Position numbers and translations under genes: made by a program
Part shown: piece by piece, positions 1 to 64,000 of the stretch
Layout of the letters: each line of letters starts with the position of its first letter
How positions within the stretch are numbered: the first letter of the stretch is position 1
Notes under the pieces: generated by a model
What the model saw: the letters and a program-made list of their open reading frames with translations, nothing else
The model's database searches: none
Told to the model about the DNA's origin: nothing
Source: Escherichia coli
Lineage (GTDB): Bacteria > Pseudomonadota > Gammaproteobacteria > Enterobacterales > Enterobacteriaceae
DNA: 64,000 bases
NCBI RefSeq assembly: GCF_050320075.1
Contig: NZ_CP190018.1
Strand: one strand, 5' to 3'

Positions 1-510
1 ACTGTCTTGATCACCAGTTTCGATGAGCAATCCCAGCGGCGTAACATTATGGCAGCCGCCTGGTCAATGCCGGTGGAGTTTGAACCGCCACGCGTGGCGA
101 TTGTGGTAGATAAATCGACATGGACCAGGGAGTTGATTGAACGTAATGGTAAGTTTGGCATCGTTATCCCGGGTGTTGCAGCAACTAACTGGACGTGGGC
201 GGTGGGAAGTGTGTCGGGGCGTGATGAAGATAAGTTTAATTGCTATGGTATTCCGGTTGTGAAAGGTCCGGTGCTTGGTTTGCCGCTGGTCGAGGAAAAA
301 TGTCTGGCGTGGATGGAGTGTCGCCTGCTACCTGCAACTTCCGCGCAAGAAAAATACGATACGCTATTTGGCGAAGTGGTATCTGCAGCGGCAGACGCAC
401 GAGTATTTGTCGAAGGCCGCTGGCAGTTTGATGATGACAAACTCAATACGTTGCATCATTTAGGTGCTGGCACGTTTGTTACCAGCGGCAAGCGTGTTAC
501 GGCAGGTTAA
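1..510 (+). CDS. yddH: flavin reductase-like protein; 5' end probably lies outside the window (first in-window Met at 7)
   Basis: Frame is open from base 1; flavin-reductase-like sequence; convergent with pptA as at the K-12 pptA-yddH locus. Confidence 0.6.
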   Translation, partial: TVLITSFDEQSQRRNIMAAAWSMPVEFEPPRVAIVVDKSTWTRELIERNGKFGIVIPGVAATNWTWAVGSVSGRDEDKFNCYGIPVVKGPVLGLPLVEEKCLAWMECRLLPATSAQEKYDTLFGEVVSAAADARVFVEGRWQFDDDKLNTLHHLGAGTFVTSGKRVTAG

Positions 511-513
511 GCA

Positions 514-741
514 TTACATGCTGTAACCGGGTTTCTTTATCAAAGCCTCCATTTGGGGCGCGATTTCGGCATCCCAGATAGCTTGCCAAGATTCTGGTTG
601 AATCTGCTGTAGAGAAATGCTTATCGAGCTATCTTTACTGTTCAGATGGCGAATAATAACGTCGGTAATATCTGCAGCAAGTGCTGCTTTTTGTTGTTCG
701 TCCAGTTCACGCGGAAAACATTTAATGTCTATGTGCGGCAT
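514..741 (-). CDS. pptA: 4-oxalocrotonate tautomerase family protein (75 aa, starts Met-Pro)
   Basis: ORF 514..780 trimmed to internal ATG at 739..741, preceded by AAGGAG Shine-Dalgarno; [11 protein letters not shown]-terminus typical of tautomerases. Confidence 0.85.
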
Positions 742-1046
742 GATTGTGCTCCTTTTGAAAGATGTCAGTAAAATTAACACACGTTGTGAATGTCGTGTGT
801 CCGGTAATGCGTTTTTACGGCAATAATGCCTACTTGAAATTGTACATATTTGTACTACACACTTTTAAATAAAGCGCCAATGAAAACGTTAACTTGCAGA
901 ATATATTCTTCGCCAACATGCCATTAAGAAAACATCAATTTCCCGGCTTGCCAATTTGTTAACGCCCATTATAGTTATTCTTGCCCTCACTAAAAATTTT
1001 CATCCGTAATTACCCCCAATAAAAATCCATTCTGGAGACGCTTAAG

Positions 1047-3023
1047 ATGCAGCTTAATCATATCGTTAAAAGTCTGCTAATAACGGGATTATTCACCACC
1101 AGTTCTTTACCTCTCCTCGCGGCGGAAGCTCCTAAAGACGCCACCGCAGCCACGCAACAAGCAAACAATTTACTCTACAACCAGTTGCCGTTTGCCGATA
1201 ACACTGACTTTACTGATGCCCATAAAGGTTTTATTGCCCCTATCCCTCAAGACGTGATTAAGGGCGAACAAGGGAATGTTATCTGGGATCCACAACATTA
1301 CGCTTTTATCAAAGAAGGCGATAAAGCCCCTGATACGGTGAATCCGAGTTTATGGCGTCAGGCGCAACTGATAAATATCAGCGGGTTATTCGAAGTAACT
1401 GAAGGTGTCTATCAGATTCGCAATCTCGATCTATCAAATATGACCATCATTGAAGGCAAAGAGGGTATTACCGTCGTTGATCCCCTTGTTTCAGCAGAAA
1501 CAGCCAAAGTGGGTATGGATCTCTATTACAAAAATCGCGGCAAAAAACCGGTAGTGGCGGTTATCTATACACACAGTCATGTCGATCACTACGGTGGTGT
1601 TCGTGGCGTAATTGATGAAGCTGACGTTAAATCAGGCAAAGTTAAAATCTATGCGCCAGCCGGATTTTTGGAGGAAGCCGTTTCCGAAAACATCATGGCT
1701 GGCAATGTTATGAGCCGACGAGCCAGTTATATGTATGGCAACTTATTGAAACCTGATGTTAAAGGCCAGGTGGGGGCTGGACTGGGAACGACTACTTCAG
1801 CAGGAACAGTCACGTTGATTGCTCCTACTAACTACATCACCAAAACCGGACAAATAGAAACTATTGACGGGTTGACTTATGATTTCCTGATGGCGCCAGG
1901 TTCTGAAGCGCCTTCTGAAATGCTGTGGTTTATTGAAGAAAAGAAACTGATCGAAACCGCTGAAGATGTCACGCACACCCTTCATAACACCTATTCGCTG
2001 CGTGGGGCTAAAATTCGCCAACCGCTGCCGTGGTCAAAATATATTAATGAAGCTCTCAATTTGTGGGGTGATAAAGCCGAGATTATTCTCGCTCAACATC
2101 ACTGGCCAACCTGGGGCAACGATAACGTGGTCAAACTGCTTAAAAGCCAGCGTGATTTGTATCGTTACATCAATGATCAAACTCTGCGCATGGCTAATCA
2201 AGGGATGACCCGTGATGAAATTGCCGCAAACTTTAAACTGCCCTCTTCACTGGCTAACACCTGGGCGAATCGCGGCTATTACGGTTCGGTAAGTCATGAC
2301 GTGAAAGCAACTTACGTGCTTTATCTCGGCTGGTTTGATGGTAACCCCGCGACGCTTGATGAACTGCCGCCAGAAGAAGGCGCAAAAAAATTCGTCGAGT
2401 ATATGGGCGGTGCTGATGCCATTTTACAGAAAGCCACACAGGATTATGACCAGGGTAATTTCCGCTGGGTTGCCCAAGTTGTTAGTAAGGTGGTGTTTGC
2501 CGATCCAAACAACCAGGCAGCGAGAGATCTGGAAGCTGATGCGCTTGAGCAGTTAGGCTATCAGGCTGAATCTGGGCCGTGGCGTAATTTCTATCTCACT
2601 GGTGCACAGGAATTGCGTAATGGCGTACAAAAATTACCAACACCAAATACTGCCAGCCCAGACACCGTGCGTGCGATGACGCCGGAGATGTTCTTTGATT
2701 ATCTTGCCGTCCATATTAATGGTGAGAAAGCGGCAGATGCCAAAACCGTGTTGAATTTCGATTTTGGTGAAGATGGCGGCACCTATAAAGTGGAGCTTGA
2801 AAATGGTGTTCTCAATCATACCGCTGGTGTAGAGGCTTCGGATGCTGATGCCACTATCACTCTGTCTCGTGATGTATTGAACAAAATTGTACTGAAAGAA
2901 GAGACGCTGAAAGAAGCCACGGCCAAAGGAGATGTCAAAATTACTGGCAATGAGGAAAAACTCAACGAGCTGTTAGGTTATATGGATAATTTTGAATTTT
3001 GGTTCAATATAGTGACACCATAA
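1047..3023 (+). CDS. alkyl/aryl-sulfatase, metallo-beta-lactamase fold (YjcS/BDS1-like), with N-terminal signal peptide
   Basis: 658 aa; signal peptide MQLNHIVKSLLITGLFTTSSLPLLAAEA; HSHVDHYGG metal-binding motif; GGAG Shine-Dalgarno upstream. Confidence 0.8.
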   Translation: MQLNHIVKSLLITGLFTTSSLPLLAAEAPKDATAATQQANNLLYNQLPFADNTDFTDAHKGFIAPIPQDVIKGEQGNVIWDPQHYAFIKEGDKAPDTVNPSLWRQAQLINISGLFEVTEGVYQIRNLDLSNMTIIEGKEGITVVDPLVSAETAKVGMDLYYKNRGKKPVVAVIYTHSHVDHYGGVRGVIDEADVKSGKVKIYAPAGFLEEAVSENIMAGNVMSRRASYMYGNLLKPDVKGQVGAGLGTTTSAGTVTLIAPTNYITKTGQIETIDGLTYDFLMAPGSEAPSEMLWFIEEKKLIETAEDVTHTLHNTYSLRGAKIRQPLPWSKYINEALNLWGDKAEIILAQHHWPTWGNDNVVKLLKSQRDLYRYINDQTLRMANQGMTRDEIAANFKLPSSLANTWANRGYYGSVSHDVKATYVLYLGWFDGNPATLDELPPEEGAKKFVEYMGGADAILQKATQDYDQGNFRWVAQVVSKVVFADPNNQAARDLEADALEQLGYQAESGPWRNFYLTGAQELRNGVQKLPTPNTASPDTVRAMTPEMFFDYLAVHINGEKAADAKTVLNFDFGEDGGTYKVELENGVLNHTAGVEASDADATITLSRDVLNKIVLKEETLKEATAKGDVKITGNEEKLNELLGYMDNFEFWFNIVTP

Positions 3024-3035
3024 ATTTACTGCATA

Positions 3036-3062
3036 CCGGGCAGGTATCCTGCCCTTTTTTGG
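3036..3062 (+). terminator. rho-independent terminator after the sulfatase gene
   Basis: GC hairpin GGGCAGG-TATC-CTGCCC followed by a T run. Confidence 0.5.
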
Positions 3063-3069
3063 TTAAAAA

Positions 3070-4167
3070 ATGGCTGAACGAAGAAAAACTCATCACTCAT
3101 GGAAAACCCGCCGCGATATGGTTATTCGCGGCATGACGATTAGTTTGCCATGGTTTGCTTTTATCAATGTCAGTTTTGCATTGATAATTTTGCTGCGCCG
3201 TGTTCTGTTTAATGACCTTACTCCACCCTGGTTAAATGAAAAAAGCCTTATACATTCTATTGATATATCTGCAACGGGTATTCTGCTGATTTGCAGTGGT
3301 TTACTACTCATCCCTCGGCAAAAAACATTACCTATCCAGGTGCTATTAGTTGCCCTGAGCCTGCTATGGTCATGGTGTAGTTATCACTTTATTGCGTACT
3401 GGACGCTGCAGTTTGCTTATCCACTATGTGTATTATTAATGCTTAGTGGCGTTGTCGCACTTTATTTCCATACCCCATCATTGCTCGCATTTGTCATTCC
3501 CTTATGGTTCACCACTCCAATAGCGAGTCTTATGCTTAATCAACAGATCAATATTCATTTTGCTGTTGTATGGTGTATTTTTTCACTGGCGCTATATGGT
3601 GGGCGACTCATTTTGTTACGTTGGTTTGAAGAAGCATGGGTACAAAACAGTTATAACAACCAGTTAATTAATCGCCTTGATGCATTAGCACATCGTGATC
3701 CTTTAACTGGGATAGCAAACCGACGTGCAATGAACAGTATCTTACACGACGCGATGGATAACGGCGGGTCATTTGCTCTTATTATGCTGGATGTCGATTT
3801 TTTTAAACGTTACAACGACACTTACGGGCATCCTGCTGGGGATCGTTGTCTAATACAAGTTGCCGACGCTCTACAGCGTTCAACTCGCCAGTCGGAGGAT
3901 GTTGTTGTCCGTTATGGTGGCGAAGAGTTTGCCATCATACTTTTTAATGCAACATTGCCGGAAGCAGAGACGGTAGCAGCCAGAGTGAAGCAAGAACTTA
4001 AACTGGCAGCTATCCCACATCAGGCATCTGCTGTTAATGCATTTGTTACGGTTAGTCAGGGGATTACCTGTTCTGCTCCCGCAAAAACGGCTGAACAAAT
4101 TATTTCAGATGCCGACGCTGCGTTATACCGGGCGAAAGAAAGTGGGCGAAATCGATGGGCTTTATAA
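3070..4167 (+). CDS. membrane-anchored diguanylate cyclase (GGDEF domain, GGEEF active-site motif); start codon uncertain
   Basis: Hydrophobic multi-helix N-terminal half; C-terminal GGDEF domain with RYGGEEF and DxLTG-like motifs. Confidence 0.8.
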   Translation: MAERRKTHHSWKTRRDMVIRGMTISLPWFAFINVSFALIILLRRVLFNDLTPPWLNEKSLIHSIDISATGILLICSGLLLIPRQKTLPIQVLLVALSLLWSWCSYHFIAYWTLQFAYPLCVLLMLSGVVALYFHTPSLLAFVIPLWFTTPIASLMLNQQINIHFAVVWCIFSLALYGGRLILLRWFEEAWVQNSYNNQLINRLDALAHRDPLTGIANRRAMNSILHDAMDNGGSFALIMLDVDFFKRYNDTYGHPAGDRCLIQVADALQRSTRQSEDVVVRYGGEEFAIILFNATLPEAETVAARVKQELKLAAIPHQASAVNAFVTVSQGITCSAPAKTAEQIISDADAALYRAKESGRNRWAL

Positions 4168-4240
4168 GCATTAGGGGACTGGACAGATTACGTCTCTCCT
4201 CGCTTAACAAGGGCTGACGGAGGGTAATAATTGTCTATAG

Positions 4241-4792
4241 CTATCTTCTTAGCGATGTCTTTCTGGTATCACATTGGATCGGTGCAATTATTTTTCCTTT
4301 AATACCCATTATGTTAAGAAATTCAGAAACAGCTGTAATCTCATTGTTTTTTTCATTCGTCTTGATCTTCCAAGGAATCTGACTGTGCATTATTGAGAAC
4401 ACACTAATAACGTGAATCGCTCCCTTGCGACGACTCTTGTCATAAGAGTACCGGAGCGTTTTTCCATCAATTGCAATGACGTCTTTATCATCTGAAGAAT
4501 GGCAGTCAAGCATCCAGTTAATAAAGCACTCATAAAATTTTTCAGGACTGATACAGGATACAACTCTGGCAATGGTATCGTGAACAGGAATACCATTATC
4601 AAAATCACCATATTGCTTCAAAAAATCGAGATGTGTTTCCCCAAAATCCTCTATATCTTCCCAGCCTTCTGCACCCGAAATAACGGCACAAATAGTCAAC
4701 AGTAGAATATCCGATAATTTATGTTCCACTTTCCAGGCTTGTCTGTAATCGGGGATAATAGAAATATGTCCCATCAATTTTTTAAGTTCCAT
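4241..4792 (-). pseudogene. H-repeat-associated (ISAs1-family transposase-like) gene remnant, N-terminal ~183 codons only
   Basis: Aligns to the first half of the 378-codon H-rpt frame at 10493..11629, then diverges and stops. Confidence 0.7.
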
Positions 4793-4939
4793 TTTGTTCT
4801 CCTTAATTATGTAAGGAGTATTTGATCATGTATACGCAATAAAAAACAGCTTCAGGTAATGAGGAATATCTCAATTGTTAAACATAAAATGCGAATTGTC
4901 TAGTACAAAAAAGCAGCGTTACGTGATCTTTCCGTGGAT

Positions 4940-5065
4940 CGTCAAATTGTTCGAGAGAAAATACCAACATGATGGATTTTACTGTAAAAGTAATGTCGTA
5001 GTTTAAAAACTCATCATCCGGTAAAGCCTTGTGGGGCGTGGGCTTTCATACTTTTACCCTGATGT
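4940..5065 (-). repeat. H-rpt element upstream-end repeat, copy A
   Basis: About 120 bp closely similar to 11680..11810, each just upstream of an H-rpt reading frame. Confidence 0.6.
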
Positions 5066-5377
5066 CTGCTATACGCCGGACACCCTTTACGTAGCATTCG
5101 GAATTCACCCGTAAATTTATCACGGCGGTATCACGAAACCTCCGGTTCTGATGCCGCTTAGGACTAACGACACGTCAACACAGGTTCGGGTTTATTCATT
5201 TCACTGTATCTCATATAATCTGAGCACTCCCCCTGCGCTCGCTACTATGACTCTTTACCACAGCAACCGGGGTTGTTTGGGATCGGCTTTCAACAGCAGA
5301 TCCCGGTGGCTATTGCAAGTAAGTCTACTTTCCACATCAGTGTTACTGACACAGAAAATAATGAGTTATGATCCTTG

Positions 5378-5863
5378 TCATATTTTTAATATAGCCCCAT
5401 GAGCTATAGGATCAAAACCTTCTAACCATGAGGTGTTTTTATCGAATAATGCATCTGTTATATTTATATCGCCATATCTATCACATAATAAATTAGCGCC
5501 ACATAAGTCAGCACCAGAAAAATTTGAATCTTTAACGTCTGCATTGCAAAAGGTTGAATTAGTTAATATAGCACCCTCAAAGTTTGCACCTATTGACCTT
5601 GAATTACTAAAGTCACTTCCAGTGAAATCTGAGTTATTAAGAATAGCGTTCATCAGAGCCGCATTGCGAAAGACAGCATTTCTAGTTGATGTATGTTGAA
5701 TCATTACATTTCTTAAATGGGAATTTTCAAATTTCGCCCCATCAAGACAATAACCATTGAGGATGGCACGATGTAGATCCATCCCGCTAAAATCATATCC
5801 AGCAAGAGTGGTACTATCTATATCAAGAAATTTATTGGTTATTAAAAACGCGATTCTTATCAT
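5378..5863 (-). CDS. pentapeptide-repeat protein, putative immunity protein for the adjacent Rhs C-terminal toxin
   Basis: 161 aa with tandem A(D/N)LxG/F-type pentapeptide repeats; its start overlaps the Rhs stop by 4 bp (ATGA); AT-rich. Confidence 0.75.
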
Positions 5864-8800
5864 CTATTCCCCCAATCATCTAACTCCGGAAAAATTTGGC
5901 TAAACGGATATAGTGGTGCCGATAATGGACGCGTACCTGGCCGCTCAGGAGGAAGTTTATCACATAACAGACCCGCAACCATCCTGTGATTACCATTAAC
6001 AATCACATTCCCATCCATATCAACCGGTGGTGCTCCACTACCATCTTCCAGCATTTGTACGTAGTGAGCTACTACGGGTACTGAGACTTTTTGTTGTACT
6101 GTCAACAAGGGACTGTTGGCCACAACCATCCTGATGTTTTCAGGTGTCGTAGGTAAACATTTAGTCTTCTCTTGACTAAAGGTATCATCCCACAATTTTG
6201 TTAAACCCATCACTGCCTGTTGTCTGTATTTATCCATGGGGTCAGCAATCAACCAAGATGGACCTGACTGCTCTATGGAATCTTCTCCGGAGAGACCCAA
6301 CGGATCTATCTTAGTAGTTGGATTCAATGGATACTGATACAGGTTCCATGCACCTCTTAGCCCAATGGGATCCTGGGTGATATACCGCCCCTGCAACGGG
6401 TCATAGTACCGGTTGCGGTTATAGTACAGCCCCGACTCCTCATCATACTGCTGCCCCGGCAGACGGTACGGCTGTTGCAGTTGCTGCGCGCTGGTTTCGC
6501 CCAGCAGGTTTCCCCACTCGTCATACTCCCCCTGCCACGCCGTTTCCCCTTCCGGGCTGATGAGCGCCTGCGGCAGCCCCCGGTGGTCGCAGTGGTAAAG
6601 ATGAAGTGTCCTCTCCGGGATGTATTCCGCCTCCATCTGGTTTTTCATCTGTTCCGCCGTCAGCCCGCACTGCTGAAGCCATGCCTCACTCTCCGCACTC
6701 ACCGCACCCGCGCGCAGTTCCCGCTCCAGCCTCCCCAGCATCACCGACAGCTCCGCCGGTAGCGTCACCCCCGTGTCCTCCTGCAACACCTCCGCCAGAC
6801 TCCGGTGCCGCGCCTTCGCCTGTTCACCATTCTCTGTTTCGATTCTGATGAGCGGCGTGAAGCTCCCCGGCTGGTATACCGTCTGGATACGCGTGGTGCC
6901 GGTCTGTACCGTCGTCAGCCTGTCACCGTCCCACCCGTACCAGGTCTCCTCCGGTTTACGCGACAGCGACATCCACCCCGTCAGGTCACGCTCCCGCCGC
7001 CACACCCGTTTCCCCGTCCGGCGGCCCAGCGGGTCATAGAGGTAGCGGCTCTCCACCTGTGGCTCGCCGTGCTGTATCCGCGTGTAGAACACCAGGCGGT
7101 GCTGGCTGTCGTAATGGTAGTGGTGCGTCCGCTCGTCGTGCATCCGTATCACCCCTTCCGGGATACGGTCCGTCTTCTCCGCCAGCCTGCCGTATTCATC
7201 GTAGCGGTAGACATAGTGCGCATCTTCCGTGATGCGGTTATCCGGCCACGCCGTGAAGGTGCTGTCCGGGTGCAGTTCCGGGTCCGGCAGCCGGTTTCCT
7301 GCCGGGTCCGTCGCATACGGGATATCGATATCCAGGTTCGCCGCCGTGGTGTGAACGCCCGTCAGTCTTCCCGTGTCGCTGTAACGGTACTTCCGGCTCT
7401 CCTGCGGGCCGCTGATGCGCACCAGTTGCCCGTTATCGTTCCACGTATACTCACGGTCAAGCTGCGGAAGGTTCAGGTGCCTGCTCCGGAGCTGCCCTGT
7501 GAGGGTGTACGCCGTGGCCTGTTCGTACCCCGCTGTACTGCCCGCCCCGCCGAAGCTGCGGGCCGTCTCACGGTGCAGCCGGTCCCGCGTGTACTCGACC
7601 AGCGGCGTTCCGCCCAGCTTCATCCCCGCAAGATAACCGCTGCCATACGTCAGCCACTCCACCGGCGGCAGACCGTCCGGCTCCTGACGGGTCGCCAGCC
7701 CCTGTTCGCTGTAGACGTGCCTCGTCTCATGCTCCCACAGCATCTCCCCCGTCTCCTGGTTCTCCACCGTCTGCCGTTCGCCCGTCAGGCGGCCTTTATC
7801 GTCATAGCCGTAGTGGACCGCCACACGGTGGCCTTCGCTCAGGTGGCTGATTTCTGTCAGCCAGCCGTGGTCGTCATACTGCCACTGCTCCGCCGGGTCG
7901 CCGTTCACCGTCCGGTGCGTGATGCGCCCGGCGTCATCGTAGTACCACTGCGTGACCTGCCCCTCATCCTCGCTGCGGATGAGCTGCCCTGTGGCGCTGT
8001 ACCGGTAACGCTGTGTCCTGCCGTCAAAGCCGCGCTGCTCCGTCAGCCTGTCCACCGGGTCATACCGGAACGTGGACTGGCTGCCGTTCTCGTTGGTCAG
8101 CACGGTGATGCGCCCGGCGGCGTCATACTCCATGCTGCGCGTCAGTCCGCCCTGCGTGGTGCTGACGGCCTTTCCCCACGCATCATACTGTGTCTCACTC
8201 CGGCTGCCGTTCGGGGCAATGATAGCGGTGAGGTCGCCTGCGGCGCTGTACTCATAACGGGTTTCACGTCCCTGCGCATCCTTCTGACTGACCAGTTGAC
8301 CACGCGGGTTATAACTGCTGTAAGTGCTGATGCCTTCCTCCCGGTGAACCGCCGTCCTCTGACCGTACCGGTCGTATTCATACCGCGTCGTGTACCCTGA
8401 ACAGTCCGTAAATGCCTGAAGCTGACCGTACCGGTTTCGCGTTATTCTCCGCCTCACCCCGGTTCCGTCTTCCACCGCACAGGGCAGGCCACTGCGGGAA
8501 GAATCATAAAACCAGCGCGTAATGTTACCGTTGCGCGAGACCTCTTCCGCCAGCCTGCCCTGACGGTCATATTTCCGGCTGCGGCGCAGCCCGTCCGGGT
8601 ACGTCACTGACGTCAGTTGCAACTGGTTGTTGTAACCATACCGTACCGTCCTGCCGTCCGGCAGTATCACTGAAGTCAGCTTTCCCGACGCCATATGCAG
8701 CCGGTACTCCGTCCGCCGTCCCGCCGCATCCGTCTGCGCCTTCAGCCTCCCCGCCTCATCATACTCGCTGCGGGTGATGCTCCCGTCCCCATACTCCTTC

Positions 8801-10071
8801 TTCACCACCCGCTTCAGGCCGCCCTCGCCCTCCGTGTACAGCACCTCCCGCCGGTTCAGGCTGTCCGTGATGGTCACGCGGTCCTGCCCGTACTCAAAGC
8901 GGTAGTCCAGCCCCTCCGGGTTGACCTGCTCCGTCACCCGACCGGTATCATCATACCGGTAGCGGCTCTCCGGCCTCCCCGCATAATGGTGCGCCACCAT
9001 CCGCCCGGCGTGCTCCGCATCATAAGTAAACCCGCGCACCTGCGTCCCGCTGCGGTCATACACCGCCCGCAGTTCTCCGCTGGCCGTGTACGTGTAGCGC
9101 GCCAGCGGCGCAGTCGGCAGTTCATCCGGGTATGCCGGGTCGTGTGTCAGCCATACCGCCTCCAGCCGGATACCGTTATCGGCACCGTACTCTGTACCGG
9201 TGGGCAGCGTGTCGGGGAAAAACTGAGAAGAGGAAACAGAACGGGGACTGGCCGGAGAAGATAAAGAAGACTCGCGCTGTTTACGGAAGGCTTTCGCCCG
9301 CTGCGCCTGTGTGGTCAGCGCCAGATGAAAACGGCGGCCCGCGCCGTCCGTCACCCCCGTCACCGCGCCCGCCGCTTCCCCCTCTGCCGCCCGGTGGAAG
9401 GCCAGCGTCCGCCCGAAGCCGTCCACCACGCCCGTCAGCACCCGGTATGCGGGCGGCTCCGGCGGCAGCACCTCGTCCGCCTCCGGCACCCGCTCCGGCC
9501 AGCCGAGTATCCACCACGGCCCCTGAAGGCTGTTTGTCGCCAGGTACACATGCGGGCTTAAGCGGAGACTCTCCGGCAGCACCTGCCAGAGCGCGCTTAG
9601 CGGCTGCGAACTGTGCTGCTCCGCCACCCCGCCCCTTGCCAGCCAGAACGACTCGCTGCGGCTGTAGCTTATCTCGCCGGGAAACAGCGGCTCAAAGTGA
9701 ATGCTCCTGCCGCCACTGTCGTTGAGTATCAGTTCCCGCTCATGAACCTGTAAGCGGATATCGAAGGGCGCTTTCCAGCCGGGACCAAACACCCCCACCG
9801 GCGCGGGTGTCCTGGTCCGGTAGCTGCTGTAGGCGCGGGAAAGAATAAACGGCAACGGGCCGGGCAGCGCAAGATCCGTCTCGCCCGGCAGCACCTTCGC
9901 ACCCAGTAGCGGGTTCACCGGGTTACCCTTCTGCTCCTCCACCGGGCTGTTGGGACACACCGAGCAGGCCACTCCCGTCGGCGCACCTATCAGCACCCCC
10001 GCTGAACCCTGCACAATATCCAGTCCCTTGCGGGTCATATCGCCCTGTCGCGCCGCCGGTTTTCCGCTCAT
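5860..10071 (-). CDS. full-length Rhs family protein: PAAR-like N-terminus, YD-repeat core, DPLGL boundary, variable C-terminal toxin domain
   Basis: 1403 aa; conserved Rhs N-terminus [13 protein letters not shown]; many YD/RYxYD repeats; PxxxxDPLGL motif; GC-rich core. Confidence 0.9.
5863..6291 (-). other. Rhs C-terminal variable toxin domain (~143 aa after DPLGL), family not recognised
   Basis: Sequence after the DPLGL motif is unrelated to the conserved core and lower in GC. Confidence 0.6.
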
Positions 10072-10492
10072 GGTTTATTCCTTAAATTATTTATGGTTTT
10101 ATTCTGAGTGCAATCCATACTGATTCATAACCAGTGAATAAGATTTCCCCGAATAATCTATATAAATTAGCGAAGTCCTCTTCACTAATTAACCGTAAAA
10201 TCCCGTACCAATGAAATATAAAAATAACCACCCACACAAATTTATTGCAAATATTATTTATTATTGTATATACATCATTCACTGAACGTTCTCAAACTGC
10301 ATACCTTAGAACCATCAATTAAAGCCACAACAAAAAAAATCGATTACTTTATGTCGCATGACAAATATGAATTACATATTAATCAACCTTAAAAACAATC
10401 ATCTCTTATAATTAACAGCATACCATGAGAAACACAAAATCAATTTACCATGCATACCAGGAGCATAATTAACCTCTCACCGCAGGGCGAAA

Positions 10493-11629
10493 TCATGAAG
10501 GCCCGCAGCCAGCAAGGATTAGAGAAAGGTATTCATTCTTACGTCCTGCCCGCTTTTGCTTGCGTTTAATACCCGCTTTAAAGCTATTCTCTGCGGTCAG
10601 TAAATTCATCGCGATATGTCGACAAACTGCCAGATTTTCTCCCGCTTCTCCACGAACAATCTGGCATTCATCTTCCCGCATCCCCATATCAAGTCGCCAG
10701 TGCAGTTGATTTTCTACCGACCAGTGTGCTCGTGTTGCTTCCAGGAGTTCTTTCGCCGTAAGCGTCACCGAACTTATGTAGTAGCGAAGAATACACTTCT
10801 CTGATTTCACCGCTGTTTCTCCTTCCTGTCTGCTCGCCAGCACTATTCCTATCGTGCTCAGCTCTGACCATTCATAAGCTAAATCACCCAGAGCGGTTAA
10901 ATCATGGCTCACAATGCAGCATCGTGTATCTTCCCGTCCATGCCCTTTTTCCTGCGTGCTGTAACTGTCATACCTCTCACCCAGCCACATTGTCGGCGAG
11001 TACCCGTTATCAAACGCCTCCGCTAATTTTCCCTGATTTCCTTTCAGCGCCAGCAGGTAACCGGCTTTCTTTTTCAGAATTTCACGGGCGATTATATGCT
11101 GGCAACCCATTGCATCCAGCGTGACCAGACACCCTTTTAATTCCAGCAACTGGAGCCGTTCCGGGATCGCCGTTATCTCATTCGATTTTGCCCCTGTTTT
11201 CACCTGCCCCAAAACCAGACGATTTTCTGCGCTAAAAGCACTGACCCTATGGATCACGGCATTACGTTTCGATTTATCGTAAGTACCCCGTAATGACTTA
11301 CCATCAATCGCCACAACAGAGCCTTCAGACAACGTGTGACAGTCCTTCATCTACTGGATAAAAAGGGGCTGTAATTGTTTTGCTGAAATCATTCCCATCA
11401 CTCGGGCAATCGTGTGATGGGAGGGGGTGCCATTTTCAAAATCACCATACAGGCGTAACCATTCCAGATGCTCCTCACCAAAATCAGCAATTTCTTCCCA
11501 TCCTTCAGCGCCACCGATAATGGCGGTGATCGTCAGAAAAAGGATATCCGCCAGGCTGTAACTGGTTTTCCAGGACTGGCGATAATCGTGAATAATTGAA
11601 ATTTGATCCAAAAGGCTTAGTCCGTTCAT
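10493..11629 (-). pseudogene. H-repeat-associated protein (ISAs1-family transposase-like), 378 codons interrupted by an in-frame TAG at 11351..11353
   Basis: ORFs 11351..11629 and 10493..11350 are contiguous in one frame, separated only by TAG; the fragment at 4241..4792 has W at that position. Confidence 0.7.
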
Positions 11630-11679
11630 GGTGTGCTATCCATCAAAAAGAAAGGATAAGATCACACTGAAATAAGATG

Positions 11680-11810
11680 GTCAAATTGATCGAAAAAAAA
11701 GATCAACATGATGGGTTTTACGATAAAAGTAATGTCGCGATTTAAAAATTCATCATTCACCAAAGTCTTGTGGGGCGCGGGCTTTCATGCTTTTTCCCTG
11801 ATACGCTACC
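11680..11810 (-). repeat. H-rpt element upstream-end repeat, copy B
   Basis: Closely similar to 4940..5065. Confidence 0.6.
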
Positions 11811-12040
11811 GCTCTGCCCTGATAACATGATCTGCACGGCGCTATCATATCGACATATTTCTCTACATGCGAAAGGATGTTTTATTTTCGGATTATATTA
11901 AATTGATATTTCATATAAAAAACGAGATTACATAAATCATATAAATAATTGTACCAACTTTAATTACCATTCATAGCAAACAAATGGATGTCCAGTTAAC
12001 TACGCCAGTGATTTATTAACATTAATCTCCGGCATTATTG

Positions 12041-12647
12041 TTAAATAATGGCATTCCTTTTTAGTATTTCTTGTAACGTTGGTATCGGACATACAGCATC
12101 AGCAATCGCACTGATATTCGCGGCATTATCTTGAAACCATTCATGCCCCGGTCCCCATATGCGCATAACGCAGAGATAAGGGTAGCTGATCGCCAAACGC
12201 ATAAGGTTCAGCAGTGAGCTACGAATTCAACCAGATATAAAACGATTTTCGATATTCAATAACATTCTTCTTTAACTGTTCGGGTGCGTCAGGAGCCCAA
12301 CGCTCAGGGTAATCGGCGAAAGTGAATGTTGGATAGACATTAGCAACCAGCCAGACCAATAGCCGTTGAAACTGCTGACGTTCGGCGCGCCCAACCGGTG
12401 GCGCAAGGTCCGGGCGACGATCGAGAACCATCAATGCAATCGCCGCTGTCTCCGTCATAATCTCGTCATTTTCCAGCGCCAGTGTCGGAATCTGACACAA
12501 CGGGTTCAGGGTTTTCAATAACTCGCGTGAGGTTCCCTCGTGGTCAAAACCACTGACATCAACGAACTGATAAGGAATATCAGCCAGTGTTAGCATCAGC
12601 TCACTGATTGTAGAGCCCCATCCGGGTACGCCATACACCTTAATCAT
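12041..12647 (-). pseudogene. yncG: glutathione S-transferase homologue, disrupted by an in-frame TAG (12219..12221) and a downstream frameshift
   Basis: 142-aa N-terminal GST-like ORF ends at TAG; the GST C-terminal remnant CVMRIWGPGHEWFQDNAANISAIADAV continues in another frame to a stop near 12041. Confidence 0.6.
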
Positions 12648-12913
12648 ATGCCCCTCACAATCTTTTAAAGATTAAGTGTAGGACAGTACACAGGTTAACC
12701 AGCAAAAGGATTTGTCATTTTTTCGTCAGTTGTATTATTCCCCTTCAGGATTGTAAGGGGATGTTTTGCATCGTTTATCGATAACGGGTAGGATGCTGCG
12801 CCGATAGTTTTATACCCATAAAGAATAATGGTGATAACTATCATCGCCAGGATGAATAAACATTGTTCATGGCAACTTATATGACTTTTTCATTAAAGCA
12901 ATCAGGGAGAGCA

Positions 12914-14413
12914 ATGAGTAAACACGACACCGACACTTCAGATCAACACGCCGCGAAACGCCGCTGGCTTAATGCCCACGAAGAGGGGTATCACAAAGCG
13001 ATGGGCAATCGCCAGGTACAGATGATCGCCATTGGCGGCGCGATTGGTACGGGTTTGTTTTTAGGCGCGGGAGCCCGACTGCAAATGGCGGGGCCAGCAC
13101 TGGCACTGGTCTATTTGATCTGCGGCCTGTTTTCATTTTTTATTCTGCGTGCATTGGGTGAGCTGGTGTTACACCGCCCTTCCAGTGGCAGTTTTGTCTC
13201 TTATGCCCGTGAGTTTTTAGGAGAGAAAGCCGCTTACGTTGCAGGCTGGATGTACTTCATCAACTGGGCGATGACGGGGATTGTCGATATTACCGCCGTC
13301 GCTCTGTATATGCATTACTGGGGTGCGTTTGGCGGCGTGCCGCAGTGGGTCTTTGCGCTCGCTGCGCTGACCATCGTTGGCACCATGAATATGATCGGTG
13401 TGAAATGGTTTGCCGAGATGGAGTTCTGGTTTGCGCTTATTAAAGTGCTCGCCATTGTTACCTTTTTGGTCGTGGGTACAGTGTTCCTCGGTAGTGGTCA
13501 GCCGCTGGATGGCAACACCACTGGTTTTCATTTAATTACCGATAACGGCGGCTTCTTCCCCCACGGTTTGCTGCCTGCGCTGGTGTTGATTCAGGGCGTA
13601 GTGTTTGCTTTTGCCTCCATTGAAATGGTGGGTACAGCTGCCGGAGAATGTAAAGATCCGCAGACCATGGTGCCTAAAGCCATTAACAGTGTGATTTGGC
13701 GTATTGGCCTGTTTTACGTCGGCTCCGTGGTGTTGCTGGTTATGTTATTGCCGTGGAGCGCATATCAGGCGGGGCAAAGTCCGTTCGTGACGTTTTTCTC
13801 TAAACTGGGTGTGCCATATATCGGCAGCATTATGAACATTGTGGTGCTGACCGCTGCCCTCTCCAGCCTGAACTCAGGTCTGTACTGCACCGGACGTATT
13901 CTGCGCTCAATGGCGATGGGCGGTTCCGCACCGAGTTTTATGGCGAAAATGAGTCGTCAGCATGTGCCGTATGCCGGGATTCTGGCGACACTGGTTGTGT
14001 ATGTCGTCGGCGTATTCCTCAACTATCTGGTGCCGTCGCGCGTATTTGAGATTGTGTTGAACTTCGCGTCGCTGGGAATTATCGCCTCATGGGCGTTTAT
14101 CATCGTGTGCCAGATGCGCCTGCGTAAAGCGATTAAAGAAGGCAAAGCCGCGGATGTCAGTTTTAAACTGCCTGGCGCGCCCTTCACTTCCTGGCTGACA
14201 TTACTGTTTTTGCTGAGCGTCCTGGTGCTGATGGCGTTCGATTACCCGAACGGGACTTATACCATCGCGGCGCTGCCGATTATCGGTATTCTGCTGGTTA
14301 TAGGCTGGTTTGGTGTGCGCAAACGCGTTGCTGAAATTCACAGCACTGCGCCAGTCGTCGAGGAAGATGAAGAACAACAGGAAATTGTGTTTAAGCCTGA
14401 AACGGCGAGTTAA
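12914..14413 (+). CDS. ansP: L-asparagine permease (APC family amino-acid transporter)
   Basis: 499 aa from MSKHDTDTSDQ with GGGAGAG Shine-Dalgarno; polytopic membrane protein. Confidence 0.9.
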   Translation: MSKHDTDTSDQHAAKRRWLNAHEEGYHKAMGNRQVQMIAIGGAIGTGLFLGAGARLQMAGPALALVYLICGLFSFFILRALGELVLHRPSSGSFVSYAREFLGEKAAYVAGWMYFINWAMTGIVDITAVALYMHYWGAFGGVPQWVFALAALTIVGTMNMIGVKWFAEMEFWFALIKVLAIVTFLVVGTVFLGSGQPLDGNTTGFHLITDNGGFFPHGLLPALVLIQGVVFAFASIEMVGTAAGECKDPQTMVPKAINSVIWRIGLFYVGSVVLLVMLLPWSAYQAGQSPFVTFFSKLGVPYIGSIMNIVVLTAALSSLNSGLYCTGRILRSMAMGGSAPSFMAKMSRQHVPYAGILATLVVYVVGVFLNYLVPSRVFEIVLNFASLGIIASWAFIIVCQMRLRKAIKEGKAADVSFKLPGAPFTSWLTLLFLLSVLVLMAFDYPNGTYTIAALPIIGILLVIGWFGVRKRVAEIHSTAPVVEEDEEQQEIVFKPETAS

Positions 14414-14525
14414 TTGCAAAATTGCCCGGCTACGTGCCGGGCAAATTCAAATTACTGACGAAGGTGCCGGATACGGCGTGATAAAAGTCAGGCAAGTCTC
14501 ACCGTTTTCACCCTCGCCATATCTA

Positions 14526-15587
14526 TTACAGCGCAATACGAATCACATCATCCGGCTGGGTTGCTTCCTGCTGTTTAGTGGATTTTTGTTTCACACTGAC
14601 ATACAGCGTTTTACCATCGGCAGACAGCGCCAGGCTGTTCGGATGAGTCGGCGTATCGAACGTTTTCACCACTTTATAGCTTTTCGCGTCAATCACACTG
14701 ACTTTACCTGCCTGACGATGCGTTACGTAGGCTTCATTACGCGCCGGGTTAAACAGCACAGCCAGTGATTCCGGTGCCGCAACCTTCGCCAGAATATTGC
14801 CATTACGGGTATCGACCACTAACACTTCTGCGGCTTTAGAATCGGTGATAAATGCACGCTGCCTGGCGGTATCAAGGCTAATGTTGATAAAGAAGTGCTC
14901 TTTGCCGTCATCCAGCAGCTTTTTACGGCTGAGGATTTTATTGTCGGCGGTGTCGATGGTAATCAATTCGCCGTCAGCGTTAGTGGTGTAAAGACGTTTG
15001 CCTTTGCTATCCAGCGCCAGACCGGTACTCATTTTACCGGTGTTCTGGATGGCGGTTTTCAGTTTGATATTCTCGCCATCAACGACCCAAATCACGCTCT
15101 CTTTACCAATACCACTGATGTAAACGGTGTTCGTGGCATCATCAGCTACCAGCTCACGCGGTTGCAGCGGGCGCACCTCTTCCGTGCGCTTACGATCATC
15201 CAGCACCAGACGGCCTTTCACTTCGCCCGTTTTGGCATCTATCGCCGTGACCGCGCTGTTTACAGTGTTACCAAACCACAACGTCTGAGTCGTGTTATTG
15301 ATGGTGGCACCAAACGGCTTGAGATCGTTATGGATCGCCTGCGTCACTTCCAGAGTAACCGGATCAAGACGATAAACCACGCCGCCTTTATCCAGTTTGC
15401 GGCTTTGCGAAGTGGCGAGCCACAGCGCGTTCTCCTGCTGGCTATAAGCCATTTCGTAGGCACCTTTACCTACCGCTTTACGCAGCATTTCTTCTGCAGC
15501 CTGCGTACTGAATGATGAAGCAACAAGCAATGAACCTAACAGTAATGAACCACGCAGGCGCGATGAAAACAGATGACGTAAATGCAT
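14526..15587 (-). CDS. yncE: periplasmic beta-propeller protein YncE
   Basis: 353 aa with signal peptide; position between ansP and yncD. Confidence 0.85.
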   Translation of the reverse strand: MHLRHLFSSRLRGSLLLGSLLVASSFSTQAAEEMLRKAVGKGAYEMAYSQQENALWLATSQSRKLDKGGVVYRLDPVTLEVTQAIHNDLKPFGATINNTTQTLWFGNTVNSAVTAIDAKTGEVKGRLVLDDRKRTEEVRPLQPRELVADDATNTVYISGIGKESVIWVVDGENIKLKTAIQNTGKMSTGLALDSKGKRLYTTNADGELITIDTADNKILSRKKLLDDGKEHFFINISLDTARQRAFITDSKAAEVLVVDTRNGNILAKVAAPESLAVLFNPARNEAYVTHRQAGKVSVIDAKSYKVVKTFDTPTHPNSLALSADGKTLYVSVKQKSTKQQEATQPDDVIRIAL

Positions 15588-15828
15588 GACGACTCCCTTT
15601 GATGAACCGATATTTTTGCTGCTTCACAATGCTTCGCTAAGCGTAATCATCGTTACGCTCTTGTTATAAATGGGAATGGTAATCATTATTTTCTCAAATG
15701 TGGAGCATTTCTTGCCGTTACGACTACAATTTTCTCAATTACTTAACGTATCGTGCCGTTTCGTTTTCCATATATTTACAATTTTATTACCATGGCGGCG
15801 TTTTCCCATTCTTAACTTGGCTTTTTTC

Positions 15829-17931
15829 ATGAAGATTTTTTCCGTCCGACAGACCGTTTTGCCCGCACTGCTTGTCCTTTCCCCCGTTGTTTTTGCCGCT
15901 GATGAACAGACCATGATTGTCAGTGCCGCACCGCAGGTGGTTTCAGAACTGGATACCCCAGCAGCCGTGAGCGTGGTGGATGGCGAGGAGATGCGCCTGG
16001 CAACACCGCGCATTAACTTGTCCGAATCACTGACCAGCGTGCCTGGTTTGCAGGTACAAAACCGGCAGAACTATGCGCAAGATTTACAGCTGTCGATTCG
16101 CGGATTTGGCTCCCGCTCCACTTACGGAATTCGCGGTATTCGCCTGTATGTGGACGGTATTCCCGCCACCATGCCCGACGGACAAGGGCAAACATCCAAC
16201 ATCGATTTAAGCAGTGTACAAAATGTGGAAGTGCTGCGCGGCCCCTTCTCTGCTCTGTATGGCAACGCGTCTGGCGGTGTAATGAATGTCATCACCCAGA
16301 CCGGACAACAGCCACCAACCATTGAAGCCAGTAGTTACTACGGCAGTTTTGGCAGCTGGCGCTATGGGCTGAAAGCAACAGGCGCAATGGGCGACGGCAC
16401 TCAGCCTGGCGATGTCGATTACACCGTCTCAACCACGCGCTTTACGACCCACGGCTATCGTGATCATAGTGGCGCACAGAAAAATTTAGCCAATGCCAAA
16501 CTGGGCGTACGCATTGATGACGCCAGCAAATTAAGCCTGATTTTCAATAGTGTGGATATCAAAGCAGATGACCCAGGTGGGCTAACCGAAGCAGAATGGA
16601 AGGCGAATCCGCAACAAGCGCCACGCGCTGAACAGTACGACACGCGAAAAACCATCAAGCAAACTCAGGCTGGGTTGCGCTATGAACGTAGCCTGAGCGC
16701 ACAAGATGATATGAGTGTGATGATGTATGCCGGGGAGCGAGAAACGACCCAGTACCAGTCAATCCCGATGGCACCACAACTTAACCCGTCGCATGCGGGC
16801 GGCGTGATTACTCTGCAACGCCATTATCAGGGGATAGACAGCCGCTGGACACACCGTGGCGAGCTGGGCGTTCCGCTCACGTTCACTACCGGCCTGAACT
16901 ACGAAAACATGAGTGAAAATCGCAAAGGCTACAATAACTTCCGCCTGAATAGCGGCGTGCCGGAATACGGGCAAAAAGGTGAGTTGCGCCGTGACGAACG
17001 CAATCTGATGTGGAACGTCGATCCCTATTTGCAGACACAGTGGCAGCTGAGCGAAAAACTGTCGCTGGATGCTGGCGTGCGCTACAGCTCCGTATGGTTT
17101 GATTCCAACGACCATTACGTTACTTCGGGTAACGGCGATGACAGCGGTGATGCCAGTTATCACAAATGGCTACCTGCCGGTTCGTTAAAATATGCAATGA
17201 CCGATGCCTGGAATATCTATCTGGCAGCCGGGCGAGGTTTTGAAACGCCGACGATTAATGAGCTGTCTTATCGTGCTGACGGTCAAAGCGGTATGAACTT
17301 TGGTTTAAAACCATCCACCAACGATACAATTGAGATCGGCAGTAAAACGCGTATTGGTGATGGGCTGCTTAGTCTCGCATTGTTCCAGACCGACACCGAT
17401 GATGAAATTGTAGTCGATAGCAGTAGCGGTGGGCGTACGACTTACAAAAATGCCGGAAAGACCCGTCGTCAAGGCGCTGAGCTGGCATGGGATCAACGTT
17501 TCGCGGGAGATTTTCGTGTAAAAGCGTCCTGGACCTGGCTCGATGCGACCTATCGCAGCAATGTTTGCAATGAACAGGATTGTAACGGTAATCGGATGCC
17601 AGGGATCGCCCGTAATATGGGCTTTGCGTCGATAGGTTATGTACCGGAGGATGGCTGGTATGCAGGTACGGAAGCGCGTTATATGGGCGATATTATGGCA
17701 GATGATGAAAATACGGCCAAAGCGCCGTCTTATACTCTCGTCGGCTTATTCACCGGGTATAAATACAATTACCACAATTTAACTGTGGATTTATTTGGTC
17801 GTGTCGATAATTTATTCGATAAAGAATACGTTGGTTCTGTCATTGTCAATGAGTCAAACGGGCGATATTACGAACCTGCGCCCGGGCGAAATTATGGTGT
17901 CGGCATGAATATTGCATGGCGATTTGAGTAA
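15829..17931 (+). CDS. yncD: TonB-dependent outer-membrane receptor
   Basis: 700 aa from MKIFSVRQ; signal peptide; C-terminal aromatic residue (…AWRFE). Confidence 0.85.
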   Translation: MKIFSVRQTVLPALLVLSPVVFAADEQTMIVSAAPQVVSELDTPAAVSVVDGEEMRLATPRINLSESLTSVPGLQVQNRQNYAQDLQLSIRGFGSRSTYGIRGIRLYVDGIPATMPDGQGQTSNIDLSSVQNVEVLRGPFSALYGNASGGVMNVITQTGQQPPTIEASSYYGSFGSWRYGLKATGAMGDGTQPGDVDYTVSTTRFTTHGYRDHSGAQKNLANAKLGVRIDDASKLSLIFNSVDIKADDPGGLTEAEWKANPQQAPRAEQYDTRKTIKQTQAGLRYERSLSAQDDMSVMMYAGERETTQYQSIPMAPQLNPSHAGGVITLQRHYQGIDSRWTHRGELGVPLTFTTGLNYENMSENRKGYNNFRLNSGVPEYGQKGELRRDERNLMWNVDPYLQTQWQLSEKLSLDAGVRYSSVWFDSNDHYVTSGNGDDSGDASYHKWLPAGSLKYAMTDAWNIYLAAGRGFETPTINELSYRADGQSGMNFGLKPSTNDTIEIGSKTRIGDGLLSLALFQTDTDDEIVVDSSSGGRTTYKNAGKTRRQGAELAWDQRFAGDFRVKASWTWLDATYRSNVCNEQDCNGNRMPGIARNMGFASIGYVPEDGWYAGTEARYMGDIMADDENTAKAPSYTLVGLFTGYKYNYHNLTVDLFGRVDNLFDKEYVGSVIVNESNGRYYEPAPGRNYGVGMNIAWRFE

Positions 17932-17964
17932 TTACCTTGATGCCCGGTATTTGCCGGGCATTTA

Positions 17965-18675
17965 ATTGTGCACAGAAAACCCCCAGCTAGGCTGGGGGTT
18001 CCGGAAAGCTTTCAGCTTTAAGCCAGTTATTAAAACCCCTTTTGATTTGTTAAAACACCTTGCGGTCTGGCAACTGCAAGTGTCAAACAAGAAATCAAAA
18101 GGGGGTCCCAATGGGGAACGAAAAGAGCTTAGCGCACACCCGATGGAACTGTAAATATCACATAGTTTTTGCGCCAAAATACCGAAGACAGGTGTTCTAC
18201 AGAGAGAAGCGTAGAGCAATAGGCAGTATTTTGAGAAAGCTGTGTGAGTGGAAAAGTGTACGGATTCTGGAAGCTGAATGCTGTGCAGATCATATCCATA
18301 TGCTTGTGGAGATCCCGCCCAAAATGAGCGTATCCGGCTTTATGGGATATCTGAAAGGGAAAAGCAGTCTGATGCTTTACGAGCAGTTTGGTGATTTGAA
18401 ATTCAAATACAGGAACAGGGAGTTCTGGTGCAGAGGGTACTACGTCGATACGGTGGGTAAGAACACGGCGAAGATACAGGATTACATAAAGCACCAGCTT
18501 GAAGAGGATAAAATGGGAGAGCAGTTATCGATTCCCTATCCGGGCAGCCCGTTTACGGGCCGTAAGTAACGAAGTTGGATGCAAATGTCAGATCGTGTGC
18601 GCCTGTTAGGGCGCGGCTGGTAAGAGAGCCTTATAGGCGCATTTGAAAAACCTCCGGCTATGCCGGAGGATATTT
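17965..18675 (+). mobile_element. IS200-like insertion sequence (IS200/IS605 family), boundaries approximate
   Basis: Left-end hairpin CCCCCAGCTAGGCTGGGGG just upstream of a 152-aa HUH/Y1 transposase; about 0.7 kb. Confidence 0.6.
18111..18569 (+). CDS. tnpA: IS200 transposase TnpA (Y1 HUH transposase, 152 aa)
   Basis: MGNEKSLAHTRWNCKYHIVFAPKYRR with HxH motif (ADHIHML) and catalytic Tyr region. Confidence 0.85.
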   Translation: MGNEKSLAHTRWNCKYHIVFAPKYRRQVFYREKRRAIGSILRKLCEWKSVRILEAECCADHIHMLVEIPPKMSVSGFMGYLKGKSSLMLYEQFGDLKFKYRNREFWCRGYYVDTVGKNTAKIQDYIKHQLEEDKMGEQLSIPYPGSPFTGRK

Positions 18676-18677
18676 AT

Positions 18678-19343
18678 TTAACGATTGTATTGCTGGTATA
18701 AAATAGCAATATTTTGTTGCATAATTTCAGCAAGACAATGTCTGCATCCCTCTTTGTCTTTTGCTTTTAACGCGGCGAGTAATAGACGATAGTTTTCTAT
18801 ACGTTCCCGTAATTCCGCTGGATTAATCGCTTCATAAAGATAATGTAAACCAGGTCCCATCCTGACCCACAGTTGCTCAATCATCTCACACAGGATGGGC
18901 ATATTTGAACGATGATAAATTGCTAAGCGAAATAGCCTGTTCGCATTAATGATTTGTTCCATGTCGCCCTTTTCTTGCGCCTGCTGTAATTTCTCGAGCA
19001 ATTCCTCGAGTTCCGCCAGGTCTTGCGAGGTGAGGTTTTCAACAGCCAGAGTAACTGCCATTAATTCCAGCTCGTAGCGGATCCGATTGATTTCGTCTAA
19101 TTGACGTTTCCCCACTTCCGGAACTGTAAATGCTTGCGCTGGTGCGACAGAAAGCGCATTCACCGAAACCAGACGTAATAATGCTTCACGCACAGGTGTA
19201 ATACTCATACCTAATTGCTCCGCCAGATTTTTAGTAATCAGGCGTGCGCCAGGTTTTAGTGCGCCAATACTAAGCTGATGTTTCAGGTCATTCTCAACCT
19301 GCAGAGTCAAACTGACATGTTTCATTTTTTCCGTTCCAGGCAT
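18678..19343 (-). CDS. mcbR: GntR/FadR-family transcriptional regulator McbR
   Basis: 221 aa from MPGTEKMKH; AAGGA Shine-Dalgarno; N-terminal GntR helix-turn-helix. Confidence 0.85.
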   Translation of the reverse strand: MPGTEKMKHVSLTLQVENDLKHQLSIGALKPGARLITKNLAEQLGMSITPVREALLRLVSVNALSVAPAQAFTVPEVGKRQLDEINRIRYELELMAVTLAVENLTSQDLAELEELLEKLQQAQEKGDMEQIINANRLFRLAIYHRSNMPILCEMIEQLWVRMGPGLHYLYEAINPAELRERIENYRLLLAALKAKDKEGCRHCLAEIMQQNIAILYQQYNR

Positions 19344-19540
19344 TTTAATTCCTTCGCGTGTTTTCTGTCCAACCCTGCCTGCATGGCAGAAGGAGTTCAC
19401 CTGGGGTATTAAAGTGAATAATCATAAACCACTCACCTTTATTGTTATTAGCAGCAGAACAATGACGTAGTTAGTTAATTAAAGCTGAAAATAAGCTTTT
19501 TGCCTGGATTTTTATGGCGGCTTACGCCGCCGTCGTATCT

Positions 19541-20578
19541 TTAATCATCACCCGCCACGCGGATCACCACTTTGCCGAAGTTTTTACCCTTCAGCAGGCC
19601 GATAAATGTCTGTGGCGCATTCTCTAAACCGTCAGTAATTTCTTCGCGGTAGTGGATTTTATCCTCTTTCACCCATTGCCCCATCTCCTTCTGAAACTCA
19701 TGGATGCGGTGACCATAATCCTGAGCGATAATAAATCCTTGCAAGCGAATACGTTTTTTCAGCACCGTAGCCATCAGCAGAGGTAAACGATCCGGGCCGG
19801 GTGGTAGCTCTGTAGCGTTATAGCTGCTCACTAAGCCGCAGACGGGAATGCGCGCAGATGTATTAAGTAACGGTAGCACCGCATCAAATACTTTACCGCC
19901 CACGTTTTCATAATAGATATCAACGCCTTTTGGGCACGCTTTCGCCAGTTGTTCGGCAAAATCATCCGCGTGATGGTCAAGACAAACATCGAAGCCCTGC
20001 ACCTCAGTAGCATGGCGGCATTTTTCCGCGCCACCGGCCACCCCAACCACTCTACAACCTTTAAGTTTGCCGATTTGACCCACCGTCGCCCCTACTGGTC
20101 CTGTCGCCGCAGCTACCACCAGCGTTTCGCCCTCTTTAGGCTGGCCGATATCCAGTAGGCCCATATAAGCAGTAAAGCCTGGCATCCCCAGCACACCCAG
20201 CGACCACGATGGATTTTGCGGATGATCGCCAAGTTTCACCAAATCATCACCACTGGATATGTCATAGTCCTGCCATCCACTGTAGCCCAGCACCCAGTCG
20301 CCAGGCTGATAATCAGGATGATTCGACTCCACGACACGGCTCACCGTGCCGCCGACCATCACGCCGCCAATATCAACAGGCGGTGAATAAGATGGCTCAT
20401 CGCTCATACGTCCACGCATATACGGGTCCAGGGACAAATAAACTGTGCGCAGTAACACCTGTCCTTCACCCGGTGTGGCGACATCATCTTCTTCAAGACG
20501 GAAATTCTCCGGAACCGGTGCGCCATGCGGACGCGAGGCCAGAACCCAACGGCGGTTACGCTGCTTTTGTTGCCCCAT
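19541..20578 (-). CDS. curA: NADPH-dependent curcumin/dihydrocurcumin reductase (medium-chain dehydrogenase family)
   Basis: 345 aa from MGQQKQRNRR; Rossmann motif AAATGPVGATVGQ. Confidence 0.85.
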   Translation of the reverse strand: MGQQKQRNRRWVLASRPHGAPVPENFRLEEDDVATPGEGQVLLRTVYLSLDPYMRGRMSDEPSYSPPVDIGGVMVGGTVSRVVESNHPDYQPGDWVLGYSGWQDYDISSGDDLVKLGDHPQNPSWSLGVLGMPGFTAYMGLLDIGQPKEGETLVVAAATGPVGATVGQIGKLKGCRVVGVAGGAEKCRHATEVQGFDVCLDHHADDFAEQLAKACPKGVDIYYENVGGKVFDAVLPLLNTSARIPVCGLVSSYNATELPPGPDRLPLLMATVLKKRIRLQGFIIAQDYGHRIHEFQKEMGQWVKEDKIHYREEITDGLENAPQTFIGLLKGKNFGKVVIRVAGDD

Positions 20579-20758
20579 AATGCTCTCCTGTGCTTTTGGC
20601 ATGAATCCATCAATAGTAGCAGGCTCACGGGATTGGTTTTGTTTGCAGCCGTCACATCCCCTCTGCAACACGCAATAATTTCATCGAGGAATCCGTTGCT
20701 TCGGGCTGTTTTCGATAGTATTGATAACATCATCATCATTATTTTATCGAGGCCAGAC

Positions 20759-21277
20759 ATGTCCATCCGTTTTGCCCGCAAAGCGGACTGTGCTGCCATT
20801 GCGGAAATTTATAACCACGCCGTGTTGTATACGGCGGCTATCTGGAATGACCAAACGGTGGATGCAGATAACCGCATTGCCTGGTTCGAAGCGCGGACTT
20901 TAGCAGGTTATCCGGTGCTGGTGAGTGAAGAAGATGGCGTCGTTACAGGATATGCCTCGTTTGGCGACTGGCGTAGTTTCGATGGTTTTCGCCATACCGT
21001 GGAACATTCGGTTTATGTCCATCCCGATCATCAGGGCAAAGGTCTTGGGCGTAAATTGTTAAGCCGATTGATTGATGAAGCGCGGGATTGCGGGAAGCAT
21101 GTCATGGTCGCCGGGATCGAATCGCAAAATCAGGCGTCTTTGCATCTGCACCAGTCGTTGGGATTTGTCGTCACCGCACAAATGCCGCAGGTAGGCACTA
21201 AATTTGGGCGCTGGCTGGATCTGACATTTATGCAGTTGCAACTCGACGAGCGCACTGAACCGGACGCGATTGGATGA
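20759..21277 (+). CDS. mnaT: GNAT-family N-acetyltransferase (L-amino acid N-acyltransferase MnaT)
   Basis: 172 aa from MSIRFARKAD; acetyl-CoA motif QGKGLGRKLL. Confidence 0.85.
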   Translation: MSIRFARKADCAAIAEIYNHAVLYTAAIWNDQTVDADNRIAWFEARTLAGYPVLVSEEDGVVTGYASFGDWRSFDGFRHTVEHSVYVHPDHQGKGLGRKLLSRLIDEARDCGKHVMVAGIESQNQASLHLHQSLGFVVTAQMPQVGTKFGRWLDLTFMQLQLDERTEPDAIG

Positions 21278-21723
21278 ATCAGTCGCTTACCCTTGCTTTT
21301 TTGATTGCCGCCGGAATTGGTCTGGTAGTCCAGAACACGCTGATGGTGCGCATCACCCAGACCTCCTCTACCATTCTCATCGCCATGTTGCTGAACTCTT
21401 TGGTAGGAATTGTGCTGTTCGTTTCTATTTTATGGTTTAAACAAGGCATGGCGGGGTTTGGCGAACTGGTGTCCAGCGTGCGCTGGTGGACACTTATACC
21501 TGGCTTGCTGGGATCGTTTTTTGTCTTCGCCAGTATCAGCGGATATCAGAATGTGGGAGCGGCGACAACTATTGCGGCACTGGTCGCCAGCCAGCTGATT
21601 GGCGGTCTGGTGCTGGATATCTTCCGCAGCCATGGCGTACCACTACGGGCGTTGATCGGCCCAATTTGTGGCGCAATTTTACTTGTGGTTGGTGCCTGGC
21701 TGGTGGCCAGGCGCACATTTTAA
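21274..21723 (+). CDS. ydcZ: inner-membrane protein YdcZ (DMT-like)
   Basis: 149 aa hydrophobic; start overlaps mnaT stop (ATGA). Confidence 0.8.
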   Translation: MNQSLTLAFLIAAGIGLVVQNTLMVRITQTSSTILIAMLLNSLVGIVLFVSILWFKQGMAGFGELVSSVRWWTLIPGLLGSFFVFASISGYQNVGAATTIAALVASQLIGGLVLDIFRSHGVPLRALIGPICGAILLVVGAWLVARRTF

Positions 21724-21957
21724 TCAGAGGATGGTGCCACCTTTGGTTAACTGTTCGTGGCGCGCTTCCATATCTTCTTTATGCTTGCGACCGTGATGGG
21801 CGATCGCTGTGCGCAGACGCTGCTGCTGGGTGTAGCGATCTTCCCGACTTAACTCCGCGTCATCGCTCAGGGCGATTAATAATTCGTTCATATGGGCAAT
21901 GACGCTCTCTTCAATCGCGGCATCCACGCGCGCGATGACTTCATCCAGATGCGACAT
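21724..21957 (-). CDS. ydcY: small uncharacterised protein YdcY
   Basis: 77-aa ORF in the conserved position. Confidence 0.65.
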   Translation of the reverse strand: MSHLDEVIARVDAAIEESVIAHMNELLIALSDDAELSREDRYTQQQRLRTAIAHHGRKHKEDMEARHEQLTKGGTIL

Positions 21958-22042
21958 ACTTTCTCCTTAGCCACTTGTGAAATTTATCGATTCATCCAAA
22001 TGATATAAGTCTGCGTGGTGCCGTCAAGCCAGTGAGTAAGAT

Positions 22043-22216
22043 TTAAAACAGTGAAAACAACAGCGCCACCGGGAAACTCATCGGCCATGTTGCCCCCACC
22101 AGAAAGGCGCTTAAGAAACGGATGCGTTTCTTATCGTGAGAAAGAAACCAGGTGATAAGAAATGCGATTGCTGCCATAACCGCATAAAAAACAAGCATGT
22201 GTTGATAGAGAGACAT
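22043..22216 (-). CDS. ortT: small membrane toxin OrtT (YdcX), 57 aa
   Basis: MSLYQHMLVFYAVMAAIAFLITWFLSHDKK; ORF 22043..22291 trimmed to internal start. Confidence 0.7.
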   Translation of the reverse strand: MSLYQHMLVFYAVMAAIAFLITWFLSHDKKRIRFLSAFLVGATWPMSFPVALLFSLF

Positions 22217-22410
22217 GTACGGGCGTCCAGCCAGATGAATAAAACGCGCGCAAATATGCGTCATTTTTTGACGTGCATCAAGTTTTATCACCAGTTTGAG
22301 AAAAAATCATCAAACAGCAACTTGCCCTTATCCATCTTCAGAATGAGTATTATTGCGGATTTTCTTAACCCGTACTATACACATAGGGGCAATGATAAAA
22401 GGTGGCAAAA

Positions 22411-22506
22411 ATGAATGTTTCCAGTAGAACTGTAGTACTGATAAATGTCTTTGCTGCTGTTGGTTTGTTTACTCTTATCTCTATGAGATTTGGCTGGTTT
22501 ATTTGA
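22411..22506 (+). CDS. yncL: small membrane protein YncL (31 aa)
   Basis: MNVSSRTVVLINVFAAVGLFTLISMRFGWFI preceded by AAGGTGG Shine-Dalgarno; not in the ORF track (too short). Confidence 0.55.
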   Translation: MNVSSRTVVLINVFAAVGLFTLISMRFGWFI

Positions 22507-22602
22507 TGTAGTGATTTTGCACGCAGCACGTACTGTCAGAGAAATCAGTGCTCTGACAGTACGCAAGATCTTCTCATACTCTTACGATCTGCAATATTAT
22601 CC

Positions 22603-24027
22603 TTAATGTTTAACCATGACGTGGCGGACGACGGTGTAATCCTCCAGCCCATAAAGTGACATATCCTTGCCGTAACCAGAAAGTTTCTGCCCACCGTGCG
22701 GCATTTCACTTACCAGCATGAAATGGGTATTGACCCAGGTACAACCATATTGCAGCCGCGCGCTGACGCGATGCGCCCTGCCCACATCTTTCGTCCATAC
22801 CGAGGATGCAAGTCCGTACTGGCTGTCATTCGCCCAGTTCACCACCTGTTCTTCGTTGTCGAAGAGCGTAACACTCACTACCGGACCAAATACCTCTTTT
22901 TGCACGATGGCATCGTCCTGTAATGCGCCAGCCAGCAACGTCGGTGCATAGTAATAGCCATTACCCTTGCGCTTTTCACCACCGGTGATCACTTTGATGT
23001 GCCCTGTCGCTTTCGCCTCTTCTACCGCCTTGCTGACGCGTTCGAGATGCGCCAGCGAGCTTAAAGGTCCAAGCTCCGTAGACTCGTCATCCGGTGCACC
23101 CGATTTTAACGTTGCCACTGCAGCACCGAGTTTTTCCACCAGCGTATCGTAAATACCTTTTTGCGCGTAGATCCGACAAGCCGCAGTACAATCCTGTCCG
23201 GCATTGTAATAGCCAAAAGTACGTACACCTTCGACCACCGCTTCAATATCCGCATCATCAAAAACTATCACTGGCGCTTTGCCTCCAAGTTCCATATGAG
23301 TACGCTTTATGGACGGCGCGGTATGGCTGATGATGTGCTCGCCAGTGGCGATAGAGCCCGTCAGCGACACCATCCGTACTTTGGGATGTCCGGTCAGCGG
23401 ATCTCCCACCGTTTTGCCTCTGCCAAACAGTACGTTAATCACGCCTGCCGGGAAGATATCTTTCGCCAGCTCTGCCAACTTCAACGCGGTCAGCGGGGTA
23501 ATTTCTGATGGTTTAAGCACTACACAGTTCCCTGCCGCCAGCGCCGGAGCCAGTTTCCACGCGGCCATCATCAGCGGATAATTCCACGGTGCGATCGAAG
23601 CCACGACCCCCAACGGATCGCGACGGATCATCGAAGTATGACCTTCAAGATATTCACCTGCCGCCAGACCATTCAGACAGCGCGCCGCACCAGCGAAAAA
23701 GCGAAAAACATCGACAATCGCCGGGATTTCATCATTGAACGCACTATGCAGCGGTTTGCCACAATTACGGGACTCCAGTTCGGCAAAAACCTGACCATTT
23801 TCTTCGATAACATCAGCCAGTTTCAGCAGACATTCCGCACGCACTTTCGGCGTGGTTTGCCCCCATTCGGCAAATGCTGCATCTGCCGCGCGCACAGCAG
23901 CATCGACCTGCTCTGCGGATGCCTCGGCAATCTCCAGTAAAACGTCCCCCGTTGCCGGATTATAGACAGGCTGTTTTTCCCCTTCGCCGCTAACCAGTTC
24001 TCCGTTAATCAGTAACTTATGTTGCAT
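22603..24027 (-). CDS. patD: gamma-aminobutyraldehyde dehydrogenase (aldehyde dehydrogenase family)
   Basis: 474 aa; ALDH motifs including catalytic Cys region GQDCTAA and ELGGKAP. Confidence 0.9.
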
Positions 24028-24048
24028 AGCATATTCCTGTATCAGTGG

Positions 24049-24843
24049 TTATTGACCATTGTCGCCTTCGCGGGTTAGCCACCAGGCCCCCAGGATCGGC
24101 AAGGTTGTTACCAACATAACCAGCAGTGCCACCACGTTGGTTACCGGTACATCACGCGGTCGCCCAAGCTGATTGAGCAACCACAACGGTAACGTTCGTT
24201 CATGACCTGCCGTAAAGGTCGTCACGATGATTTCATCGAACGACAAGGCAAACGCCAGCATTCCTCCTGCCAGTAACGCCGAACTGAGATTCGGCAACAC
24301 TACGTAGCGGAAGGTTTGCCAGCCATTGGCCCCAAGATCCATTGACGCCTCAACCAGACTCCACGAGGTGCGGCGAAAACGGGCGATGACATTGTTAAAC
24401 ACCACAACTACACAAAAAGTCGCATGACCGACCACGATGGTGAAAAATCCCGGCTCCAGATTGATGGTTTTAAAGGCGGTTAACAACGCCAGACCAGTGA
24501 CAATGCCCGGCAGCGCAATGGGCAGCAGCAGTAACAGCGAAATGGCGTTTTTGCCGCAAAAGTCTCGTCGCCACAGCGCGGCAGCGGCCAGCGTCCCTAA
24601 CACCAGCGCCATTAATGTCGCCAGCGCCGCCACTTTAAGTGACAGTGTCACGGCATCAAGAATATCACTACGCTGTGCTGCCACGCTAAACCAGCGCAGC
24701 GTCAGGCCCTGCGGTGGAAAACTAAACGCCGCATCTTCAGTGTTAAACGCATAGGCGGCGATAATCAGGATGGGAAAATGTAGGAAAACCACGCCGCCCC
24801 AGGCCGCCAGTTTGAGGAAAAACGGTGCGCGTTCAGAGTGCAT
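24049..24843 (-). CDS. ydcV: ABC transporter permease
   Basis: 264 aa polytopic; last gene of the ydcSTUV cluster. Confidence 0.85.
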
Positions 24844-25774
24844 CGAACGCTCCCAGACGTTTCACGAACGCCAGGTACAGTGCGATGAGAACAATCGGCA
24901 CCAGGGTGAATGCCGCCGCCATCGGCATATTGCCAATCGCTCCCTGCTGGGAATAAACCATATTGCCGATAAAATATCCTGGAGGGCCAACCAGCTGCGG
25001 AACAATAAAATCGCCCAGTGTGAGTGAAAAGGTAAAGATAGAGCCAGCGGCAATACCAGGGATTGCCAGCGGCAGCACCACATAGCGAAAGGTTTGCCGT
25101 GGACGCGCGCCAAGATCAGCCGACGCCTGCAACAATGACGGCGGCAAACGCTCAAGCGCCGCCTGCACGGGCAGGATCATGAACGGCAGCCAGATATAGA
25201 GAAACACCAGAAAGCGCCCCAGCCCGGAAGTTGACAGCGTATTGCCGCCCACCGCAGGTAATGTAAGGAACGCAGTCAGCAGTGGTTCCAGCCCAAGATG
25301 TTGTAAAAACCACTGAGCCACGCCATCTTTTGCCAGCAATAACGTCCAGGCATAGGCTTTAACAATGTAGCTCGCCCACATCGGCAACATTACCGCAATA
25401 TAAAAAAACGCTTTCATTTTCCCGCTGGTATAGCGCGCCATATACCACGCCATTGGAAAAGCCAGAATGGCGCTGGCGATAGTGACTGCCACAGCCATAG
25501 TCAGCGTGCGGAGAATGATGTCGTAATTCGCCGGATTAAACAGCGCACGGATATTCGCCAGCGTCAGTTCCGGCGTTACCGACATGGTGAAATCGTCAAA
25601 GGTATAAAATCCCTGCCATAACAGTGTCAGCAGCGAGCCGAAATAGACAATGCCAAACCACATTAGCGGGCCAAGCAGCAGTAAAAACAGCCCCAGCCCC
25701 GGATTACGCCAGAAGAAACCGGACACCTTACCCAGACCTGGACGTGAAGGTGATTGCAATACATTCATCGCCAT
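24833..25774 (-). CDS. ydcU: ABC transporter permease
   Basis: 313 aa polytopic; overlaps ydcV start by 11 bp. Confidence 0.85.
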
Positions 25775-26788
25775 TCACCTCTCCTCAACCAGCGGCACCA
25801 TCACATCACGCGACCAGGAAACCATCACCTGTTGTCCGGGCGTGAGCGTGGCAGGCAGTTCTTCGCCTGTCATATTGGCCTGACTCACAAGCAGTTTTTC
25901 ACCGCCGTTCAATTTCAGTTCAAAACGTGTTGCCGCGCCCTGATATTGCACCGCCTGGATCGTGCCATTGGTCTGCAGTTCACCAGGGGTGTTGAGGCGG
26001 ATATGTTCCGGTCGCAGGGCGAAGCTTCCCGTCATGCCACAAAGTTTCTCTGCCATCAGTCCATCAAAAACATTCGATGTACCAACGAACCCGGCAACAA
26101 ACGGCGTGCGCGGGCGCATATAGAGATCGCGCGGGGAATCGACCTGCTCAATGCGTCCATTATTGAAAACCGCCACACGATCGGACATCGATAACGCTTC
26201 GCCCTGATCGTGGGTAACGAAGATAAAAGTGATACCGAGAGACTGTTGCAGTTTTTTCAGTTCCAGCTGCATCTGCTCACGCAATTTGAGATCCAGTGCG
26301 CCGAGCGGTTCATCCAGCAATAACACACGCGGTTCGTTCACCAGTGCTCTGGCGATGGCGACTCGCTGGCGCTGACCACCAGAAAGTTGTGACGGTTTGC
26401 GTTGCTGTACAAACCCCAATGCCACTTTCTCCAGCGCCTCTTGCGCCATCGCATGCCGCTGTTTTTTATTCACGCCTTTGACCATCAGACCATAGGCGAC
26501 GTTGTCAAGAATCGACATATGCGGAAATAGTGCGTAGTCCTGGAAGACAGTATTCACGTCCCGCTCCCACGGTGGCAGATTGCTGGCGGGTTTACCAAAG
26601 ATAGAGATAGCCCCGCCGGAAAGCTGTTCGAAGCCAGCAATCAGGCGCAGGCAGGTGGTTTTGCCGGAGCCGGACGGCCCCAGCATAGAGAAGAACTCAC
26701 CATCTTTTATCGCAATACTGACGCCATCTACTGCGCGCACGTCACCGTACAACCGCGAGACGTTGCCAAACTCCACTGCGTACGTCAT
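25775..26788 (-). CDS. ydcT: ABC transporter ATP-binding protein
   Basis: Walker A GPSGSGKTT, signature LSGGQRQR, Walker B LLLDEP. Confidence 0.9.
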   Translation of the reverse strand: MTYAVEFGNVSRLYGDVRAVDGVSIAIKDGEFFSMLGPSGSGKTTCLRLIAGFEQLSGGAISIFGKPASNLPPWERDVNTVFQDYALFPHMSILDNVAYGLMVKGVNKKQRHAMAQEALEKVALGFVQQRKPSQLSGGQRQRVAIARALVNEPRVLLLDEPLGALDLKLREQMQLELKKLQQSLGITFIFVTHDQGEALSMSDRVAVFNNGRIEQVDSPRDLYMRPRTPFVAGFVGTSNVFDGLMAEKLCGMTGSFALRPEHIRLNTPGELQTNGTIQAVQYQGAATRFELKLNGGEKLLVSQANMTGEELPATLTPGQQVMVSWSRDVMVPLVEER

Positions 26789-26805
26789 AAAACACCCCAG
26801 CGAAG

Positions 26806-27951
26806 TTAGCGACCGCCCATAATGGCAATGTAATCCTGCGTCCAGCGACTGTAGGGAACAAACTTGCCCCCTTCTGCTATAGGTGTTTTCCAGAAGGCGA
26901 TTTTATCGAAATAGTTAAAACCGTTTGTTTCACACCCTTTCTCGCCTAATAACGGACTGGCTTTACACCCTTCCGGCACTACCGGTAACGAGCCAAACCA
27001 GGCCGCCACATCGCCCTGCACTTTTGGCGTTAATGACCAGTTCATCCATTTGTAGGCGCAAACCGGATGTTTCGCTTCACTATGTAGCATGGTGGTGTCA
27101 GCCCAACCGGTAACGCCCTCTTTCGGGAATAGGGTCGCGACAGGCTGGCCTTCGGCTTTCAGGGCGTTGGCCTGATAGGGCCATGCACTGGAAGCAACCA
27201 CACCCTCGTTTTTGAAATCGCTCATTTGCACGGTAGTGTCATGCCAGTAGCGATGGATCAAACTATGTTGATCGCGCAGCACTTTCAGCACCGCCTGGTA
27301 CTGTTCTTCGGTGAGTTGATACGGATCGCTGATGCCCAACTGCGGCTGAGTGGCTTTAACGAACAACGCAGCGTCCGCAATGTAGATAGGGCCATCATAA
27401 GCCTGAACGCGGCCTTTATTGCTCTTGCCGTCCGGCAGATTCTGCTCAACAAAAACCACTTGCCAGCTATCCGGCGGCGTCGGGAAGGTTTTAGTGTTGT
27501 ACATCAACAGGTTCGGACCCCATTGGTAAGGTGTGCCATAAACTTTGCCACTAACGTTAAACCAGTCGCCTTTAACCACGCGCGGATCGAGCGTTTTCCA
27601 GTTGGGAATCAATGCGGTATTAATCGGCTGCACGCGTTTGCCCATAATCAGGCGCAGCGAGGCATCGCCGGATGCCGTAACCAGATCGTAACCCCCTTTG
27701 GTCATCAGACTGACCATTTCATCGGAAGTCGCGGCGGTTTTCACATTCACCGCGCAGCCAGTCTCTTTTTCGAATTGCGTTACCCAGTCGTATTGTTTAT
27801 CAGTTTGTCCGCGTTCGATGTATCCCGGCCAGGCGATAATATCCAGTCGCCCTTCCGGTTTATCTAAATTGGTAGGTGGTTCGGCGGCGTGAGCGGTCAT
27901 TATTGTCATGGTGAGCGCACACAGGCTGCTGCGGGCAAATGTCTTGCTCAT
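26806..27951 (-). CDS. ydcS: periplasmic substrate-binding protein of a polyamine-type ABC transporter
   Basis: 381 aa with signal peptide; PotD/PotF-like. Confidence 0.85.
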   Translation of the reverse strand: MSKTFARSSLCALTMTIMTAHAAEPPTNLDKPEGRLDIIAWPGYIERGQTDKQYDWVTQFEKETGCAVNVKTAATSDEMVSLMTKGGYDLVTASGDASLRLIMGKRVQPINTALIPNWKTLDPRVVKGDWFNVSGKVYGTPYQWGPNLLMYNTKTFPTPPDSWQVVFVEQNLPDGKSNKGRVQAYDGPIYIADAALFVKATQPQLGISDPYQLTEEQYQAVLKVLRDQHSLIHRYWHDTTVQMSDFKNEGVVASSAWPYQANALKAEGQPVATLFPKEGVTGWADTTMLHSEAKHPVCAYKWMNWSLTPKVQGDVAAWFGSLPVVPEGCKASPLLGEKGCETNGFNYFDKIAFWKTPIAEGGKFVPYSRWTQDYIAIMGGR

Positions 27952-28195
27952 AAAGTCTTACTCCTGTCGTAATTAATTGTTCAGCCGCCGTGCCGTAAAA
28001 ATATCTCCTTGTTTAACCATAGACGGCGGCTAGCAGGCACACCTTCGCCCCTGAGAAAATTTAATCAGGTTGTGAGCTACCGCGCATTATGCCGTCTGTA
28101 AGGTTATCTTCTGGAGTATAGACAAGGAGTTAGGAAATATGACTGCTATTCGAAATTCATATTACTTAACCTGAGAGGAATTAAATTAAACGCTA

Positions 28196-29602
28196 TTACA
28201 GTCGTTCTTGAATAAGTTTGCCTAATTGTTTAACCGCCTGTTCTTCGCGCTCGCCCCACTGCCACGCGGTATTAAAACGGAAAAAACGTGACCAGTTTTC
28301 ACCGGTAGAAAACATTTTACCCGGCGCAATACTGATATGATGCGTCAGTGCTGCCAGGCTTAATTCGCCCGCATCTAACGGCGCGGGGAGCTCCAGCCAG
28401 AGAAAATAACCGCTGTCATTATGATGAATTTTCACTTCCGCAGGCAGATAACGCAGCAGTGCCTGCCAGGCACGTTGTTTACGCTCCGCAAGCTGGCGAC
28501 GCAAGCGACGAAGATGGGCGTCGTATCGGCGCGTGGAAAGGTAATCCACCAGAGCAAGCTGCATCGGTGAGCTGGTGGAAAGCGTACTCATCAACTGCAA
28601 GCGTTGAATTTTACGTGCATGTTTTCCGGCGGCGACCCAACCAATACGAAAACCAGGCACCAGACATTTCGAAAACGAAGAGCAATGCAAAACGCCATCG
28701 TGGCGATCCCACGCTTTCGCAGGCAGCGGTTTTTCCCGTCCAAAATAAAGTTCGCTGTACACGTCATCTTCAATCAGCGTTACGTTGTACTGATTGAGCA
28801 ACGCTACCAGCCGCGCTTTTTTCTGCGGCGTTAAGGTAAATCCGAGTGGATTCTGGCTATTAGTCATCAGCCAGCACGCTTTCACCGGATACTCCTGCAA
28901 CGCCAGTTCCAGCGCCTTGAGATCAATCCCTTCTTTAACGTCCGTCGCCACCGATAACGCCTTCAGCCGTAACCGCTCCAGCGCCTGCAACGCGCCGTAG
29001 AAACAAGGATTCTCTACTATCACCCAATCGCCCGGTTCAGTGACCGCTTGTAAACTGAGGTTTAATGCCTCTAACGCCCCGGCGGTAATGACAATTTCAT
29101 CAGGAGAAATAGTGATGCCCTGTAAGGCATAGCGACGAGCAATAGCCTGACGCAGTTCTGCGTTTCCTGGCGGTAAGTTTTCAATCACGCTCATCGCCGT
29201 GGCGGTTTTGCTTACCTGCGCCAGCGAGCGGTTGAGTTGTTGGAGGGGGAAAAGTCGCGGGTCGGGAAAGGCCGAGGCAAACGGAACTACCGACGGATCG
29301 CGACTGGCCTGCAACATATCAAAAATATAGGTGTTGATATCGACTGCTTCATCTCGAGTGACAGGAATGACTGGCGCTTTCGGCATTTTTATTGCCTGTG
29401 GCGCAACGTAATAACCCGACTGCGGTCGCGCGATAATATATCCCTGACTTTCGAGCAACTGATAGGCATGGCTCACGGTCATAAAGCTCATGCCAGAAAG
29501 CGCCACCTGGTCACGCAACGAAGGCAAACGATCGCCAGGTTGCCAGATACCCGACGCAATCTGCTCGCGTAATTGTTCTGCAAGCTGCTGGTATTTTTTC
29601 AT
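28196..29602 (-). CDS. ydcR: MocR/GntR-family regulator with aminotransferase-like domain
   Basis: 468 aa; N-terminal GntR helix-turn-helix plus class-I aminotransferase fold. Confidence 0.85.
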   Translation of the reverse strand: MKKYQQLAEQLREQIASGIWQPGDRLPSLRDQVALSGMSFMTVSHAYQLLESQGYIIARPQSGYYVAPQAIKMPKAPVIPVTRDEAVDINTYIFDMLQASRDPSVVPFASAFPDPRLFPLQQLNRSLAQVSKTATAMSVIENLPPGNAELRQAIARRYALQGITISPDEIVITAGALEALNLSLQAVTEPGDWVIVENPCFYGALQALERLRLKALSVATDVKEGIDLKALELALQEYPVKACWLMTNSQNPLGFTLTPQKKARLVALLNQYNVTLIEDDVYSELYFGREKPLPAKAWDRHDGVLHCSSFSKCLVPGFRIGWVAAGKHARKIQRLQLMSTLSTSSPMQLALVDYLSTRRYDAHLRRLRRQLAERKQRAWQALLRYLPAEVKIHHNDSGYFLWLELPAPLDAGELSLAALTHHISIAPGKMFSTGENWSRFFRFNTAWQWGEREEQAVKQLGKLIQERL

Positions 29603-29680
29603 TATCGAATCGTAATTATGTGCAGATGATTCGGCAGTCTATATCAGTTGTTAAAAATGACAACTTTTCGTTAACTGTAA

Positions 29681-30097
<417 letters not shown>

Positions 30098-30142
30098 AAT
30101 TTCGACTGTCTCTCGCATGTCATTAACCTTTTTAATTGGCGA

Positions 30143-30319
30143 TTAACTCAAACCGAGTTGTTTCAGAATGGCTTTACGCAATGGTTCTTTAATCTCTTCG
30201 CTGGGGTGACGCGGCATGACACTGCGCCTCCCGTGAAACCTGAGTTTTAAATGGTTGCTGCCATTCGCTACATCGACGCCCTGAGATTCGAGCCAACGTC
30301 TGAACTCGCTTTGTTTCAC
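30143..30319 (-). CDS. hicA: HicA mRNA-interferase toxin (58 aa), apparent GTG start
   Basis: Translation (M)KQSEFRRWLESQGVDVANGSNHLKLRFHGRRSVMPRHPSEEIKEPLRKAILKQLGLS; GGGAGG Shine-Dalgarno 4 nt upstream; not in the ORF track (too short). Confidence 0.7.
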   Translation of the reverse strand: MKQSEFRRWLESQGVDVANGSNHLKLRFHGRRSVMPRHPSEEIKEPLRKAILKQLGLS

Positions 30320-30540
30320 ATCGCCTCCCTGCCGCTGAGTATATCAACAAAGTAAACATTAGTGTTTACCTCCGTGTGTAATTTGCTCGAAAATAGCACT
30401 AAATCGCCGCAACGGCAGAATGCAATGCAAAATCAGGAAGGAAGATTCCATAATTTCTTTGCGCTAATTTGCAAAACTGAATAATAACCTCAAGAAACGA
30501 TCGGCATCATAGCGGCAAAAGGTAAGAAAAAGGTGGCAGG

Positions 30541-30771
30541 ATGTTTACGAAGGCGTTATCGGTTGTCTTATTAACGTGTGCGCTGTTCTCAGGACAACTC
30601 ATGGCAGGGCACAAAGGACATGAATTTGTGTGGGTAAAGAATGTGGATCATCAGCTGCGTCATGAAGCGGACAGCGATGAATTGCGTGCTGTGGCGGAAG
30701 AGTCGGCGGAAGGTTTGCGCGAGCATTTTTACTGGCAACAATCGCGCAAACCAGAAGCGGGACAACGTTGA
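30541..30771 (+). CDS. yncJ: small secreted protein YncJ
   Basis: 76 aa with signal peptide. Confidence 0.6.
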   Translation: MFTKALSVVLLTCALFSGQLMAGHKGHEFVWVKNVDHQLRHEADSDELRAVAEESAEGLREHFYWQQSRKPEAGQR

Positions 30772-30862
30772 GTCATTTATTGCCGGATGCGGCGTGACGC
30801 CTTACCCGGCCAACAATATCATGCAGATTCAATAAGTTGTGAGTAACCAGAAAACTGGCATT

Positions 30863-32824
30863 TTACCCTTTTCGCTTCGGCAATGTTTTCAGCAGCTCAT
30901 CCGGACTTACGGAGGCGACAACACTTCCCGGTAACGGCATTTTCAGAATGTGATTTTTAATTTTGCCGATGACGTGCATCTCGCATGGGCGGCAATCAAA
31001 CTTTAGCGTTAATACTTCATCGCCGTTAACCAGTTGCATTGGCGTCGCCTTCCAGCTTTTGATATTGCCTTTCGCCTGTTTCGGGCACAGATTGAAGGCA
31101 AAGCGCAGACAATGCTTAGTGATCATCACCGGGACTTCGCCCTTCTCTTCATGTGCCTCATACGCCGCGTCAATCAGCTGCACACCGTAGCGATGATAAA
31201 ATTCACGCGCTTTCTGGTTGTATACGTTCGCGAGGAAACTCAGATGCGTTTGCGGATAAACCGGCGCAGGATCAGCAACCGGTTTACGGCTGCCCCGCTG
31301 GTAACCGGCAAGACGTGCAGCATCCAGCATGTCGGCGGCTTCACGGCGGAACTGATTTAACAGACTGTTTGGTACAAACAGCGCACCCGGCAAATTAATT
31401 TGCACATCGCGGGCGTAATAGATGGTTTGCCCCAGTTTTGCCAGACCATCCTTTAGATTGTTCATTGCTTTTTCGGCGTTATTGGCTTCGTCGAACTGCC
31501 CGTCCAGCGTATGCGTGATGCTGACACCCTCTTCACTGGTGAGGGTCAGAATCAGTTGTTCCTGCCAGCCGCCCAGTTCAATGTCTACCGCCACCCGACG
31601 TTCGCTGGAGGTTTTTGTCAGTGCCTGCTGCCAGTTATGATCAAGATTACGGTTTAGTGGGTGATGCGGGCGAATTTTGTGCAACTCTGCTGGCATTTCA
31701 TTGGGCCAGACGCGGTACTGATTTTCTCCGGTTTTCTCGACCGTATTGGCACGAAAGCCGACGACTTCACGTTTAATCATCACGTTCAGGCCGTCGCCAT
31801 TTGCCAGTGGTTCGGAAACGGCAACATCGAGATGATCTTTCGCCACTTTCAATACTTCACCCACCGGCAGGCCGATAAATTTCGGCGAATCGAACGCGCC
31901 AATATCGCCTTTACGGGCATTCACAAAATAATCTGTGCTACCACGGTGGAAAGTCTTTTCCGTCGATGGAACAAAGAAATGTTCAGTACGACCTGATGAA
32001 GCACGCGTCAGATCGCCACGTTCTTCAATAATGGCATCCAGCATCTGGCGATAATGGGCGGTGATATTCTTCACGTAGCTCATATCTTTGTAACGCCCTT
32101 CAATCTTGAAGGAGCGTACGCCAGCATCAATCAGCGCGCCGAGGTTGGCAGTCTGATCGTTATCTTTCATCGACAGCAGATGTTTTTCATAGGAAACCAC
32201 CCGCCCCTGATCGTCTTTCAATGTGTATGGCAAACGGCACGCCTGCGAGCAATCGCCACGGTTGGCGCTACGCCCTGTTTGCGCATGAGAAATGTAGCAC
32301 TGACCCGAATAGGCCACGCACAGTGCGCCATGAATAAAGAATTCAATGGTCGCGTCCGTGGCCTGGTGAATCGCGCGGATCTGCTCAAGATTCAGCTCTC
32401 GCGCCAGCACAATCTGCGTGAAGCCAACATCAGAGAGGAACTTCGCTTTTTCTACTGTGCGAATATCGCACTGCGTACTGGCGTGCAGTTCAATCGGCGG
32501 AATATCAAGTTCCAGAATCCCCATATCCTGAACAATCAGCGCATCGACGCCGGTCTGGTAGAAGTCGGTAATCAGCCGTTGCGCAGGTTCCAGCTCATCA
32601 TCATGCAAAATGGTGTTAAGCGTGACGAAAATTTTTGCACCATAACGATGGGCAAACGGCACCAGTTCGGCAATATCTTTCAGGCTATTACTGGCATTAT
32701 GACGGGCACCAAAACCAGGGCCGCCGATATAAACAGCATCGGCACCGTGCAAAATAGCTTCGCGGGCAATGGCGGCATCGCGTGCCGGGCTTAACAGTTC
32801 AAGTCGATGAGAAGATACGGTCAC
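30863..32824 (-). CDS. ydcP: peptidase U32 family protein; start uncertain (track ORF extends to 32866 with GTG)
   Basis: U32 collagenase-like family sequence with conserved C-terminal Cys-rich region. Confidence 0.75.
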   Translation of the reverse strand: MTVSSHRLELLSPARDAAIAREAILHGADAVYIGGPGFGARHNASNSLKDIAELVPFAHRYGAKIFVTLNTILHDDELEPAQRLITDFYQTGVDALIVQDMGILELDIPPIELHASTQCDIRTVEKAKFLSDVGFTQIVLARELNLEQIRAIHQATDATIEFFIHGALCVAYSGQCYISHAQTGRSANRGDCSQACRLPYTLKDDQGRVVSYEKHLLSMKDNDQTANLGALIDAGVRSFKIEGRYKDMSYVKNITAHYRQMLDAIIEERGDLTRASSGRTEHFFVPSTEKTFHRGSTDYFVNARKGDIGAFDSPKFIGLPVGEVLKVAKDHLDVAVSEPLANGDGLNVMIKREVVGFRANTVEKTGENQYRVWPNEMPAELHKIRPHHPLNRNLDHNWQQALTKTSSERRVAVDIELGGWQEQLILTLTSEEGVSITHTLDGQFDEANNAEKAMNNLKDGLAKLGQTIYYARDVQINLPGALFVPNSLLNQFRREAADMLDAARLAGYQRGSRKPVADPAPVYPQTHLSFLANVYNQKAREFYHRYGVQLIDAAYEAHEEKGEVPVMITKHCLRFAFNLCPKQAKGNIKSWKATPMQLVNGDEVLTLKFDCRPCEMHVIGKIKNHILKMPLPGSVVASVSPDELLKTLPKRKG

Positions 32825-32896
32825 ATTCTTATCCAGTAGCTGAAAAATGGCGGCTATTTTAGCCACAAGCGCGACGTTGCGAAATAGTTTTCCCGC

Positions 32897-33433
32897 TTAA
32901 CTGCGCGGGTAATGGATGAGGGAATGAAAATGTACGATTTGCTCCCCACCATTACGATAGACATGCGTAACGTCTGCAGCAAATCGAGCGCCTTTTCCAC
33001 AATTAAGGCTCTGCCATTCACCATCAACGCACAGATCAAGTTGCCCATCAATGACGACAACATGTTCGATTACTCCCTTCTCATGGGGCGTCGATTCGCT
33101 TATTGCACCGGGTGCCATCTGAATCGAGAAGTGTTCAAAGCAGAGTTGTGGATCATAAGGAAACAGCGAAGTGATCACCATCGCCTGCTGTTGCGGATCA
33201 TAAACTGAAGGCGTAGCGGACTGCGGCGGAGAAATAAATGTCGAAAATGGCACATTCAACCCGGTGGCAATTTTCCATAATGTCGCGACCGTCGGGCTGG
33301 ACTCATTACGCTCAATCTGCCCTAACATCGCTTTAGAAACGCCCGTCGCTTCTGCCAGTCGCGAAAGACTCCAGCCATGCTGCTGACGTAGTTGTTTAAG
33401 TGTGGTGGATAAAAAGCGAGCGAGATTTTCCAT
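32897..33433 (-). CDS. ydcN: XRE-family helix-turn-helix regulator with C-terminal cupin domain
   Basis: 178 aa; N-terminal HTH LKQLRQQHGWSLSRLAEATGVSKAMLGQIE. Confidence 0.8.
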   Translation of the reverse strand: MENLARFLSTTLKQLRQQHGWSLSRLAEATGVSKAMLGQIERNESSPTVATLWKIATGLNVPFSTFISPPQSATPSVYDPQQQAMVITSLFPYDPQLCFEHFSIQMAPGAISESTPHEKGVIEHVVVIDGQLDLCVDGEWQSLNCGKGARFAADVTHVYRNGGEQIVHFHSLIHYPRS

Positions 33434-33524
33434 GCGACTCCTCCGGCAAAACGGAAGTTTATCACTTGTGCGTTATAACGGACAAATGCTACGGTACCTG
33501 TACGTTATAACGCACGAGGTGACT

Positions 33525-34697
33525 ATGCGTCTGTTTTCTATTCCTCCGCCCACGCTACTTGCGGGGTTTCTGGCGGTATTAATTGGCTACGCCAGTTCAG
33601 CGGCAATAATCTGGCAAGCAGCGATTGTCGCCGGAGCCACCACTGCACAAATCTCTGGCTGGATGACGGCGCTGGGGCTGGCAATGGGCGTCAGTACGCT
33701 GACTCTGACATTATGGTATCGCGTACCTGTTCTCACTGCATGGTCAACGCCTGGCGCGGCTTTGTTGGTCACCGGATTGCAGGGACTAACACTTAACGAA
33801 GCCATCGGCGTTTTTATTGTCACCAACGCGTTAATAGTCCTCTGCGGCATAACGGGACTCTTTGCTCGTCTGATGCGCATTATTCCGCACTCGCTTGCGG
33901 CGGCAATGCTTGCCGGGATTTTATTACGCTTTGGTTTACAGGCGTTTGCGAGCCTGGATGGTCAATTTACGTTGTGTGGCAGTATGTTGCTGGTATGGCT
34001 GGCAACCAGGGCCGTTGCGCCGCGCTATGCGGTAATTGCCGCGATGATTATTGGGATCGTCATCGTTATCGCGCAGGGTGACGTTGTCACAACTGATGTT
34101 GTCTTTAAACCCGTTCTCCCCACTTATATCACCCCTGATTTTGCGTTTGCTCACAGTCTGAGCGTTGCACTTCCCCTTTTTCTGGTGACGATGGCATCGC
34201 AAAACGCACCGGGTATCGCAGCAATGAAAGCAGCCGGATATTCGGCTCCTGTTTCGCCATTAATTGTATTTACTGGATTGCTGGCACTGTTTTTTTCCCC
34301 TTTCGGCGTTTATTCCGTCGGTATTGCGGCAATCACCGCGGCTATTTGCCAAAGCCCGGAAGCGCATCCGGATAAAGATCAACGTTGGCTGGCCGCTGCC
34401 GTTGCAGGCATTTTCTATTTGCTCGCAGGTCTGTTTGGTAGTGCCATTACCGGGATGATGTCTGCCCTGCCCGTAAGTTGGATCCAGATGCTGGCAGGTC
34501 TGGCGCTGTTGAGTACCATTGGCGGCAGTTTGTATCAGGCGCTGCATAATGAGCGTGAGCGAGACGCGGCGGTGGTGGCATTTCTGGTAACGGCAAGTGG
34601 ATTGACGCTGTTCGGGATTGGTTCTGCGTTTTGGGGATTAATTGCCGGAGGCGTTTGTTACGTGGTGTTGAATTTAATCGCTAACAGAAACCGATAA
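33525..34697 (+). CDS. ydcO: BenE-family inner-membrane transporter
   Basis: About 390 aa from MRLFSIPPP with GAGGTG Shine-Dalgarno; divergent from ydcN. Confidence 0.8.
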   Translation: MRLFSIPPPTLLAGFLAVLIGYASSAAIIWQAAIVAGATTAQISGWMTALGLAMGVSTLTLTLWYRVPVLTAWSTPGAALLVTGLQGLTLNEAIGVFIVTNALIVLCGITGLFARLMRIIPHSLAAAMLAGILLRFGLQAFASLDGQFTLCGSMLLVWLATRAVAPRYAVIAAMIIGIVIVIAQGDVVTTDVVFKPVLPTYITPDFAFAHSLSVALPLFLVTMASQNAPGIAAMKAAGYSAPVSPLIVFTGLLALFFSPFGVYSVGIAAITAAICQSPEAHPDKDQRWLAAAVAGIFYLLAGLFGSAITGMMSALPVSWIQMLAGLALLSTIGGSLYQALHNERERDAAVVAFLVTASGLTLFGIGSAFWGLIAGGVCYVVLNLIANRNR

Positions 34698-34731
34698 TAA
34701 AAAGCGCCATCTAACGATGGCGCGTCTGGAA

Positions 34732-35400
34732 CTACTTTTTGTTAACGTCAAACATGGTGGCACCGGTCGCCATGTCATCAATAACTTGTTTAATATTTTC
34801 GAAAGCCATTGGCGTACTTTCGTTATTCAGGTCTTTACCTTCGCCCTGACGAACGACTTTGATAACCGGTTTATTAGTCGCTGCATCAATCAGCTCACCT
34901 TCAAAATAGAGGCGAGTATCCATGGTACGGTGGCCTGTAGCCATTTGCGTCCCCGCAACCACTAATGCAACAGGAACCACTTCATAGAATTGCAGCCCTT
35001 CTTTGCTGGTATCTACACCGGTAATGGCCCCACGGAAAATCAGACTATGCGGCCCAGCGGTGGTAACCAGTGGTTTACGCTGCGCTATCGCTTCTTTCAT
35101 TTCGGTGTTGGTATAGTTCAAAATTTTATCCAGAACTTTCTGCCCTACCTGGGTAGAAGGTTTCGGTACCGGATAATAAGTGATTGGGTTCCAGACGATG
35201 CTGTCATATTTGCTTTGATCAAAACTCGGGTCTACCCAACGTAAAACAGGTTTACCTGTTGCCGAGGTTGTTTCTTTTAAATCAGAGTAATTGTTTAAAA
35301 AACCAGAATATTTATCTGGCTGGGTGATTTTAGAGGCACAACCAGACAGAGCCAACAAGCCGCATAAAGCTGCAACTTTCGCAAATGATGTGGTACGCAT
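34732..35400 (-). CDS. ydcL: lipoprotein YdcL
   Basis: 222 aa; lipobox LALSGC after the signal peptide. Confidence 0.8.
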   Translation of the reverse strand: MRTTSFAKVAALCGLLALSGCASKITQPDKYSGFLNNYSDLKETTSATGKPVLRWVDPSFDQSKYDSIVWNPITYYPVPKPSTQVGQKVLDKILNYTNTEMKEAIAQRKPLVTTAGPHSLIFRGAITGVDTSKEGLQFYEVVPVALVVAGTQMATGHRTMDTRLYFEGELIDAATNKPVIKVVRQGEGKDLNNESTPMAFENIKQVIDDMATGATMFDVNKK

Positions 35401-35702
35401 GAATAGTTTCCTGAGATGATTATATTACTTTCTAAGTTATAGCAAAAAGCGCCGCTTCGTGTTGTGGCAAAAAAAGTGTTGGTGAAAATAAATTTTTTAG
35501 CCCCTTTTCAGACGACATAGTCAATGTCGAAAAAGGGGCTAAGTCAATCATCAGTAGTTAAATTTCAGTAAGTTAAGCGGCTAAAAAACTTCGACTACTG
35601 TGATTAATTTCACATCCCTTCGATAAAAAATATGCTTACCGAAAAGAAGAACAGTAAACCATCTCAGCGTGGGGAATTTTCACGCGCTTTGTTCTTACCG
35701 GA

Positions 35703-36296
35703 TCATTTTTTACGTGCCAGCATCGTGGCGAAACGCAGTTTAATACGATTACCGTTGGCGTCGGTGCGGTGCAGCTCGCCGACGTCTTCATTGTATTTCA
35801 CCATCTCCCAGCCTTCGTAATATCGACGTAATTCCCCCTCTTTGAAGGCAAACGGGAAGCCGACGGTACATGGATAATCAGCGGTATCCATCGCCGCCAC
35901 AATCAGGTTGTAACCGCCAGGTTTAGTGCAACGTTGCATATTGGCAATCAGCCCTGGGATGGTTTTAGCCTCAAGGAACATCAGCACCACAGTCGAAAGA
36001 ATAAAATCGTACTGTCCATCAAATGTGAGGTTATTCAGATCAACGACCCGGGTGTGTAAATTATCCAGATTTTCAATGGACTTAATGCGCTCGACGTTGG
36101 CGACACTCATGGCATTTTTATCCCATGCGTCAACATCATAACCATTGGCTGCCAGGTAAAGACTGTTACGACCATTGCCACAGCCCAGATCCAGCGTTTT
36201 ACCCGGTTTAACCACTTTCACCGCTTCCAGCACTTCAGAGTGTGTGCGGGTTAATTCATATTTATCAGTAAAATAGTTTTCATCACGAATGATCAT
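35703..36296 (-). CDS. tehB: tellurite methyltransferase (SAM-dependent)
   Basis: 197 aa; SAM-binding motif [15 protein letters not shown]. Confidence 0.9.
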
Positions 36297-37285
36297 TCTT
36301 TGTCCTCTGCTTTCATTAAAACGGCGCGCTCGGTTCTGACTAACAATTTTCCCTGCATCAGAAGCGCAAAAGTACGGATGAGCAGTATTGCAATAATAAA
36401 ATTGGTAAAGATAAACAGCGGCACCGCCAGCGTATGGAAAAATCCATTATCGCTGCCACTCCCCAGATGCAAACCGGTGGTTGCCAGTGCAGATACGCCG
36501 AACGAGAAACTCCAGAATGAAGCATTAAATGGCTGGGAGAGATACCATGGCATCAGACGTAGCATAAACAGCAGTTGCAGCAGTCCATAACCGAAAAGCA
36601 TTTTCGCCAGCGTGTCACCCTCGCCGCCGTTGACGCTCAGCCAGGCACTACAGGCCACCAGTGCAGGAGCGAGCTGAATGCCGAGTGAGGTCCGCAGTGC
36701 CGTGGGTAATTCTCCCGAACTGCGCAGACGCTGCAAGATCACAGGTTCAAGGCTTAGCCATGAGAAAACGCCTGCGCCTAAAAACACCAGACCTGCGTCG
36801 GTGTAGCCCAACGCACCACAGGCCATTGCGCTGATAAAGTTGTTGGCAACTGTCGGCAGATACAGTCCAGGCGTGGTAGCTTCTTCAGGGTGAGATCCGC
36901 GCCATAATCCCGCAGTTTGCCATGCGGCATAAGCCAGTTGCACCACGACACCAAAACTGAACAGGCACACCGCCAGTGGACGAAACCACGGAACAAAACC
37001 AATCGCCACCAGCATCGTCGTTGCCGGAAACAAACTCACAAAACTGCTCAGCACTGGATGGCGAACTTCCGCCAGCACGCTATGCGGAAAGCGTATGAGT
37101 CGGGTAATAAATGCGCTAGTCAATAATCCCCAGATGATCATCGCCAGAATCACTAGCCCATCCCCTAACCAGTGGCTGACCTGCCAAACCTGGCTGGCAT
37201 AGCGCCAGGCAAATCCCATCCCTATCGTCCCCAACACAATACCAAAGTAGCCTGCCGGCAAATTGAGCACTTTATCGCTCTGCAT
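36293..37285 (-). CDS. tehA: tellurite resistance protein TehA (C4-dicarboxylate transporter/TDT family)
   Basis: 330 aa from [14 protein letters not shown]; stop overlaps tehB start by 4 bp. Confidence 0.9.
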
Positions 37286-37408
37286 CTTCTTACTCATTTT
37301 GTTTAATTTATAAAGTACATTTGAAATGCATTTTATGGAATTTTCTCGAGCATAGCCAGAGCCGCAGAATTTGCTACGGTTATAGTAAGTCACCTGTGGG
37401 AAAACGCT

Positions 37409-38389
37409 ATGCGCAAATATCGTCTAAGTGAAGAACAGCGAGCCTTTAGTTATCAGGAAGATGGCACTAAAAAAAGTGTGTTATTACGGCAGATTATCGC
37501 CATTAGCGATTTTAACGATGTGATAGCAGGAACCGCTGGCGGCTGGATCGATCGCGAAACGGTGTTAGCACAGGAAGGAAATTGCTGGATTTACGATCAG
37601 AATGCTATTGCGTTCGGCGGAACGGTGATTTCCGGTAATACGCGTATCACCGGCACCAGCGTTCTTTGGGGAGAGGTTTACGCAACGGATAACGTCTGGA
37701 ACGATAATAGTGAAATCAGCCAGGATGCATATATAAGTGACAGCGTCACCATTCGTGACTCATTAGTTTGTGGTCAATGTAGAATATTTGGTCACGCCTT
37801 AATTGATCAACATTCTATGATCGTCGCCGCACAAGGCTTAACGCCCGACCATCAACTCCTGCTACAAATTTATGATCGCGCAAGGGTTAGCGCCTCGCGT
37901 ATTGTTCACCAGGCACAAATTTATGGCGATGCCGTCGTCCGGTATGCTTTTATTGAACATCGCGCCGAAGTTTTTGATTTTGCCAGCGTTGAAGGTAATG
38001 AAGAGAACAACGTCTGGCTATGCGATTGCGCTAAAGTCTACGGTCACGCGCAGGTGAAAGCTGGCATAGAAGAAGATGCCATTCCGACGATTCATTACAG
38101 TTCGCAGGTGGCGGAATATGCCATTGTGGAAGGTAATTGTGTGTTAAAACATCATGTATTGATTGGCGGAAATGCCGTGGTACGTGGCGGACCGATTCTG
38201 CTCGACGAGCACGTTGTAATACAAGGTGAGAGCCGTATTACAGGTGCGGTGATAATTGAAAAACATGTGGAGTTAACCGACCACGCCGTCGTTGAAGCCT
38301 TTGATGGCGACACGGTTCATGTCCGTGGTCCAAAAGTCATTAACGGCGAGGAGCGCATTACGCGAACGCCGCTGGCAGGGTTATTGTGA
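37409..38389 (+). CDS. ydcK: hexapeptide-repeat (left-handed beta-helix) protein YdcK
   Basis: 326 aa with repeated hexapeptide-like segments. Confidence 0.8.
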
Positions 38390-38920
38390 ATCGATAATAC
38401 GCGCGTATAAGTTCACATCATCATAGGCATCATTCAGGAACTCAGCCTGTTTCAGACAACCTTCAAGGATAAAACCATTGCGCAAGGCGACCTGGTTGCT
38501 TTGCACATTGTCCACCCGACATTTGATCACGAAGCGTCTAAGTTCACCAGACTGGGCGTAATGATGAATCAATGCCTGCAGCGCCTGAGAAATGATCCCC
38601 TGCCCCTGATGAGATTCGTCCAGCCAGTAGCCGATTTCAGCGGTTTTATTCAGTGGTTCAATACGATTAAACGAGATAACGCCGATAAGTTCATCTTCTT
38701 TGAAAATCATGAACATTTTGGCATATCCGCGTTGATGCAACATTACATTGCCCTGCACCGTTTTTCGCGTGTCCTCTTCACTTTGAACAAACTGCGGCCA
38801 GTTTAGCGACTGCTGTAACCAGGTTTTATTTTTACAGATTAACTGATAAAGAGGTGTGACGTGATTTTCTGCAACAGCATGTAATTCAAGTGATTCGCTT
38901 ACTTTTATCGTTTCGGTCAT
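38381..38920 (-). CDS. rimL: ribosomal-protein-L7/L12-serine acetyltransferase (GNAT)
   Basis: 179 aa from [16 protein letters not shown] motif [10 protein letters not shown]. Confidence 0.85.
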
Positions 38921-38982
38921 CTTATCTCCAGTCAATCCATGCAGTTGTTAAAAAAGCCGCCTGGCTGGCGGCTTAGGAAAGT

Positions 38983-39207
38983 TTACACCTCTTTGACGCT
39001 CTCCTGCTGCAGGATTTTGAGCATCTCATCTTTTAACTGTAGCTTTTGTTTTTTCATGCGGACCACTTCCGCATTGTACCCTCGACCGTCGGAACCTTCC
39101 TTTCTGGCAATTTCATGATCAAGTTTATTGTGTTTATCGAACAAGGACATAAAGCGAGGATTTTCGTTTTTCAGACGGGATATTAAATCTCGGTATTCTG
39201 GAAACAT
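38983..39207 (-). CDS. ydcH: small protein YdcH (DUF465)
   Basis: 74 aa; conserved position next to rimL. Confidence 0.7.
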   Translation of the reverse strand: MFPEYRDLISRLKNENPRFMSLFDKHNKLDHEIARKEGSDGRGYNAEVVRMKKQKLQLKDEMLKILQQESVKEV

Positions 39208-39346
39208 ACGCACTCCCTGTTAGTGGCTGACAAGGTGTATCTGAAATACACACTATCAGATTACTCATTTAACTTAGGGAAAAATGCGAGCGGGATCGTG
39301 TTTAACCAGACGGCACCTCCCGAAGAAGGTGCCGAAGAAAAAACGA

Positions 39347-41002
39347 TTAACTCATCACGCGGTCGTCAACATACTGACGTTTATCCGGCGCTGGCGGGAA
39401 ATACTGATACAGCCATGTTTCACTGATAGCGTCGCCCTGACAACGCAGATACATCCGCATATCGACCGGATCAGTGGAGTCCGAAGTCGGATACCAGTCA
39501 AACTGAATACGATAACCATCAATGGGTTCAATATAGAGAATTTCGATTTGCTTCGCTTCCCCACTGGAAAGCGTAATCACCGGCTCAATGCCTTTTGGTG
39601 CGGCAGCTTTCAGATCACCACCAACGAAATCGACGGCAAAACGACGCGCCCATTTTTCGGGATAGTGTTCACCTGGCGCCCAACCTTCCGGGAAACCGCC
39701 CATGCCGGTACGCGTCGCCATAACGCGCGCTAATGGGCAATGAACAGGCGGTTGCGCACTCCAGTACAGACGATACTGGAATGCAAACTCATCACCCGCT
39801 TTTACAGCTTTTTCTGGCTGCCAGAAGCAGACAATGTTATCCAGCGTTTCACCCGTAGTTGGGATTTCCATCAGGCCGATGGTGCCCTTACCCCACTTGT
39901 TACGCGGTTCCACCCACAGACTTGGGCGTTTGTTATACCAGCCCATAATGTCCTGATAATGAGAGAAATCACGATCCAGTTGCAATAAACCAAACCCTTT
40001 CGGGTTGTTGTCGGTGTAAGCATTGAACTGCAATTTTTGCGGATTGTTCAGCGGACGGCAAATCCACTCGCCGTTGCCCCGCCACATGGACAGACGATCA
40101 GAGTCATGGATTTGCGGATGAATGGTGTCGCACATCCGACGTTCATTAGTACCGCAGCTGAACATGCTGGTCATCGGCGCAATGCCCAGCTGTTTAATGT
40201 CTTTGCGCGCATACAGGTGATTTTCCACATCCATAATCACCTGACTTTTCTCACAATGGATAGTGAACTTATAGGCACCAGTAATGCTGGCGCTATCGAG
40301 CAACGCATAAACGGTAAAGGTGGTTGCCCCCGGTTTTACCGTATCAAACCAGAAGGCGGTAAAGTCGGGGAACTCTTCTTTACTGTCGGTGTAAGTGTCG
40401 ATCGCCAGGCCGCGAGCCGATAGACCGTATTGATATGTGTCGTCAACGGCGCGGAAATAACTCGCACCGAGGAATGATACGACATCACGGCGCGCCAGTT
40501 CGGGGGCTTTAAACACGCGAAAACCGGCAAAACCGAGATCGCTTTGCCCTTCTAATTGTTTGGTATCAACACCCGCATCGTTGTATTTGAACAACTCCGG
40601 GCGAAAGTGAATTTCACGCGCCAGATGTGTTGCGGGATCTACAGAAAACATACGAACGCGGCGACGGAATCCCATTCCCATATGGAAGAACTGAGCGTCC
40701 AGTTGACGGTTCTCAACGTTATGCCAGAGCGATTTTTCGGCGTCGTATTGAATACTGTTATAAGCCTGCGGCGTCATTGTCGCCAGAGTGTCAGGTAACG
40801 GACGCGGCGCACCTCGCCACGCTGTTTGCGCTAAGTCGTGCGCCATTGACTGTAGAATGGAGAAGTCAAAACGTTGGGTTTGCCCGTCGGCAATATCAGA
40901 ATCTGCCGCGAATGCCGCCTGAGAAAAAAGAGAAGCAATGCCGCTGGTACCGCACACGGCGGCCATAGCCATTGAACCTTTAATAAATCGTCTACGATCC
41001 AT
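39347..41002 (-). CDS. opgD: osmoregulated periplasmic glucan biosynthesis protein D, with Tat signal peptide
   Basis: 551 aa; twin-arginine signal [15 protein letters not shown]. Confidence 0.9.
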
Positions 41003-41226
41003 ACCTGAAAGTGAGTCCTTCTGGTGTTGTGAATGGTCCCGCGCTGGTCGTTTTCAGCGGCAAGAAAGTGCTTATTTATGACCGCTCACTCTAGACAATA
41101 TTTATTAATAATCCAATTGTTGAACTGAGAGAATATGCATAAATCGGCAATTTTTTTATGTCGATGGGATGAGCCTGATTCGTTTGTAAAATCAGGCAAA
41201 TTTTTGCAAAGGCGGATGGTCAGAGT

Positions 41227-42570
41227 TTAAAGCAAACCACAGCGACGTTTACTGCGTTCTTCCGCTTCCTGATAAAGCTGGAACTCATCCAAAACCGGGC
41301 AGCCCAACGCCTGCTCAAATGCTTCGCGACTGGCATTACCGTGACTGCGTGCCTGCGTTTCATTACCCAGATTTGACTGGAAGATCCCCGCCGCGCTAAC
41401 AGGCAAGAAATCTTCATAGGTAATGGGTTGCGCCACTACCCAACCACGTTCAATTAAGGGCTGTGGATCGTCTCCGGAATGAATCGCCTGACGATGCGCC
41501 TCACCTGAAGGCGTTAGACGGTACCGGAACCATGCCAACCCTTGCTGACGCATTAAAAACTCACTGTCAGGAAAAGTGCGGAAGGTTTCCTGTAAATGCA
41601 TTTGGTGAGTGAGATTATCCTGCCCGGTTCCAGCGTTACGCAGAAGATCATCATACAGTTGTCGCCCTTTCGGCGTTAATGCCACACCACGCTGCTCTAT
41701 TTCACCAAAGCGCGCGGTATGCGTACCCTGTTTCTGCCCTGCAAACAACACCGTCTCTTCCAGTGCTTTAAAGCTGGTCTGGCGTAGTAAAATCGGTACC
41801 TCGCGGCGCGGCGGCCCTTCGATCAGAATTTTGGGTTCAATCCCGCATTCAGGCATCATCGACTGCACCCGGTCAATATCCAGCGTACGTGGCGTCAGGT
41901 GGTTGATATGGCATCCAGGAAAACAGACCACATCAGCAATTAACCGATGTTCGTTGTGCAAGGCGCGATAGGTTTCTTCATCTACCGTTGCTGACTGGTG
42001 CCAACGAAACGTTTCCAGGGCTTCCTGCACAAACTCCTGTGCCTGTGTTTCGTTAAAACCGCCCCGCTGCTCATATTCCTCTAACAGTTGTCGACAACGT
42101 GGGGTGAAGATATCGCGCTGACGCAGAATCTCCGCCGCTTTCTGGCGCAAAATTTCGTTCTCGATAAGCTCAAGGCGGAGTAATGAAGTAAAAACGCGGA
42201 AGGGATTACGCGCCAGAGAAGCATCATCAATGGGCCGAAATGCTGTCGAATGTACCGGCACCCCCGCCTGCGAGAGATCGTAATAGCTCACCGGGTACAT
42301 CCCCATAATGGCAAACATCCGCCGAAGAGTAGCAAGCTCTTGTGCAGTCCCAACACGAATCGCCCCATGACGTTCAACATTCAGTCGCGCCAGCTCGTCT
42401 GCATTTACCATTTTTTCGTGCAGTTGAGGATTGTTTTCCAGCACAGCCAGATTCACATCAGCTACCAGTTCCAGCAGCGTGCCGTACTGCGGAACTTCTT
42501 GCTGGTACATGGCTGACATTGCCTGCGAAAACTGTTCCCGAATCTCATCCGCCGTGATGCTGTTCGCCAT
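41227..42570 (-). CDS. ydcJ: DUF1338-family metalloprotein YdcJ
   Basis: 447 aa. Confidence 0.8.
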   Translation of the reverse strand: MANSITADEIREQFSQAMSAMYQQEVPQYGTLLELVADVNLAVLENNPQLHEKMVNADELARLNVERHGAIRVGTAQELATLRRMFAIMGMYPVSYYDLSQAGVPVHSTAFRPIDDASLARNPFRVFTSLLRLELIENEILRQKAAEILRQRDIFTPRCRQLLEEYEQRGGFNETQAQEFVQEALETFRWHQSATVDEETYRALHNEHRLIADVVCFPGCHINHLTPRTLDIDRVQSMMPECGIEPKILIEGPPRREVPILLRQTSFKALEETVLFAGQKQGTHTARFGEIEQRGVALTPKGRQLYDDLLRNAGTGQDNLTHQMHLQETFRTFPDSEFLMRQQGLAWFRYRLTPSGEAHRQAIHSGDDPQPLIERGWVVAQPITYEDFLPVSAAGIFQSNLGNETQARSHGNASREAFEQALGCPVLDEFQLYQEAEERSKRRCGLL

Positions 42571-42786
42571 AGTGTCTGCCTCCAGTGGTCAGTAATCTGG
42601 AGTGTAGGTAACCGCATTCACTCCGGCGGGAAGAATTTACAAACTGTGATCTCGCCGCGAAAACATCAATATTATCCATTTTGCTGTAACATAATTGCTT
42701 TAATTGTTAATAATATTTTGCAATCAAGTTATCATAATCAAACAACTTCACTTGTCAGCGACACCGCTTCGTTTTTAACATCGCTT

Positions 42787-43710
42787 ATGGAAAAAAATAG
42801 TCTGTTTAGTCAGCGCATCCGTTTGCGCCACCTTCATACATTCGTAGCTGTCGCACAACAAGGAACTTTGGGGCGCGCGGCTGAAACCCTTAATTTGAGT
42901 CAACCTGCGCTCTCTAAAACATTGAATGAACTGGAGCAACTGACGGGCGCTCGCTTGTTTGAGCGTGGTCGTCAGGGGGCGCAACTTACCTTACCCGGCG
43001 AACAATTTTTAACGCATGCAGTCAGAGTTCTTGACGCCATCAACACTGCCGGACAGTCGCTTCATCGTAAAGAAGGTCTTAATAATGATGTCGTCAGGGT
43101 TGGTGCACTACCTACTGCGGCACTGGGGATATTACCTTCGGTTATAGGTCAGTTTCATCAGCAACAAAAAGAAACGACCTTGCAAGTTGCGACAATGAGT
43201 AACCCTATGATTCTGGCGGGTTTGAAAACCGGGGAAATCGATATCGGCATTGGTCGGATGTCAGATCCTGAACTGATGACCGGGCTTAATTACGAACTGC
43301 TGTTTCTTGAATCGCTGAAGCTGGTTGTCCGCCCCAATCATCCGCTACTTCAGGAGAACGTAACGCTAAGCCGGGTGCTGGAATGGCCGGTCGTTGTATC
43401 ACCAGAAGGCACTGCGCCACGCCAGCATTCAGATGCATTAGTGCAGAGCCAGGGATGTAAAATTCCTTCGGGTTGTATCGAAACGCTGTCTGCTTCGCTA
43501 TCTCGTCAACTTACGGTTGAATACGACTACGTGTGGTTTGTCCCTTCTGGCGCGGTAAAAGACGACCTGCGTCATGCCACGCTGGTGGCCCTGCCTGTTC
43601 CGGGACATGGTGCAGGCGAACCGATTGGAATACTGACCCGCGTAGATGCAACGTTCTCTTCTGGTTGCCAGTTGATGATTAACGCTATTCGAAAATCAAT
43701 GCCGTTCTGA
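42787..43710 (+). CDS. ydcI: LysR-family transcriptional regulator
   Basis: 307 aa from MEKNSLFSQRIRLRHLHTF; LysR N-terminal helix-turn-helix. Confidence 0.85.
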   Translation: MEKNSLFSQRIRLRHLHTFVAVAQQGTLGRAAETLNLSQPALSKTLNELEQLTGARLFERGRQGAQLTLPGEQFLTHAVRVLDAINTAGQSLHRKEGLNNDVVRVGALPTAALGILPSVIGQFHQQQKETTLQVATMSNPMILAGLKTGEIDIGIGRMSDPELMTGLNYELLFLESLKLVVRPNHPLLQENVTLSRVLEWPVVVSPEGTAPRQHSDALVQSQGCKIPSGCIETLSASLSRQLTVEYDYVWFVPSGAVKDDLRHATLVALPVPGHGAGEPIGILTRVDATFSSGCQLMINAIRKSMPF

Positions 43711-43748
43711 AAGGTGAAGGGATCTGTCGATCCCTTCCTTGAACATTT

Positions 43749-45389
43749 TCACACCGTAGCGAAACTAACTTGTTCACCCGCTCCGCGAGGTTCTGCCAAC
43801 ACAGAATGTTTGTTCAGACGGAATACGTCCACCGCCTCAGTTAATCGTGCCGCCTGTTCTTCAAGGGACACCGCCGCCGCTGAGGCCTCTTCTACCAGAG
43901 AAGCATTCTGTTGCGTCACCTTATCCATTTCAGAAATCGCCTGGCTAACCTGAGTTATGCCTCTGCTTTGTTCATCCGAGGCAGCGGCGATTTCCTGCAT
44001 GATATGTGTGACACTCGCGACGGCATCAACAATAGTGCTCATGGTTTTCCCTGCCATTGCCACCTCATCCGACCCCAGGTCAATTAACCTGACTGATTCA
44101 CTGATCAAGCCTTCAATCTCTTTCGCCGCCTGAGCGCTGCGGCTTGCGAGTGTCCGTACTTCGCTGGCGACAACGGCAAATCCACGCCCTTGCTCACCCG
44201 CTCGCGCGGCTTCAACGGCAGCATTCAGTGCCAGAATATTCGTCTGGAAAGCAATACTGTTGATGACGGCGGTGATCTCAGAAATTTTCTTCGAACTCGT
44301 GGAGATAGCGCCCATCGTTTTTACTACACCGGAAACCGTCTGCCCGCCATCGCTGGCTTTAATAGAAGCCTCTTGCGCCAGTTTGCTGGCATGATGCGCG
44401 TTATCCGCATTCTGTTTCACCGTCGCAGTAAGTTGCTCCATGCTGGCGGCAGTTTGTTCGATAGCCGCCGCTTGTTCTTCGGTGCGAGATGACAGGTCCG
44501 CATTGCCAGCTGAAATTTCGCTGGTGCCACGATAAATCTCTTCCGCACCCTGTCGAACAGTCCCTACTGTCATCCCCAGTGAATGCTGCATTTGCTGTAA
44601 ATGACGACTTAAGCGACCGATTTCATTACGACCCGCCGGTTCATCATTCATCGTCAGATCGCCACTGGCGATTTTTTCAATCCGTTGTGCGGCATGTTGC
44701 AGTGGACGAATGACGATCCGACGTAGCACTATAAATGTTATCAGCGTCATGACCAGGGCAAGCACAAACGCGCCAATCATGAACATCCCACCCAGGCGGG
44801 TGCGCTGATGGGCCAGTTCCGCCAGTTGGTTGGCTCTGGCGCTACGTATCTTAACGGCTTTGCTCAAAATATCGGTATAAGCATTATCCAGCGGTCGGAT
44901 CTGCTCACTTTCATGATTGATAATCGCTTCAAACATGCCATTTTTGGCATATTTCAACATCGGTTGCATACCCGTGATATAAGCCTGGAAGCGTTGATTT
45001 AATTCAGTGTCGAGGGCTTCATCAGCAGGTGTTTTCACCGACCGATTCTGATAAGCACGATAACCTTGCTGCGACTGTTTAATCTCCGATTCGGCTTGCG
45101 CAATATTTCGCTTCATTGCTTCCATTTCAGCAATACGACTCGCAGCACCAGCCTGAATCATATTGATCCGGGCTGAACGCAAAAAATCTGAACTGTTCGC
45201 TAACCCGGTCCGAATCTCAATCTCCGCAGTAACATCACGCTGATCGCGATCGGCCTGCCAAAGGAAATAGCCGGCCAGGGCTGAACTTAATGCGAATAGA
45301 ACTAAGATACCGCCAAGAATGCAGGCAAATAACGGAACCAGCCTGATGTGATGCAAAAAACCTAATCGCTGTGAGGGAGTTGTATTCAT
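43749..45389 (-). CDS. trg: methyl-accepting chemotaxis protein III (ribose/galactose sensor)
   Basis: 546 aa; two transmembrane segments, HAMP domain, MCP signalling domain with methylation sites. Confidence 0.9.
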
Positions 45390-45764
45390 TACCGTTGTCT
45401 CTCTTCCAGGTTTACTCCTGATAGAAAGTCATCGGCACTTGACGGTAATTTCTTACGACCAAAAACCTCTTTGCGTCACATTTTTACAACAATTATGGCA
45501 GAGAAGAATAATGCCATTGGAATGAAGAGAGTAACGAATGATTAAACTGGCTAAACCGAATGACGAAAAATTCTGGAAAACAGCACGCAATTTCGTGAAG
45601 TGATTATTTTCGTCCCTAAGGAAACCTCATAGGATGCCTGCGGGTGCCTGAGACTTTCTGTTTTCAGGCTAACCGGGAATCAGAAAGACGAAGGCCCCGA
45701 CCGATATTTCTATCAACTGTACTGCACCCATTTTGTTGGACGATGAAATGGAATAGCCCCTAAT

Positions 45765-46286
45765 ATGTCAAAGCCAAAATACCCTTTTGAAAAGCGCCTT
45801 GAAGTCGTGAATCACTACTTCACAACTGATGATGGTTACAGGATCATCTCGGCACGTTTTGGTGTCCCCCGAACCCAGGTCAGGACATGGGTTGCCCTCT
45901 ATGAAAAACATGGAGAAAAAGGTTTAATTCCCAAACCTAAAGGCGTTAGTGCTGATCCAGAGTTGCGTATTAAGGTCGTGAAAGCTGTGATCGAGCAGCA
46001 CATGTCCCTTAATCAGGCTGCTGCTCACTTTATGCTTGCTGGTAGTGGTTCTGTAGCCAGGTGGCTGAAGGTCTATGAAGAGCGCGGAGAAGCTGGTTTA
46101 CGCGCGCTCAAGATTGGCACCAAAAGAAACATTGCAATATCAGTTGATCCAGAAAAAGCGGCATCAGCATTGGAGCTGTCAAAAGACCGACGCATTGAGG
46201 ATCTTGAAAGGCAAGTTCGATTTCTTGAAACGCGGCTTATGTATCTAAAAAAGCTGAAAGCCTTAGCTCATCCCACGAAAAAGTAA
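45765..46286 (+). CDS. insJ: IS150 OrfA (InsJ), helix-turn-helix DNA-binding protein
   Basis: 173 aa MSKPKYPFEKRLEVVNHYF. Confidence 0.85.
   Translation: MSKPKYPFEKRLEVVNHYFTTDDGYRIISARFGVPRTQVRTWVALYEKHGEKGLIPKPKGVSADPELRIKVVKAVIEQHMSLNQAAAHFMLAGSGSVARWLKVYEERGEAGLRALKIGTKRNIAISVDPEKAASALELSKDRRIEDLERQVRFLETRLMYLKKLKALAHPTKK
46277..46283 (+). other. putative programmed -1 ribosomal frameshift site (A AAA AAG) joining orfA to orfB
   Basis: Slippery heptamer at the orfA/orfB overlap, as in IS3-family elements. Confidence 0.5.
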
Positions 46287-47134
46287 AAGTACTCAACGAG
46301 CTAAGGCAGTTTTATCCTCTTGATGAGCTTCTCAGGGCTGCGGAGATACCGCGCAGTACGTTTTATTACCATCTAAAGGCTCTCAGCAAGCCTGACAAGT
46401 ATGCGGACGTTAAAAAGCGTATTGGTGAGATTTATCACGAGAATAGAGGCCGATACGGATACCGTAGGGTAACGCTGTCTCTTCATCGAGAAGGGAAACA
46501 GATTAACCATAAAGCTGTTCAGCGCCTGATGGGAACCCTCTCACTTAAAGCAGCGATTAAGGTCAAGCGATACCGCTCTTACAGAGGAGAGGTAGGGCAA
46601 ACCGCCCCTAATGTTCTCCAAAGAGATTTCAAGGCTACGCGGCCAAACGAGAAGTGGGTTACCGATGTTACTGAATTTGTAGTCAATGGGCGCAAGCTGT
46701 ATTTGTCTCCAGTAATAGATCTCTTCAACAACGAAGTTATTTCTTACAGCCTTTCGGAAAGACCAGTGATGAACATGGTTGAGAATATGCTCGATCAGGC
46801 ATTCAAAAAGCTTAATCCTCACGAGCATCCTGTTCTGCACTCTGACCAGGGATGGCAGTATCGTATGAGAAGATATCAAAATATCCTTAAAGAACATGGT
46901 ATTAAACAAAGCATGTCCAGAAAAGGCAATTGTCTGGATAATGCTGTGGTGGAGTGTTTCTTTGGAACCTTAAAGTCGGAGTGTTTTTATCTTGATGAGT
47001 TCAGTAATATAAGCGAACTGAAGGATGCTGTTACGGAATATATTGAATACTACAACAGCAGAAGAATTAGCCTGAAATTAAAAGGTCTGACTCCAATTGA
47101 ATATCGGAATCAGACCTATATGCCTCGTGTTTAA
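46283..47134 (+). CDS. insK: IS150 OrfB (InsK), DDE transposase catalytic domain, expressed as an OrfAB fusion by frameshift
   Basis: Frame open from about 46268; DDE integrase-like sequence. Confidence 0.75.
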
Positions 47135-47175
47135 CTGTCCAACTTTTTGGGGTCAGTACAAACCGAGGCCAACGA

Positions 47176-47383
<208 letters not shown>

Positions 47384-47454
47384 GGGCAAGCGCGGGGATT
47401 TTCCCCGCGCATCTGACTAGCAGATTCATTTTCTCATGGCACCCCTTTTACACT

Positions 47455-47628
47455 TCAGTTAGTGCATGTTTTTTTCGATGCACTAATAGAACCATCATTA
47501 CAGACAAATTTGCCGCCTGCCGTACAGTGTGAGATCCCCCCTTTCGAACCAGAACAGGGTTTGCGCCCGGCATCGGCATAAAAGGAAACAAGCGTTCCCA
47601 TAAACAAGATAAGTGCCAGTTTTTTCAT
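47455..47628 (-). CDS. ydcA: small secreted cysteine-rich protein YdcA (57 aa)
   Basis: MKKLALILFMGTLVSFYADAGRKPCSGSKGG; GGAGG Shine-Dalgarno; not in the ORF track (too short). Confidence 0.65.
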   Translation of the reverse strand: MKKLALILFMGTLVSFYADAGRKPCSGSKGGISHCTAGGKFVCNDGSISASKKTCTN

Positions 47629-47798
47629 ATAACCTCCATGGTTTATCGAATCTTATGTTCGATTTGAACGTTATACGCTGGTTTATTTTGATACCGTTGA
47701 TGAGATCAAAGATCGGGCGAATTGATTAAAGATAAGCCAGATGGACGTATGGATAAGGATTATGGTTTTATTTGTCATACAAATAAATATAATAGGCG

Positions 47799-47862
47799 CT
47801 TCCGATGTAGACCCGTATTCTTCGCCTGTACCACGGGTCGGTTTTAGTACAGGCGTTTTCTT
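47799..47862 (+). ncRNA. rydC: RydC small RNA (Hfq-dependent, pseudoknot), approximate ends
   Basis: cybB-ydcA intergenic location; CTTCCGATGTAGACCCGTATTC...; hairpin CCTGTAC/GTACAGG with T-run; TATAAT-like -10 box upstream. Confidence 0.55.
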
Positions 47863-47872
47863 TAAATATCCT

Positions 47873-48403
47873 TCAGGAACGTTTACGCGGCATCATGCGT
47901 AGAAGTGTGTTGTCCTTCCAGAAATAGTGGTGTGCCAGTGCAGCCGCAGCGTGCAACCCGATGACAAAATATCCCAGATTCGCCAGCATTTCATGCCACG
48001 ACTTTAAGCTATCAACCCGTTCGAAATTGGCCTCTGATGCATAAGGCATCGTCAAACCAAACGCAAACCACGGGTTGCCTCGGTTATACATCATCACCAA
48101 ACCAATCACTGGCAGCGCAATAAACAGGAGATAAATCACCAAATGTCCCAAATGCGCCAGTCCCGTCATCATCGGTTTTGGCTTAGGTATAATCGGCGGG
48201 GTTGGGTATTTCAGCCTTAACAAAAGACGAACGACCATCAGCACGAGAATTGATATGCCACAGGAAACATGAATCATGTTGATGAGTGGCCGATCGCTAC
48301 GTGGGAAGAACCCCCGAAACTCCATTGCGCAATACGCTGCAATAACCAGCAAAAAGACCAGCCAGTGAATGCTGATTTGTAACCTTGAGTATTTATTTTC
48401 CAT
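47873..48403 (-). CDS. cybB: cytochrome b561
   Basis: 176 aa from MENKYSRLQISIHW; four-helix membrane protein with conserved His residues. Confidence 0.85.
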   Translation of the reverse strand: MENKYSRLQISIHWLVFLLVIAAYCAMEFRGFFPRSDRPLINMIHVSCGISILVLMVVRLLLRLKYPTPPIIPKPKPMMTGLAHLGHLVIYLLFIALPVIGLVMMYNRGNPWFAFGLTMPYASEANFERVDSLKSWHEMLANLGYFVIGLHAAAALAHHYFWKDNTLLRMMPRKRS

Positions 48404-48591
48404 AACATTTCCTGCTTTAACATAATTTTCCGTTAACATAACGGGCTTTTCTTAAAATTTCATTAAATATTGTTCACCCGTTTTCAGTACGTTACGTTTC
48501 ACGGCAAGAATGTAGATTGCCCATCCCGCCATCCTGGTCTAAGCCTGGAAAGGATCAATTTTCATCCGAACGTTCCTGACAGGAGAAGACC

Positions 48592-49593
48592 ATGAGTAAA
48601 GTTGGTATTAACGGTTTTGGTCGTATCGGTCGACTGGTGTTGCGTCGATTACTTGAAGTCAAAAGCAACATAGACATTGTCGCTATTAATGATCTCACTT
48701 CCCCAAAAATTCTCGCCTACCTGCTGAAACATGATTCAAACTATGGACCGTTCCCCTGGAGCGTTGATTTTACGGAAGATTCACTTATCGTTGATGGGAA
48801 AAGTATCGCGGTTTACGCCGAAAAAGAGGCTAAAAATATTCCGTGGAAAGCGAAAGGGGCAGAAATTATTGTCGAATGTACTGGCTTTTATACCTCCGCC
48901 GAGAAATCGCAGGCGCATCTTGATGCTGGTGCGAAGAAGGTGTTGATTTCCGCCCCTGCCGGTGAAATGAAAACTATCGTTTATAACGTCAATGACGACA
49001 CTCTGGATGGCAACGACACCATTGTTTCCGTGGCGTCATGCACCACTAACTGCCTTGCGCCGATGGCCAAAGCCTTGCACGACAGTTTCGGAATAGAAGT
49101 CGGCACGATGACGACCATTCATGCCTATACCGGCACTCAGTCACTGGTGGATGGCCCGCGTGGTAAAGATTTACGTGCTTCACGCGCAGCGGCAGAAAAT
49201 ATCATTCCCCACACTACGGGGGCGGCAAAAGCCATTGGTCTGGTGATCCCAGAACTGAGCGGCAAACTGAAAGGTCATGCGCAACGCGTGCCGGTGAAAA
49301 CAGGTTCCGTCACTGAACTGGTATCGATTCTCGGAAAAAAAGTGACTGCCGAAGAGGTGAATAACGCACTTAAACAAGCAACCACCAATAACGAGTCATT
49401 TGGTTATACCGATGAAGAAATAGTCTCTTCCGATATCATTGGCAGCCATTTCGGTTCGGTGTTTGATGCCACGCAAACCGAAATTACCGCCGTGGGCGAT
49501 TTACAACTGGTGAAAACGGTCGCCTGGTACGATAACGAATATGGCTTCGTCACGCAGCTTATTCGCACCCTCGAAAAATTCGCTAAACTCTGA
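48592..49593 (+). CDS. gapC: glyceraldehyde-3-phosphate dehydrogenase C, intact 333-aa reading frame
   Basis: NAD motif NGFGRIGR; catalytic SCTTNC. Confidence 0.85.
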
Positions 49594-49634
49594 CGCGCAC
49601 AGGCGGAGGAAAAAACCTCCGCCTCTTTCACTCA

Positions 49635-51074
49635 TTAAGACTGTAAATAAACCACCTGGGTCTGCAGATATTCATGCAGGCCATGTTTACCATCTGCGCC
49701 GCCAATACCGGATTTACGCCATCCGGCGTGGAAGCCTTGCATAGCTTCGAAGTTTTCACGGTTGATGTAAGTTTCACCAAACTTCAGCCCTTTAATGGCT
49801 TTCATCGCGACGTTCAGATTTTGGGTATAGATTGATGAGGTCAGGCCGTAATCACTGTCATTCGCCATTGCGATAGCATCTTCCAGCGTGTCAAATGCGA
49901 CCACTGGCAGAACCGGGCCAAAGGTTTCCTCATGCATAATCGACATTTCCTGGCGAACATCCAGCAGCAATGTCGGCGGATAATAATATCCTTTCCCCTC
50001 TACCGCTTTGCCACCCAACGCCACTCTCGCCCCTTCTTCTACTGCGCGCGCCACTTTTTGCTCGACCCTTTCCAGCGCCGCGGCGTTAATCAACGGCCCC
50101 ATCGCAATGTCGTTGCGTTCTGCGGGGTTACCAAATTGAACCGCCTGCAACGCTTCACCCAGCCGATTGACGAACTGATCATAAATGCCTTTCTGTACAT
50201 AAACACGTTCTGCACAGTTACACACTTGCCCACTATTAATGACGCGTGAATCAACGATGGCTTTGACTGCCAGTTCAAGATCGGCATCGTCCATTACGAT
50301 AGCTGGTGCTTTACCCCCCAATTCCAGGCACACTTTGGTGATGTTTTTCGCCGCAGTCGCCATGATCTTTTCACCTGCAGAGACGCTGCCTGTCATACTG
50401 ACCATTGCGACCTTTGGGTTACCCGCCAGTTCTTGCCCAACGGTTTCACCACGCCCCAGAACAAGGTTAAACACGCCGCGCGGAAGGCCTATTTCATCGA
50501 CGATTTTGGCGAATGCAATCGCATTGTTTGGCGTAAATTCACTGGGTTTAATGACAATGGTATTACCAGTCAAAAGAGCGGGAGCCATTTTGCGGGCAAT
50601 GAGGAAGAACGGGAAGTTCCACGGCAGAATGCCGGTAGTCACACCAAGCGCACGTTTAAACAGAAGAATATTTTCTCCTGGACGATCGCTTTGAATAATC
50701 TCGCCCTCGTAACGCCGTGCCCACTCCGCCATGTAATCGATATAGTCCGCAGTAAAAGCCACTTCGACTTCAGCCAGCTGCTGGATCTTGCCCCCTTCTT
50801 CAACAATCAGCGCACTGATTTCACTGGCGCGTTCGCGGATCCCGACGGAGATTTTGCGCAACCAACTGGCGCGTTCAATAGCAGGCAACGCTTCCCATTC
50901 TGGTTGTGCACGTTCTGCTGCATCGATTGCCTTACGGGCATCCTCGGCCTGACCATCGGGAATGCGGGAAATGACAGCCTCTGTAGCAGGGTTTACCACA
51001 TCAATCCATGCGTCTCCACGCCAGGTAACAAACTGTCCATCAATATACATAGGATGTTGAACGGGTACTGACAT
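49635..51074 (-). CDS. aldA: lactaldehyde dehydrogenase
   Basis: 479 aa; ALDH motifs ELGGKAP and QVCNCAERV. Confidence 0.9.
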   Translation of the reverse strand: MSVPVQHPMYIDGQFVTWRGDAWIDVVNPATEAVISRIPDGQAEDARKAIDAAERAQPEWEALPAIERASWLRKISVGIRERASEISALIVEEGGKIQQLAEVEVAFTADYIDYMAEWARRYEGEIIQSDRPGENILLFKRALGVTTGILPWNFPFFLIARKMAPALLTGNTIVIKPSEFTPNNAIAFAKIVDEIGLPRGVFNLVLGRGETVGQELAGNPKVAMVSMTGSVSAGEKIMATAAKNITKVCLELGGKAPAIVMDDADLELAVKAIVDSRVINSGQVCNCAERVYVQKGIYDQFVNRLGEALQAVQFGNPAERNDIAMGPLINAAALERVEQKVARAVEEGARVALGGKAVEGKGYYYPPTLLLDVRQEMSIMHEETFGPVLPVVAFDTLEDAIAMANDSDYGLTSSIYTQNLNVAMKAIKGLKFGETYINRENFEAMQGFHAGWRKSGIGGADGKHGLHEYLQTQVVYLQS

Positions 51075-51270
51075 GAGCGGCTCCTGTGATTTATATGTTT
51101 GTTTTTGGTAAATACATTGTTAATTAACATCAATCATCAGAGAGACGGCATCATGAAAGGACAATTCTGTGAAGGGCTTCATAAAAACAAGTGTAAAAGG
51201 AATAAGAGGCAGAAATAAAAGGCAGGAGTTATGCCCGTTTGCAAACAAGTGGTTCACAAACGGGCAATTT

Positions 51271-52071
51271 TTAACGTAACGAGCGACTTTCCATCGCCTC
51301 GATGAGCACCGCATCGTGTTTCAGCGTTTGCCATGCATGGATGACTTCTGCCGGAAAATCAACGTGAACGATAAAATCTCGCCCGCGGGGACCGTAGCCA
51401 TCGCTATCATCGCGTAAACGCGGCAGCTCGCCAGTGAGTAGTGAGAGATAACGCTCAACCGGCCATAATCCTTGCAACGGATTAACAAAGATTACACTGT
51501 CTGCGTTGTTTCCTAGCTGAGGAACGAATCCGGGATAACTTAACCAGCGAGGTGCATCTGGATTGTCCCCGGTCATACGGCGGAACGTCGCCATCGTGCG
51601 CCGCTGCATGGTGGGGTCCTGAACAACGATAGCCGTATGAACTCGTTCTACGGCCTGATTCAATAGCGCGATGCTAAAGCGTGCGTTTTCACCGCAGTTT
51701 GTTGACTGGTCTTCAATCCAGATTTTTTCATGCGGAATATGCCAGAACTGATGAGCGATATCCGCCAGGATGGTGGCTTCTGCTCTGCCAGTGGTGCGGA
51801 TAGTGTTGTAGTGCGGATGCTGTGCGATAGCGCTATACAAAAAAGTTGTCGAGTGACCGATACCACCACTAATCAGTAGAGGAATTTGCTGATCGCGGGC
51901 AATCTTACATGCCGCATCGATAGTCGGCATAACCGCATTGCCTGCAAGGATCACGCAATCGGCCTGATACGGCATCTCACCGGAGAAATCATCCTGCGCC
52001 AGCCACTGTCCGATAACATTTATGGCATCTATAGTTGCCGTCGAAAGCGTCGGAAACGGGGTAATGTTCAT
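51271..52071 (-). CDS. ydcF: DUF218-domain protein YdcF
   Basis: 266 aa. Confidence 0.8.
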
Positions 52072-52186
52072 GGTTCCTCCTTATCGTTCCCTTAAGAATA
52101 CTGCGTGAGATAATAATGAGAAGCGGAGCACTCTGAAAGGAAGATGATGCTTTTTCTACCTCGCCATCGCGAACCAGACACTGGTT

Positions 52187-52564
52187 TTAGTCATACTGTA
52201 TTTGCGGAGAAACTGTTGATAAAACATCAATAACATCATTTGACGTGGCAATGACATAATGCTCGATCACATTATTTTTATAAATTTCACAACTTTGCAT
52301 AGTAAACCATGCAAAGTAGGCGGAATTCACTACTCTATAGATCCCCGTTTGGTTAATACCGTGAATTCCTGACATTCCTAACAAATCACCTTCGTCAGTA
52401 ACACGAAATGAATGTATCCAGTCAAATGATAACTTAACTTCTGACTTGATCGCCGGACATATGAGGGTAAGTTCAAGCCTGGCATTTTTATAGCTTAAAT
52501 CTGATAGTTCGGCATTTTTAAAAGACAATGAAGTCGGAGTGATATTTATAAAACATTCATCCAT
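52187..52564 (-). CDS. hypothetical small protein (125 aa), AT-rich islet gene C
   Basis: Uninterrupted ORF co-directional with the two genes upstream; no recognisable family. Confidence 0.5.
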   Translation of the reverse strand: MDECFINITPTSLSFKNAELSDLSYKNARLELTLICPAIKSEVKLSFDWIHSFRVTDEGDLLGMSGIHGINQTGIYRVVNSAYFAWFTMQSCEIYKNNVIEHYVIATSNDVIDVLSTVSPQIQYD

Positions 52565-52683
52565 GTTAATACCCCTTCATATATGAGACTGCTCTCGATA
52601 GACGACACATTAACCTTCTGCAAAAACGGTGCGAGTCTGTTTACGTACCATGTATAATCGATGGACATTACTGTGATTTGAAA

Positions 52684-53142
52684 TTACCTTGTCCAGTCAT
52701 CAACCATTTTTTTCAGGGGGAACATCTGCAATACATTCATTAATGCGAAATATAATTCCCCCTGTGGCACCCATATTCTAATCTTCTCATCCCCTAAAAT
52801 GAAAAATTGCAATTGACGTTTGAAACCTAATGTTTTATCTTCAGGTAATTCAGCTTGTATTTTTTTATTGATATCATCAAGGTAGATGTGATGACAATAC
52901 TCATCAAACATACTCATTACTTCCAGACCGTTTACAGATGTCCATCTTTGTTCACTTTCCCAATAAACAAGAACCGGTTTGCGGCAGGTATATCTGCCTA
53001 AAAAGCGCTGAATGTGTTCTTCCTGATTCTCGTAAAATATTGCCTCTGCATTCGAGATTTGCCGACGCATTCGCCAGCGGATTTTTTCTTCATAAAAAGA
53101 CAATTTGTCGCATTTGGTATTACTCAAATTCATTGTCAACAA
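52684..53142 (-). CDS. hypothetical small protein (about 150 aa), AT-rich islet gene B; start uncertain
   Basis: Uninterrupted ORF; overlaps the end of islet gene A. Confidence 0.5.
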   Translation of the reverse strand: MLTMNLSNTKCDKLSFYEEKIRWRMRRQISNAEAIFYENQEEHIQRFLGRYTCRKPVLVYWESEQRWTSVNGLEVMSMFDEYCHHIYLDDINKKIQAELPEDKTLGFKRQLQFFILGDEKIRIWVPQGELYFALMNVLQMFPLKKMVDDWTR

Positions 53143-53512
53143 CTCGCATGGTTTTAAATATAAAATTTAAAAAACCGCCAAACAAATGAAGTGAAATTTC
53201 ATACTTCTTTGCCTTATAAACAATTACCGCATCTTTAATATTACCTGCATTTTGGTTATCTATAAGTTCAGCAATATCCATAACCTGCGATAAATGTTCC
53301 ACTCCCGTAAACTCGAACCTTTTTCGTTCCCTTCCGGCTGTAAATTCATCAACATAAAGTTCTGCCGTCAATATAAAATTATACTCGGTGTGGTGACATT
53401 CCATTCTGGTTTCTACTAAAACACCATCATGCCAGATAATATTGTCTAAATTTTTCATACTATTAATCCAATCCATTACTTTCTGATAAAATTTCCTCTG
53501 GAAGTTTTTCAT
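53120..53512 (-). CDS. hypothetical small protein (130 aa), AT-rich islet gene A
   Basis: Uninterrupted ORF; first gene of the three-gene islet. Confidence 0.5.
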   Translation of the reverse strand: MKNFQRKFYQKVMDWINSMKNLDNIIWHDGVLVETRMECHHTEYNFILTAELYVDEFTAGRERKRFEFTGVEHLSQVMDIAELIDNQNAGNIKDAVIVYKAKKYEISLHLFGGFLNFIFKTMRVVDNEFE

Positions 53513-53685
53513 AGAAAGAGATTAAAGCCTGACCGACGCAATCAAGCTCTATTATTCGCTCATAATACGATCTCATTAAAATATCATGCTTACTCATTGC
53601 AATACGTCCTGTTTACCATGGGCAGAGTATGAATGTAACTTATGTAAAATAGTACCGCCCTTGCTATTTTTCAGAATTCATAAAG

Positions 53686-54755
53686 GCTGAATTTACAATC
53701 CAAGTGCAACAAAAAAAGAAGTACTCATCAACTAGAATATAATTTTGTTTCCACACAAAAACCATTTCCAAATGATGAGTACTTCCTACCGACATCTTAC
53801 AATAAACGAGCGAGAAAAGATAATGATTTTACTCGCACAGGGCAAAAAACAAGCAGAAATTGCCAAAGCACTGGGACGTAGCTCCAGCACCATTTCTCGC
53901 GAGCTGAAACGACACGCTCTAGAAAGCTACAGTGCAACGAACGCACAAAACAGCTATTTGAAGCATCGTCAAAATAGCAAAGCACAGCGCAAATTAGAGC
54001 AGCCTGAATATTTCAATTTGGTGCAAGAAAAGTTTCTGACAGAAAACTGGTCGCCCGAACAAATCAGCGCACGATTAAAATTGGAAAAATCTGAATTATC
54101 CATTAGTTATTCAACCATTTATCGTGGTATTTATTCAGGGTTGTTTGATATAGGCGAACGCAAAGCCAGTCGCAAACTGCGCCACAAAGGCAAAACACGG
54201 CATACAAAAAATCATCATGAAAAACGTGGCAAAATTCAGATATCCAACCATTTGAACGACCGTCCCATTTCGGCGCAAAATCGCAGTCGCTTTGGACATT
54301 GGGAAGCCGATACCGTACTGGGTAAAGCGGGTGGAGCTTGTTTGCTGACGCTGACGGAACGCAAAAGTCGTTTTGAGTTGGTGAAGAAAATTCCTGCCAA
54401 AAAAGCCGAAGCAGTCCAAAAAGCCATGATTGAATTGCTGGATTCACATATATTGCGGTCAATTACGCCAGACCGTGGTAAAGAATTTGCCCAACATCGT
54501 TTGGTAACAGAAGCACTGGGTGTAGAATTTTACTTCCCCGAGCCGCATCAACCGTGGACACGGGGAACGAATGAAAATACAAATGGGTTACTTCGTGAAT
54601 ACTTTCCGAAGCACCAAGACATCAATCAGTGGAGCGAAGTTGATATTCAACAGGTGATCAATAAACTGAATTTACGACCACGTAAATGTTTAGGTTGGAA
54701 AACACCTTATGAAGTTTACTTCAAAAAATCGTTGCACTTGGTTTGACAATTCAAG
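53686..54755 (+). mobile_element. ISApl1 (IS30 family), upstream copy, transposase intact
   Basis: 1070 bp; imperfect terminal inverted repeats TGAATTTACAATCCAAGTGCAAC / TGAATTGTCAAACCAAGTGCAAC (reverse complement). Confidence 0.85.
53823..54746 (+). CDS. tnpA: ISApl1 transposase (IS30 family, DDE); 307 aa from MILLAQGKKQ, alternative upstream starts at 53772/53775 possible
   Basis: HTH region LGRSSSTISRELKR; C-terminal DDE integrase core. Confidence 0.8.
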   Translation: MILLAQGKKQAEIAKALGRSSSTISRELKRHALESYSATNAQNSYLKHRQNSKAQRKLEQPEYFNLVQEKFLTENWSPEQISARLKLEKSELSISYSTIYRGIYSGLFDIGERKASRKLRHKGKTRHTKNHHEKRGKIQISNHLNDRPISAQNRSRFGHWEADTVLGKAGGACLLTLTERKSRFELVKKIPAKKAEAVQKAMIELLDSHILRSITPDRGKEFAQHRLVTEALGVEFYFPEPHQPWTRGTNENTNGLLREYFPKHQDINQWSEVDIQQVINKLNLRPRKCLGWKTPYEVYFKKSLHLV

Positions 54756-54941
54756 ATACAAATTATAAATACTCTCAAGTGTATATTCAGTATGGGATTG
54801 CGCAATGATTGCCTAATAAAATTTCTGAAATATTTCTGTATCGCATAATTTTTTATATCAGATAAATTGTACTGGATTTCTTAAAAAATTGCAGTATAAT
54901 TGCCGCAATTATCCCACCGTTTATTTTTTGAGTAGTTTCTC

Positions 54942-56567
54942 ATGATGCAGCATACTTCTGTGTGGTACCGACGCTCGGTCAGTCCGTTTGTTCTTGTGGC
55001 GAGTGTTGCCGTTTTCTTGACCGCGACCGCCAATCTTACCTTTTTTGATAAAATCAGCCAAACCTATCCCATCGCGGACAATCTCGGCTTTGTGCTGACG
55101 ATCGCTGTCGTGCTCTTTGGCGCGATGCTACTGATCACCACGCTGTTATCATCGTATCGCTATGTGCTAAAGCCTGTGTTGATTTTGCTATTAATCATGG
55201 GCGCGGTGACCAGTTATTTTACTGACACTTATGGCACGGTCTATGATACGACCATGCTCCAAAATGCCCTACAGACCGACCAAGCCGAGACCAAGGATCT
55301 ATTAAACGCAGCGTTTATCATGCGTATCATTGGTTTGGGTGTGCTACCAAGTTTGCTTGTGGCTTTTGTTAAGGTGGATTATCCGACTTGGGGCAAGGGT
55401 TTGATGCGCCGATTGGGCTTGATCGTGGCAAGTCTTGCGCTGATTTTACTGCCTGTGGTGGCGTTCAGCAGTCATTATGCCAGTTTCTTTCGCGTGCATA
55501 AGCCGCTGCGTAGCTATGTCAATCCGATCATGCCAATCTACTCGGTGGGTAAGCTTGCCAGTATTGAGTATAAAAAAGCCAGTGCGCCAAAAGATACCAT
55601 TTATCACGCCAAAGACGCGGTACAAGCAACCAAGCCTGATATGCGTAAGCCACGCCTAGTGGTGTTCGTCGTCGGTGAGACGGCACGCGCCGATCATGTC
55701 AGCTTCAATGGCTATGAGCGCGATACTTTCCCACAGCTTGCCAAGATCGATGGCGTGACCAATTTTAGCAATGTCACATCGTGCGGCACATCGACGGCGT
55801 ATTCTGTGCCGTGTATGTTCAGCTATCTGGGCGCGGATGAGTATGATGTCGATACCGCCAAATACCAAGAAAATGTGCTGGATACGCTGGATCGCTTGGG
55901 CGTAAGTATCTTGTGGCGTGATAATAATTCGGACTCAAAAGGCGTGATGGATAAGCTGCCAAAAGCGCAATTTGCCGATTATAAATCCGCGACCAACAAC
56001 GCCATCTGCAACACCAATCCTTATAACGAATGCCGCGATGTCGGTATGCTCGTTGGCTTAGATGACTTTGTCGCTGCCAATAACGGCAAAGATATGCTGA
56101 TCATGCTGCACCAAATGGGCAATCACGGGCCTGCGTATTTTAAGCGATATGATGAAAAGTTTGCCAAATTCACGCCAGTGTGTGAAGGTAATGAGCTTGC
56201 CAAGTGCGAACATCAGTCCTTGATCAATGCTTATGACAATGCCTTGCTTGCCACCGATGATTTCATCGCTCAAAGTATCCAGTGGCTGCAGACGCACAGC
56301 AATGCCTATGATGTCTCAATGCTGTATGTCAGCGATCATGGCGAAAGTCTGGGTGAGAACGGTGTCTATCTACATGGTATGCCAAATGCCTTTGCACCAA
56401 AAGAACAGCGCAGTGTGCCTGCATTTTTCTGGACGGATAAGCAAACTGGCATCACGCCAATGGCAACCGATACCGTCCTGACCCATGACGCGATCACGCC
56501 GACATTATTAAAGCTGTTTGATGTCACCGCGGACAAAGTCAAAGACCGCACCGCATTCATCCGCTGA
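54942..56567 (+). CDS. mcr-1: phosphoethanolamine--lipid A transferase MCR-1 (mobile colistin resistance)
   Basis: 541 aa; MMQHTSVWYRRSVSPFVLVAS N-terminus, five-helix membrane domain, sulfatase-like catalytic domain with the nucleophile Thr in the CGTSTAYS motif. Confidence 0.95.
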   Translation: MMQHTSVWYRRSVSPFVLVASVAVFLTATANLTFFDKISQTYPIADNLGFVLTIAVVLFGAMLLITTLLSSYRYVLKPVLILLLIMGAVTSYFTDTYGTVYDTTMLQNALQTDQAETKDLLNAAFIMRIIGLGVLPSLLVAFVKVDYPTWGKGLMRRLGLIVASLALILLPVVAFSSHYASFFRVHKPLRSYVNPIMPIYSVGKLASIEYKKASAPKDTIYHAKDAVQATKPDMRKPRLVVFVVGETARADHVSFNGYERDTFPQLAKIDGVTNFSNVTSCGTSTAYSVPCMFSYLGADEYDVDTAKYQENVLDTLDRLGVSILWRDNNSDSKGVMDKLPKAQFADYKSATNNAICNTNPYNECRDVGMLVGLDDFVAANNGKDMLIMLHQMGNHGPAYFKRYDEKFAKFTPVCEGNELAKCEHQSLINAYDNALLATDDFIAQSIQWLQTHSNAYDVSMLYVSDHGESLGENGVYLHGMPNAFAPKEQRSVPAFFWTDKQTGITPMATDTVLTHDAITPTLLKLFDVTADKVKDRTAFIR

Positions 56568-56614
56568 TTTCTCCCTGTATTTTTTCCAAACCCACCGCAC
56601 ACTCCATTCGTATT

Positions 56615-57361
56615 ATGGGCGGTGGGGTGGGGTTTGTTATGCCGTATTTATCAAATAAACGCCTACTTGCTGAGATGAGTATCGCTCTTGTCATGGCGAT
56701 CGTTGCCACGCTGACCCTTGAGCACAGTCAGATTGATCTGATGGTCGCTGATTGGTTTTATCTGGGTATGGGGCATTGGATGGTTGCCAAGCAAGCTTTT
56801 TTGCCAGATTTGCTACTGTATTCTGGACTAAAAAAGCTGCTGATGGCGATGCTGATCTACTTGCTGGTTGCGACCATTTGCCGTGCTTATCATGAGAAAA
56901 AGGGCAATGCTATCACTGCCAAGTGGCTTGTCCCAGTGACAAAATTTCGCGTGCGTGAGCTTGCGTATCTGGTGCTGACTTTGATCCTAGTGCCGACAGT
57001 TGTCGCGTCATTGAAGGCATATACTCATGTGGTCTGCCCTGTGCATTTGACGATTTTTGATGGTACGCTGCCGTATTTGCCGATGCTTGATAGTATGCGT
57101 AACACCATTCCTGATAAGTGCTTTCCTGCGGCGCATGCCAGTAGCGGATTTGCGCTGTTTGCCTTTGCGTTTGCGCCAAGTTTGCGCCGCCGTCGTGGTG
57201 CGATCATCATCGTGGTGATGGCATTGGGCTGGGCGATGGGCTGCTATAAGATGATTATTGGCGATCATTTTTTGAGCCATACGGTGGTGTCGATGATGCT
57301 TGCGTGGGCGATGTCGGCAGGGCTTGCGTGGGTGTTTTTTAAGAAGGGTGAACAAGTTTAA
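56615..57361 (+). CDS. pap2: PAP2-family membrane phosphatase (start may be 56639)
   Basis: 248-aa hydrophobic protein directly downstream of mcr-1, as in the mcr-1 cassette. Confidence 0.8.
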   Translation: MGGGVGFVMPYLSNKRLLAEMSIALVMAIVATLTLEHSQIDLMVADWFYLGMGHWMVAKQAFLPDLLLYSGLKKLLMAMLIYLLVATICRAYHEKKGNAITAKWLVPVTKFRVRELAYLVLTLILVPTVVASLKAYTHVVCPVHLTIFDGTLPYLPMLDSMRNTIPDKCFPAAHASSGFALFAFAFAPSLRRRRGAIIIVVMALGWAMGCYKMIIGDHFLSHTVVSMMLAWAMSAGLAWVFFKKGEQV

Positions 57362-57364
57362 TCG

Positions 57365-58434
57365 GCTGAATTTACAATCCAAGTGCAACAAAAAAAGAAG
57401 TACTCATCAACTAGAATATAATTTTGTTTCCACACAAAAACCACTTCCAAATGATGAGTACTTCCTACCGACATCTTACAATAAACGAGCGAGAAAAGAT
57501 AATGATTTTACTCGCACAGGGCAAAAAATAAGCAGAAATTGCCAAAGCACTGGGACGTAGCTCCAGCACCATTTCTCGCGAGCTGAAACGACACGCTCTA
57601 GAAAGCTACAGTGCAACGAACGCACAAAACAGCTATTTGAAGCATCGTCAAAATAGCAAAGCACAGCGCAAATTAGAGCAGCCTGAATATTTCAATTTGG
57701 TGCAAGAAAAGTTTCTGACAGAAAACTGGTCGCCCGAACAAATCAGCGCACGATTAAAATTGGAAAAATCTGAATTATCCATTAGTTATTCAACCATTTA
57801 TCGTGGTATTTATTCAGGGTTGTTTGATATAGGCGAACGCAAAGCCAGTCGCAAACTGCGCCACAAAGGCAAAACACGGCATACAAAAAATCATCATGAA
57901 AAACGTGGCAAAATTCAGATATCCAACCATTTGAACGACCGTCCCATTTCGGCGCAAAATCGCAGTCGCTTTGGACATTGGGAAGCCGATACCGTACTGG
58001 GTAAAGCGGGTGGAGCTTGTTTGCTGACGCTGACGGAACGCAAAAGTCGTTTTGAGTTGGTGAAGAAAATTCCTGCCAAAAAAGCCGAAGCAGTCCAAAA
58101 AGCCATGATTGAATTGCTGGATTCACATATATTGCGGTCAATTACGCCAGACCGTGGTAAAGAATTTGCCCAACATCGTTTGGTAACAGAAGCACTGGGT
58201 GTAGAATTTTACTTCCCCGAGCCGCATCAACCGTGGACACGGGGAACGAATGAAAATACAAATGGGTTACTTCGTGAATACTTTCCGAAGCACCAAGACA
58301 TCAATCAGTGGAGCGAAGTTGATATTCAACAGGTGATCAATAAACTGAATTTACGACCACGTAAATGTTTAGGTTGGAAAACACCTTATGAAGTTTACTT
58401 CAAAAAATCGTTGCACTTGGTTTGACAATTCAAG
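57365..58434 (+). mobile_element. ISApl1, downstream copy, transposase inactivated
   Basis: Co-linear with the upstream copy at a fixed offset of 3679 bp; at least two substitutions seen, including the nonsense change. Confidence 0.85.
57502..58425 (+). pseudogene. tnpA: ISApl1 transposase pseudogene, codon 10 CAA->TAA (57529..57531)
   Basis: GGCAAAAAATAAGCAGAAATT here versus GGCAAAAAACAAGCAGAAATT in the upstream copy; remainder of the frame matches copy 1. Confidence 0.8.
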
Positions 58435-58436
58435 AG

Positions 58437-58470
58437 AAAAAACCCGGCGCTAAATGCTTACCGGGTTTTA
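58437..58470 (-). terminator. rho-independent terminator of hrpA
   Basis: Hairpin CCCGG...CCGGG with flanking A and T tracts just downstream of the hrpA stop. Confidence 0.55.
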
Positions 58471-58493
58471 GATTTATCAGGCAAATAGCAGTG

Positions 58494-61400
58494 TTAACCG
58501 CTAATCTGCTCCATCGCCTGCAAAATACGCTTATCTGAAATCGGATAAGGCGTACCAAGTTGTTGAGCGAAGTAACTAACGCGCAACTCTTCTATCATCC
58601 AACGGATCTCTTTCACGTCTTCATCCTCACGACGTGCGGGCGGCAGTTTGTTGATCCATTGCTGCCACGCCTGCTGGACATTTTCGACTTTCAGCATCTG
58701 AGCACGGTCGCGATGTGGGTCAACCGCCAGTTTTTCCAGCCGTTTTTCAATCGCCTGCAAATAACGCAGCGTGTCGCCCAACCGTTTGAAGCCGTTACTA
58801 GTGACAAAACCGCGATATACCAACCCGCCCATCTGCGCTTTAATGTCAGAAAGCCCCAGCGCCATGGTCATATCCACCCGCCCTTTCAGACGTTTATTGA
58901 TATTGAACACCGCAGTAAGGATTTGCTCGACCTGCTTCGCAATATCCACCACCGTGTCGTTCAGTTCAGCGCGGACTTTTTCATGCAGCGCAGCAAAACC
59001 TTCTTCCGTCCAGACCGGGCCACCATTGGCGTCGATCAGTTGATCCACACCGCAGGAGATACAGTCGTCGATCAGCTCCAGCACTTTGCCATACGGGTTA
59101 AAGTACAGCCCCAGCTTGGCTTTGTTTGGCAACTTCTCATGCAAATATTTGATTGGCGAGGGAATATTCAGCAGCAGTAGACGGCGAAGACCGTTCCACA
59201 TTGCCTGCTTTTGTTCCAGCGGATTATCAAACAGTTTGATCGCCACGCTGTCGCGTTCATCCACTAGCGCTGGCCACGCCTTCACTTTATAGTTGCCACG
59301 CTTCTGTTCGTAGCTTTCCGGCAGCTGACCAAAACTCCAGATATGTAAGCCGCTCTGCTCGATACCGTCATCCGCCACCGCAGACAGCGTTTCCTGCACT
59401 TTGCCTTTCAGCGCATCTTTCAGATCTTGTAGAGAGCGCCCTTCTTTTAGCTTCTTGTTTTTGTCATCCACCACACGGAAGGTGATTTTCAGGTGATCGG
59501 GCACCTGATCCCAGTGCCAGTCTTCGCGGTCAACGGTGACGCCAGTCATCCGCCGTAGCTCTCGTTCAAGGCTGTCGAGCAACGGCAATTCCAGCGGTGT
59601 GACGCGGCCTAAAAAAGCTTCGGCGTAGTTTGGCGCGGGCACAAAATTACGCCGTACCGGTTTCGGCAACGATTTAATCAGAGCAATCACCAGTTCGCGG
59701 CGCAGACCGGGGATCTGCCACTCAAATCCGCTCTCCTCCACCTGGTTAAGTAACGGCAGCGGGATATGTACCGTCACGCCGTCCGCATCCGCCCCTGGCT
59801 CAAACTGATAACTCAAACGCAGCTTGAGATTGCCCTGATGCCAGAAGTTCGGGTAATCCAGCTTGCTGATCTTTTCCGCCCCTTCTTTGATCAACATGCT
59901 CTTTTCAAAGTTGAGCAAATCAGGCGTTTCGCGGCTGACTTTTTTCCACCAGCTGTCGAAGTGACGTGCGGAGATCACATCGTGGCTGATGCGCTGGTCG
60001 TAAAACTCAAACAGCGTTTCGTCATCCACCAGAATATCGCGGCGACGTGTTTTGTGTTCCAGTTCTTCCACTTCGGCCCGTAGTTTCAGGTTTTCACGGA
60101 AGAATGCGTGACGCGTCTGCCAGTCACCTTCCACCAGCGCGTGGCGAATAAAGAGTTCACGACATAACGCCGGATCGATCTGGCTGTAGTTGACCTTGCG
60201 CGCGGCAACAATCGGCAAGCCATAAACAGTGACTTTTTCCGTTGCCATCACCGCGCCCTGCGCCCGTTCCCAGTGCGGTTCGCTGTAGGTGCGTTTAATC
60301 AAATGCTGAGCAACTGGCTCCACCCATTCTGGATCGATGCGTGCCGCAATGCGCCCCCACAGGCGGCTGGTTTCTACCAGTTCCGCCACCATTACCCATT
60401 TCGGCGGCTTTTTAAATAAGCCGGAACCGGGGAAAATGGAGAAACGCGCGTTACGTGCGCCGGTATATTCTTGTTTATCGGCATCTTTCATGCCGATATG
60501 GGAAAGCAAACCGGTCAGTAAGGCGATGTGAATTTCGCGATACTCCGCCGGTTCGCTGTTAACCGGAATGCCAAGTTCTTTTACCACCTGGCGCAACTGG
60601 GTGTAGATATCCTGCCATTCGCGCACGCGCAGATAGTTGAGATAATCGGTACGACACAGGCGACGGAAAGCGTTGGAAGAAAGCGCCTTTTGCTGCTCGC
60701 CAAGATAATTCCACAGATTTACAAACGCGAGGAAGTCGGATTCTTTGTCGTGGAAGCGACGATGTTTTTCGTCCGATGCCTGCTGTTTGTCCATCGGTCG
60801 TTCGCGCGGATCCTGGATGGAGAGCGCGGACGTGATAATCATCGCCTCACGCACGCAGCCATGTTTTTGCGCTTCCAGCACCATACGCGCCAGACGAGGA
60901 TCGACAGGCAATTGCGAAAGCTGGCGACCGAGCGGCGTCAGTTTATAGGCGCTGGCCTGTTCATCAGTGGTGATCGCGCCCAGCTCTTCGAGCAGACGCA
61001 CGCCATCCTGGATATTACGTTTATCCGGTGCTTCGACAAATGGGAACGCGGCGATATCGCCCAACCCCAGCGCGGTCATCTGTAAAATAACCGAGGCCAG
61101 GTTGGTACGCAGAATCTCCGGATCGGTAAACTCCGGGCGCGAGAGGAAATCGTCTTCGGAATAGAGACGAATACAGATCCCTTCGGACACACGACCACAG
61201 CGGCCTTTACGCTGGTTGGCAGACGCCTGCGAAATGGGCTCAATCGGCAAACGCTGCACTTTGGTGCGATAGCTGTAGCGGCTGATACGCGCCGTACCTG
61301 GGTCGATAACGTATTTAATCCCCGGTACGGTCAGCGACGTTTCCGCGACGTTGGTCGCCAGCACAATGCGCCGTCCACTGTGCGACTGGAACACGCGGTT

Positions 61401-62396
61401 CTGTTCGCTGTTCGAAAGCCGCGCATAAAGCGGCAAGATTTCGGTATGGCGTAAGTTCAGCTTGTTCAGCGCATCGGCGGTATCGCGAATTTCCCGCTCA
61501 CCGCTCATAAAGATCAGAATGTCGCCGGGACTTTCCTGGCTCAGTTCGTCTACGGCGTCAAAAATCGCCTGCAACTGATCGCGCTCGGTGTCATCGGCTT
61601 CTTCAACAATCGGGCGATAGCGCACTTCCACCGGATAGGTCCGACCGGAGACTTCGATAATCGGCGCATTATTAAAGTGGCGCGAAAAGCGTTCCGGGTC
61701 GATAGTCGCGGAAGTGATAATGATTTTTAGGTCAGGACGCCGCGGTAGCAACTCTTTCAAATAGCCGAGCAGAAAATCGATATTCAGGCTGCGTTCGTGC
61801 GCTTCGTCAATAATGATAGTGTCGTACTGCATCAGCAGGCGGTCTTGCTGGATCTCCGCCAGCAGGATACCGTCGGTCATCAGCTTGACCATCGTGTTAT
61901 CACTTACGTGATCGCTGAAACGCACTTTGTAACCGATGCAACCGCCCGGCTCCGTTTTCAGCTCTTCCGCAATACGGTTCGCCACCGTTCGTGCCGCCAG
62001 GCGACGCGGCTGGGTATGGCCGATCAGCCCTTTAATCCCGCGCCCCAGTTCCATACAGATTTTCGGTAGCTGAGTCGTCTTACCGGAACCGGTTTCCCCG
62101 GCGACGATCACCACCTGGTGATCACGAATCGCTTCGAGAATGTCCTTCTTTTTCTGACTAACTGGCAAATTGTCGGGATAAGTGATTTCCGGTCGTGCCG
62201 CTTCACGCAGCAGGACTTTCCCTGCCGCCTGGTCAATCTCTTTCGCCATCTCCTGGAAAATGGCCTGTTGTGCATCAGGATTTTTAACCTTCTTCACACC
62301 GTGCAGACGGCGTAAAAAACGCTGTCTGTCGCGCAGCATCAGCGAATCCAGCCGCTGCTGCAAGGCAGTAAAGGTCAATTTTTGTTGTTCTGTCAT
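58494..62396 (-). CDS. hrpA: ATP-dependent RNA helicase HrpA (DEAH-box)
   Basis: 1300 aa; Walker A GETGSGKTTQ, DEAH motif (IIIDEAHERS), helicase C-terminal and HA2 regions. Confidence 0.9.
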   Translation of the reverse strand: MTEQQKLTFTALQQRLDSLMLRDRQRFLRRLHGVKKVKNPDAQQAIFQEMAKEIDQAAGKVLLREAARPEITYPDNLPVSQKKKDILEAIRDHQVVIVAGETGSGKTTQLPKICMELGRGIKGLIGHTQPRRLAARTVANRIAEELKTEPGGCIGYKVRFSDHVSDNTMVKLMTDGILLAEIQQDRLLMQYDTIIIDEAHERSLNIDFLLGYLKELLPRRPDLKIIITSATIDPERFSRHFNNAPIIEVSGRTYPVEVRYRPIVEEADDTERDQLQAIFDAVDELSQESPGDILIFMSGEREIRDTADALNKLNLRHTEILPLYARLSNSEQNRVFQSHSGRRIVLATNVAETSLTVPGIKYVIDPGTARISRYSYRTKVQRLPIEPISQASANQRKGRCGRVSEGICIRLYSEDDFLSRPEFTDPEILRTNLASVILQMTALGLGDIAAFPFVEAPDKRNIQDGVRLLEELGAITTDEQASAYKLTPLGRQLSQLPVDPRLARMVLEAQKHGCVREAMIITSALSIQDPRERPMDKQQASDEKHRRFHDKESDFLAFVNLWNYLGEQQKALSSNAFRRLCRTDYLNYLRVREWQDIYTQLRQVVKELGIPVNSEPAEYREIHIALLTGLLSHIGMKDADKQEYTGARNARFSIFPGSGLFKKPPKWVMVAELVETSRLWGRIAARIDPEWVEPVAQHLIKRTYSEPHWERAQGAVMATEKVTVYGLPIVAARKVNYSQIDPALCRELFIRHALVEGDWQTRHAFFRENLKLRAEVEELEHKTRRRDILVDDETLFEFYDQRISHDVISARHFDSWWKKVSRETPDLLNFEKSMLIKEGAEKISKLDYPNFWHQGNLKLRLSYQFEPGADADGVTVHIPLPLLNQVEESGFEWQIPGLRRELVIALIKSLPKPVRRNFVPAPNYAEAFLGRVTPLELPLLDSLERELRRMTGVTVDREDWHWDQVPDHLKITFRVVDDKNKKLKEGRSLQDLKDALKGKVQETLSAVADDGIEQSGLHIWSFGQLPESYEQKRGNYKVKAWPALVDERDSVAIKLFDNPLEQKQAMWNGLRRLLLLNIPSPIKYLHEKLPNKAKLGLYFNPYGKVLELIDDCISCGVDQLIDANGGPVWTEEGFAALHEKVRAELNDTVVDIAKQVEQILTAVFNINKRLKGRVDMTMALGLSDIKAQMGGLVYRGFVTSNGFKRLGDTLRYLQAIEKRLEKLAVDPHRDRAQMLKVENVQQAWQQWINKLPPARREDEDVKEIRWMIEELRVSYFAQQLGTPYPISDKRILQAMEQISG

Positions 62397-62587
62397 AACG
62401 TTAGTGGGCAGTAGTCTGCCTGATTAATTTTCTTTTAAATGATAGATATAGAGTACCACATCGCGGCTTTCTATGCGTTGTTCAATAAATTCGAACATAG
62501 GCTTCGATTTATTGCGCTATCTCTGTGGCAGGATTGTGAATAAAGTGTCAGCAAGCAACGGGGCATCGCCCATTCAAACATCTATAA

Positions 62588-63202
<615 letters not shown>

Positions 63203-63315
63203 CCGGACACGATCTTGATGTGGACTGTAGATATTCAGTCCACATCTCAATCCGCTTACCTGTTTTCTATCGCTTTGTGCTCTTCCTTAAGCACAATCTG
63301 CGAGCGCCTGACTCG

Positions 63316-64000
63316 TTATTCTCGCGAAATACCATCCAACGTAGACAACACTTCCTCAGAAAGATGCAATTTTTCAGCAGCCATATTCTCCCGTAAATGC
63401 GCAACAGAAGATGTCCCTGGGATCAGCAAAATATTCGGTGAACGTTGTAACAGCCACGCCAGCGCCACCTGCATTGGTGTTGCGCCCAGGCTCGCTGCTA
63501 CATCCGAAAGTGTGGAGGATTGCAGCGGCGTAAAGCCCCCAAGCGGGAAGAACGGCACGTAAGCAATGCCAACGCGGGCCAAATCATCAATCATTGCGTC
63601 ATCAGCACGATGAGCAATGTTGTATTCGTTCTGCACACAGACGATTTCGGTAATCTTACGCGCCTCTGCGACCTGCGTCGGTGTGACGTTGCTCAGGCCA
63701 ATATGTTTTACCAGGCCTTGTTGTTGCATCTCTGCCAGCACGGTCAGGCTGGCTTCAATCGATCCTTCCGCCGGGCCATGACCATCCCCCATCATGACGC
63801 GCAGGTTAACCACATCCAGTACGTCCAGGCCGAGATTACGTAGATTATCGTGTACCGCTTTTTGCAGCTCTGCCGGAGAAAATGCGGGCAACCAGGAAGC
63901 ATCCTCACCACGTCGTGCACCAATTTTAGTGACAATTGTCAGGTCGTCAGAGTAAGGATGTAGCGCTTCGCGGATAATCTGATTGGTGACGTGCGGACCA
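63316..64000 (-). CDS. ydbC: aldo-keto reductase; N-terminal end lies beyond the window edge
   Basis: Frame open to base 64000; AKR-like sequence; adjacent to azoR. Confidence 0.7.
   Translation of the reverse strand, partial: GPHVTNQIIREALHPYSDDLTIVTKIGARRGEDASWLPAFSPAELQKAVHDNLRNLGLDVLDVVNLRVMMGDGHGPAEGSIEASLTVLAEMQQQGLVKHIGLSNVTPTQVAEARKITEIVCVQNEYNIAHRADDAMIDDLARVGIAYVPFFPLGGFTPLQSSTLSDVAASLGATPMQVALAWLLQRSPNILLIPGTSSVAHLRENMAAEKLHLSEEVLSTLDGISRE

What the first reader, a model, noticed from the sequence alone, without database searches (positions are those of the whole stretch)
12041..12647. yncG is a decaying pseudogene with both an amber codon and a frameshift
The GST-like frame stops at TAG (12219..12221) after WLNS. 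Downstream, LTAEPYAFGDQL continues in frame and then the GST C-terminal motif CVMRIWGPGHEWFQDNAANISAIADAV appears in a different frame, ending near 12041. Two independent lesions indicate relaxed selection on this gene next to the Rhs/H-rpt region.
Basis: partly seen in the sequence, partly recalled or inferred. Interest (0 to 1): 0.35.

Follow-up and report, generated by a model that had tools for sequence, protein, structure and literature searches.

The report
Dead yncG gene in E. coli
This is an ordinary, already annotated dead copy of the E. coli glutathione-transferase-like gene yncG; it was broken first by a small deletion and later by a stop codon, and about 3% of sequenced E. coli strains inherited it.

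Summary
On the minus strand, the yncG frame (ATG at 12647) stops at TAG 12219-12221 after ...WLNS. LTAEPYAFGDQL follows in frame. The C-terminal 45 residues (YLCVMRIWGPGH...RNAII, stop 12041-12043) lie in another frame.

Compared with intact alleles, the lesions are CAG->TAG at codon 143 and a net 11-bp loss at codons 156-160. The loss is best read as a 1-bp plus a 10-bp deletion. It removes the Thr-x-x-Asp N-capping box at the start of helix alpha-6 of the GST fold.

The window is E. coli CFSAN061763. NCBI's PGAP already annotates these exact coordinates as a yncG pseudogene, "frameshifted; internal stop".

The same deletion allele is in 141 of 5,426 complete E. coli genomes, including ST38 strains, so it is not a sequencing error. 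Five of those genomes have the deletion but still CAG, so the frameshift came first and the amber codon later.

Orthologues in other Enterobacteriaceae are all 205-206 aa. yncG has also been broken independently in other E. coli lineages by IS insertions, other indels and nonsense codons.

Adjacency to Rhs/H-rpt is real but explains nothing: K-12 has an intact yncG next to RhsE.

Verdict: ordinary and already known. One untested curiosity: the deletion removes the gene's Chi or Chi-like octamer, around which several independent lesions cluster.

The parts
12041..12647 (-). yncG pseudogene (607 bp; intact alleles are 618 bp and encode 205 aa)
   Evidence: PGAP feature CA897_RS12350 'frameshifted; internal stop' at these exact coordinates. 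Alignments to intact alleles.
12222..12647 (-). Remaining open frame of 142 codons: the GST N-terminal thioredoxin-like domain plus the first helices of the C-terminal domain
   Evidence: ORF list. Pfam GST_N_2, GST_N_3 and GST_N match residues 2-79 above their cut-offs; there is no GST_C match.
12219..12221 (-). Amber codon TAG, replacing Gln143 (CAG); this is the younger lesion
   Evidence: All intact alleles and five deletion-bearing genomes have CAG here.
12178..12184 (-). Deletion scar CT-A-CCCT|T. The net loss is 11 bp, removing codons Thr156-Cys160. It is best read as loss of one A of CTAACC (at 12183/12182) plus loss of GGTGGACTGT (between 12179 and 12178). This is the older lesion. 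It removes the N-capping box TLVD and the Chi/Chi-like octamer.
   Evidence: Alignments A2, A4 and A6. A delA-only allele exists in AP027512.1. Chi lies at nt 468-475 of the K-12 allele. YncG T156-D159 aligns with T152-D155 of 1pmt.
12041..12177 (-). Out-of-frame remnant of the YncG C-terminus (residues 162-205 plus the original stop TAA at 12041-12043)
   Evidence: ORF 12041..12202. Alignment to intact alleles.

Best explanation
This is a fixed, inherited pseudogene of yncG, a beta-class-like glutathione S-transferase homologue of Enterobacteriaceae. It sits in a lineage of E. coli that includes ST38 and the window's strain, CFSAN061763.

Shown: an ancestor with a PT62-like 3' haplotype (…CAGCTAACCCTGGTGGACTGTTATC…) lost 11 bp at codons 156-160, most simply as a 1-bp and a 10-bp deletion. 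This shifted the frame for the last 45 residues. It also removed the Thr-Leu-Val-Asp N-capping box at the start of helix alpha-6.

Shown: a sub-lineage later acquired CAG->TAG at codon 143.

Inferred: the product is non-functional as a GST. At best it is a 142-aa fragment (168 aa in the deletion-only stage). It has the thioredoxin-like domain but lacks alpha-6 to alpha-8 of the helical domain. The N-capping box is described as critical for GST folding and stability.

Inferred: the gene is dispensable in this lineage, so later mutations are accumulating neutrally.
For: - Lesions placed by alignment to four intact alleles.
- PGAP pseudogene annotation at identical coordinates.
- The deletion allele is present at >=99% identity in 141 of 5,426 complete genomes from many labs and hosts. 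These include the ST38 strains 28Eco12 and 266917_2 (PMC6963479).
- Five genomes carry the deletion but keep CAG (NRZ14408 sequenced twice, OW967178, OZ547043, GMF054). PGAP notes NRZ14408 as 'frameshifted' only.
- No intact allele among complete genomes carries this lineage's 3' haplotype.
- Orthologues in Citrobacter, Enterobacter, Leclercia, Kosakonia and Salmonella are uniformly 205-206 aa.
- pN/pS is about 0.8-1.0 on the pseudogene branch in codons 135-205, against 0.12-0.21 among intact alleles.
- T156-D159 aligns with the T152-D155 N-capping box of Proteus mirabilis GST 1pmt. The motif's role in folding is described in PMC3319563.
- There is a single copy in this chromosome (H1 has 1 place).
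Against: - No expression or activity data, so loss of function is inferred from sequence.
- The 5' 400 bp show no decay: 2 synonymous and 0 non-synonymous differences from the O145 allele. That could reflect recent recombination, too little time, or residual constraint on the N-terminal fragment.
- The pN/pS contrast rests on 8 substitutions (p about 0.05-0.16).
- Two of the 'private' 3' SNPs are shared with another allele, CP012379, so they are not all post-inactivation changes.
Confidence: 0.95

Rival explanations
1. The two lesions are sequencing or assembly errors in an otherwise intact gene.
For: None found. An 11-bp gap and a C->T change are not typical homopolymer errors.
Against: The identical deletion is in 141 independent complete assemblies, and the amber codon is in up to 136 of them. 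The allele has diversified into sub-haplotypes: window and NRZ14408 differ at 4 sites.
Confidence: 0.01
2. The truncated 142-aa N-terminal fragment, a thioredoxin-fold domain, is still made. It is kept by selection as a stand-alone glutaredoxin-like or GSH-binding protein, so the locus is a remodelled gene rather than a dead one.
For: - The start codon, the ribosome-binding region and the upstream intergenic DNA are conserved with intact alleles.
- The GST_N Pfam domains are intact.
- The 5' part has 0 non-synonymous changes against the O145 allele.
Against: - The fragment includes only a partial helical domain (alpha-4/alpha-5) without the folding nucleus at alpha-6, which usually gives unstable protein.
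- The deletion-only relatives would make a different 168-aa product, so no single truncated form is conserved.
- The low 5' divergence is equally explained by recombination; the gene is mosaic, with a diversity break near nt 456.
- NRZ14408 has a V85L change in the 5' part.
Confidence: 0.05
3. The indel is one 11-bp deletion followed by two adjacent substitutions (TG->CC), not a 1-bp plus a 10-bp deletion. This is a rival about anatomy only; the pseudogene conclusion does not change.
For: This is MAFFT's default placement against K-12-type alleles. No allele with only the 10-bp or only the 1-bp deletion was found on this lineage's haplotype among complete genomes.
Against: - It needs three events rather than two.
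- It needs the two substitutions to recreate, by coincidence, the ACCCT string that the nearest intact alleles (PT62, LHM10-1) have just upstream.
- A natural allele with only the 1-bp deletion in the same CTAACCCTGG context exists (AP027512.1).
Confidence: 0.25
4. This is programmed recoding: stop-codon read-through plus ribosomal frameshifting restores a full-length YncG.
For: None.
Against: - All orthologues outside this lineage are single uninterrupted 205-206-aa ORFs.
- The arrangement is confined to one E. coli lineage and arose stepwise.
- Even perfect recoding could not restore the five deleted codons that include the N-capping box.
- There is no Rfam match.
Confidence: 0.005

Closest known systems
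Intact E. coli K-12 YncG (b1454; WP_000598857.1), a putative glutathione S-transferase homologue
   Same: It is the same locus by synteny (mcbR-pqqU-yncE-ansP-yncG). The DNA is about 95% identical. The start, the ribosome-binding region and the first 142 codons are near-identical.
   Different: K-12 has an uninterrupted 205-codon ORF with a canonical Chi octamer at nt 468-475. The window allele has TAG at codon 143, lacks 11 bp at codons 156-160, and has its C-terminus out of frame. K-12 yncG raised H2O2 tolerance when overexpressed, though the same paper cites an earlier study that found no GSH activity for YncG in cell-free expression (PMC8228696).
The deletion-only yncG allele of E. coli NRZ14408 (LT599825 / NZ_CP158426)
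   Same: It has the same 11-bp loss, the same 3' haplotype and the same neighbours: an ISAs1 pseudogene with internal stop, an identical RHS core protein WP_001563834.1, and IS200C next to pqqU.
   Different: It keeps CAG at codon 143, and PGAP notes it as 'frameshifted' only. It differs at three other sites in the gene. It represents the earlier stage of decay.
Other independent yncG pseudogenes in E. coli/Shigella
   Same: The same gene has been inactivated in natural isolates. Several lesions lie within about 10 nt of the site deleted here: delA at nt 465 (AP027512), delA at nt 477 (P0102), delT at nt 480 (P0142), an IS3-family insertion after nt 477 (P0106), and IS1A at nt 459 (ETEC1746).
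   Different: These are different events on different haplotypes. Others lie elsewhere: IS1B at nt 585, a 127-bp deletion, +T at nt 175, W139*.
Beta-class bacterial GSTs with solved structures (Proteus mirabilis GST B1-1, 1pmt; E. coli Gst, 1a0f)
   Same: The repaired YncG sequence aligns over residues 3-171 with 1pmt (E = 1e-12). That alignment includes the Thr-x-x-Asp N-capping box at the start of helix alpha-6.
   Different: Similarity is only distant. The window allele lacks the N-capping box and everything after it in frame.

Membership tests
Pseudogene of yncG (non-functional relic of an orthologous gene) | Orthology to a known intact gene, shown by sequence and conserved gene order | tested here: met
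   ansP-yncG synteny and 90-100% DNA identity in 4,620 of 5,426 complete genomes.
Pseudogene of yncG (non-functional relic of an orthologous gene) | Reading frame disrupted relative to intact orthologues | tested here: met
   TAG at codon 143 and a net -11 bp at codons 156-160. Orthologues are 205-206 aa.
Pseudogene of yncG (non-functional relic of an orthologous gene) | The lesions are real and heritable, not sequencing artefacts | tested here: met
   141 independent complete assemblies share the deletion. Five lack the amber codon, which gives a nested pattern.
Pseudogene of yncG (non-functional relic of an orthologous gene) | Relaxed selective constraint after inactivation | tested here: inconclusive
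   pN/pS is 0.8-1.0 against 0.12-0.21 in codons 135-205. This rests on only 8 substitutions (p 0.05-0.16), and some of the SNPs are inherited haplotype variation. The second, later lesion is itself consistent with relaxed constraint.
Pseudogene of yncG (non-functional relic of an orthologous gene) | Loss of the protein or its activity | not testable with these tools
   Needs proteomics or enzymology on ST38 or CFSAN061763.
Functional cytosolic GST superfamily member | N-terminal thioredoxin-like GSH-binding domain | tested here: met
   Pfam GST_N_2 (34.3 bits), GST_N_3 and GST_N are above their cut-offs on the 142-aa ORF.
Functional cytosolic GST superfamily member | [quoted passage not shown] | tested here: not met
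   Codons T156-C160 are deleted and residues 161-205 are out of frame. The motif was located by alignment to 1pmt. Its role is described in PMC3319563.
Programmed recoding site (frameshift or read-through) | The two-frame arrangement is conserved across related taxa | tested here: not met
   It is confined to 141 E. coli genomes. All other alleles and genera have a single ORF.

The most novel reading that the evidence does not exclude
The site of the frameshifting deletion may be a mutational hotspot linked to Chi.

Intact K-12 and O145 alleles carry a canonical Chi octamer (GCTGGTGG) at yncG nt 468-475, and related alleles carry CCTGGTGG or CTTGGTGG. The octamer is oriented so that RecBCD arriving from the variable Rhs/T6SS island side would recognise it.

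Synonymous diversity among intact alleles jumps about 3- to 5-fold just there. Six of 17 independent yncG lesions seen here fall within nt 459-481. They comprise three different -1 deletions, two IS insertions and this deletion.

If real, Chi-dependent end processing or repair synthesis at the border of a hypervariable island would be both setting the recombination breakpoint and repeatedly breaking the gene.
Probability: 0.1. Interest if true: 0.45.

Novelty: already known. Interest (0 to 1): 0.1.

Why it matters
It matters little. This is a routine lineage-specific gene loss that the public annotation already records.

The loss shows that yncG, a poorly characterised GST homologue whose overexpression raises H2O2 tolerance in K-12, is dispensable in a globally successful lineage (ST38 and relatives). 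The gene has also been lost repeatedly in E. coli and Shigella. The nested lesions (deletion only, then deletion plus amber) could serve as a simple lineage marker.

The one point worth a further look is that the deletion, and several independent lesions in other lineages, coincide with the gene's Chi octamer at the edge of a hypervariable island.

Tried and rejected
- I searched complete E. coli genomes for intermediate alleles on this haplotype, with only the 10-bp or only the 1-bp deletion. None were found.
- I searched for an intact allele carrying this lineage's 3' SNPs. There is none among complete genomes. In the 5.8-billion-protein search the best cluster representatives were 93% identical. 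Clusters are formed at 90% identity, so a closer member could be hidden inside one.
- An Rfam scan of 11500-13000 gave no match. The promoter/terminator consensus scan of 11900-12950 found nothing. I therefore make no statement about transcription signals.
- I first considered the 3' SNP cluster to be accelerated post-mortem decay, and rejected that as the sole cause. The intergenic flank shows similar lineage-private divergence. Two of the SNPs are shared with CP012379. The whole 3' end is hypervariable among intact alleles.
- I tried to obtain the sequence type of NRZ14408 from PMC5365728; that paper is not held.
- The test of lesion clustering around Chi gave a scan-corrected P of about 0.07 on a biased sample, so I do not claim it as a finding.

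Full report
**1. The observation**

On the minus strand an ORF starts at ATG 12647 and runs for 142 codons, ending ...RKSFYIWLNS. It stops at TAG 12219-12221. Reading on in the same frame gives LTAEPYAFGDQL and then unrelated residues (PLSLRYAHMGTGA, stop).

A second ORF (12041..12202, minus strand) contains YLCVMRIWGPGHEWFQDNAANISAIADAVCPIPTLQEILKRNAII. It ends at TAA 12041-12043.

**2. What it is**

The window is 100% identical to the chromosome of E. coli CFSAN061763 (NZ_CP042899.1; raw-milk cheese, Egypt). Window base 1 corresponds to record base 2,553,503.

Gene order is the conserved mcbR-pqqU-yncE-ansP-yncG. A match to this 901-bp query (the gene plus flanks) is found in 4,620 of 5,426 complete E. 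coli genomes. A K-12 yncG query matches 4,606 genomes.

**3. Anatomy of the lesions**

I aligned the window to intact alleles: K-12-like PG20180058, O145 RM8995, PT62 and LHM10-1. This places a C->T change that turns Gln143 CAG into TAG. It also places a net 11-bp loss at codons 156-160. The gene is 607 bp against 618 bp intact.

The nearest intact alleles (PT62, LHM10-1) read CAGCTAACCCTGGTGGACTGTTATC. The window reads CAGCTACCCTTATC. No single 11-bp deletion produces this string. The options are one 11-bp deletion plus TG->CC, or a 1-bp deletion (one A of CTAACC) plus a 10-bp deletion (GGTGGACTGT).

The second option needs fewer events and preserves the ancestral ACCCT. An allele with only the 1-bp deletion, in the same sequence context, exists in nature (AP027512.1 and about 39 database blocks; P0107). 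I therefore favour three lesions in total (confidence about 0.7). No intermediate on this particular haplotype was found among complete genomes.

**4. Real and inherited, and the order of events**

The deletion-bearing 3' segment occurs at >=99% identity in 141 complete genomes from many laboratories, hosts and countries. This excludes a sequencing error. The carriers include 28Eco12 and 266917_2, which are ST38 (PMC6963479).

Against a query "repaired" to CAG plus 11 bp, five records match every remaining base. They are NRZ14408 (sequenced twice), OW967178, OZ547043 and GMF054. They therefore carry the deletion but keep CAG. The window's own record and the others listed have one further mismatch. 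PGAP notes NRZ14408's yncG as "frameshifted" only.

So the frameshift came first and the amber codon arose later in a sub-lineage. This nested pattern is expected for a gene that was already dead. NRZ14408 shares the same neighbours as the window: an ISAs1 pseudogene, an identical RHS core protein, and IS200C beside pqqU.

**5. Consequence for the protein (inferred)**

In that alignment, YncG Thr156-Leu-Val-Asp159 lies on Thr152-Val-Ala-Asp155 of 1pmt. This is the Ser/Thr-x-x-Asp N-capping box at the start of helix alpha-6. Together with the hydrophobic staple, the motif is described as critical for folding, stability and catalysis in mammalian GSTs and the beta-class PmGST (PMC3319563).

The deletion removes exactly these codons and shifts the frame of residues 161-205. 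The amber codon then cuts the product to 142 aa. Loss of GST-type function is a strong inference, but I did not show it.

For K-12 yncG, overexpression raised the H2O2 MIC five-fold. The same paper cites an earlier study reporting no GSH activity for YncG in cell-free expression (PMC8228696).

**6. Is selection relaxed?**

Orthologues in Citrobacter, Enterobacter, Leclercia, Kosakonia and Salmonella are uniformly 205-206 aa. Among intact E. coli alleles pN/pS is 0.12-0.23. The gene is therefore normally constrained, and no homologue naturally ends at codon 142.

On the pseudogene branch (against PT62, codons 135-205) there are 6-7 non-synonymous and 2 synonymous changes, giving pN/pS of 0.8-1.0. 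The contrast is only marginally significant (one-sided Fisher p = 0.05-0.16).

Not all of the 3' SNP cluster is decay:
- The intergenic flank down to the ISAs1 junction carries similar lineage-private divergence.
- Two of the SNPs are shared with CP012379, an independently decayed allele.
- The 3' third of yncG is hypervariable even among intact alleles, with pS 0.12-0.33 against 0.02-0.06 in the 5' part.

The 5' 400 bp of the window allele are almost identical to the O145 allele. The gene is therefore a recombination mosaic.

**7. Context**

yncG has been inactivated many times independently:
- IS1A at nt 459 with loss of the 3' end (ETEC1746).
- IS1B at nt 585 (EC96).
- An IS3-family element after nt 477 (P0106).
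- Single-base deletions at nt 465, 477 and 480 (P0107, P0102, P0142).
- A 127-bp deletion plus a 1-bp deletion (VTB96933v).
- +T at nt 175 and delC at nt 537 (CP012379).
- W139* in E. coli and S. boydii (P0121).

Most genomes nevertheless keep an intact gene. Adjacency to Rhs/H-rpt is real: the ISAs1 pseudogene is at 10493-11629 and the RHS core gene at 5860-10071. It does not explain the loss, because K-12 has an intact yncG next to RhsE and H-rpt elements. The lesions are also about 240 bp or more from the island junction.

**8. A side observation**

Intact K-12 and O145 alleles have a canonical Chi octamer, GCTGGTGG, at yncG nt 468-475 on the coding strand. PT62-like alleles have CCTGGTGG. 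The window's deletion removes this octamer.

The orientation is such that RecBCD coming from the island side would recognise it. Chi is recognised only from its 3' GG side (PMC3607216). The jump in diversity lies just upstream of it.

Six of the 17 independent lesions I catalogued fall in nt 459-481. After correcting for post hoc window choice and for limited detectability, P is about 0.07. The sample is also biased by how the truncated proteins were found. I record this as a lead, not a finding.

**9. Verdict**

The feature is an ordinary lineage-specific pseudogene that is already flagged in the public annotation. Novelty: already known. Interest: low.

Noticed in passing
window 12178-12184 (-); L002:6621-6628: Intact K-12 and O145 yncG alleles carry a canonical Chi octamer (GCTGGTGG) at nt 468-475, exactly where the window allele has its deletion. 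Related alleles have CCTGGTGG or CTTGGTGG. The window has 9 Chi sites against 1.7 expected, but none in yncG.
   Followed up: partly
window 12041-12647 compared with L002, L003, L004, L006: Synonymous divergence among intact yncG alleles rises from 0.02-0.06 (codons 1-134) to 0.12-0.33 (codons 135-205), with the break near nt 456. The downstream flank is likewise highly polymorphic. The gene straddles the edge of a hypervariable island that holds Rhs, T6SS PAAR/VgrG or hypothetical genes, depending on the strain.
   Followed up: partly
L008, L011, L012, L013, L014, L015; proteins P0102, P0106, P0107, P0121, P0130, P0142: There are many independent yncG inactivations in other E. coli/Shigella: IS1 and IS3-family insertions, three different 1-bp deletions at nt 465, 477 and 480, a 127-bp deletion, W139*, and others. 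Six of 17 lesions lie within nt 459-481 (scan-corrected P about 0.07, biased sample).
   Followed up: partly
window 10493-11629 (-), 4242-4792 (-), 5860-10071 (-), 5378-5863 (-): Downstream of yncG lie an ISAs1-family (H-repeat) transposase pseudogene with an internal stop (two abutting ORFs of 92 and 285 aa) and a second ISAs1 fragment. There is also a full-length RHS element core protein, followed by a small pentapeptide-repeat ORF that overlaps its end; its position suggests a cognate immunity gene.
   Followed up: no
window 18111-18569 (+): An IS200C transposase gene is inserted between pqqU and mcbR. It is absent from K-12, O145 and PT62 at this position but present in NRZ14408, so it marks the same lineage as the yncG deletion.
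   Followed up: no
L014 (E. coli VTB96933v) 1501-3490: In this strain yncG, the adjacent DUF5445 (yncH-like) gene and the VgrG gene are all annotated as frameshifted pseudogenes. That suggests either region-wide decay or a lower-quality assembly.
   Followed up: no
L015 (CP012379.1) 2284-2900: This is a heavily decayed yncG allele with a +1 insertion that creates a stop at nt 175, a 1-bp deletion at nt 537 and many substitutions. It shares two 3' SNPs (T166I and a synonymous G169 change) with the window lineage, so those SNPs are not private to the deletion lineage; they either predate the window's deletion or were exchanged by recombination.
   Followed up: partly

Follow-up and report, generated by a model that had tools for sequence, protein, structure and literature searches.

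Features of the pqqU-mcbR locus

The window, which is the whole 64,000-nucleotide stretch of Escherichia coli DNA that was analysed, contains a 711-bp insertion sequence in the intergenic region of the convergent genes pqqU and mcbR, whose stops lie at 17931 and 18678-18680, respectively; the element had been placed here in a preliminary description, in which pqqU still bore the name yncD. RefSeq annotation was transferred from E. coli strain CFSAN061763, which is identical to the window over a 1,251-bp stretch (17700-18950), by adding 14699 to the locus coordinate. The features of the locus, with the type of evidence in parentheses, are as follows.

15829..17931, plus strand: pqqU (formerly yncD), TonB-dependent receptor (RefSeq annotation of identical sequence, ORF list)
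17940..17967, plus strand: intrinsic terminator of pqqU, the insertion target (inverted repeat, DNA fold, present in empty sites)
17968..18678, plus strand: IS200C, 711 bp, in the preferred register (empty-site alignment, ends common to other copies, published listing)
17978..18000, plus strand: left-end (LE) subterminal hairpin with a perfect 10-bp stem (inverted repeat, DNA fold)
17978..18101, plus strand: Rfam RF01405 (STnc490), full length 1-124 (146.1 bits, gathering score 56, E 3.1e-31)
about 18030..18119, minus strand: art200 (coordinates transferred from PMC4513863)
18036..18104, plus strand: 5'UTR stem-loop hiding the ribosome-binding site (inverted repeat 94% complementary, RNA fold)
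18111..18569, plus strand: tnpA, 152-aa Y1 HUH transposase, intact (ORF list, profile searches, motif residues)
18598..18641, plus strand: internal hairpin 3' of the tnpA stop, in the right-end region (inverted repeat, fold)
18651..18678, plus strand: right-end (RE) hairpin and 9-nt tail (inverted repeat, direct repeat, fold)
18678..19343, minus strand: mcbR (yncC), GntR-family regulator (ORF list, RefSeq annotation)

The pqqU terminator consists of the hairpin ATGCCCGG-TATTTG-CCGGGCAT (17940-17961) and a T-rich tail, TTAATT (17962-17967), and the left tip of the element comes right after the final TT of this tail. On the other side, the mcbR stop codon (18678-18680) abuts or overlaps the tip of the element, and the length of the mcbR ORF is the same as in K-12. 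Neither pqqU and its terminator nor the coding frame of mcbR is damaged by the insertion.

Identity of the element and its transposase

The tnpA ORF of 459 nt encodes a protein of 152 aa that matched the Pfam family Y1_Tnp (PF01797; E 3.8e-38, 130.7 bits, cut-off 23) and the NCBIfam model transpos_IS200 (NF033573; 147.7 bits, cut-off 55), as well as the solved IS200/IS605 transposases 2EC2, 2F4F, 2A6M (IS608), and 2XM3 (ISDra2), with E values of 4e-23 to 1e-14. The catalytic residues are intact and comprise the HUH motif H61-I-H63 and a single tyrosine, Tyr125, the residue whose replacement in Y125F yields a catalytically dead TnpA (Ellis et al. 2015, PMC4513863). The identical protein at the same locus of CFSAN061763, WP_000526135.1, is labeled by RefSeq/PGAP as 'IS200/IS605-like element IS200C family transposase'. 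The initial assignment of this ORF to a 152-aa IS200-like HUH transposase is thus borne out by both profiles, the two catalytic motifs, and the RefSeq name, and the identical annotated protein at the same locus rules out a chance reading frame.

tnpA stands alone in the 711 bp, with neither tnpB nor iscB, the remaining listed ORFs being mechanical overlaps; the absence of these two genes separates the IS200 group from the IS605 and IS1341 groups. A published table lists the same insertion in the ST38 strain 28Eco12 as IS200C (2442570..2443280, 711 bp), and the naming used here is based on this table together with RefSeq/PGAP. The sequence comparisons support the assignment of the element to IS200C, of the IS200 group of the IS200/IS605 family. 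IS200C is an already known element, and its copy between yncD and mcbR is already catalogued. No second IS200 copy was found within the 64-kb window.

Terminal hairpins and RNA structures

The left-end hairpin mentioned in the preliminary description was found at 17978-18000 and reads AACCCCCAGC-TAG-GCTGGGGGTT. The RE hairpin, CCTCCGGC-TAT-GCCGGAGG, occupies 18651-18669, and its tail, ATATTTATT, runs to the right tip. The two are direct repeats of one another, with 78% agreement over 23 nt (AAAACCCCCAGCTAGGCTGGGGG and AAAACCTCCGGCTATGCCGGAGG), and the element has no terminal inverted repeats, as had been noted at the outset. A pair of hairpins in direct repeat is a hallmark of the family, and transposases of the IS608 type recognise such pairs on one strand. 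After IS608, the LE hairpin is presumed to be the TnpA binding site on the top strand. The feet of both hairpins are preceded on the 5' side by 4-5 A-rich bases (AGAAAA and GAAAAA), which is where IS608 has its guide sequences, the stretches that base-pair with its cleavage and target sites; by this analogy, an A-rich guide would fit a T-rich target. The internal hairpin at 18598-18641 is larger than the RE hairpin, and its sequence is kept in the right ends of Yersinia IS1541, as read in tandem copies.

The STnc490 model matched the sense strand of tnpA, LE terminator hairpin included. In the literature, the STnc490/art200 RNA runs antisense to the tnpA 5'UTR (PMC4513863), and the Rfam model appears to depict the sense-strand structures. 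In Salmonella IS200, the hairpin at nt 12-34 is a bidirectional terminator that stops read-in transcription (Ellis et al. 2015, PMC4513863). The 5'UTR stem-loop gave an RNA fold of -40 kcal/mol (z -4.1) in which the Shine-Dalgarno sequence AAGGGGGT (18099-18106) is paired; its Salmonella counterpart spans nt 69-138 (Ellis 2015, PMC4513863), and the 5'UTR of Salmonella IS200 is processed into a regulatory RNA, the 5'tnpA sRNA (PMC5435999, PMC12594629). A simple scan of 17800-18800 found no sigma-70-like promoter, which agrees with the weak, undefined tnpA promoter of Salmonella IS200 (PMC4513863) and adds no further information. An Rfam Ysr202 match at 18646-18745 on the minus strand was rejected, since it scored 30.5 bits where the gathering score is 315 and consisted of nothing but the RE hairpin matched to a terminator in the model.

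Extent and ends of the insertion

In K-12, the empty site has the sequence ...GCCGGGCATTTACTT|TAACGATTG..., and alignment with it left exactly 711 extra bases in the window. The same empty sequence was read at the empty sites of four further strains, so that the comparison with an empty intergenic region proposed in the preliminary description yielded a clean insertion against K-12 and four other strains. The occurrence of ATT at both junctions results in four possible registers, from 17965-18675 to 17968-18678 (3-nt ambiguity), and the 711-bp interval originally assigned, 17965-18675, is one of these.

The ends were compared among 19 E. coli copies at unrelated loci, ten from different genomes (window included) and nine taken from a single ST38 genome, in which one is the window insertion itself. 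Common to all 19 is the sequence from GTGCACAG... through ...GGATATTT(A/T)TT, and the ends of the window element are base-for-base the same as those of the 18 others, in keeping with the expectation that they would match the IS200/IS605 family. The right flanks differ straight after the right tip, and the left flanks have an invariant terminal TT preceded by a variable base. By the IS200/IS605 paradigm, an element includes its right tip, and the target sequence remains outside it, 5' of the left end; for this reason the register 17968-18678, with the tips GTGCACAG (left) and GGATATTTATT (right), was preferred. The divergence of the flanks among copies places the right tip ...GGATATTTATT at 18678, and the invariant TT ahead of GTGCACAG places the left tip to within 2-3 nt. 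The earlier view that the ends are not resolved therefore no longer applies to the right tip and has narrowed for the left, and it holds for the 1-3 nt of ambiguity that remain.

This remaining uncertainty is genuine rather than technical, because the tips shift by 1-4 nt within T-runs at other sites. At tonB-yciA, the occupied allele equals the element, the empty site, and four further bases (GTT on the left and T on the right), and at plaP-sbcB and sseA the excess is a single T on the right. When tandem IS1541 copies, a shared variant of the RE tip, and four empty-site comparisons were used to place the tips to the base, a start of the element at TTGTG, TGTG, or GTG fitted some sites and failed at others, which leaves the tips with a margin of 1-3 nt either way. 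The ten IS200 copies of 28Eco12 in the published table have lengths of 707-714 bp. In the window, the length of the insertion equals that of the element in other copies, so no target duplication is needed, and the TT/ATT at both junctions is compatible with a duplication of 0-3 nt.

Distribution and history

A search of 5,426 complete E. coli genomes detected the left junction in 141 of them, among which are two ST38 strains, 28Eco12 and 266917_2; the junction was 100% identical in the best 40 matches listed. The pqqU-mcbR site is empty in about 97% of genomes, drawn from all lineages. IS200C is multi-copy, with identical ends at unrelated loci; as an upper bound on the copies, 16,030 places in 5,419 genomes match a query in which the gene flanks are included. 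The ST38 genome 28Eco12 contains nine intact IS200 copies and one that is frameshifted. Four copies belong to the subfamily of the window element, namely the window insertion and three copies elsewhere that are 99.4-99.9% identical, and five form a second subfamily with 96-97% identity to the window copy. The right-tip variant ...ATATTTTTT is found in two copies at different loci of this genome, which indicates that the tip tetranucleotide travels with the element. Two IS200 copies flank ymgK-iraM beside icd, less than 1.6 kb apart.

The near-identical copies at three other loci indicate that transposition took place in the recent past of this lineage. The most economical reading is a single insertion between pqqU and mcbR in an ST38-type ancestor, followed by vertical inheritance, with the subfamily having moved several times around then. 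The identity, anatomy, insertion site, lineage distribution, and intactness of the element were all obtained directly. In practice, the copy could serve at best as a clonal marker for ST38-type E. coli, and the locus is a reminder that yncD has been renamed pqqU.

Nucleotide change at the left junction

Base 17965, located 3 nt to the left of the tip, is A in the occupied alleles examined and C in all empty sites that were read. When the empty site was reconstructed with 120 nt on each side, the best match among 5,426 genomes was 239/240, and no perfect match with A was present in these genomes. In strain 118UI, which was read base by base, the sole mismatch is at the position of 17965 and is C, and the base is likewise C in four other empty sites. 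The C-to-A change is thus strictly linked to the insertion, and the chance of a lone SNP falling at that base is roughly 1%. Over the target sites as a whole, the base at -3 is T at 85 sites, A at 23, G at 17, and C at 11. The change may have preceded and favored the insertion, or it could have arisen as a side effect of integration; it would not be expected from a precise peel-and-paste event.

Target sites

The first ten E. coli copies examined were all situated directly behind a GC hairpin and a T-run. To compare flanks over a wider range, an exact scan for the 23-nt LE hairpin was performed with one genome per species, which returned at least 120 stretches; the resulting set of left flanks comprised 127 unique sequences (scan plus E. 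coli), or 136 after the nine ST38 copies were added. The 40 nt to the left of the tip had a median fold of -18.1 kcal/mol, versus -6.7 kcal/mol at random positions and -6.2 kcal/mol after TNTT at the same loci (Mann-Whitney p about 1e-61 and 1e-65, respectively), and folds of -12 kcal/mol or lower were obtained for 94% of the 127 flanks versus 12% (random) and 9% (after TNTT). Minimum free energies were used for this comparison because the detection of perfect stems found a hairpin in 85 of the 127 flanks, the misses being imperfect stems.

With one exception, the left flanks end in TT (135 of 136); T occurs at position -5 in 122/127 and at position -2 in 125/127, and the RE tip reads TATT. 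In 109 of the 136 flanks, the tip lies 6-9 nt (median 7) past the final G:C pair of the hairpin, and the element's own RE hairpin is 9 nt from the right tip. The left flank and the right end of the element itself have matching geometries, suggestive of targeting that is directed by structure. T-rich tetranucleotides without a hairpin were not used as targets, and the hairpin itself therefore seems to be part of the signal. The window site, composed of hairpin, TTAATT, and tip, obeys the same rule of hairpin and T-tract.

It is tentatively proposed, as a possibility rather than a probability, that the IS200/IS1541 clade picks its targets by structure, in that terminators are taken as pseudo-right-ends and the element is pasted just behind them. 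Slipping of an A-rich guide on the T-tract could then account for tips that are blurred by 1-4 nt, and perhaps for the C-to-A change at the junction. An alternative explanation of the pattern is selection that removed all other insertions. In a 2025-26 preprint, terminator-like sequences were reported upstream, 'outside', of 40.2% of 20,314 IS200-family copies, and were read as regulators of transposase expression and not as a target signal. IS1541 is known from the literature between pheL and pheA, i.e. behind an attenuator. Explicit terminator targeting by IS200 or IS1541 was not found in the literature searched, the scope of which lay outside older reviews and ISfinder/TnPedia. If true, terminator targeting would explain both the harmlessness and the persistence of IS200, and, if not already described, it would extend the IS608 model of target selection from a tetranucleotide to structure plus sequence. 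This pattern of terminator mimicry is the only part of the analysis of wider interest.

The top strand of the element is on the G-rich strand in 71 of 83 clade loci (p 2e-11). The bias accords with the known tendency of the IS200/IS605 family to use the lagging-strand template (PMC5027513); co-orientation of genes and replication is a confounding factor here. The copy in the window is oriented like the minority, the plus strand of the window being C-rich with a skew of -0.01 to -0.06 at all scales.

Possible effect on mcbR

In the preferred register, the mcbR stop codon is split by the insertion and restored by the terminal T of the element. On the minus strand, this stop is now directly followed by CCTCCGGCATAGCCGGAGG-TTTTT, a canonical terminator-like sequence formed by the RE hairpin. 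In the empty allele, mcbR is followed by the pqqU hairpin, with no T-run in the mcbR direction. From its sequence, the RE hairpin with TTTTT looks like a stronger terminator of mcbR than that of the empty allele, and any phenotypic effect of the insertion is likely to be small and confined to the formation of the mcbR 3' end.

Proposed mechanism, silencing, and alternative explanations

The single-strand mechanism, the regulation, and the present-day mobility of the IS200C copy are inferred from related elements. By analogy with IS608 and ISDra2, TnpA dimers would recognise the two hairpins, LE and RE, on the top strand only (the plus strand of the window) and would cut after the T-rich site at each end. 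The excised element would be released as a single-stranded circle and would integrate 3' of a matching T-rich site in single-stranded DNA, a route that would involve no terminal inverted repeats and no target duplication. At this locus, insertion would have taken place once, straight behind the pqqU terminator with its T-tract, at the point where the mcbR stop codon lies. The LE hairpin would terminate incoming transcription, the 5'UTR stem-loop would hide the ribosome-binding site, and the antisense RNA art200, together with Hfq, would block translation of tnpA. Silencing by the LE terminator, weak promoter, sequestered Shine-Dalgarno sequence, art200, and Hfq was demonstrated experimentally in Salmonella and E. 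coli (PMC4513863), and by this analogy expression of the tnpA gene in the window should be minimal.

With very high confidence, the locus is read as an intact full-length IS200C that would move by single-strand transposition, was inserted once in an ST38-type ancestor and then inherited vertically, and should be near-silent. No observation contradicts the identification; the minority orientation of the window copy and the C-to-A change beside its left tip are caveats. The description of IS200 as essentially immobile in the laboratory (PMC4513863) is a further caveat, on the predicted mobility of the window copy, and it also favors another explanation, in which the copy is a fixed, effectively immobile relic with a host-level role played by its structured RNAs (5'tnpA sRNA and art200) and its terminators, the new one of mcbR included. 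The processing of the Salmonella 5'UTR into a regulatory sRNA (PMC5435999, PMC12594629), the junction that is invariant over 141 genomes, and the RE hairpin and TTTTT directly behind the mcbR stop on the minus strand point in the same direction. However, the transposase ORF, its catalytic residues, and both ends are intact, and the copies of 99.4-99.9% identity at other loci of the same genome speak for recent movement; a relic with such a role is accordingly considered doubtful.

It is far less probable that the segment was acquired by recombination, or that it is ancestral and was deleted in other strains. The C-to-A change at the junction would fit such a history, since occupied and empty alleles thereby differ beyond the insertion, but the flanks are otherwise identical to those of empty sites over 240 nt, the inserted block has the exact ends of other IS200C copies, about 97% of genomes, drawn from all lineages, lack the insertion, and the site has the hairpin, T-tract, and TT of a typical target of the clade. 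On the strength of the near-identical flanks, the IS200C ends, and the widespread empty site, this reading was rejected. A domesticated, single-copy REP-associated tyrosine transposase (RAYT/TnpA-REP) in place of an IS transposase was likewise rejected as scarcely credible on score and copy number, since the match to NCBIfam REP_Tyr_transpos is weak (32 bits against a cut-off of 80, while transpos_IS200 scores 148), copies with identical ends are present at many loci, and the intergenic location beside a palindrome reflects an ordinary terminator in flanks without REP/BIME arrays.

Comparison with known systems

The E. coli IS200C element was compared with IS200 of Salmonella enterica, the type of the group (707-709 bp), with which it shares the same 152-aa TnpA. 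As in Salmonella IS200, there is an LE terminator hairpin at about nt 11-33 (published as 12-34), a stem-loop sequestering the Shine-Dalgarno sequence at about nt 69-137 (published as 69-138) with a full STnc490 match, and an RE hairpin, and inverted repeats are absent. The two elements show no substantial difference; their lengths are 711 bp versus the 707 bp quoted, and this difference of 2-4 bp is within the uncertainty of the tips in T-runs.

IS1541 of Yersinia pestis and Y. pseudotuberculosis has an identical 23-nt LE hairpin and RE hairpin, tips of the same form (TT|GTGC(C/A)CAG...ATATTTATT), and the same target context of hairpin and T-tract. It differs at one base of the 8 nt between tip and hairpin (GTGCCCAG versus GTGCACAG in IS200C), and in Y. 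pestis it has a far higher copy number and forms head-to-tail tandems. The Y. pestis tandems are joined as ...CCGGAGGATATTTA-TT-GTGCCCAG..., with one shared TT, as expected from insertion at the right tip of another copy; in such tandems, the RE of one copy is the 'terminator' for the next. The exact 23-nt LE hairpin also occurs in Vibrio, Brenneria, Dickeya, Edwardsiella, and Budvicia, and in metagenome-assembled genomes (MAGs) labeled Mailhella/Desulfovibrio, Oxalobacter, Bacillota, Peptococcaceae, Saccharibacteria, and Elusimicrobiaceae. These matches are often at contig ends and in many copies, and the 10-12 nt between the tip and the LE hairpin are lineage-specific. The pattern suggests that the hairpin was spread widely by horizontal transfer, with mis-binning of MAGs being possible.

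IS608 of Helicobacter pylori and ISDra2 of Deinococcus have transposases of the same fold family as that of IS200C. They likewise have subterminal hairpins in direct orientation and insert 3' of a short, specific motif similar to the site at which the RE is cleaved; neither of them duplicates its target, and the window insertion needs no duplication. The orientation bias of the wider IS200C clade fits the lagging-strand template as in those elements. IS200C differs from both in the absence of tnpB and in its apparent site, which is T-rich and ends in TT, rather than TTAC or TTGAT. Its targets almost always have a hairpin 6-9 nt upstream, a property not predicted by the guide-sequence model of IS608 alone. 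Group IIC introns and REP-targeting insertion sequences also insert just behind terminators or palindromes, places that are transcriptionally quiet and where harm to the host is low; their chemistry, which is retrohoming or is carried out by DDE or IS110 enzymes, is unrelated.

What the first reader, a model, noticed from the sequence alone, without database searches (positions are those of the whole stretch)
30143..30319. hicA appears to start with GTG
The 58-aa HicA toxin frame has no in-frame ATG at its 5' end; translation as KQSEFRRW requires a GTG start, which is preceded by a strong GGGAGG Shine-Dalgarno at 4-nt spacing. A weak start codon on the toxin gene of a toxin-antitoxin pair would help keep toxin translation below antitoxin levels.
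Basis: seen in the sequence. Interest (0 to 1): 0.25.

Follow-up and report, generated by a model that had tools for sequence, protein, structure and literature searches.

The report
E. coli hicA toxin GTG start
The E. coli HicA toxin gene does begin with GTG behind a strong ribosome-binding site, but this is already in the reference annotation and the literature; the one addition here is that related hicA genes keep the same arrangement.

Summary
On the minus strand hicA runs 30319..30143 (58 aa). Its first codon is GTG (30319..30317), preceded by GGGAGG (30329..30324) and a 4-nt spacer, CGAT. An in-frame TGA lies 27 nt upstream with no start codon in between, and the first in-frame ATG is Met35. 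It is already known: K-12 MG1655 b4532 and RefSeq annotate this GTG, the leader is identical to K-12, the 58-aa protein has a solved structure (6HPB), and a 2022 NAR paper lists hicA among "atGTG-starting" genes. The interpretation (a weak start keeps toxin below antitoxin) is partly supported. For: 65 of 68 distinct relatives of at least 60% identity keep GTG, 64 have GGAGG, nearly all with a 4-5 nt spacer, and hicB uses ATG. The start-codon G changed once on the tree, against 3-7 changes at comparable synonymous sites. No E. coli genome matched the ATG variant exactly. Published reporters show GUG is weak at this spacing. Against: the documented control is two promoters, one giving a transcript truncated at the hicA ribosome-binding site. 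Two of three calculators also predict more initiation at hicA than at hicB. Low interest.

The parts
30143..30319 (-). hicA coding sequence (58 aa plus stop), HicA mRNA-interferase toxin
   Evidence: ORF list. Pfam PF07927, 33.2 bits against a cut-off of 27. RefSeq CDS has identical coordinates. 56 of 58 residues match PDB 6HPB chain A.
30317..30319 (-). GTG start codon of hicA
   Evidence: Only canonical start between the upstream in-frame stop and conserved codon 2. K-12 b4532 starts at the same base. GTG at the aligned position in 65 of 68 distinct relatives.
30324..30329 (-). Shine-Dalgarno sequence GGGAGG
   Evidence: Read. GGAGG is present in 64 of 68 distinct relatives. Listed as GGAGG, aligned spacing DtoStart 12, in PMC9841429 Table 2.
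30320..30323 (-). 4-nt spacer CGAT between the SD and GTG
   Evidence: In relatives the spacer from the upstream-most GGAGG is 4 nt (36 of 64) or 5 nt (27 of 64).
30316..30321 (-). Out-of-frame ATG-TGA 'start-stop' overlapping the GTG (ATGTGA)
   Evidence: The ATG at -2 is found only in the E. coli sequence among 65 distinct leaders. PMC9841429 classes hicA as atGTG-starting with no predicted ambiguity.
30344..30346 (-). Upstream in-frame TGA that closes the hicA frame 27 nt before the GTG
   Evidence: upstop 27, no alternative starts.
30338..30346 (-). Extended -10-like element TGaTATACT, the probable HicB-repressed promoter P2. The expected transcript start is about 30332..30330, at the 5' edge of the SD.
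   Evidence: Sequence reading plus inference. It agrees with the published statement that the autoregulated promoter's transcript is truncated at the hicA ribosome-binding site (PMC7167474). The simple sigma-70 scan did not call it. The transcript start was not verified here.
30352..30369 (.). Perfect palindrome GTAAACA-N4-TGTTTAC, the probable HicB operator (hicO)
   Evidence: the repeat finder I1. Its position over the -35 region of the putative P2 is inferred. An operator at P2 is described in PMC11594946.
29681..30097 (-). hicB antitoxin CDS as annotated (138 aa, ATG start, N-terminus MRYPV)
   Evidence: RefSeq and K-12 coordinates. Pfam HicB_lk_antitox plus HTH_3. The MRYPV N-terminus is conserved across relatives.
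30116..30118 (-). Alternative upstream in-frame ATG that would give a 145-aa HicB
   Evidence: PDB 6U0I uses the long form and 6HPB/6HPC the 138-aa form.

Best explanation
This is the chromosomal hicAB toxin-antitoxin operon of E. coli. HicA translation starts at the GUG at 30319. The 30S subunit is placed there by the strong GGGAGG Shine-Dalgarno sequence 4 nt upstream. That spacing puts the GUG, not the overlapping out-of-frame AUG two bases further 5', in the P site. The start site itself is shown, by annotation, conservation and the solved 58-aa protein. The following is inferred: GUG combined with a short 4-5 nt spacer is an inefficient initiation site despite the strong SD, so it limits how much toxin each full-length (P1) transcript yields. 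This works on top of the documented main control. A second, HicB-repressed promoter lies just upstream (probably TGaTATACT at 30346..30338, with the palindromic operator at 30369..30352). Its transcript starts at the edge of the SD and therefore makes HicB only. The GTG + GGAGG + short-spacer arrangement is conserved across the related, mostly prophage-borne hicA genes, which suggests it is kept by selection rather than by accident.
For: Start site:
- GTG is the only canonical start between the in-frame stop and conserved codon 2.
- RefSeq and K-12 annotate the same CDS, and the leader is identical to K-12.
- PDB 6HPB chain A is the 58-aa protein starting MKQSEF.

Choice of GUG over AUG:
- PMC9841429 lists hicA as atGTG-starting, SD GGAGG, DtoStart 12, no predicted ambiguity.
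- Its reporters with a 2-3 nt spacer before the AUG (DtoStart 10/12 and 11/13) gave activity only from the GUG.

Weak initiation:
- The same paper reports low GUG efficiency at short spacers, and cites an abundance of 0.021 ppm for HicA.

Conservation:
- The aligned start is GTG in 52, ATG in 9 and TTG in 1 of 62 distinct homologous loci.
- Within the clade of at least 60% identity, 65 of 68 are GTG, with 1 parsimony change against 3-7 (mean 5.2) at ten A/G two-fold synonymous sites. Median nucleotide divergence is 0.29.
- GGAGG is present in 64 of 68, with a 4 or 5 nt spacer in 63 of those 64.
- 4,253 E. coli genomes carry the site and none matches the ATG variant exactly.
- hicB starts with ATG in the same loci.

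P2 transcript:
- It is truncated at the hicA RBS and makes HicB only (PMC7167474, PMC8138530, PMC11594946, PMC5535158).
Against: - There is no direct measurement of initiation at this site, either here or in the papers I could read. I could not obtain Turnbull & Gerdes 2017 or Jorgensen 2009.
- On the P1 transcript, 2 of 3 initiation-rate calculators predict more initiation at hicA than at hicB (PMC5535158). The GTG alone therefore does not put toxin below antitoxin.
- hicB has no evident SD.
- The conservation statistic is modest. A rough Poisson estimate of 1 or fewer changes given a mean of 5.2 is about 0.03. Codons 2, 3 and 5 near the start are themselves slow (5, 3 and 3 changes). The relatives come mostly from one source (viral contigs) and are not independent.
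- In more distant plasmid homologs (about 50% identity) ATG is as common as GTG/TTG: 6 against 4.
- The P2 -10 element and transcript start are my reading of the sequence and were not verified.
Confidence: 0.7

Rival explanations
1. The GTG is the true start but has no regulatory meaning. It is one of the roughly 14% of bacterial genes that start with GUG, inherited with the module. The toxin:antitoxin balance is set entirely by the two promoters, HicB autoregulation and protein stability.
For: About 14% of annotated prokaryotic starts are GUG (PMC9841429). The published regulatory model needs only P1 and P2. Calculators still predict hicA above hicB on the P1 transcript. Distant homologs use ATG freely. 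The related sequences share ancestry, so 65 of 68 overstates independence.
Against: The G is retained through up to 45% nucleotide divergence, while all ten comparable A/G synonymous sites changed 3-7 times. It co-occurs with an equally conserved GGAGG and a 4-5 nt spacer even though the surrounding leader differs. No E. coli genome matches the ATG variant exactly.
Confidence: 0.25
2. Ribosomes first engage the out-of-frame AUG of the AUGUGA motif, terminate at once at UGA, and reinitiate on the GUG (termination-reinitiation). Alternatively the AUG acts as a decoy. Either way the start-stop, not the GUG as such, sets HicA output.
For: The sequence reads cgATGTGA. PMC9841429 shows that AUGUGA/GUGUGA sites can work by RF2-dependent termination-reinitiation, and that an AUGUG context can lower GUG use.
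Against: The AUG lies only 2 nt from the SD (DtoStart 10). At that spacing the published reporters gave activity from the GUG only, and the authors scored hicA as not ambiguous. The ATG at -2 is unique to E. coli among 65 distinct leaders. An ATG in that frame within 45 nt occurs in only 24 of 65. It therefore cannot explain the clade-wide pattern.
Confidence: 0.04
3. The annotated start is wrong, and the functional product starts at the only in-frame ATG (Met35, 30217..30215). That ATG is itself preceded by a second GGGAGGCG at 9-nt spacing.
For: An internal GGGAGGCG (30232..30225) lies 9 nt upstream of the Met35 ATG.
Against: Residues 2-34 are conserved as protein with synonymous variation. 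The published catalytic His23 (PMC8138530) lies upstream of Met35. The solved structure contains residues 1-58. Pfam aligns residues 5-57. The internal SD-like motif is present in only 2 of 68 relatives.
Confidence: 0.01

Closest known systems
E. coli K-12 hicA (b4532, formerly yncN) in the hicAB type II toxin-antitoxin operon
   Same: Same gene and same locus (rlhA-yncJ-hicA-hicB-ydcR). The leader, SD, GTG and first 23 codons are base-for-base identical. CDS length and start are the same.
   Different: Six nucleotide differences within hicA. Two change the protein (C40S, D41E) relative to K-12 and 6HPB. There is no difference in the feature under study.
'atGTG-starting genes' of E. coli (PMC9841429, Table 2: 18 genes including lacI, ruvA, secF, hicA)
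   Same: The annotated start is the 3' GTG of an ATGTG motif, and an SD places the GTG closer to the optimum than the ATG. hicA is listed there explicitly (GGAGG, DtoStart 12, no predicted ambiguity).
   Different: hicA was only catalogued and not tested experimentally. Its spacing (12) is shorter than the 13-14 optimum the paper reports.
AUGUGA/GUGUGA start-stop termination-reinitiation sites (narQ, PMC9841429)
   Same: The motif is the same: start codon, overlapping GUG, and A at position 4 creating UGA.
   Different: In narQ the SD spacing (14/16) favours the 5' codon, so reinitiation matters. In hicA the spacing (10/12) favours the 3' GUG directly.
Prophage- and plasmid-borne hicAB modules (for example Cronobacter phage ENT39118, Arsenophonus and Aeromonas plasmids, IMG/VR contigs L015-L094)
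   Same: 58-aa HicA at 63-86% identity, GTG start, GGAGG with a 4-5 nt spacer, and hicB downstream starting with ATG (MRYPV).
   Different: Most carry a GC-rich hairpin immediately after the hicA stop, which the E. coli chromosomal locus lacks. None has the ATGTG context. Their upstream leaders differ.
Other reverse-order type II modules (mqsRA, higBA, rnlAB), which need extra means to make excess antitoxin
   Same: The toxin gene is first, and additional promoters supply antitoxin (PMC7167474).
   Different: In hicAB the extra promoter is upstream and yields a transcript truncated at the toxin RBS, rather than lying inside the toxin gene.

Membership tests
HicA toxin family (Pfam PF07927) | Sequence match to the HicA_toxin profile above the curated threshold | tested here: met
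   33.2 bits against a cut-off of 27, E 5.5e-8, residues 5-57 on profile positions 3-58.
HicA toxin family (Pfam PF07927) | Catalytic histidine (His23 in E. coli HicA) | tested here: met
   Residue 23 of the translated ORF is H (..NGSNH23LKL..). His23 is named as the known catalytic residue in PMC8138530. His at codon 23 is invariant in 68 relatives.
HicA toxin family (Pfam PF07927) | mRNA-interferase (RNase) activity and growth inhibition | not testable with these tools
   Inferred from 56 of 58 residues matching the characterised K-12 protein.
hicAB type II toxin-antitoxin operon (reverse order) | Toxin gene immediately upstream of a HicB antitoxin with a DNA-binding domain | tested here: met
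   The downstream ORF matches HicB_lk_antitox (PF15919) and HTH_3 (PF01381). It is annotated hicB in RefSeq and K-12.
hicAB type II toxin-antitoxin operon (reverse order) | Two promoters: P1 (CRP-S/Sxy) giving HicA and HicB, and P2 (HicB-repressed) giving HicB only | tested here: inconclusive
   The leader is identical to K-12, where this was shown (PMC11594946, PMC7167474). A palindrome and an extended -10-like element sit where P2/hicO should be. However, the simple promoter scan did not call them, and I could not place a CRP-S site (best 6-7 of 10 matches). Transcript starts were not verified.
atGTG-starting genes (PMC9841429) | Annotated GTG start embedded in ATGTG, with an SD that places the GTG nearer the optimal spacing than the ATG | tested here: met
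   cgATGTG with GGGAGG 4 nt from the GTG and 2 nt from the ATG. Listed in Table 2 of the paper.
Start-stop termination-reinitiation sites (AUGUGA) | Motif AUGUGA at the initiation site | tested here: met
   ATGTGA at 30321..30316.
Start-stop termination-reinitiation sites (AUGUGA) | Initiation at the 5' AUG and RF2-dependent reinitiation at the GUG | not testable with these tools
   Published spacing rules argue against AUG use at DtoStart 10. The ATG at -2 is not conserved in relatives.

The most novel reading that the evidence does not exclude
The combination of GTG start, strong GGAGG and a short 4-5 nt spacer is a selectively maintained translational throttle for this HicA clade. It binds ribosomes well but starts poorly, and so offsets the toxin-first gene order. 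In the prophage relatives it would also offset an internal hairpin or terminator that should raise hicA mRNA relative to hicB mRNA. I did not find this clade-wide conservation stated in the papers I could read.
Probability: 0.35. Interest if true: 0.3.

Novelty: already known. Interest (0 to 1): 0.12.

Why it matters
For the genome scan, this is a correct reading of a well-annotated gene, not a discovery. For toxin-antitoxin biology it matters slightly. In toxin-first operons the cell must still make more antitoxin than toxin, and a conserved weak-start arrangement on the toxin would be one more layer alongside the known second promoter. It also has practical uses. Small GTG-start toxin ORFs are easily missed by annotators: the Cronobacter phage ENT39118 homolog is unannotated. 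Anyone cloning hicA for expression or counter-selection also needs the true start.

Tried and rejected
- I could not obtain the two primary papers, Turnbull & Gerdes 2017 and Jorgensen 2009. The P1/P2 details therefore rest on reviews.
- A simple sigma-70 scan found no promoter upstream of hicA. It found only one weak hit inside the hicA-hicB junction, and no terminator.
- A naive scan for a CRP-S site (TGCGA-N6-TCGCA) gave nothing convincing, best 6-7 of 10.
- RNA folding of the long leader, the P2-type 5' end and the local start region gave energies no different from shuffles (z -1.6, +0.5, +0.9). I rejected SD sequestration by structure as an explanation.
- A uORF or start-stop ending at the overlapping TGA was rejected as a general feature, since an in-frame ATG is present in only 24 of 65 leaders.
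- An internal start at Met35 with its own GGGAGG was rejected: it is not conserved (2 of 68) and would lack His23.
- I chose not to spend the expensive genome contigs or metagenome scans, or the protein-database searches, on an already-annotated feature.
- I did not survey start codons of the other E. coli toxins.

Full report
**What is there**

The window is E. coli chromosome. On the minus strand the genes run rlhA (ydcP), yncJ (opposite strand), hicA, hicB, ydcR. The finding's interval 30143..30319 is exactly the hicA ORF: 58 aa, stop TAA at 30145..30143. The protein matches Pfam HicA_toxin above the curated threshold. The next ORF matches HicB_lk_antitox plus an HTH domain.

**Check of the observation**

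I read the minus strand directly.
- The first codon is GTG at 30319..30317.
- GGGAGG lies at 30329..30324, and the spacer CGAT at 30323..30320.
- The nearest upstream in-frame stop is TGA at 30346..30344. The eight codons in between (tat act cag cgg cag gga ggc gat) include no ATG, GTG or TTG.
- The first in-frame ATG is Met35 (30217..30215).

So there was no reading or coordinate error. An out-of-frame ATG (30321..30319) overlaps the GTG and is followed immediately by TGA.

**Is the GTG the real start?**

- RefSeq annotates a CDS with identical ends in a 100%-identical strain.
- K-12 MG1655 b4532 begins at the same base. The 190 nt upstream and the first 23 codons are identical between the window and K-12.
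- The 58-aa protein starting MKQSEF has a solved structure, 6HPB chain A. It matches the window's protein at 56 of 58 residues; the differences are C40S and D41E.
- In 68 distinct relatives, residues 2, 3, 5, 6, 8, 9 and 10 are conserved as amino acids while their third codon positions vary. Translation must therefore begin at or before codon 2, and the GTG is the only start available.
- The published catalytic His23 (PMC8138530) lies upstream of Met35. This rules out Met35 as the start of an active toxin.

**Already known**

Besides the annotations, PMC9841429 (NAR 2022) searched the K-12 genome for starts embedded in ATGTG or GTGTG. Its Table 2 lists hicA among 18 "atGTG-starting genes", with SD GGAGG, aligned spacing DtoStart 12, PaxDb abundance 0.021 ppm and no predicted ambiguity.

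**How the start site most likely works**

The same paper gives rules from luciferase and GFP reporters.
- With 2-3 nt between SD and AUG (DtoStart 10/12 or 11/13), only the 3' GUG is used. hicA is 10/12.
- GUG depends more on spacer length than AUG does, and short spacers give low initiation.
- GUG matches AUG only from DtoStart 14 upward.

By inference, the hicA site binds ribosomes through a strong SD, selects the GUG rather than the AUG, and initiates inefficiently. RNA folding of the leader in long and short forms gave nothing beyond shuffled controls. I therefore do not invoke structure.

**The documented regulation**

Reviews of Turnbull & Gerdes 2017 describe two promoters.
- P1 depends on CRP-S/Sxy and gives a transcript that makes both proteins.
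- P2 is repressed by HicB and derepressed by excess HicA. [quoted passage not shown]

The sequence fits this account. A perfect palindrome GTAAACA-N4-TGTTTAC lies at 30369..30352. An extended -10-like TGaTATACT lies at 30346..30338. Together they would start transcription at about 30332..30330, the 5' edge of GGGAGG. That placement is my inference. The simple promoter scan did not call it, and I could not locate the CRP-S site.

I collected 12 plasmid loci and 80 viral or prophage contig loci that encode HicA relatives. The search patterns were blind to the start codon, or biased toward ATG if anything.

- *Start codon.* At the codon aligned with the E. coli GTG, 62 distinct loci gave GTG 52, ATG 9 and TTG 1. 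In the ungapped clade of at least 60% identity, 65 of 68 distinct sequences have GTG. On a neighbour-joining tree the G changed once. The ten comparable two-fold A/G synonymous sites in conserved Lys, Gln and Glu codons changed 3-7 times (mean 5.2), and four-fold sites changed about 12 times. Median nucleotide divergence is 0.29 and the maximum 0.45.
- *SD and spacer.* GGAGG is present in 64 of 68. The spacer from the upstream-most GGAGG is 4 nt in 36 and 5 nt in 27.
- *E. coli population.* 4,253 of 5,426 complete genomes carry the 71-nt start region. 3,832 are identical, and none matches the GTG-to-ATG variant exactly.
- *hicB.* In the same loci hicB starts with ATG at a conserved MRYPV N-terminus but has no obvious SD.

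This supports a maintained GTG + SD + short-spacer design, but the statistics are modest. A rough Poisson estimate is P about 0.03. Nearby codons are also slow, and the sequences share ancestry. Distant plasmid homologs at about 50% identity use ATG as often as GTG/TTG (6 against 4).

**Evidence against the simple form of the interpretation**

Deter et al. (PMC5535158) found that on the P1 transcript two of three initiation-rate calculators predict hicA above hicB. Only with the P2 transcript start does the RBS Calculator flip. The GTG alone therefore does not put toxin below antitoxin. It can only be one layer beneath the promoter switch.

**Rivals**

1. Neutral GTG with no regulatory role. 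This remains plausible, at about 0.25.
2. AUG-UGA start-stop with reinitiation or a decoy effect. This is unlikely. The spacing disfavours the AUG, and the ATG at -2 is unique to E. coli among 65 leaders. An ATG in that frame within 45 nt occurs in only 24 of 65.
3. Internal start at Met35 behind a second GGGAGGCG (30232..30225). I rejected this as the main product. The motif occurs in 2 of 68 relatives, and the product would lack His23.

**Novelty and score**

The feature is already known and ordinary: about 14% of bacterial genes start with GUG (PMC9841429). I did not see this stated in the papers available to me. Interest is 0.12.

Noticed in passing
window 30097..30118 (minus strand): The hicB start is treated inconsistently. 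The longest ORF starts at ATG 30118 (145 aa, MRETVEIMRYPV...), but RefSeq and K-12 annotate ATG 30097 (138 aa). PDB 6HPB/6HPC use 138 aa and 6U0I uses the 145-aa form. The N-terminus MRYPV is conserved across about 60 relatives, which favours 30097. Only the two relatives most like E. coli (L046, L049) share an upstream in-frame ATG (MRDFEKIMRYPV).
   Followed up: partly
L015-L094, L003, L004: the 47-50 nt after the hicA stop; compare window 30098..30142: Most prophage and plasmid relatives carry a conserved GC-rich hairpin directly after the hicA stop (taaCAAACCAGCCCttcgGGGCTGGTtactcgc). The E. coli chromosomal spacer has none. It resembles in concept the internal 'noncanonical terminator' (G/C hairpin plus UUU) reported for IncI2 plasmid hicAB, which raises the toxin:antitoxin mRNA ratio (PMC11878559). 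Whether it terminates transcription in these relatives was not tested.
   Followed up: partly
window 30189..30359 (minus strand); SD-like GGAGGT at 30373..30368: A 56-aa ORF in another frame starts at an ATG inside the operator palindrome, 8 nt after a GGAGGT, and overlaps most of hicA. In many relatives an ATG in a similar motif (cATGttcaaca, position -23) opens a short uORF (for example MFNRMEEW*) whose TGA overlaps the hicA GTG. In E. coli the frame differs. This is probably a by-product of the operator sequence. Its coding potential was not assessed.
   Followed up: partly
window 30225..30232 and 30215..30217 (minus strand): [quoted passage not shown] That is a textbook SD-ATG geometry for a 24-aa C-terminal peptide. 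The SD-like motif is present in only 2 of 68 relatives, so it is probably chance.
   Followed up: yes
E. coli genome collection: 5,415 of 5,426 complete genomes match some of the 961-bp hicAB region, but only about 4,250 cover most of it or carry the hicA start region. Roughly 1,170 genomes therefore appear to lack hicA or have it disrupted while keeping the flanks.
   Followed up: no
phage records HQ201307.1 / NC_019934.1 (Cronobacter phage ENT39118) 24008..24178; NC_005069.1 (Yersinia phage PY54) 40370..40549: HicA homologs (70% and 55% identity) lie in stretches with no annotated feature. This illustrates that small toxin ORFs are missed by annotation. The start codons of these particular loci were not read.
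   Followed up: no
window 30410..30419 with 30328..30337 (minus strand): In the minimum-energy fold of a long leader, UCUGCCGUUG pairs with CAGCGGCAGG. This takes in the first two G of the SD. The fold is not significantly better than shuffles (z -1.6), and the P1 transcript start is unknown to me.
   Followed up: partly
window 30143..30319: This strain's HicA differs from K-12 and 6HPB at two adjacent residues (C40S, D41E). There are also four synonymous changes. Relatives have S, G or A at residue 40, so Cys40 looks like the K-12-lineage oddity.
   Followed up: partly

Follow-up and report, generated by a model that had tools for sequence, protein, structure and literature searches.

Introduction

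The described systems closest to the locus reported here are the hok/sok module of plasmid R1 and the chromosomal hok loci of Escherichia coli K-12. The roles of the tac, fbi and ucb elements and of the mok Shine-Dalgarno sequence (SD) have been reviewed (PMC9841398). In K-12, hokA, hokC and hokE are regarded as inactivated by insertion sequences (IS), and hokB is uninterrupted and regarded as the functional hok locus; drug tolerance induced by (p)ppGpp and A-to-I mRNA editing have both been linked to it (PMC12214031). The hokB/mokB region has been called a mutational hotspot for IS events in long-term evolution and mutation-accumulation lines (PMC8569431). Our literature search found no paper naming both hokB and IS150; hokB is absent from the main text and supplements of Consuegra et al. 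2021 and is not mentioned by Maddamsetti et al. 2015.

Here we describe a 64,000-nucleotide stretch of an E. coli genome (the window) in which IS150 interrupts the hokB/sokB locus. The best explanation, which we consider likely, is that IS150 lies in the hokB/sokB leader, that the module is disabled or at least decoupled, and that the event is recurrent. The finding is already known in kind, both from IS-interrupted chromosomal hok loci and from hokB/sokB as a published IS hotspot, and, taken as one locus in one window, it amounts to an ordinary IS insertion of documented kind.

The locus resembles plasmid R1 hok/sok in the tac-fbi and mok SD/anti-SD pairings of its reconstituted mRNA, in its overlapping mok/hok frames and in a short antisense RNA that carries both a 5' tail and a terminator hairpin (PMC9841398). 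Unlike R1 hok/sok, it is chromosomal and divided by 1,446 bp, with both the long-range pairings in cis and the antisense gene broken. In K-12 hokA (IS150) and in hokC and hokE (both IS186), the IS likewise adjoins an intact toxin frame and lies where leader and sok overlap (Pedersen and Gerdes 1999, as summarized in PMC12214031), but the K-12 hokA copy, unlike the hokB copy of the window, is reversed and accompanied by the loss of ~39 nt including the mokA SD and start. Lenski long-term and mutation-accumulation lines share both element and locus with the window, the locus being a common target there (bioRxiv 10.1101/027086, PMC8569431). Those events arose in the laboratory in strain B, whereas the window carries a natural allele identical to that of ST38 strain 28Eco12.

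Structure of the interrupted locus

The window holds one IS150 only, the copy at the hokB locus. Read directly from the sequence, it spans 1,443 bp, the length of IS150 (~1.44 kb), begins with TGTACTGCACCC at 45718 and ends with GGGGTCAGTACA at 47160. Its termini have the form TG...CA (TGTACTG...CAGTACA), and its terminal inverted repeats are imperfect, ~20 of the 25 outermost positions agreeing. The features of the element are as follows.

45715-45717, no strand: target-site duplication, left AAC copy (sequence)
45718-47160, plus strand: IS150 (IS3 family), apparently intact (sequence, open reading frames, K-12 alignment, NCBIfam)
45765-46286, plus strand: orfA (open reading frame list and sequence)
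46247-46253, plus strand: A6G slippery (frameshift) site (sequence)
47134, plus strand: end of orfAB (sequence)
47161-47163, no strand: target-site duplication, right AAC copy (sequence)

Through a programmed -1 frameshift at the A6G site, orfAB encodes an uninterrupted protein of 456 aa that scores 413 bits against the NCBIfam transpos_IS3 model (cut-off 160). Only four differences in 1,443 bp separate the element from a K-12 IS150 (NC_000913 3720633-3722075), and in strain 144 the identical sequence carries the RefSeq annotation of an IS150 transposase with programmed frameshift. Membership in IS150 is thus indicated by length, termini and repeats, by the 3-bp duplication and the existence of an empty site, by a frameshifted DDE transposase and by near-identity to the K-12 element. 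The right end lies 15 bp from the mokB ATG (47176). The initial annotation had called a 1443-bp IS150 ending at 47160, an AAC duplication and a distance of 15 bp to mokB, and every one of these values proved exact.

When IS150 and one AAC are removed in silico, the remaining sequence aligns colinearly and without gaps with the uninterrupted hokB/sokB locus of K-12, where the gene order is trg-sokB-mokB/hokB-ydcA-cybB. This is the alignment that the initial annotation had proposed as a check, and it reveals that the leader and sokB are both divided. The IS-free genome CFSAN061763 matches the window without a single SNP over 2.5 kb, namely 1,000 bp to the left and 1,500 bp to the right of the site. 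The insertion is a genuine simple transposition, and chance resemblance is dismissed.

The division of the leader is apparent from Rfam RF01794, a model that, despite its name "sok", represents the hok leader on the sense strand, running from the 5' end as far as the hok ATG. Its left half (model positions 1 to ~81) matches 45642-45717 with 72.4 bits, and the remaining model matches 47161-47239 with 44.2 bits, under the gathering score of 59. Because model position 1 maps to 45642, the hokB transcript presumably starts near this nucleotide, and the insertion point corresponds to leader nucleotide 76/77. The hokB promoter region lies on the left side of IS150, within a segment (45560-45717) identical to K-12; a generic promoter scan of 45380-47480 gave no call for this region or for the sokB promoter. 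The elements of the sense strand are distributed as follows.

45600-45641, plus strand: hokB promoter region, with a candidate -10 TAGGAT at 45630-45635, now facing into IS150 (placed by its position directly upstream of RF01794 position 1)
45642-45717, plus strand: 5' 76 nt of the hokB leader, detached from mokB/hokB (RF01794, 72.4 bits; fold)
45642-45653, plus strand: tac element (fold of reconstituted mRNA)
~45693-45699, plus strand: anti-SD/ucb (fold of reconstituted mRNA)
47166-47169, plus strand: mokB SD GAGG, 5 nt from the IS150 end (sequence)
47176-47343, plus strand: mokB frame, 55 aa (open reading frame and sequence)
47234-47383, plus strand: hokB toxin gene, 49 aa, intact (open reading frame; NCBIfam NF007279)
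47432-47444, plus strand: fbi element, 3' end of the hokB mRNA, complementary to tac (fold of reconstituted mRNA)

When the reconstituted 374-nt mRNA is folded, tac (nt 1-12) is predicted to pair with fbi (47432-47444), and the mokB SD region (47164-47170) with the anti-SD at 45693-45699. IS150 is positioned within this SD/anti-SD hairpin, 5 nt from the GAGG. All four elements of a hok mRNA are present, but they are not contiguous, with tac and anti-SD 1,446 bp from SD and fbi. The coding part of the module is preserved: HokB scores 100.3 bits against the NCBIfam Hok family NF007279 (cut-off 73) and differs from the K-12 protein by one substitution (His3Arg; Arg3 here, His3 in K-12), and this Hok-family frame of ~50 aa is overlapped by a mok frame with its own SD.

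The antisense gene was located with the 57-nt sokB of K-12 (NC_000913 1492119-1492175) mapped onto the reconstituted site. It matches the minus strand with one mismatch, in two pieces (47186->47164 and 45717->45684) that flank IS150 on both sides, in agreement with the initial expectation that sokB would be found at the insertion site.

47194-47222, minus strand: sokB promoter (TTGCCT, 17 nt, TAACAT), intact (placed by position, 7 nt upstream of the annotated sokB 5' end)
47164-47186, minus strand: sokB 5' 23 nt (26 with the duplicated AAC), comprising the single-stranded recognition tail and the first part of the stem, joined to the promoter and reading into IS150 (sokB mapping)
45684-45717, minus strand: sokB 3' 34 nt, comprising loop, 3' arm of the terminator stem and U tail, without a promoter (sokB mapping)

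The SD/anti-SD hairpin, when read on the opposite strand, is the terminator stem of SokB, and IS150 sits inside it, so that one insertion divides both the hokB leader and sokB. The element cuts the 5' arm of the SokB terminator stem, and the loop, 3' arm and U tail are now 1.4 kb off; a complete sok gene with promoter, 5' tail and terminator hairpin is therefore lacking, the gene being divided. Stranded to the left of IS150 are the hokB promoter, tac, the anti-SD and the 3' 34 nt of sokB; to the right remain the mokB SD, mokB/hokB and fbi, along with the sokB promoter and the 5'-terminal 23-26 nt of sokB.

These observations bear out the initial placement of the element in the hokB mRNA leader, given the divided RF01794 match and the promoter region on its left side. 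The arrangement that would have contradicted a disruption, with promoter, leader and sokB whole on the hokB side, was not found: leader and sokB are divided, and the promoter is on the left. An intact IS150 has transposed into the leader of this chromosomal type I toxin-antitoxin module between nt 76 and 77. This single insertion parts mokB/hokB from the hokB promoter, the 5' tac and the anti-SD, and it likewise leaves the sokB promoter with only the initial 23-26 nt of SokB, cut off from the remainder of that RNA. The native regulated hokB mRNA and native SokB would presumably no longer be produced, with the toxin frame kept intact. The module is most likely disabled or decoupled, its toxin frame intact but silent, and this disabled state is most likely that described for K-12 hokA, hokC and hokE. 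A likeness to the IS-inactivated hok loci of K-12 had been suggested in the initial annotation; the reading of a disrupted locus is supported by the divided leader and sokB, and inactivation by IS is confirmed for hokA, hokC and hokE in PMC12214031.

Occurrence among E. coli genomes

A query consisting of 40 bp of the IS150 right end and 60 bp of flank was searched against 5,426 complete E. coli genomes, a set in which clonal sampling raises the counts. This right junction is carried, in the same orientation, by 561 of the 5,426 genomes, 164 of them matching at >=99% identity and 397 at 95-99% with other flank haplotypes. A synthetic junction query for a reversed IS150 at the same hokB site had no full-length match in the 5,426 genomes, and the uninterrupted hokB/sokB locus is contiguous in 4,491. 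A 2,033-bp segment of the window is 100% identical in many genomes, including 28Eco12, an ST38 strain (PMC6963479). The initial annotation had described the event for this strain; it is present here but extends much wider, to 561 complete genomes of several lineages.

We compared 12 IS-bearing and five IS-free loci, and it is on the 12 that the count of independent insertions rests. Among these 12 are three IS150 variants, up to 20 SNPs apart, and at least six flank haplotypes, with carriers diverging within 15-54 bp of the IS150 ends. IS-free genomes differ from IS-bearing ones by 0-1 SNP per flank, and IS-bearing EC-107 differs from IS-free K-12 by 1+1 SNPs in the flanks. K-12-type IS150 copies are 0-2 SNPs apart, and their 1.5-kb right flanks are up to 39 SNPs apart. 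As judged from these sequences, the pattern agrees with several insertions that were recent and independent, all in one trinucleotide and one orientation, and it points to a target-site preference of IS150 and not to selection alone, since selection alone would permit many positions.

A different history would be a single ancient insertion, spread by vertical inheritance or by homologous recombination between lineages, with no hotspot involved; the window would then be uninformative on the target choice of IS150. The junction and orientation are indeed identical in all carriers, E. coli recombines, and seven of the 12 sampled copies carry nearly one IS150 variant. However, such a history has to accommodate three IS150 variants, the six or more haplotypes that differ so close to the IS150 ends, and IS-free genomes whose flanks are identical or 1 SNP off, and it would require precise excision in thousands of IS-free genomes. 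Laboratory lines moreover show new IS events at the hokB locus (PMC8569431). We consider a single ancient insertion quite improbable, although recombination over very short tracts could conceivably have moved the allele between genomes.

The left junction was found in 643 genomes, and some of the additional genomes keep only the left-end 20 bp of IS150, fused to ...AGCCTCTTACCC. In SWHEFF_68, the deletion has taken the remaining IS150, the mokB SD and ATG, the 5' part of sokB and part of the sokB -10, and in total ~80 genomes have lost IS150 along with the mokB start and a portion of the sokB promoter. In KA0011, a deletion beside IS150 runs into trg, which has lost its N-terminus. The deletions of KA0011 and SWHEFF_68 are natural analogues of the follow-on deletions in laboratory lines. 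In evolution lines of E. coli B, IS150 insertions in hokB/sokB and IS-mediated deletions have reportedly been described (Schneider et al. 2000; Woods et al. 2006).

Two further arrangements were observed at the locus. In PSS-04, IS1 abuts IS150, and in OkiPb01679 an IS150-mediated rearrangement links a hokD-type gene to hokB.

Transcripts across the junction

IS150, the hokB promoter and hokB are oriented alike, and a terminator scan found no plus-strand intrinsic terminator in IS150, so transcripts from the hokB promoter or from the transposase promoter could read through into mokB/hokB. The initial annotation had raised the possibility that an outward promoter of IS150 drives hokB. More generally, mokB/hokB might be turned up without control by the native leader, whether from an outward-facing or hybrid promoter or through extension of the transposase mRNA. 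Besides the shared orientation and the lack of a terminator-like site, such activation is favored by the mokB SD, ATG and both frames, which lie intact 5-15 nt from the IS150 end, and by the displacement of the native anti-SD to the far side of the element. The promoter scan lends it no support: a sigma-70 scan of 45380-47480 gave no plus-strand site close to the IS150 right end and three sites overall, no more than in shuffled sequences, and inspection of the junction by eye found no usable -35/-10 pair. Two structures predicted at the right end of IS150 bear on the fate of transcripts that cross it.

47122-47127, plus strand: GCCUCG, predicted surrogate anti-SD that pairs with the mokB SD CGAGGC (47164-47169) in read-through RNA (RNAfold partition function)
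47083-47117, minus strand: 15-bp hairpin in the IS150 right end, followed by UUUUAAUUU (terminator scan; fold)

The mokB SD is predicted to be fully paired in read-through RNA (RNAfold P(unpaired) 0.00-0.04), with or without the 3' fbi region. Transcripts started in the IS would also be devoid of tac, which is needed for translational activation of R1 hok (PMC9841398), the sokB promoter should still yield antisense RNA over the mokB start, and the allele is stable in 561 genomes. Activation of the toxin is therefore unlikely, and a silent toxin frame is the preferred reading.

On the opposite strand, the hairpin at 47083-47117 likely terminates transcripts that enter from the sokB promoter, according to the fold. 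The intact sokB promoter may thus give rise to a chimeric antisense RNA in which the SokB recognition tail is retained, and in that case the module would be rewired rather than dead. The sequence from 47186->47072 folds at -45.1 kcal/mol (z = -6.3), and the predicted chimeric SokB-IS150 RNA consists of the SokB tail, a hairpin spanning the junction, and then the 15-bp hairpin and U-rich tract.

Extended to the whole module, this idea would have the IS150 right end replace the lost parts and keep HokB silenced: the GCCUCG of IS150 would serve as surrogate anti-SD on the sense RNA, the minus-strand hairpin would end a chimeric antisense RNA of ~110 nt, and the hokB promoter, for which a response to (p)ppGpp has been reported, would now transcribe the transposase gene. 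It is in keeping with the 16-nt SokB tail retained by the stably folding chimeric RNA, with the predicted sequestration of the SD, with the distance of 123 nt from the hokB +1 to orfA, which lies downstream on the same strand, with the orientation count of 561 to 0 and with the induction of hokB by (p)ppGpp stated in PMC12214031. However, its support is structure prediction throughout, asymmetric target recognition accounts for the orientation bias equally well, and the ~80 genomes that later deleted IS150, the mokB start and part of the sokB promoter have a decay-like appearance. Functional rewiring is possible but unsupported, and we rate it as very improbable; a disabled or decoupled module remains our preferred interpretation.

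Other candidate features in the region were discarded. An inverted repeat of 22 nt between 45651-45672 (hokB tac region) and 47067-47088 (IS150), 82% complementary, is probably due to chance, and Rfam matches to SNORA29 and mir-15 are below threshold and biologically irrelevant.

IS150 at hokA and hokD-type loci

The insertion at hokB has counterparts at paralogous loci. K-12 hokA/sokA contains the reversed IS150 described above at a position within 1-2 RF01794 columns of the hokB site. In CFSAN061763, the sole IS150 resides in hokA; it is identical to the window copy, is flanked by an AAG duplication, has the same orientation as at hokB, and its end is 15 nt from the mokA ATG, as it is from the mokB ATG at hokB. 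The junctions (flank/element/flank) are:

hokA of CFSAN061763: ...AATCAAAG/IS150/AAGTGAGGCCCCTCTATG
hokB of the window: ...TATCAAC/IS150/AACCGAGGCCAACGAATG

Both of these hokA findings weigh against a single ancient insertion at hokB: the paralogous leader was struck at the homologous nucleotide, and CFSAN061763, an IS-free relative at hokB, holds at hokA an identical IS150 that is a plausible local donor. Among the 5,426 genomes, the hokA junction of the CFSAN061763 type was found in 880 and that of the K-12 type in 1,644. KTa008, which equals the window over 2,033 bp, appears in both the hokB and the hokA junction lists. A hokD-type locus with IS150 in the 5' arm of the same hairpin was found in nine genomes. 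The collection contains 5,225 chromosomal IS150 matches, and the hokA and hokB counts correspond to ~59% of this number, although these counts are non-independent and raised by shared ancestry.

The target CGAGGC is an inverted copy of the subterminal IS150 hexamer GCCTCG, located 34-39 nt from the right tip of the element, and as far as the sequences go this likeness might underlie target recognition. Among other elements, IS186 prefers GC-rich sites, and IS30 and IS911 insert near sequences that resemble their own ends. The behavior of IS150 is akin to such preferences in that point and orientation are repeated exactly, with support from two paralogous sites. A broader proposal is that IS150 homes to the hairpin 5' of the mok SD at a fixed nucleotide, in the case of hokB in a fixed orientation, and that leaders of type I toxin-antitoxin modules are its main chromosomal residence in E. 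coli. The present data lend support to this proposal, but we put it forward tentatively and regard it as somewhat doubtful.

Discussion

About one in ten complete E. coli genomes has a hokB locus divided by IS150, which matters when the biology of K-12 hokB is extrapolated to clinical strains; the pandemic ST38 clone has its haplotype among those of the carriers. The repeated insertions in a fixed orientation at hokB, together with the homologous insertion at hokA, constitute a clean natural example of IS target preference. This preference of IS150 may explain why hokB/sokB appears as a "parallel" target in evolution experiments.

If IS150 does home to these leaders, the site may be tolerated as one insertion disables toxin and antitoxin alike. 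In the hokB orientation, the right end of the element may rebuild an anti-SD and a terminator for the antisense RNA, and the transposase gene may come under the control of the stress-responsive hokB promoter.

A candidate donor for the hokB insertion

In strain CFSAN061763, a relative whose empty hokB site has flanks identical to those of the window, IS150 occupies the leader of a different hok gene:

1501-2943 of the CFSAN061763 locus (L020), same orientation as the hokB insertion: IS150 in the hokA leader, with an AAG duplication

The site is homologous to that used at hokB, and 15 nt separate the element from the mokA ATG. Because this hokA copy is the only IS150 in CFSAN061763, which is IS-free at hokB, and is identical in sequence to the copy in the window, a hokA-type element of this kind is a plausible donor for the hokB insertion.

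Deletions and rearrangements at the locus

Across 5,426 complete E. coli genomes, the left junction, i.e., the hokB flank joined to the IS150 left end, was found without the right junction in about 80, some of which show a partial (80%) match of the type seen in SWHEFF_68. In that genome only a short piece of the element persists:

3561-3580 of the SWHEFF_68 locus (L006): 20-bp IS150 left-end remnant at the AAC target used in the window, running directly into ...AGCCTCTTACCC

Besides the remainder of IS150, the deletion took out the mokB Shine-Dalgarno sequence and ATG, the 5' end of sokB and part of the sokB -10 element. In KA0011 (L005, 522-1157) it is trg that has a truncated N-terminus adjoining IS150, a truncation resembling the adjacent deletions described from laboratory lines.

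In OkiPb01679 (L014, 1355-3263) hokB is linked through IS150 to a hokD-type gene. The arrangement probably arose by inversion of the segment between two copies of IS150, one copy having lain in the 5' arm of the leader hairpin at the hokD-type gene; nine genomes carry an IS150 junction in this arm. In other lineages IS1 copies occur within hokB/sokB, both in PSS-04 (L013, 821-1597), where IS1 immediately abuts the IS150 left end, and in two further matches from the locus search (H55 and H73).

Other features of the window

5202-5310, minus strand: match to RF01999, a model of a group II intron domain (48 bits vs. a gathering score of 36)
17978-18101, plus strand: STnc490 Hfq-binding small RNA (146 bits)
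47799-47862, plus strand: RydC small RNA (Rfam RF00505, 92.5 bits, full-length match)
about 48590-49590 (6175-7176 of L002, a locus with the window's haplotype): glyceraldehyde-3-phosphate dehydrogenase gene gap/gapC, downstream of cybB, annotated intact

RydC lies between ydcA and cybB. The RF01999 match suggests that the window also contains a group II intron, away from the hokB locus. By annotation gapC is intact in this haplotype, whereas it is a pseudogene in K-12.

Repeats at the IS150 right end

A 22-nt inverted repeat (82% complementary) pairs the hokB tac region (45651-45672) with the right part of IS150 (47067-47088), possibly by chance. At 47122-47169 the right end of IS150 and the adjoining target sequence form an imperfect 48-bp palindrome (GCCTCGTGTTTAAC...GTACAAACCGAGGC), and a subterminal IS150 hexamer, when inverted, equals the target hexamer CGAGGC. 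This palindrome and its hexamer match could be coincidental or could point to how IS150 recognizes its target.

What the first reader, a model, noticed from the sequence alone, without database searches (positions are those of the whole stretch)
47799..47862. Probable RydC sRNA in the cybB-ydcA intergenic region
A ~64-nt segment with a -10-like TATAAT upstream and a terminal hairpin plus T-run matches what I recall of the RydC pseudoknot sRNA and sits where rydC lies in K-12.
Basis: partly seen in the sequence, partly recalled or inferred. Interest (0 to 1): 0.25.

Follow-up and report, generated by a model that had tools for sequence, protein, structure and literature searches.

The report
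The known E. coli sRNA gene rydC

Summary
The finding is confirmed and is already known. Window 47799-47862 (+) matches the Rfam RydC model (RF00505) end to end at exactly these coordinates (92.5 bits against a gathering score of 48, E = 5e-17). It is 64/64 identical to rydC (b4597) of E. coli K-12 MG1655. It lies in the same gene order as in K-12: aldA, gapC, cybB, rydC, ydcA, hokB, trg.

All the described parts of RydC are present:
- a perfect TATAAT at 47788-47793, with no -35 box, as published;
- a single-stranded 5' seed;
- two interlocked helices that form the pseudoknot (nt 12-18/35-41 and 26-33/49-56);
- the loop UU steps and the 3' U-rich tail that contact Hfq.

The seed is predicted to pair with the K-12 cfa 5' UTR at -109 to -99. 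That is the published RNase E site which RydC masks to stabilise cfa mRNA.

5,411 of 5,426 complete E. coli genomes carry the gene. Compared with Salmonella RydC, helix 2 shows three compensatory pair changes.

Expression in this strain could not be tested. The interest is very low. The only local differences from K-12 are five substitutions upstream of the -10 box.

The parts
47788..47793 (+). -10 box TATAAT of the rydC sigma-70 promoter. There is no -35 box and no TG extension.
   Evidence: Read directly. Identical in K-12. PMC11340327 describes a perfect -10 and no obvious -35. The promoter scan, which needs both hexamers, found none.
47799..47862 (+). rydC gene (64 nt by Rfam; K-12 annotates 65 nt, to 47863; the published nucleotide numbering fits a +1 at 47800)
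   Evidence: RF00505, 92.5 bits, model positions 1-64/64. 64/64 identical to b4597.
47799..47811 (+). Single-stranded 5' seed (CUUCCGAUGUAGA). Nt 3-13 pair with the cfa mRNA 5' UTR.
   Evidence: Invariant in all six Escherichia/Salmonella sequences apart from A13G. Duplex with K-12 cfa -109..-99 at -17.7 kcal/mol, reached by 1 of 500 shuffles. Published base-pairing genetics in PMC6755755.
47810..47816 (+). Pseudoknot helix 1, 5' arm (GACCCGU, nt 12-18)
   Evidence: Modelled by Rfam. 100% paired in six sequences; the only changes are one-sided wobble changes.
47833..47839 (+). Pseudoknot helix 1, 3' arm (ACGGGUC, nt 35-41)
47824..47831 (+). Pseudoknot helix 2 / terminator stem, 5' arm (GCCUGUAC, nt 26-33), lying inside the loop of helix 1
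   Evidence: MFE fold. Three compensatory pair changes against Salmonella.
47847..47854 (+). Pseudoknot helix 2 / terminator stem, 3' arm (GUACAGGC, nt 49-56)
47855..47862 (+). 3' U-rich tail GUUUUCUU: intrinsic terminator tail and ligand for the proximal face of Hfq
   Evidence: Read directly. The role of the tail is taken from PMC4337610.
47455..47628 (-). Context: ydcA (57 aa), the 5' flanking gene, divergent from rydC
   Evidence: NF007462, 147 bits. K-12 annotation.
47873..48403 (-). Context: cybB (cytochrome b561, 176 aa), the 3' flanking gene, convergent. Its stop codon lies 10 nt from the rydC 3' end.
   Evidence: NF008566, 377 bits over residues 13-188 of the longest ORF. K-12 annotation.

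Best explanation
This is the rydC gene of Escherichia coli. It encodes RydC, a roughly 64-nt Hfq-dependent small RNA that acts in trans. It would be transcribed from a sigma-70 promoter that has a perfect -10 box but no -35 box, and in K-12 that promoter is kept almost silent by the GntR-family repressor YieP. The RNA folds into an H-type pseudoknot, in which helix 2 also serves as the intrinsic terminator stem. This fold leaves the first 11-13 nucleotides free as a seed. Hfq binds the 3' U-tail and the UU steps in the two loops. The seed then pairs with the long (sigma-70) isoform of cfa mRNA about 100 nt upstream of the start codon and covers an RNase E cleavage site. That stabilises the mRNA and raises cyclopropane fatty acid synthase levels. 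Weaker repressive targets have also been reported (yejABEF, csgD, pheA, trpE). Shown here: family membership, sequence identity, gene order, promoter element, both helices, and seed/target complementarity. Taken from the literature on the identical K-12 sequence and the Salmonella orthologue: Hfq binding, RNase E protection and YieP repression.
For: Rfam RF00505 full-length hit at 47799-47862, 92.5 bits against a gathering score of 48. 64/64 identity to K-12 rydC b4597, with an identical -10 box and identical downstream flank. Same gene order as K-12 and strain CFSAN061763: aldA, gapC, cybB, rydC, ydcA, hokB, trg. Present once per genome in 5,411 of 5,426 complete E. coli genomes, at >=99% identity in 4,063. 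Helix 1 and helix 2 are fully complementary. Within Escherichia the only stem changes are wobble-preserving (A13G opposite U40, A35G opposite U18). Against Salmonella RydC, rebuilt from published primers, helix 2 has three pairs changed on both sides; only 4 of 500 shuffles reach this, and no slid register shows more than one such pair. Seed nt 3-13 pair with K-12 cfa -109..-99 (11 bp, -17.7 kcal/mol, reached by 1 of 500 shuffles). This coincides with the published RNase E site between G-100 and A-99 and with the C4G/G-101C compensatory genetics (PMC6755755). The Hfq contact residues named in the crystal-structure paper are all present: the UU step in each loop, the G residues of helix 1 and the U-tail. 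YieP repression, the -10-only promoter and the cybB/ydcA flanks are described in PMC11340327.
Against: No expression data exist for this strain. Five substitutions relative to K-12 lie upstream of the -10 box, at 47718, 47731, 47753-47754 and 47774 (that is, -81, -68, -46/-45 and -25). Their effect on promoter strength or on the unmapped YieP operator is unknown. The strain's own cfa leader is outside the window, so target pairing was computed on the K-12 sequence. The exact 5' end is uncertain by one nucleotide (47799 in Rfam and the K-12 annotation; 47800 from the published numbering). RefSeq PGAP records do not annotate the gene, which reflects the pipeline's choice of families and is not evidence against it.
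Confidence: 0.97

Rival explanations
1. The gene sequence is intact, but in this strain it is transcriptionally dead or regulated differently, because of the five substitutions upstream of the -10 box. It would then be a silent copy and not a working sRNA gene.
For: Five differences from K-12 between -81 and -25, including G for A at -25 inside the promoter spacer. RydC is barely detectable even in wild-type K-12 (PMC11340327).
Against: The -10 box, the start site and the whole RNA are identical to K-12. The exact 244-bp intergenic allele, or one >=99% identical, occurs in 430 complete genomes, and 95-99% variants occur in nearly all the others, so this is ordinary population variation. [quoted passage not shown]
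Confidence: 0.03
2. The hairpin and T-run are simply an intergenic transcription terminator for a neighbouring protein gene, not a gene of their own.
For: A strong 8-bp G+C-rich stem followed by a T-run lies 10 nt from the end of cybB.
Against: Both neighbours (ydcA, cybB) are on the minus strand while the T-run is on the plus strand. Read on the minus strand, the stems are followed by GAAGAAUACGG or UACAUCGG, with no U-run. The conserved 5' seed, the second interlocked helix and the Rfam score are not explained by a terminator.
Confidence: 0.01
3. The region encodes a small protein: mechanical ORFs at 47741-47902 (53 aa) or 47722-47847 (41 aa) on the plus strand.
For: These ORFs appear in the six-frame list.
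Against: Both start upstream of the rydC -10 box and start site. Inside the RNA the only start codon is AUG at nt 7-9, followed at once by UAG. Nothing is annotated there in K-12 or in PGAP records. The substitutions within Escherichia follow RNA-pairing rules.
Confidence: 0.01

Closest known systems
RydC of Escherichia coli K-12 MG1655 (rydC, b4597; Rfam RF00505)
   Same: Identical over all 64 nt, with the same -10 box, the same downstream flank and the same flanking genes cybB and ydcA.
   Different: Only five substitutions further upstream in the ydcA-rydC spacer, at -81, -68, -46/-45 and -25. The wider neighbourhood differs: gapC is intact here, and an IS150 sits in the sokB/hokB locus about 640 bp away.
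RydC of Salmonella enterica serovar Typhimurium (crystallised with E. coli Hfq, PMC4337610)
   Same: Same seed (nt 1-18 identical), same helix 1, same pseudoknot topology, UU steps in both loops, a U-rich tail, and cybB as the 3' neighbour.
   Different: Salmonella has one extra loop-1 nucleotide and a 9-bp helix 2 with three pairs changed on both sides (U-A/A-U/C-G here, C-G/G-C/U-A there). Its 5' neighbour is STM1638 instead of ydcA. The Salmonella sequence was rebuilt from published primer sequences, not read from a genome.
ArrS and CpxQ, the other sRNAs acting on the long cfa mRNA 5' UTR (PMC6755755)
   Same: ArrS binds a site overlapping RydC's and likewise protects the RNase E site. All three act through Hfq on the same mRNA isoform.
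   Different: They are unrelated in sequence, genomic origin and fold. CpxQ represses instead of activating. Neither forms a pseudoknot. They resemble RydC in what they do, not in family.

Membership tests
RydC sRNA (Rfam RF00505) | Scores above the curated gathering threshold of the family covariance model over its full length | tested here: met
   92.5 bits against 48, model positions 1-64/64, E = 5.2e-17. No other family matches at E <= 1 in 47300-48000.
RydC sRNA (Rfam RF00505) | Sequence orthology with the experimentally characterised K-12 gene | tested here: met
   64/64 identical to b4597.
RydC sRNA (Rfam RF00505) | Conserved position: convergent with cybB at the 3' side; ydcA at the 5' side in E. 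coli/Shigella | tested here: met
   cybB (NF008566, 377 bits) and ydcA (NF007462, 147 bits) flank it on the minus strand. Same order as K-12 and as described in PMC11340327.
RydC sRNA (Rfam RF00505) | Own sigma-70 promoter with a perfect TATAAT -10 box and no recognisable -35 | tested here: met
   TATAAT at 47788-47793. The two-hexamer scan finds no promoter. This matches the published description. Promoter activity itself was not tested.
RydC sRNA (Rfam RF00505) | H-type pseudoknot: helix 1 (nt 12-18/35-41) interlocked with helix 2 (nt 26-33/49-56) | tested here: met
   Both helices are perfectly complementary in the window. 100% of cells are paired in five distinct Escherichia sequences. Three compensatory pairs in helix 2 against Salmonella, reached by 4 of 500 shuffles. 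The three-dimensional fold rests on the literature.
RydC sRNA (Rfam RF00505) | Exposed, conserved 5' seed complementary to the cfa long 5' UTR at the RNase E site | tested here: met
   11-bp duplex of nt 3-13 with K-12 cfa -109..-99, -17.7 kcal/mol, reached by 1 of 500 shuffles. It coincides with the published site. This strain's own cfa leader is outside the window.
RydC sRNA (Rfam RF00505) | Hfq-binding determinants: 3' U-rich tail after the terminator stem, and UU steps in both pseudoknot loops | tested here: met
   UU at 47821-47822 and 47844-47845, and tail GUUUUCUU at 47855-47862, are the contacts named in PMC4337610. Only the presence of the sequence was tested.
RydC sRNA (Rfam RF00505) | A stable ~64-nt transcript that associates with Hfq and activates cfa in vivo | not testable with these tools
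   Needs a northern blot or RNA-seq, Hfq co-immunoprecipitation and a cfa reporter in this strain.
RydC sRNA (Rfam RF00505) | Transcription repressed by YieP | not testable with these tools
   The YieP operator at rydC has not been mapped, and yieP is not in the window.

The most novel reading that the evidence does not exclude
There are only 10 nt and no minus-strand terminator between the cybB stop codon (47873) and the rydC 3' end. cybB transcripts must therefore read through the whole of rydC in antisense. The cybB 3' UTR could act as a perfectly complementary sponge for RydC, or as a source of transcriptional interference with it, which would link RydC and cfa output to cybB expression. 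This would hold equally in K-12. I found no paper addressing it in the searchable library.
Probability: 0.1. Interest if true: 0.3.

Novelty: already known. Interest (0 to 1): 0.04.

Why it matters
It matters little beyond correct annotation. RydC is a characterised regulator of membrane cyclopropane fatty acid content and acid tolerance, and this copy is identical to the reference gene. One practical point: RefSeq/PGAP annotation of non-K-12 E. coli genomes leaves this gene unlabelled, so an Rfam pass is needed to annotate it. The first-stage reader recognised it correctly from sequence alone.

Tried and rejected
1. The generic sigma-70 promoter scan found nothing. This is not evidence against the gene, because rydC is known to lack a -35 box.

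2. The terminator scan missed the true terminator stem, whose loop is 15 nt. Instead it flagged an alternative 6-pair hairpin at 47824-47838, which is incompatible with both helices. I treat that as a chance or alternative fold.

3. The nested MFE fold gave z = -0.48. It is uninformative here because the algorithm cannot represent pseudoknots.

4. The genome-contig scan used CTTCCGATGT-N11-CTTCG, which was too loose: 15 specified bases.

5. The metagenome scan for non-E. coli variants with fixed spacing found nothing. I later saw that Salmonella RydC has one extra loop-1 nucleotide, which fixed spacing excludes.

6. An exact search for the seed's complement upstream of cfa, allowing up to 1 mismatch, found nothing. 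The real duplex starts at nt 3 and contains a U-G wobble, and the thermodynamic duplex search found it.

7. I chose not to spend the large protein-homology searches on fetching more orthologous loci through cybB, since the answer did not depend on them.

8. The small-ORF and neighbour-terminator readings were rejected on strand and sequence grounds.

Full report
**Observation**

The window between 47629 and 47872 is an intergenic spacer flanked by two minus-strand genes.
- The left gene (47455-47628) encodes a 57-aa protein that matches the YdcA equivalog NF007462 (147 bits).
- The right gene (47873-48403; the longest ORF runs to 48439) matches cytochrome b561 CybB (NF008566, 377 bits).

Inside the spacer, reading the plus strand:
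- TATAAT lies at 47788-47793.
- From 47799 the sequence is CUUCCGAUGUAGACCCGUAUUCUUCGCCUGUACCACGGGUCGGUUUUAGUACAGGCGUUUUCUU.
- The last third contains an 8-bp stem, GCCUGUAC/GUACAGGC, followed by GUUUUCUU.

**Is it more than chance?**

A scan of the whole 64-kb window against all 4,227 Rfam families at gathering thresholds gives a RydC (RF00505) hit at exactly 47799-47862 on the plus strand. It covers model positions 1-64 of 64, with 92.5 bits against a gathering score of 48 and E = 5.2e-17. A permissive local scan of 47300-48000 finds no other family at E <= 1.

Two generic scans did not flag the locus, and neither failure counts against it:
- The two-hexamer sigma-70 scan found no promoter. 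rydC is known to have a perfect -10 box but no recognisable -35 (PMC11340327).
- The nested minimum-free-energy fold is no better than shuffled sequence (z = -0.48). Such an algorithm can form only one of the two interlocked helices.

**Identity and context**

The 244-bp spacer aligns without gaps to the K-12 MG1655 cybB-ydcA spacer. It is identical from 24 nt upstream of the start site through the whole RNA and on to the cybB stop codon, which includes the -10 box. The five differences lie at window 47718, 47731, 47753-47754 and 47774, that is -81, -68, -46/-45 and -25.

K-12 annotates rydC (b4597, "small regulatory RNA RydC") at 1491442-1491506, which corresponds to window 47799-47863. The gene order aldA, gapC, cybB, rydC, ydcA, yncP, hokB/mokB/sokB, trg is the same, in inverted orientation.

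The 64-nt sequence occurs once per genome in 5,411 of 5,426 complete E. coli genomes, at >=99% identity in 4,063 of them. The spacer is 100% identical to that of strain CFSAN061763. PGAP-annotated RefSeq records list no feature at this site. That is an annotation gap, not evidence of absence.

**Anatomy**

Numbering is from 47799.
- Nt 1-11 are unpaired and form the seed.
- Helix 1 pairs nt 12-18 (GACCCGU) with nt 35-41 (ACGGGUC).
- Helix 2 pairs nt 26-33 (GCCUGUAC), which lie in the loop of helix 1, with nt 49-56 (GUACAGGC).
- Nt 57-64 form the U-rich tail.

Evaluated alone, the helices are worth -10.5 and -12.2 kcal/mol.

The Rfam model contains only helix 1, so I tested helix 2 separately.
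- Among five distinct Escherichia sequences (the window/K-12, E. albertii, and three E. coli variants with up to four substitutions), all 75 pair cells are standard pairs.
- In those sequences the only substitutions inside stems preserve pairing through wobble: A13G opposite U40, and A35G opposite U18. All other changes fall in loops or the tail.
- I then rebuilt the Salmonella RydC sequence from the overlapping primers printed in PMC4337610 and aligned it.
- Helix 2 then shows three pairs changed on both sides (U-A, A-U and C-G here; C-G, G-C and U-A in Salmonella), plus one extra pair in Salmonella.
- Only 4 of 500 column shuffles reach this, and no slid register shows more than one such pair.

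This agrees with the published pseudoknot (PMC4337610, PMC3985669).

One caveat is that six sequences from two genera make a small sample. A second is that the Salmonella sequence is reconstructed, and its two loop-1 U residues are inferred from the names of the mutants.

**Mechanism**

A thermodynamic duplex search used the first 14 nt against the K-12 cfa leader (-212 to +30).
- It finds a single best site: nt 3-13 pair with -109 to -99. This is 11 bp including one U-G wobble, at -17.7 kcal/mol, against a shuffle mean of -10.0 (SD 2.0), and 1 of 500 shuffles does as well.
- This is the published RydC site. It overlaps the RNase E cleavage between G-100 and A-99, and it was validated by the C4G / G-101C compensatory pair (PMC6755755).
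- The published model is that RydC, presented by Hfq, masks this site, stabilises the long cfa mRNA isoform and raises cyclopropane fatty acid synthase.
- The Hfq contacts seen in the crystal structure are the 3' U-tail in the proximal pore and the UU steps of both loops on the rim. All are present in the window sequence.
- Transcription in K-12 is repressed about 20-fold by the GntR-family regulator YieP, whose translation is in turn repressed by FnrS. OmrB antagonises RydC.

What is shown here is the sequence, the structure and the complementarity. Binding, stabilisation and regulation are inferred from work on the identical K-12 RNA and the Salmonella orthologue.

One detail concerns the 5' end. 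The published residue numbers (C4 pairing with G-101; U23/U24 and G37/G39 in Salmonella) fit a +1 at the U of 47800. That is one nucleotide inside the 5' end given by Rfam and the K-12 annotation, so the 5' end is uncertain by one base.

**Rivals**

- A terminator for a neighbouring gene is excluded by strand. Both neighbours are on the minus strand, and on that strand neither stem is followed by a U-run.
- Coding potential is negligible. The only start codon inside the RNA (AUG at nt 7-9) is followed immediately by UAG. The mechanical ORFs overlapping the region start upstream of the promoter.
- A silent allele caused by the five upstream substitutions cannot be excluded without expression data. 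It is unlikely, because such variants are the norm across E. coli and the region upstream of the core promoter is poorly conserved among species that keep rydC.

**Novelty and score**

This is an already known gene, identical to the reference allele and in its reference position. Interest is very low.

The most novel reading the data leave open is that cybB transcripts must read through rydC in antisense, because only 10 nt and no terminator separate the cybB stop codon from the rydC 3' end. Such read-through could modulate RydC. I found no paper on this in the searchable library and cannot test it here.

**What led nowhere**

It returned 120 stretches, of which two were true RydC.
- A fixed-spacing metagenome pattern found nothing. 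In hindsight, Salmonella-type RydC has an extra loop-1 nucleotide.
- An exact search for the seed's complement upstream of cfa failed because the duplex starts at nt 3 and contains a wobble.

Noticed in passing
window 45718-47160 (with 45642-45794 and 47234-47383): A 1,443-bp IS150 is inserted in the sokB/hokB locus, about 70 nt upstream of the hokB start codon. It encodes IS3-family transposase ORFs at 45765-46286 and 46529-47134 and has a 3-bp target duplication. It is absent from the otherwise 100% identical strain CFSAN061763, but about 940 of 5,426 complete E. coli genomes carry the same junction. The Rfam 'sok' hit (72 bits) runs across the left junction, so its 3' ~77 nt are IS sequence. 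The insertion probably separates hokB from its promoter and disrupts sokB.
   Followed up: partly
window 48592-49593 (+): gapC is an intact 333-aa type I glyceraldehyde-3-phosphate dehydrogenase gene here (TIGR01534, 447 bits). In K-12 MG1655 gapC is annotated as a pseudogene.
   Followed up: partly
window 17978-18101 (+): Full-length Rfam STnc490 (Hfq-binding sRNA) hit, 146 bits. It starts 47 nt after the end of a TonB-dependent receptor ORF (15670-17931) and lies upstream of a minus-strand GntR/FCD regulator ORF (18678-19400). It could be an sRNA derived from a 3' UTR.
   Followed up: no
window 5202-5310 (-): Isolated group II intron D1-D4 hit (RF01999, 48 bits against a gathering score of 36). 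It lies between a pentapeptide-repeat ORF (5378-5863) that follows a 1,403-aa Rhs protein ORF (5860-10071) and an H-repeat-type DDE_Tnp_1_assoc ORF (4241-4792). A permissive Rfam scan of 2500-5900 found no domain V/VI. None of the three neighbouring ORFs given to Pfam is a reverse transcriptase; the two large plus-strand ORFs at 1047-4167 were not scanned. It looks like an orphan intron fragment in an Rhs element.
   Followed up: partly
window 47799-47862, and the matching sites in RefSeq genomes: PGAP-annotated RefSeq E. coli records list no feature over rydC; only the curated K-12 record names it. In addition, 5 of the 5,411 matches are on records labelled as plasmids.
   Followed up: no
window 47799-47800: The published RydC residue numbering (C4G paired with cfa G-101C; U23/U24 and G37/G39 in Salmonella) fits a transcription start at the U of 47800. 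That is one nucleotide downstream of the 5' end used by Rfam and the K-12 annotation (47799).
   Followed up: partly
window 47863-47875 (-): The cybB stop codon is only 10 nt from the rydC 3' end, and no intrinsic terminator is visible on the minus strand across rydC. cybB read-through transcripts would therefore be fully antisense to RydC.
   Followed up: partly
window 47873-48439 (-): The longest cybB ORF (188 aa) starts 12 codons upstream of the annotated 176-aa CybB. The family model aligns only from residue 13, so the annotated start at 48403 is the likely one.
   Followed up: no
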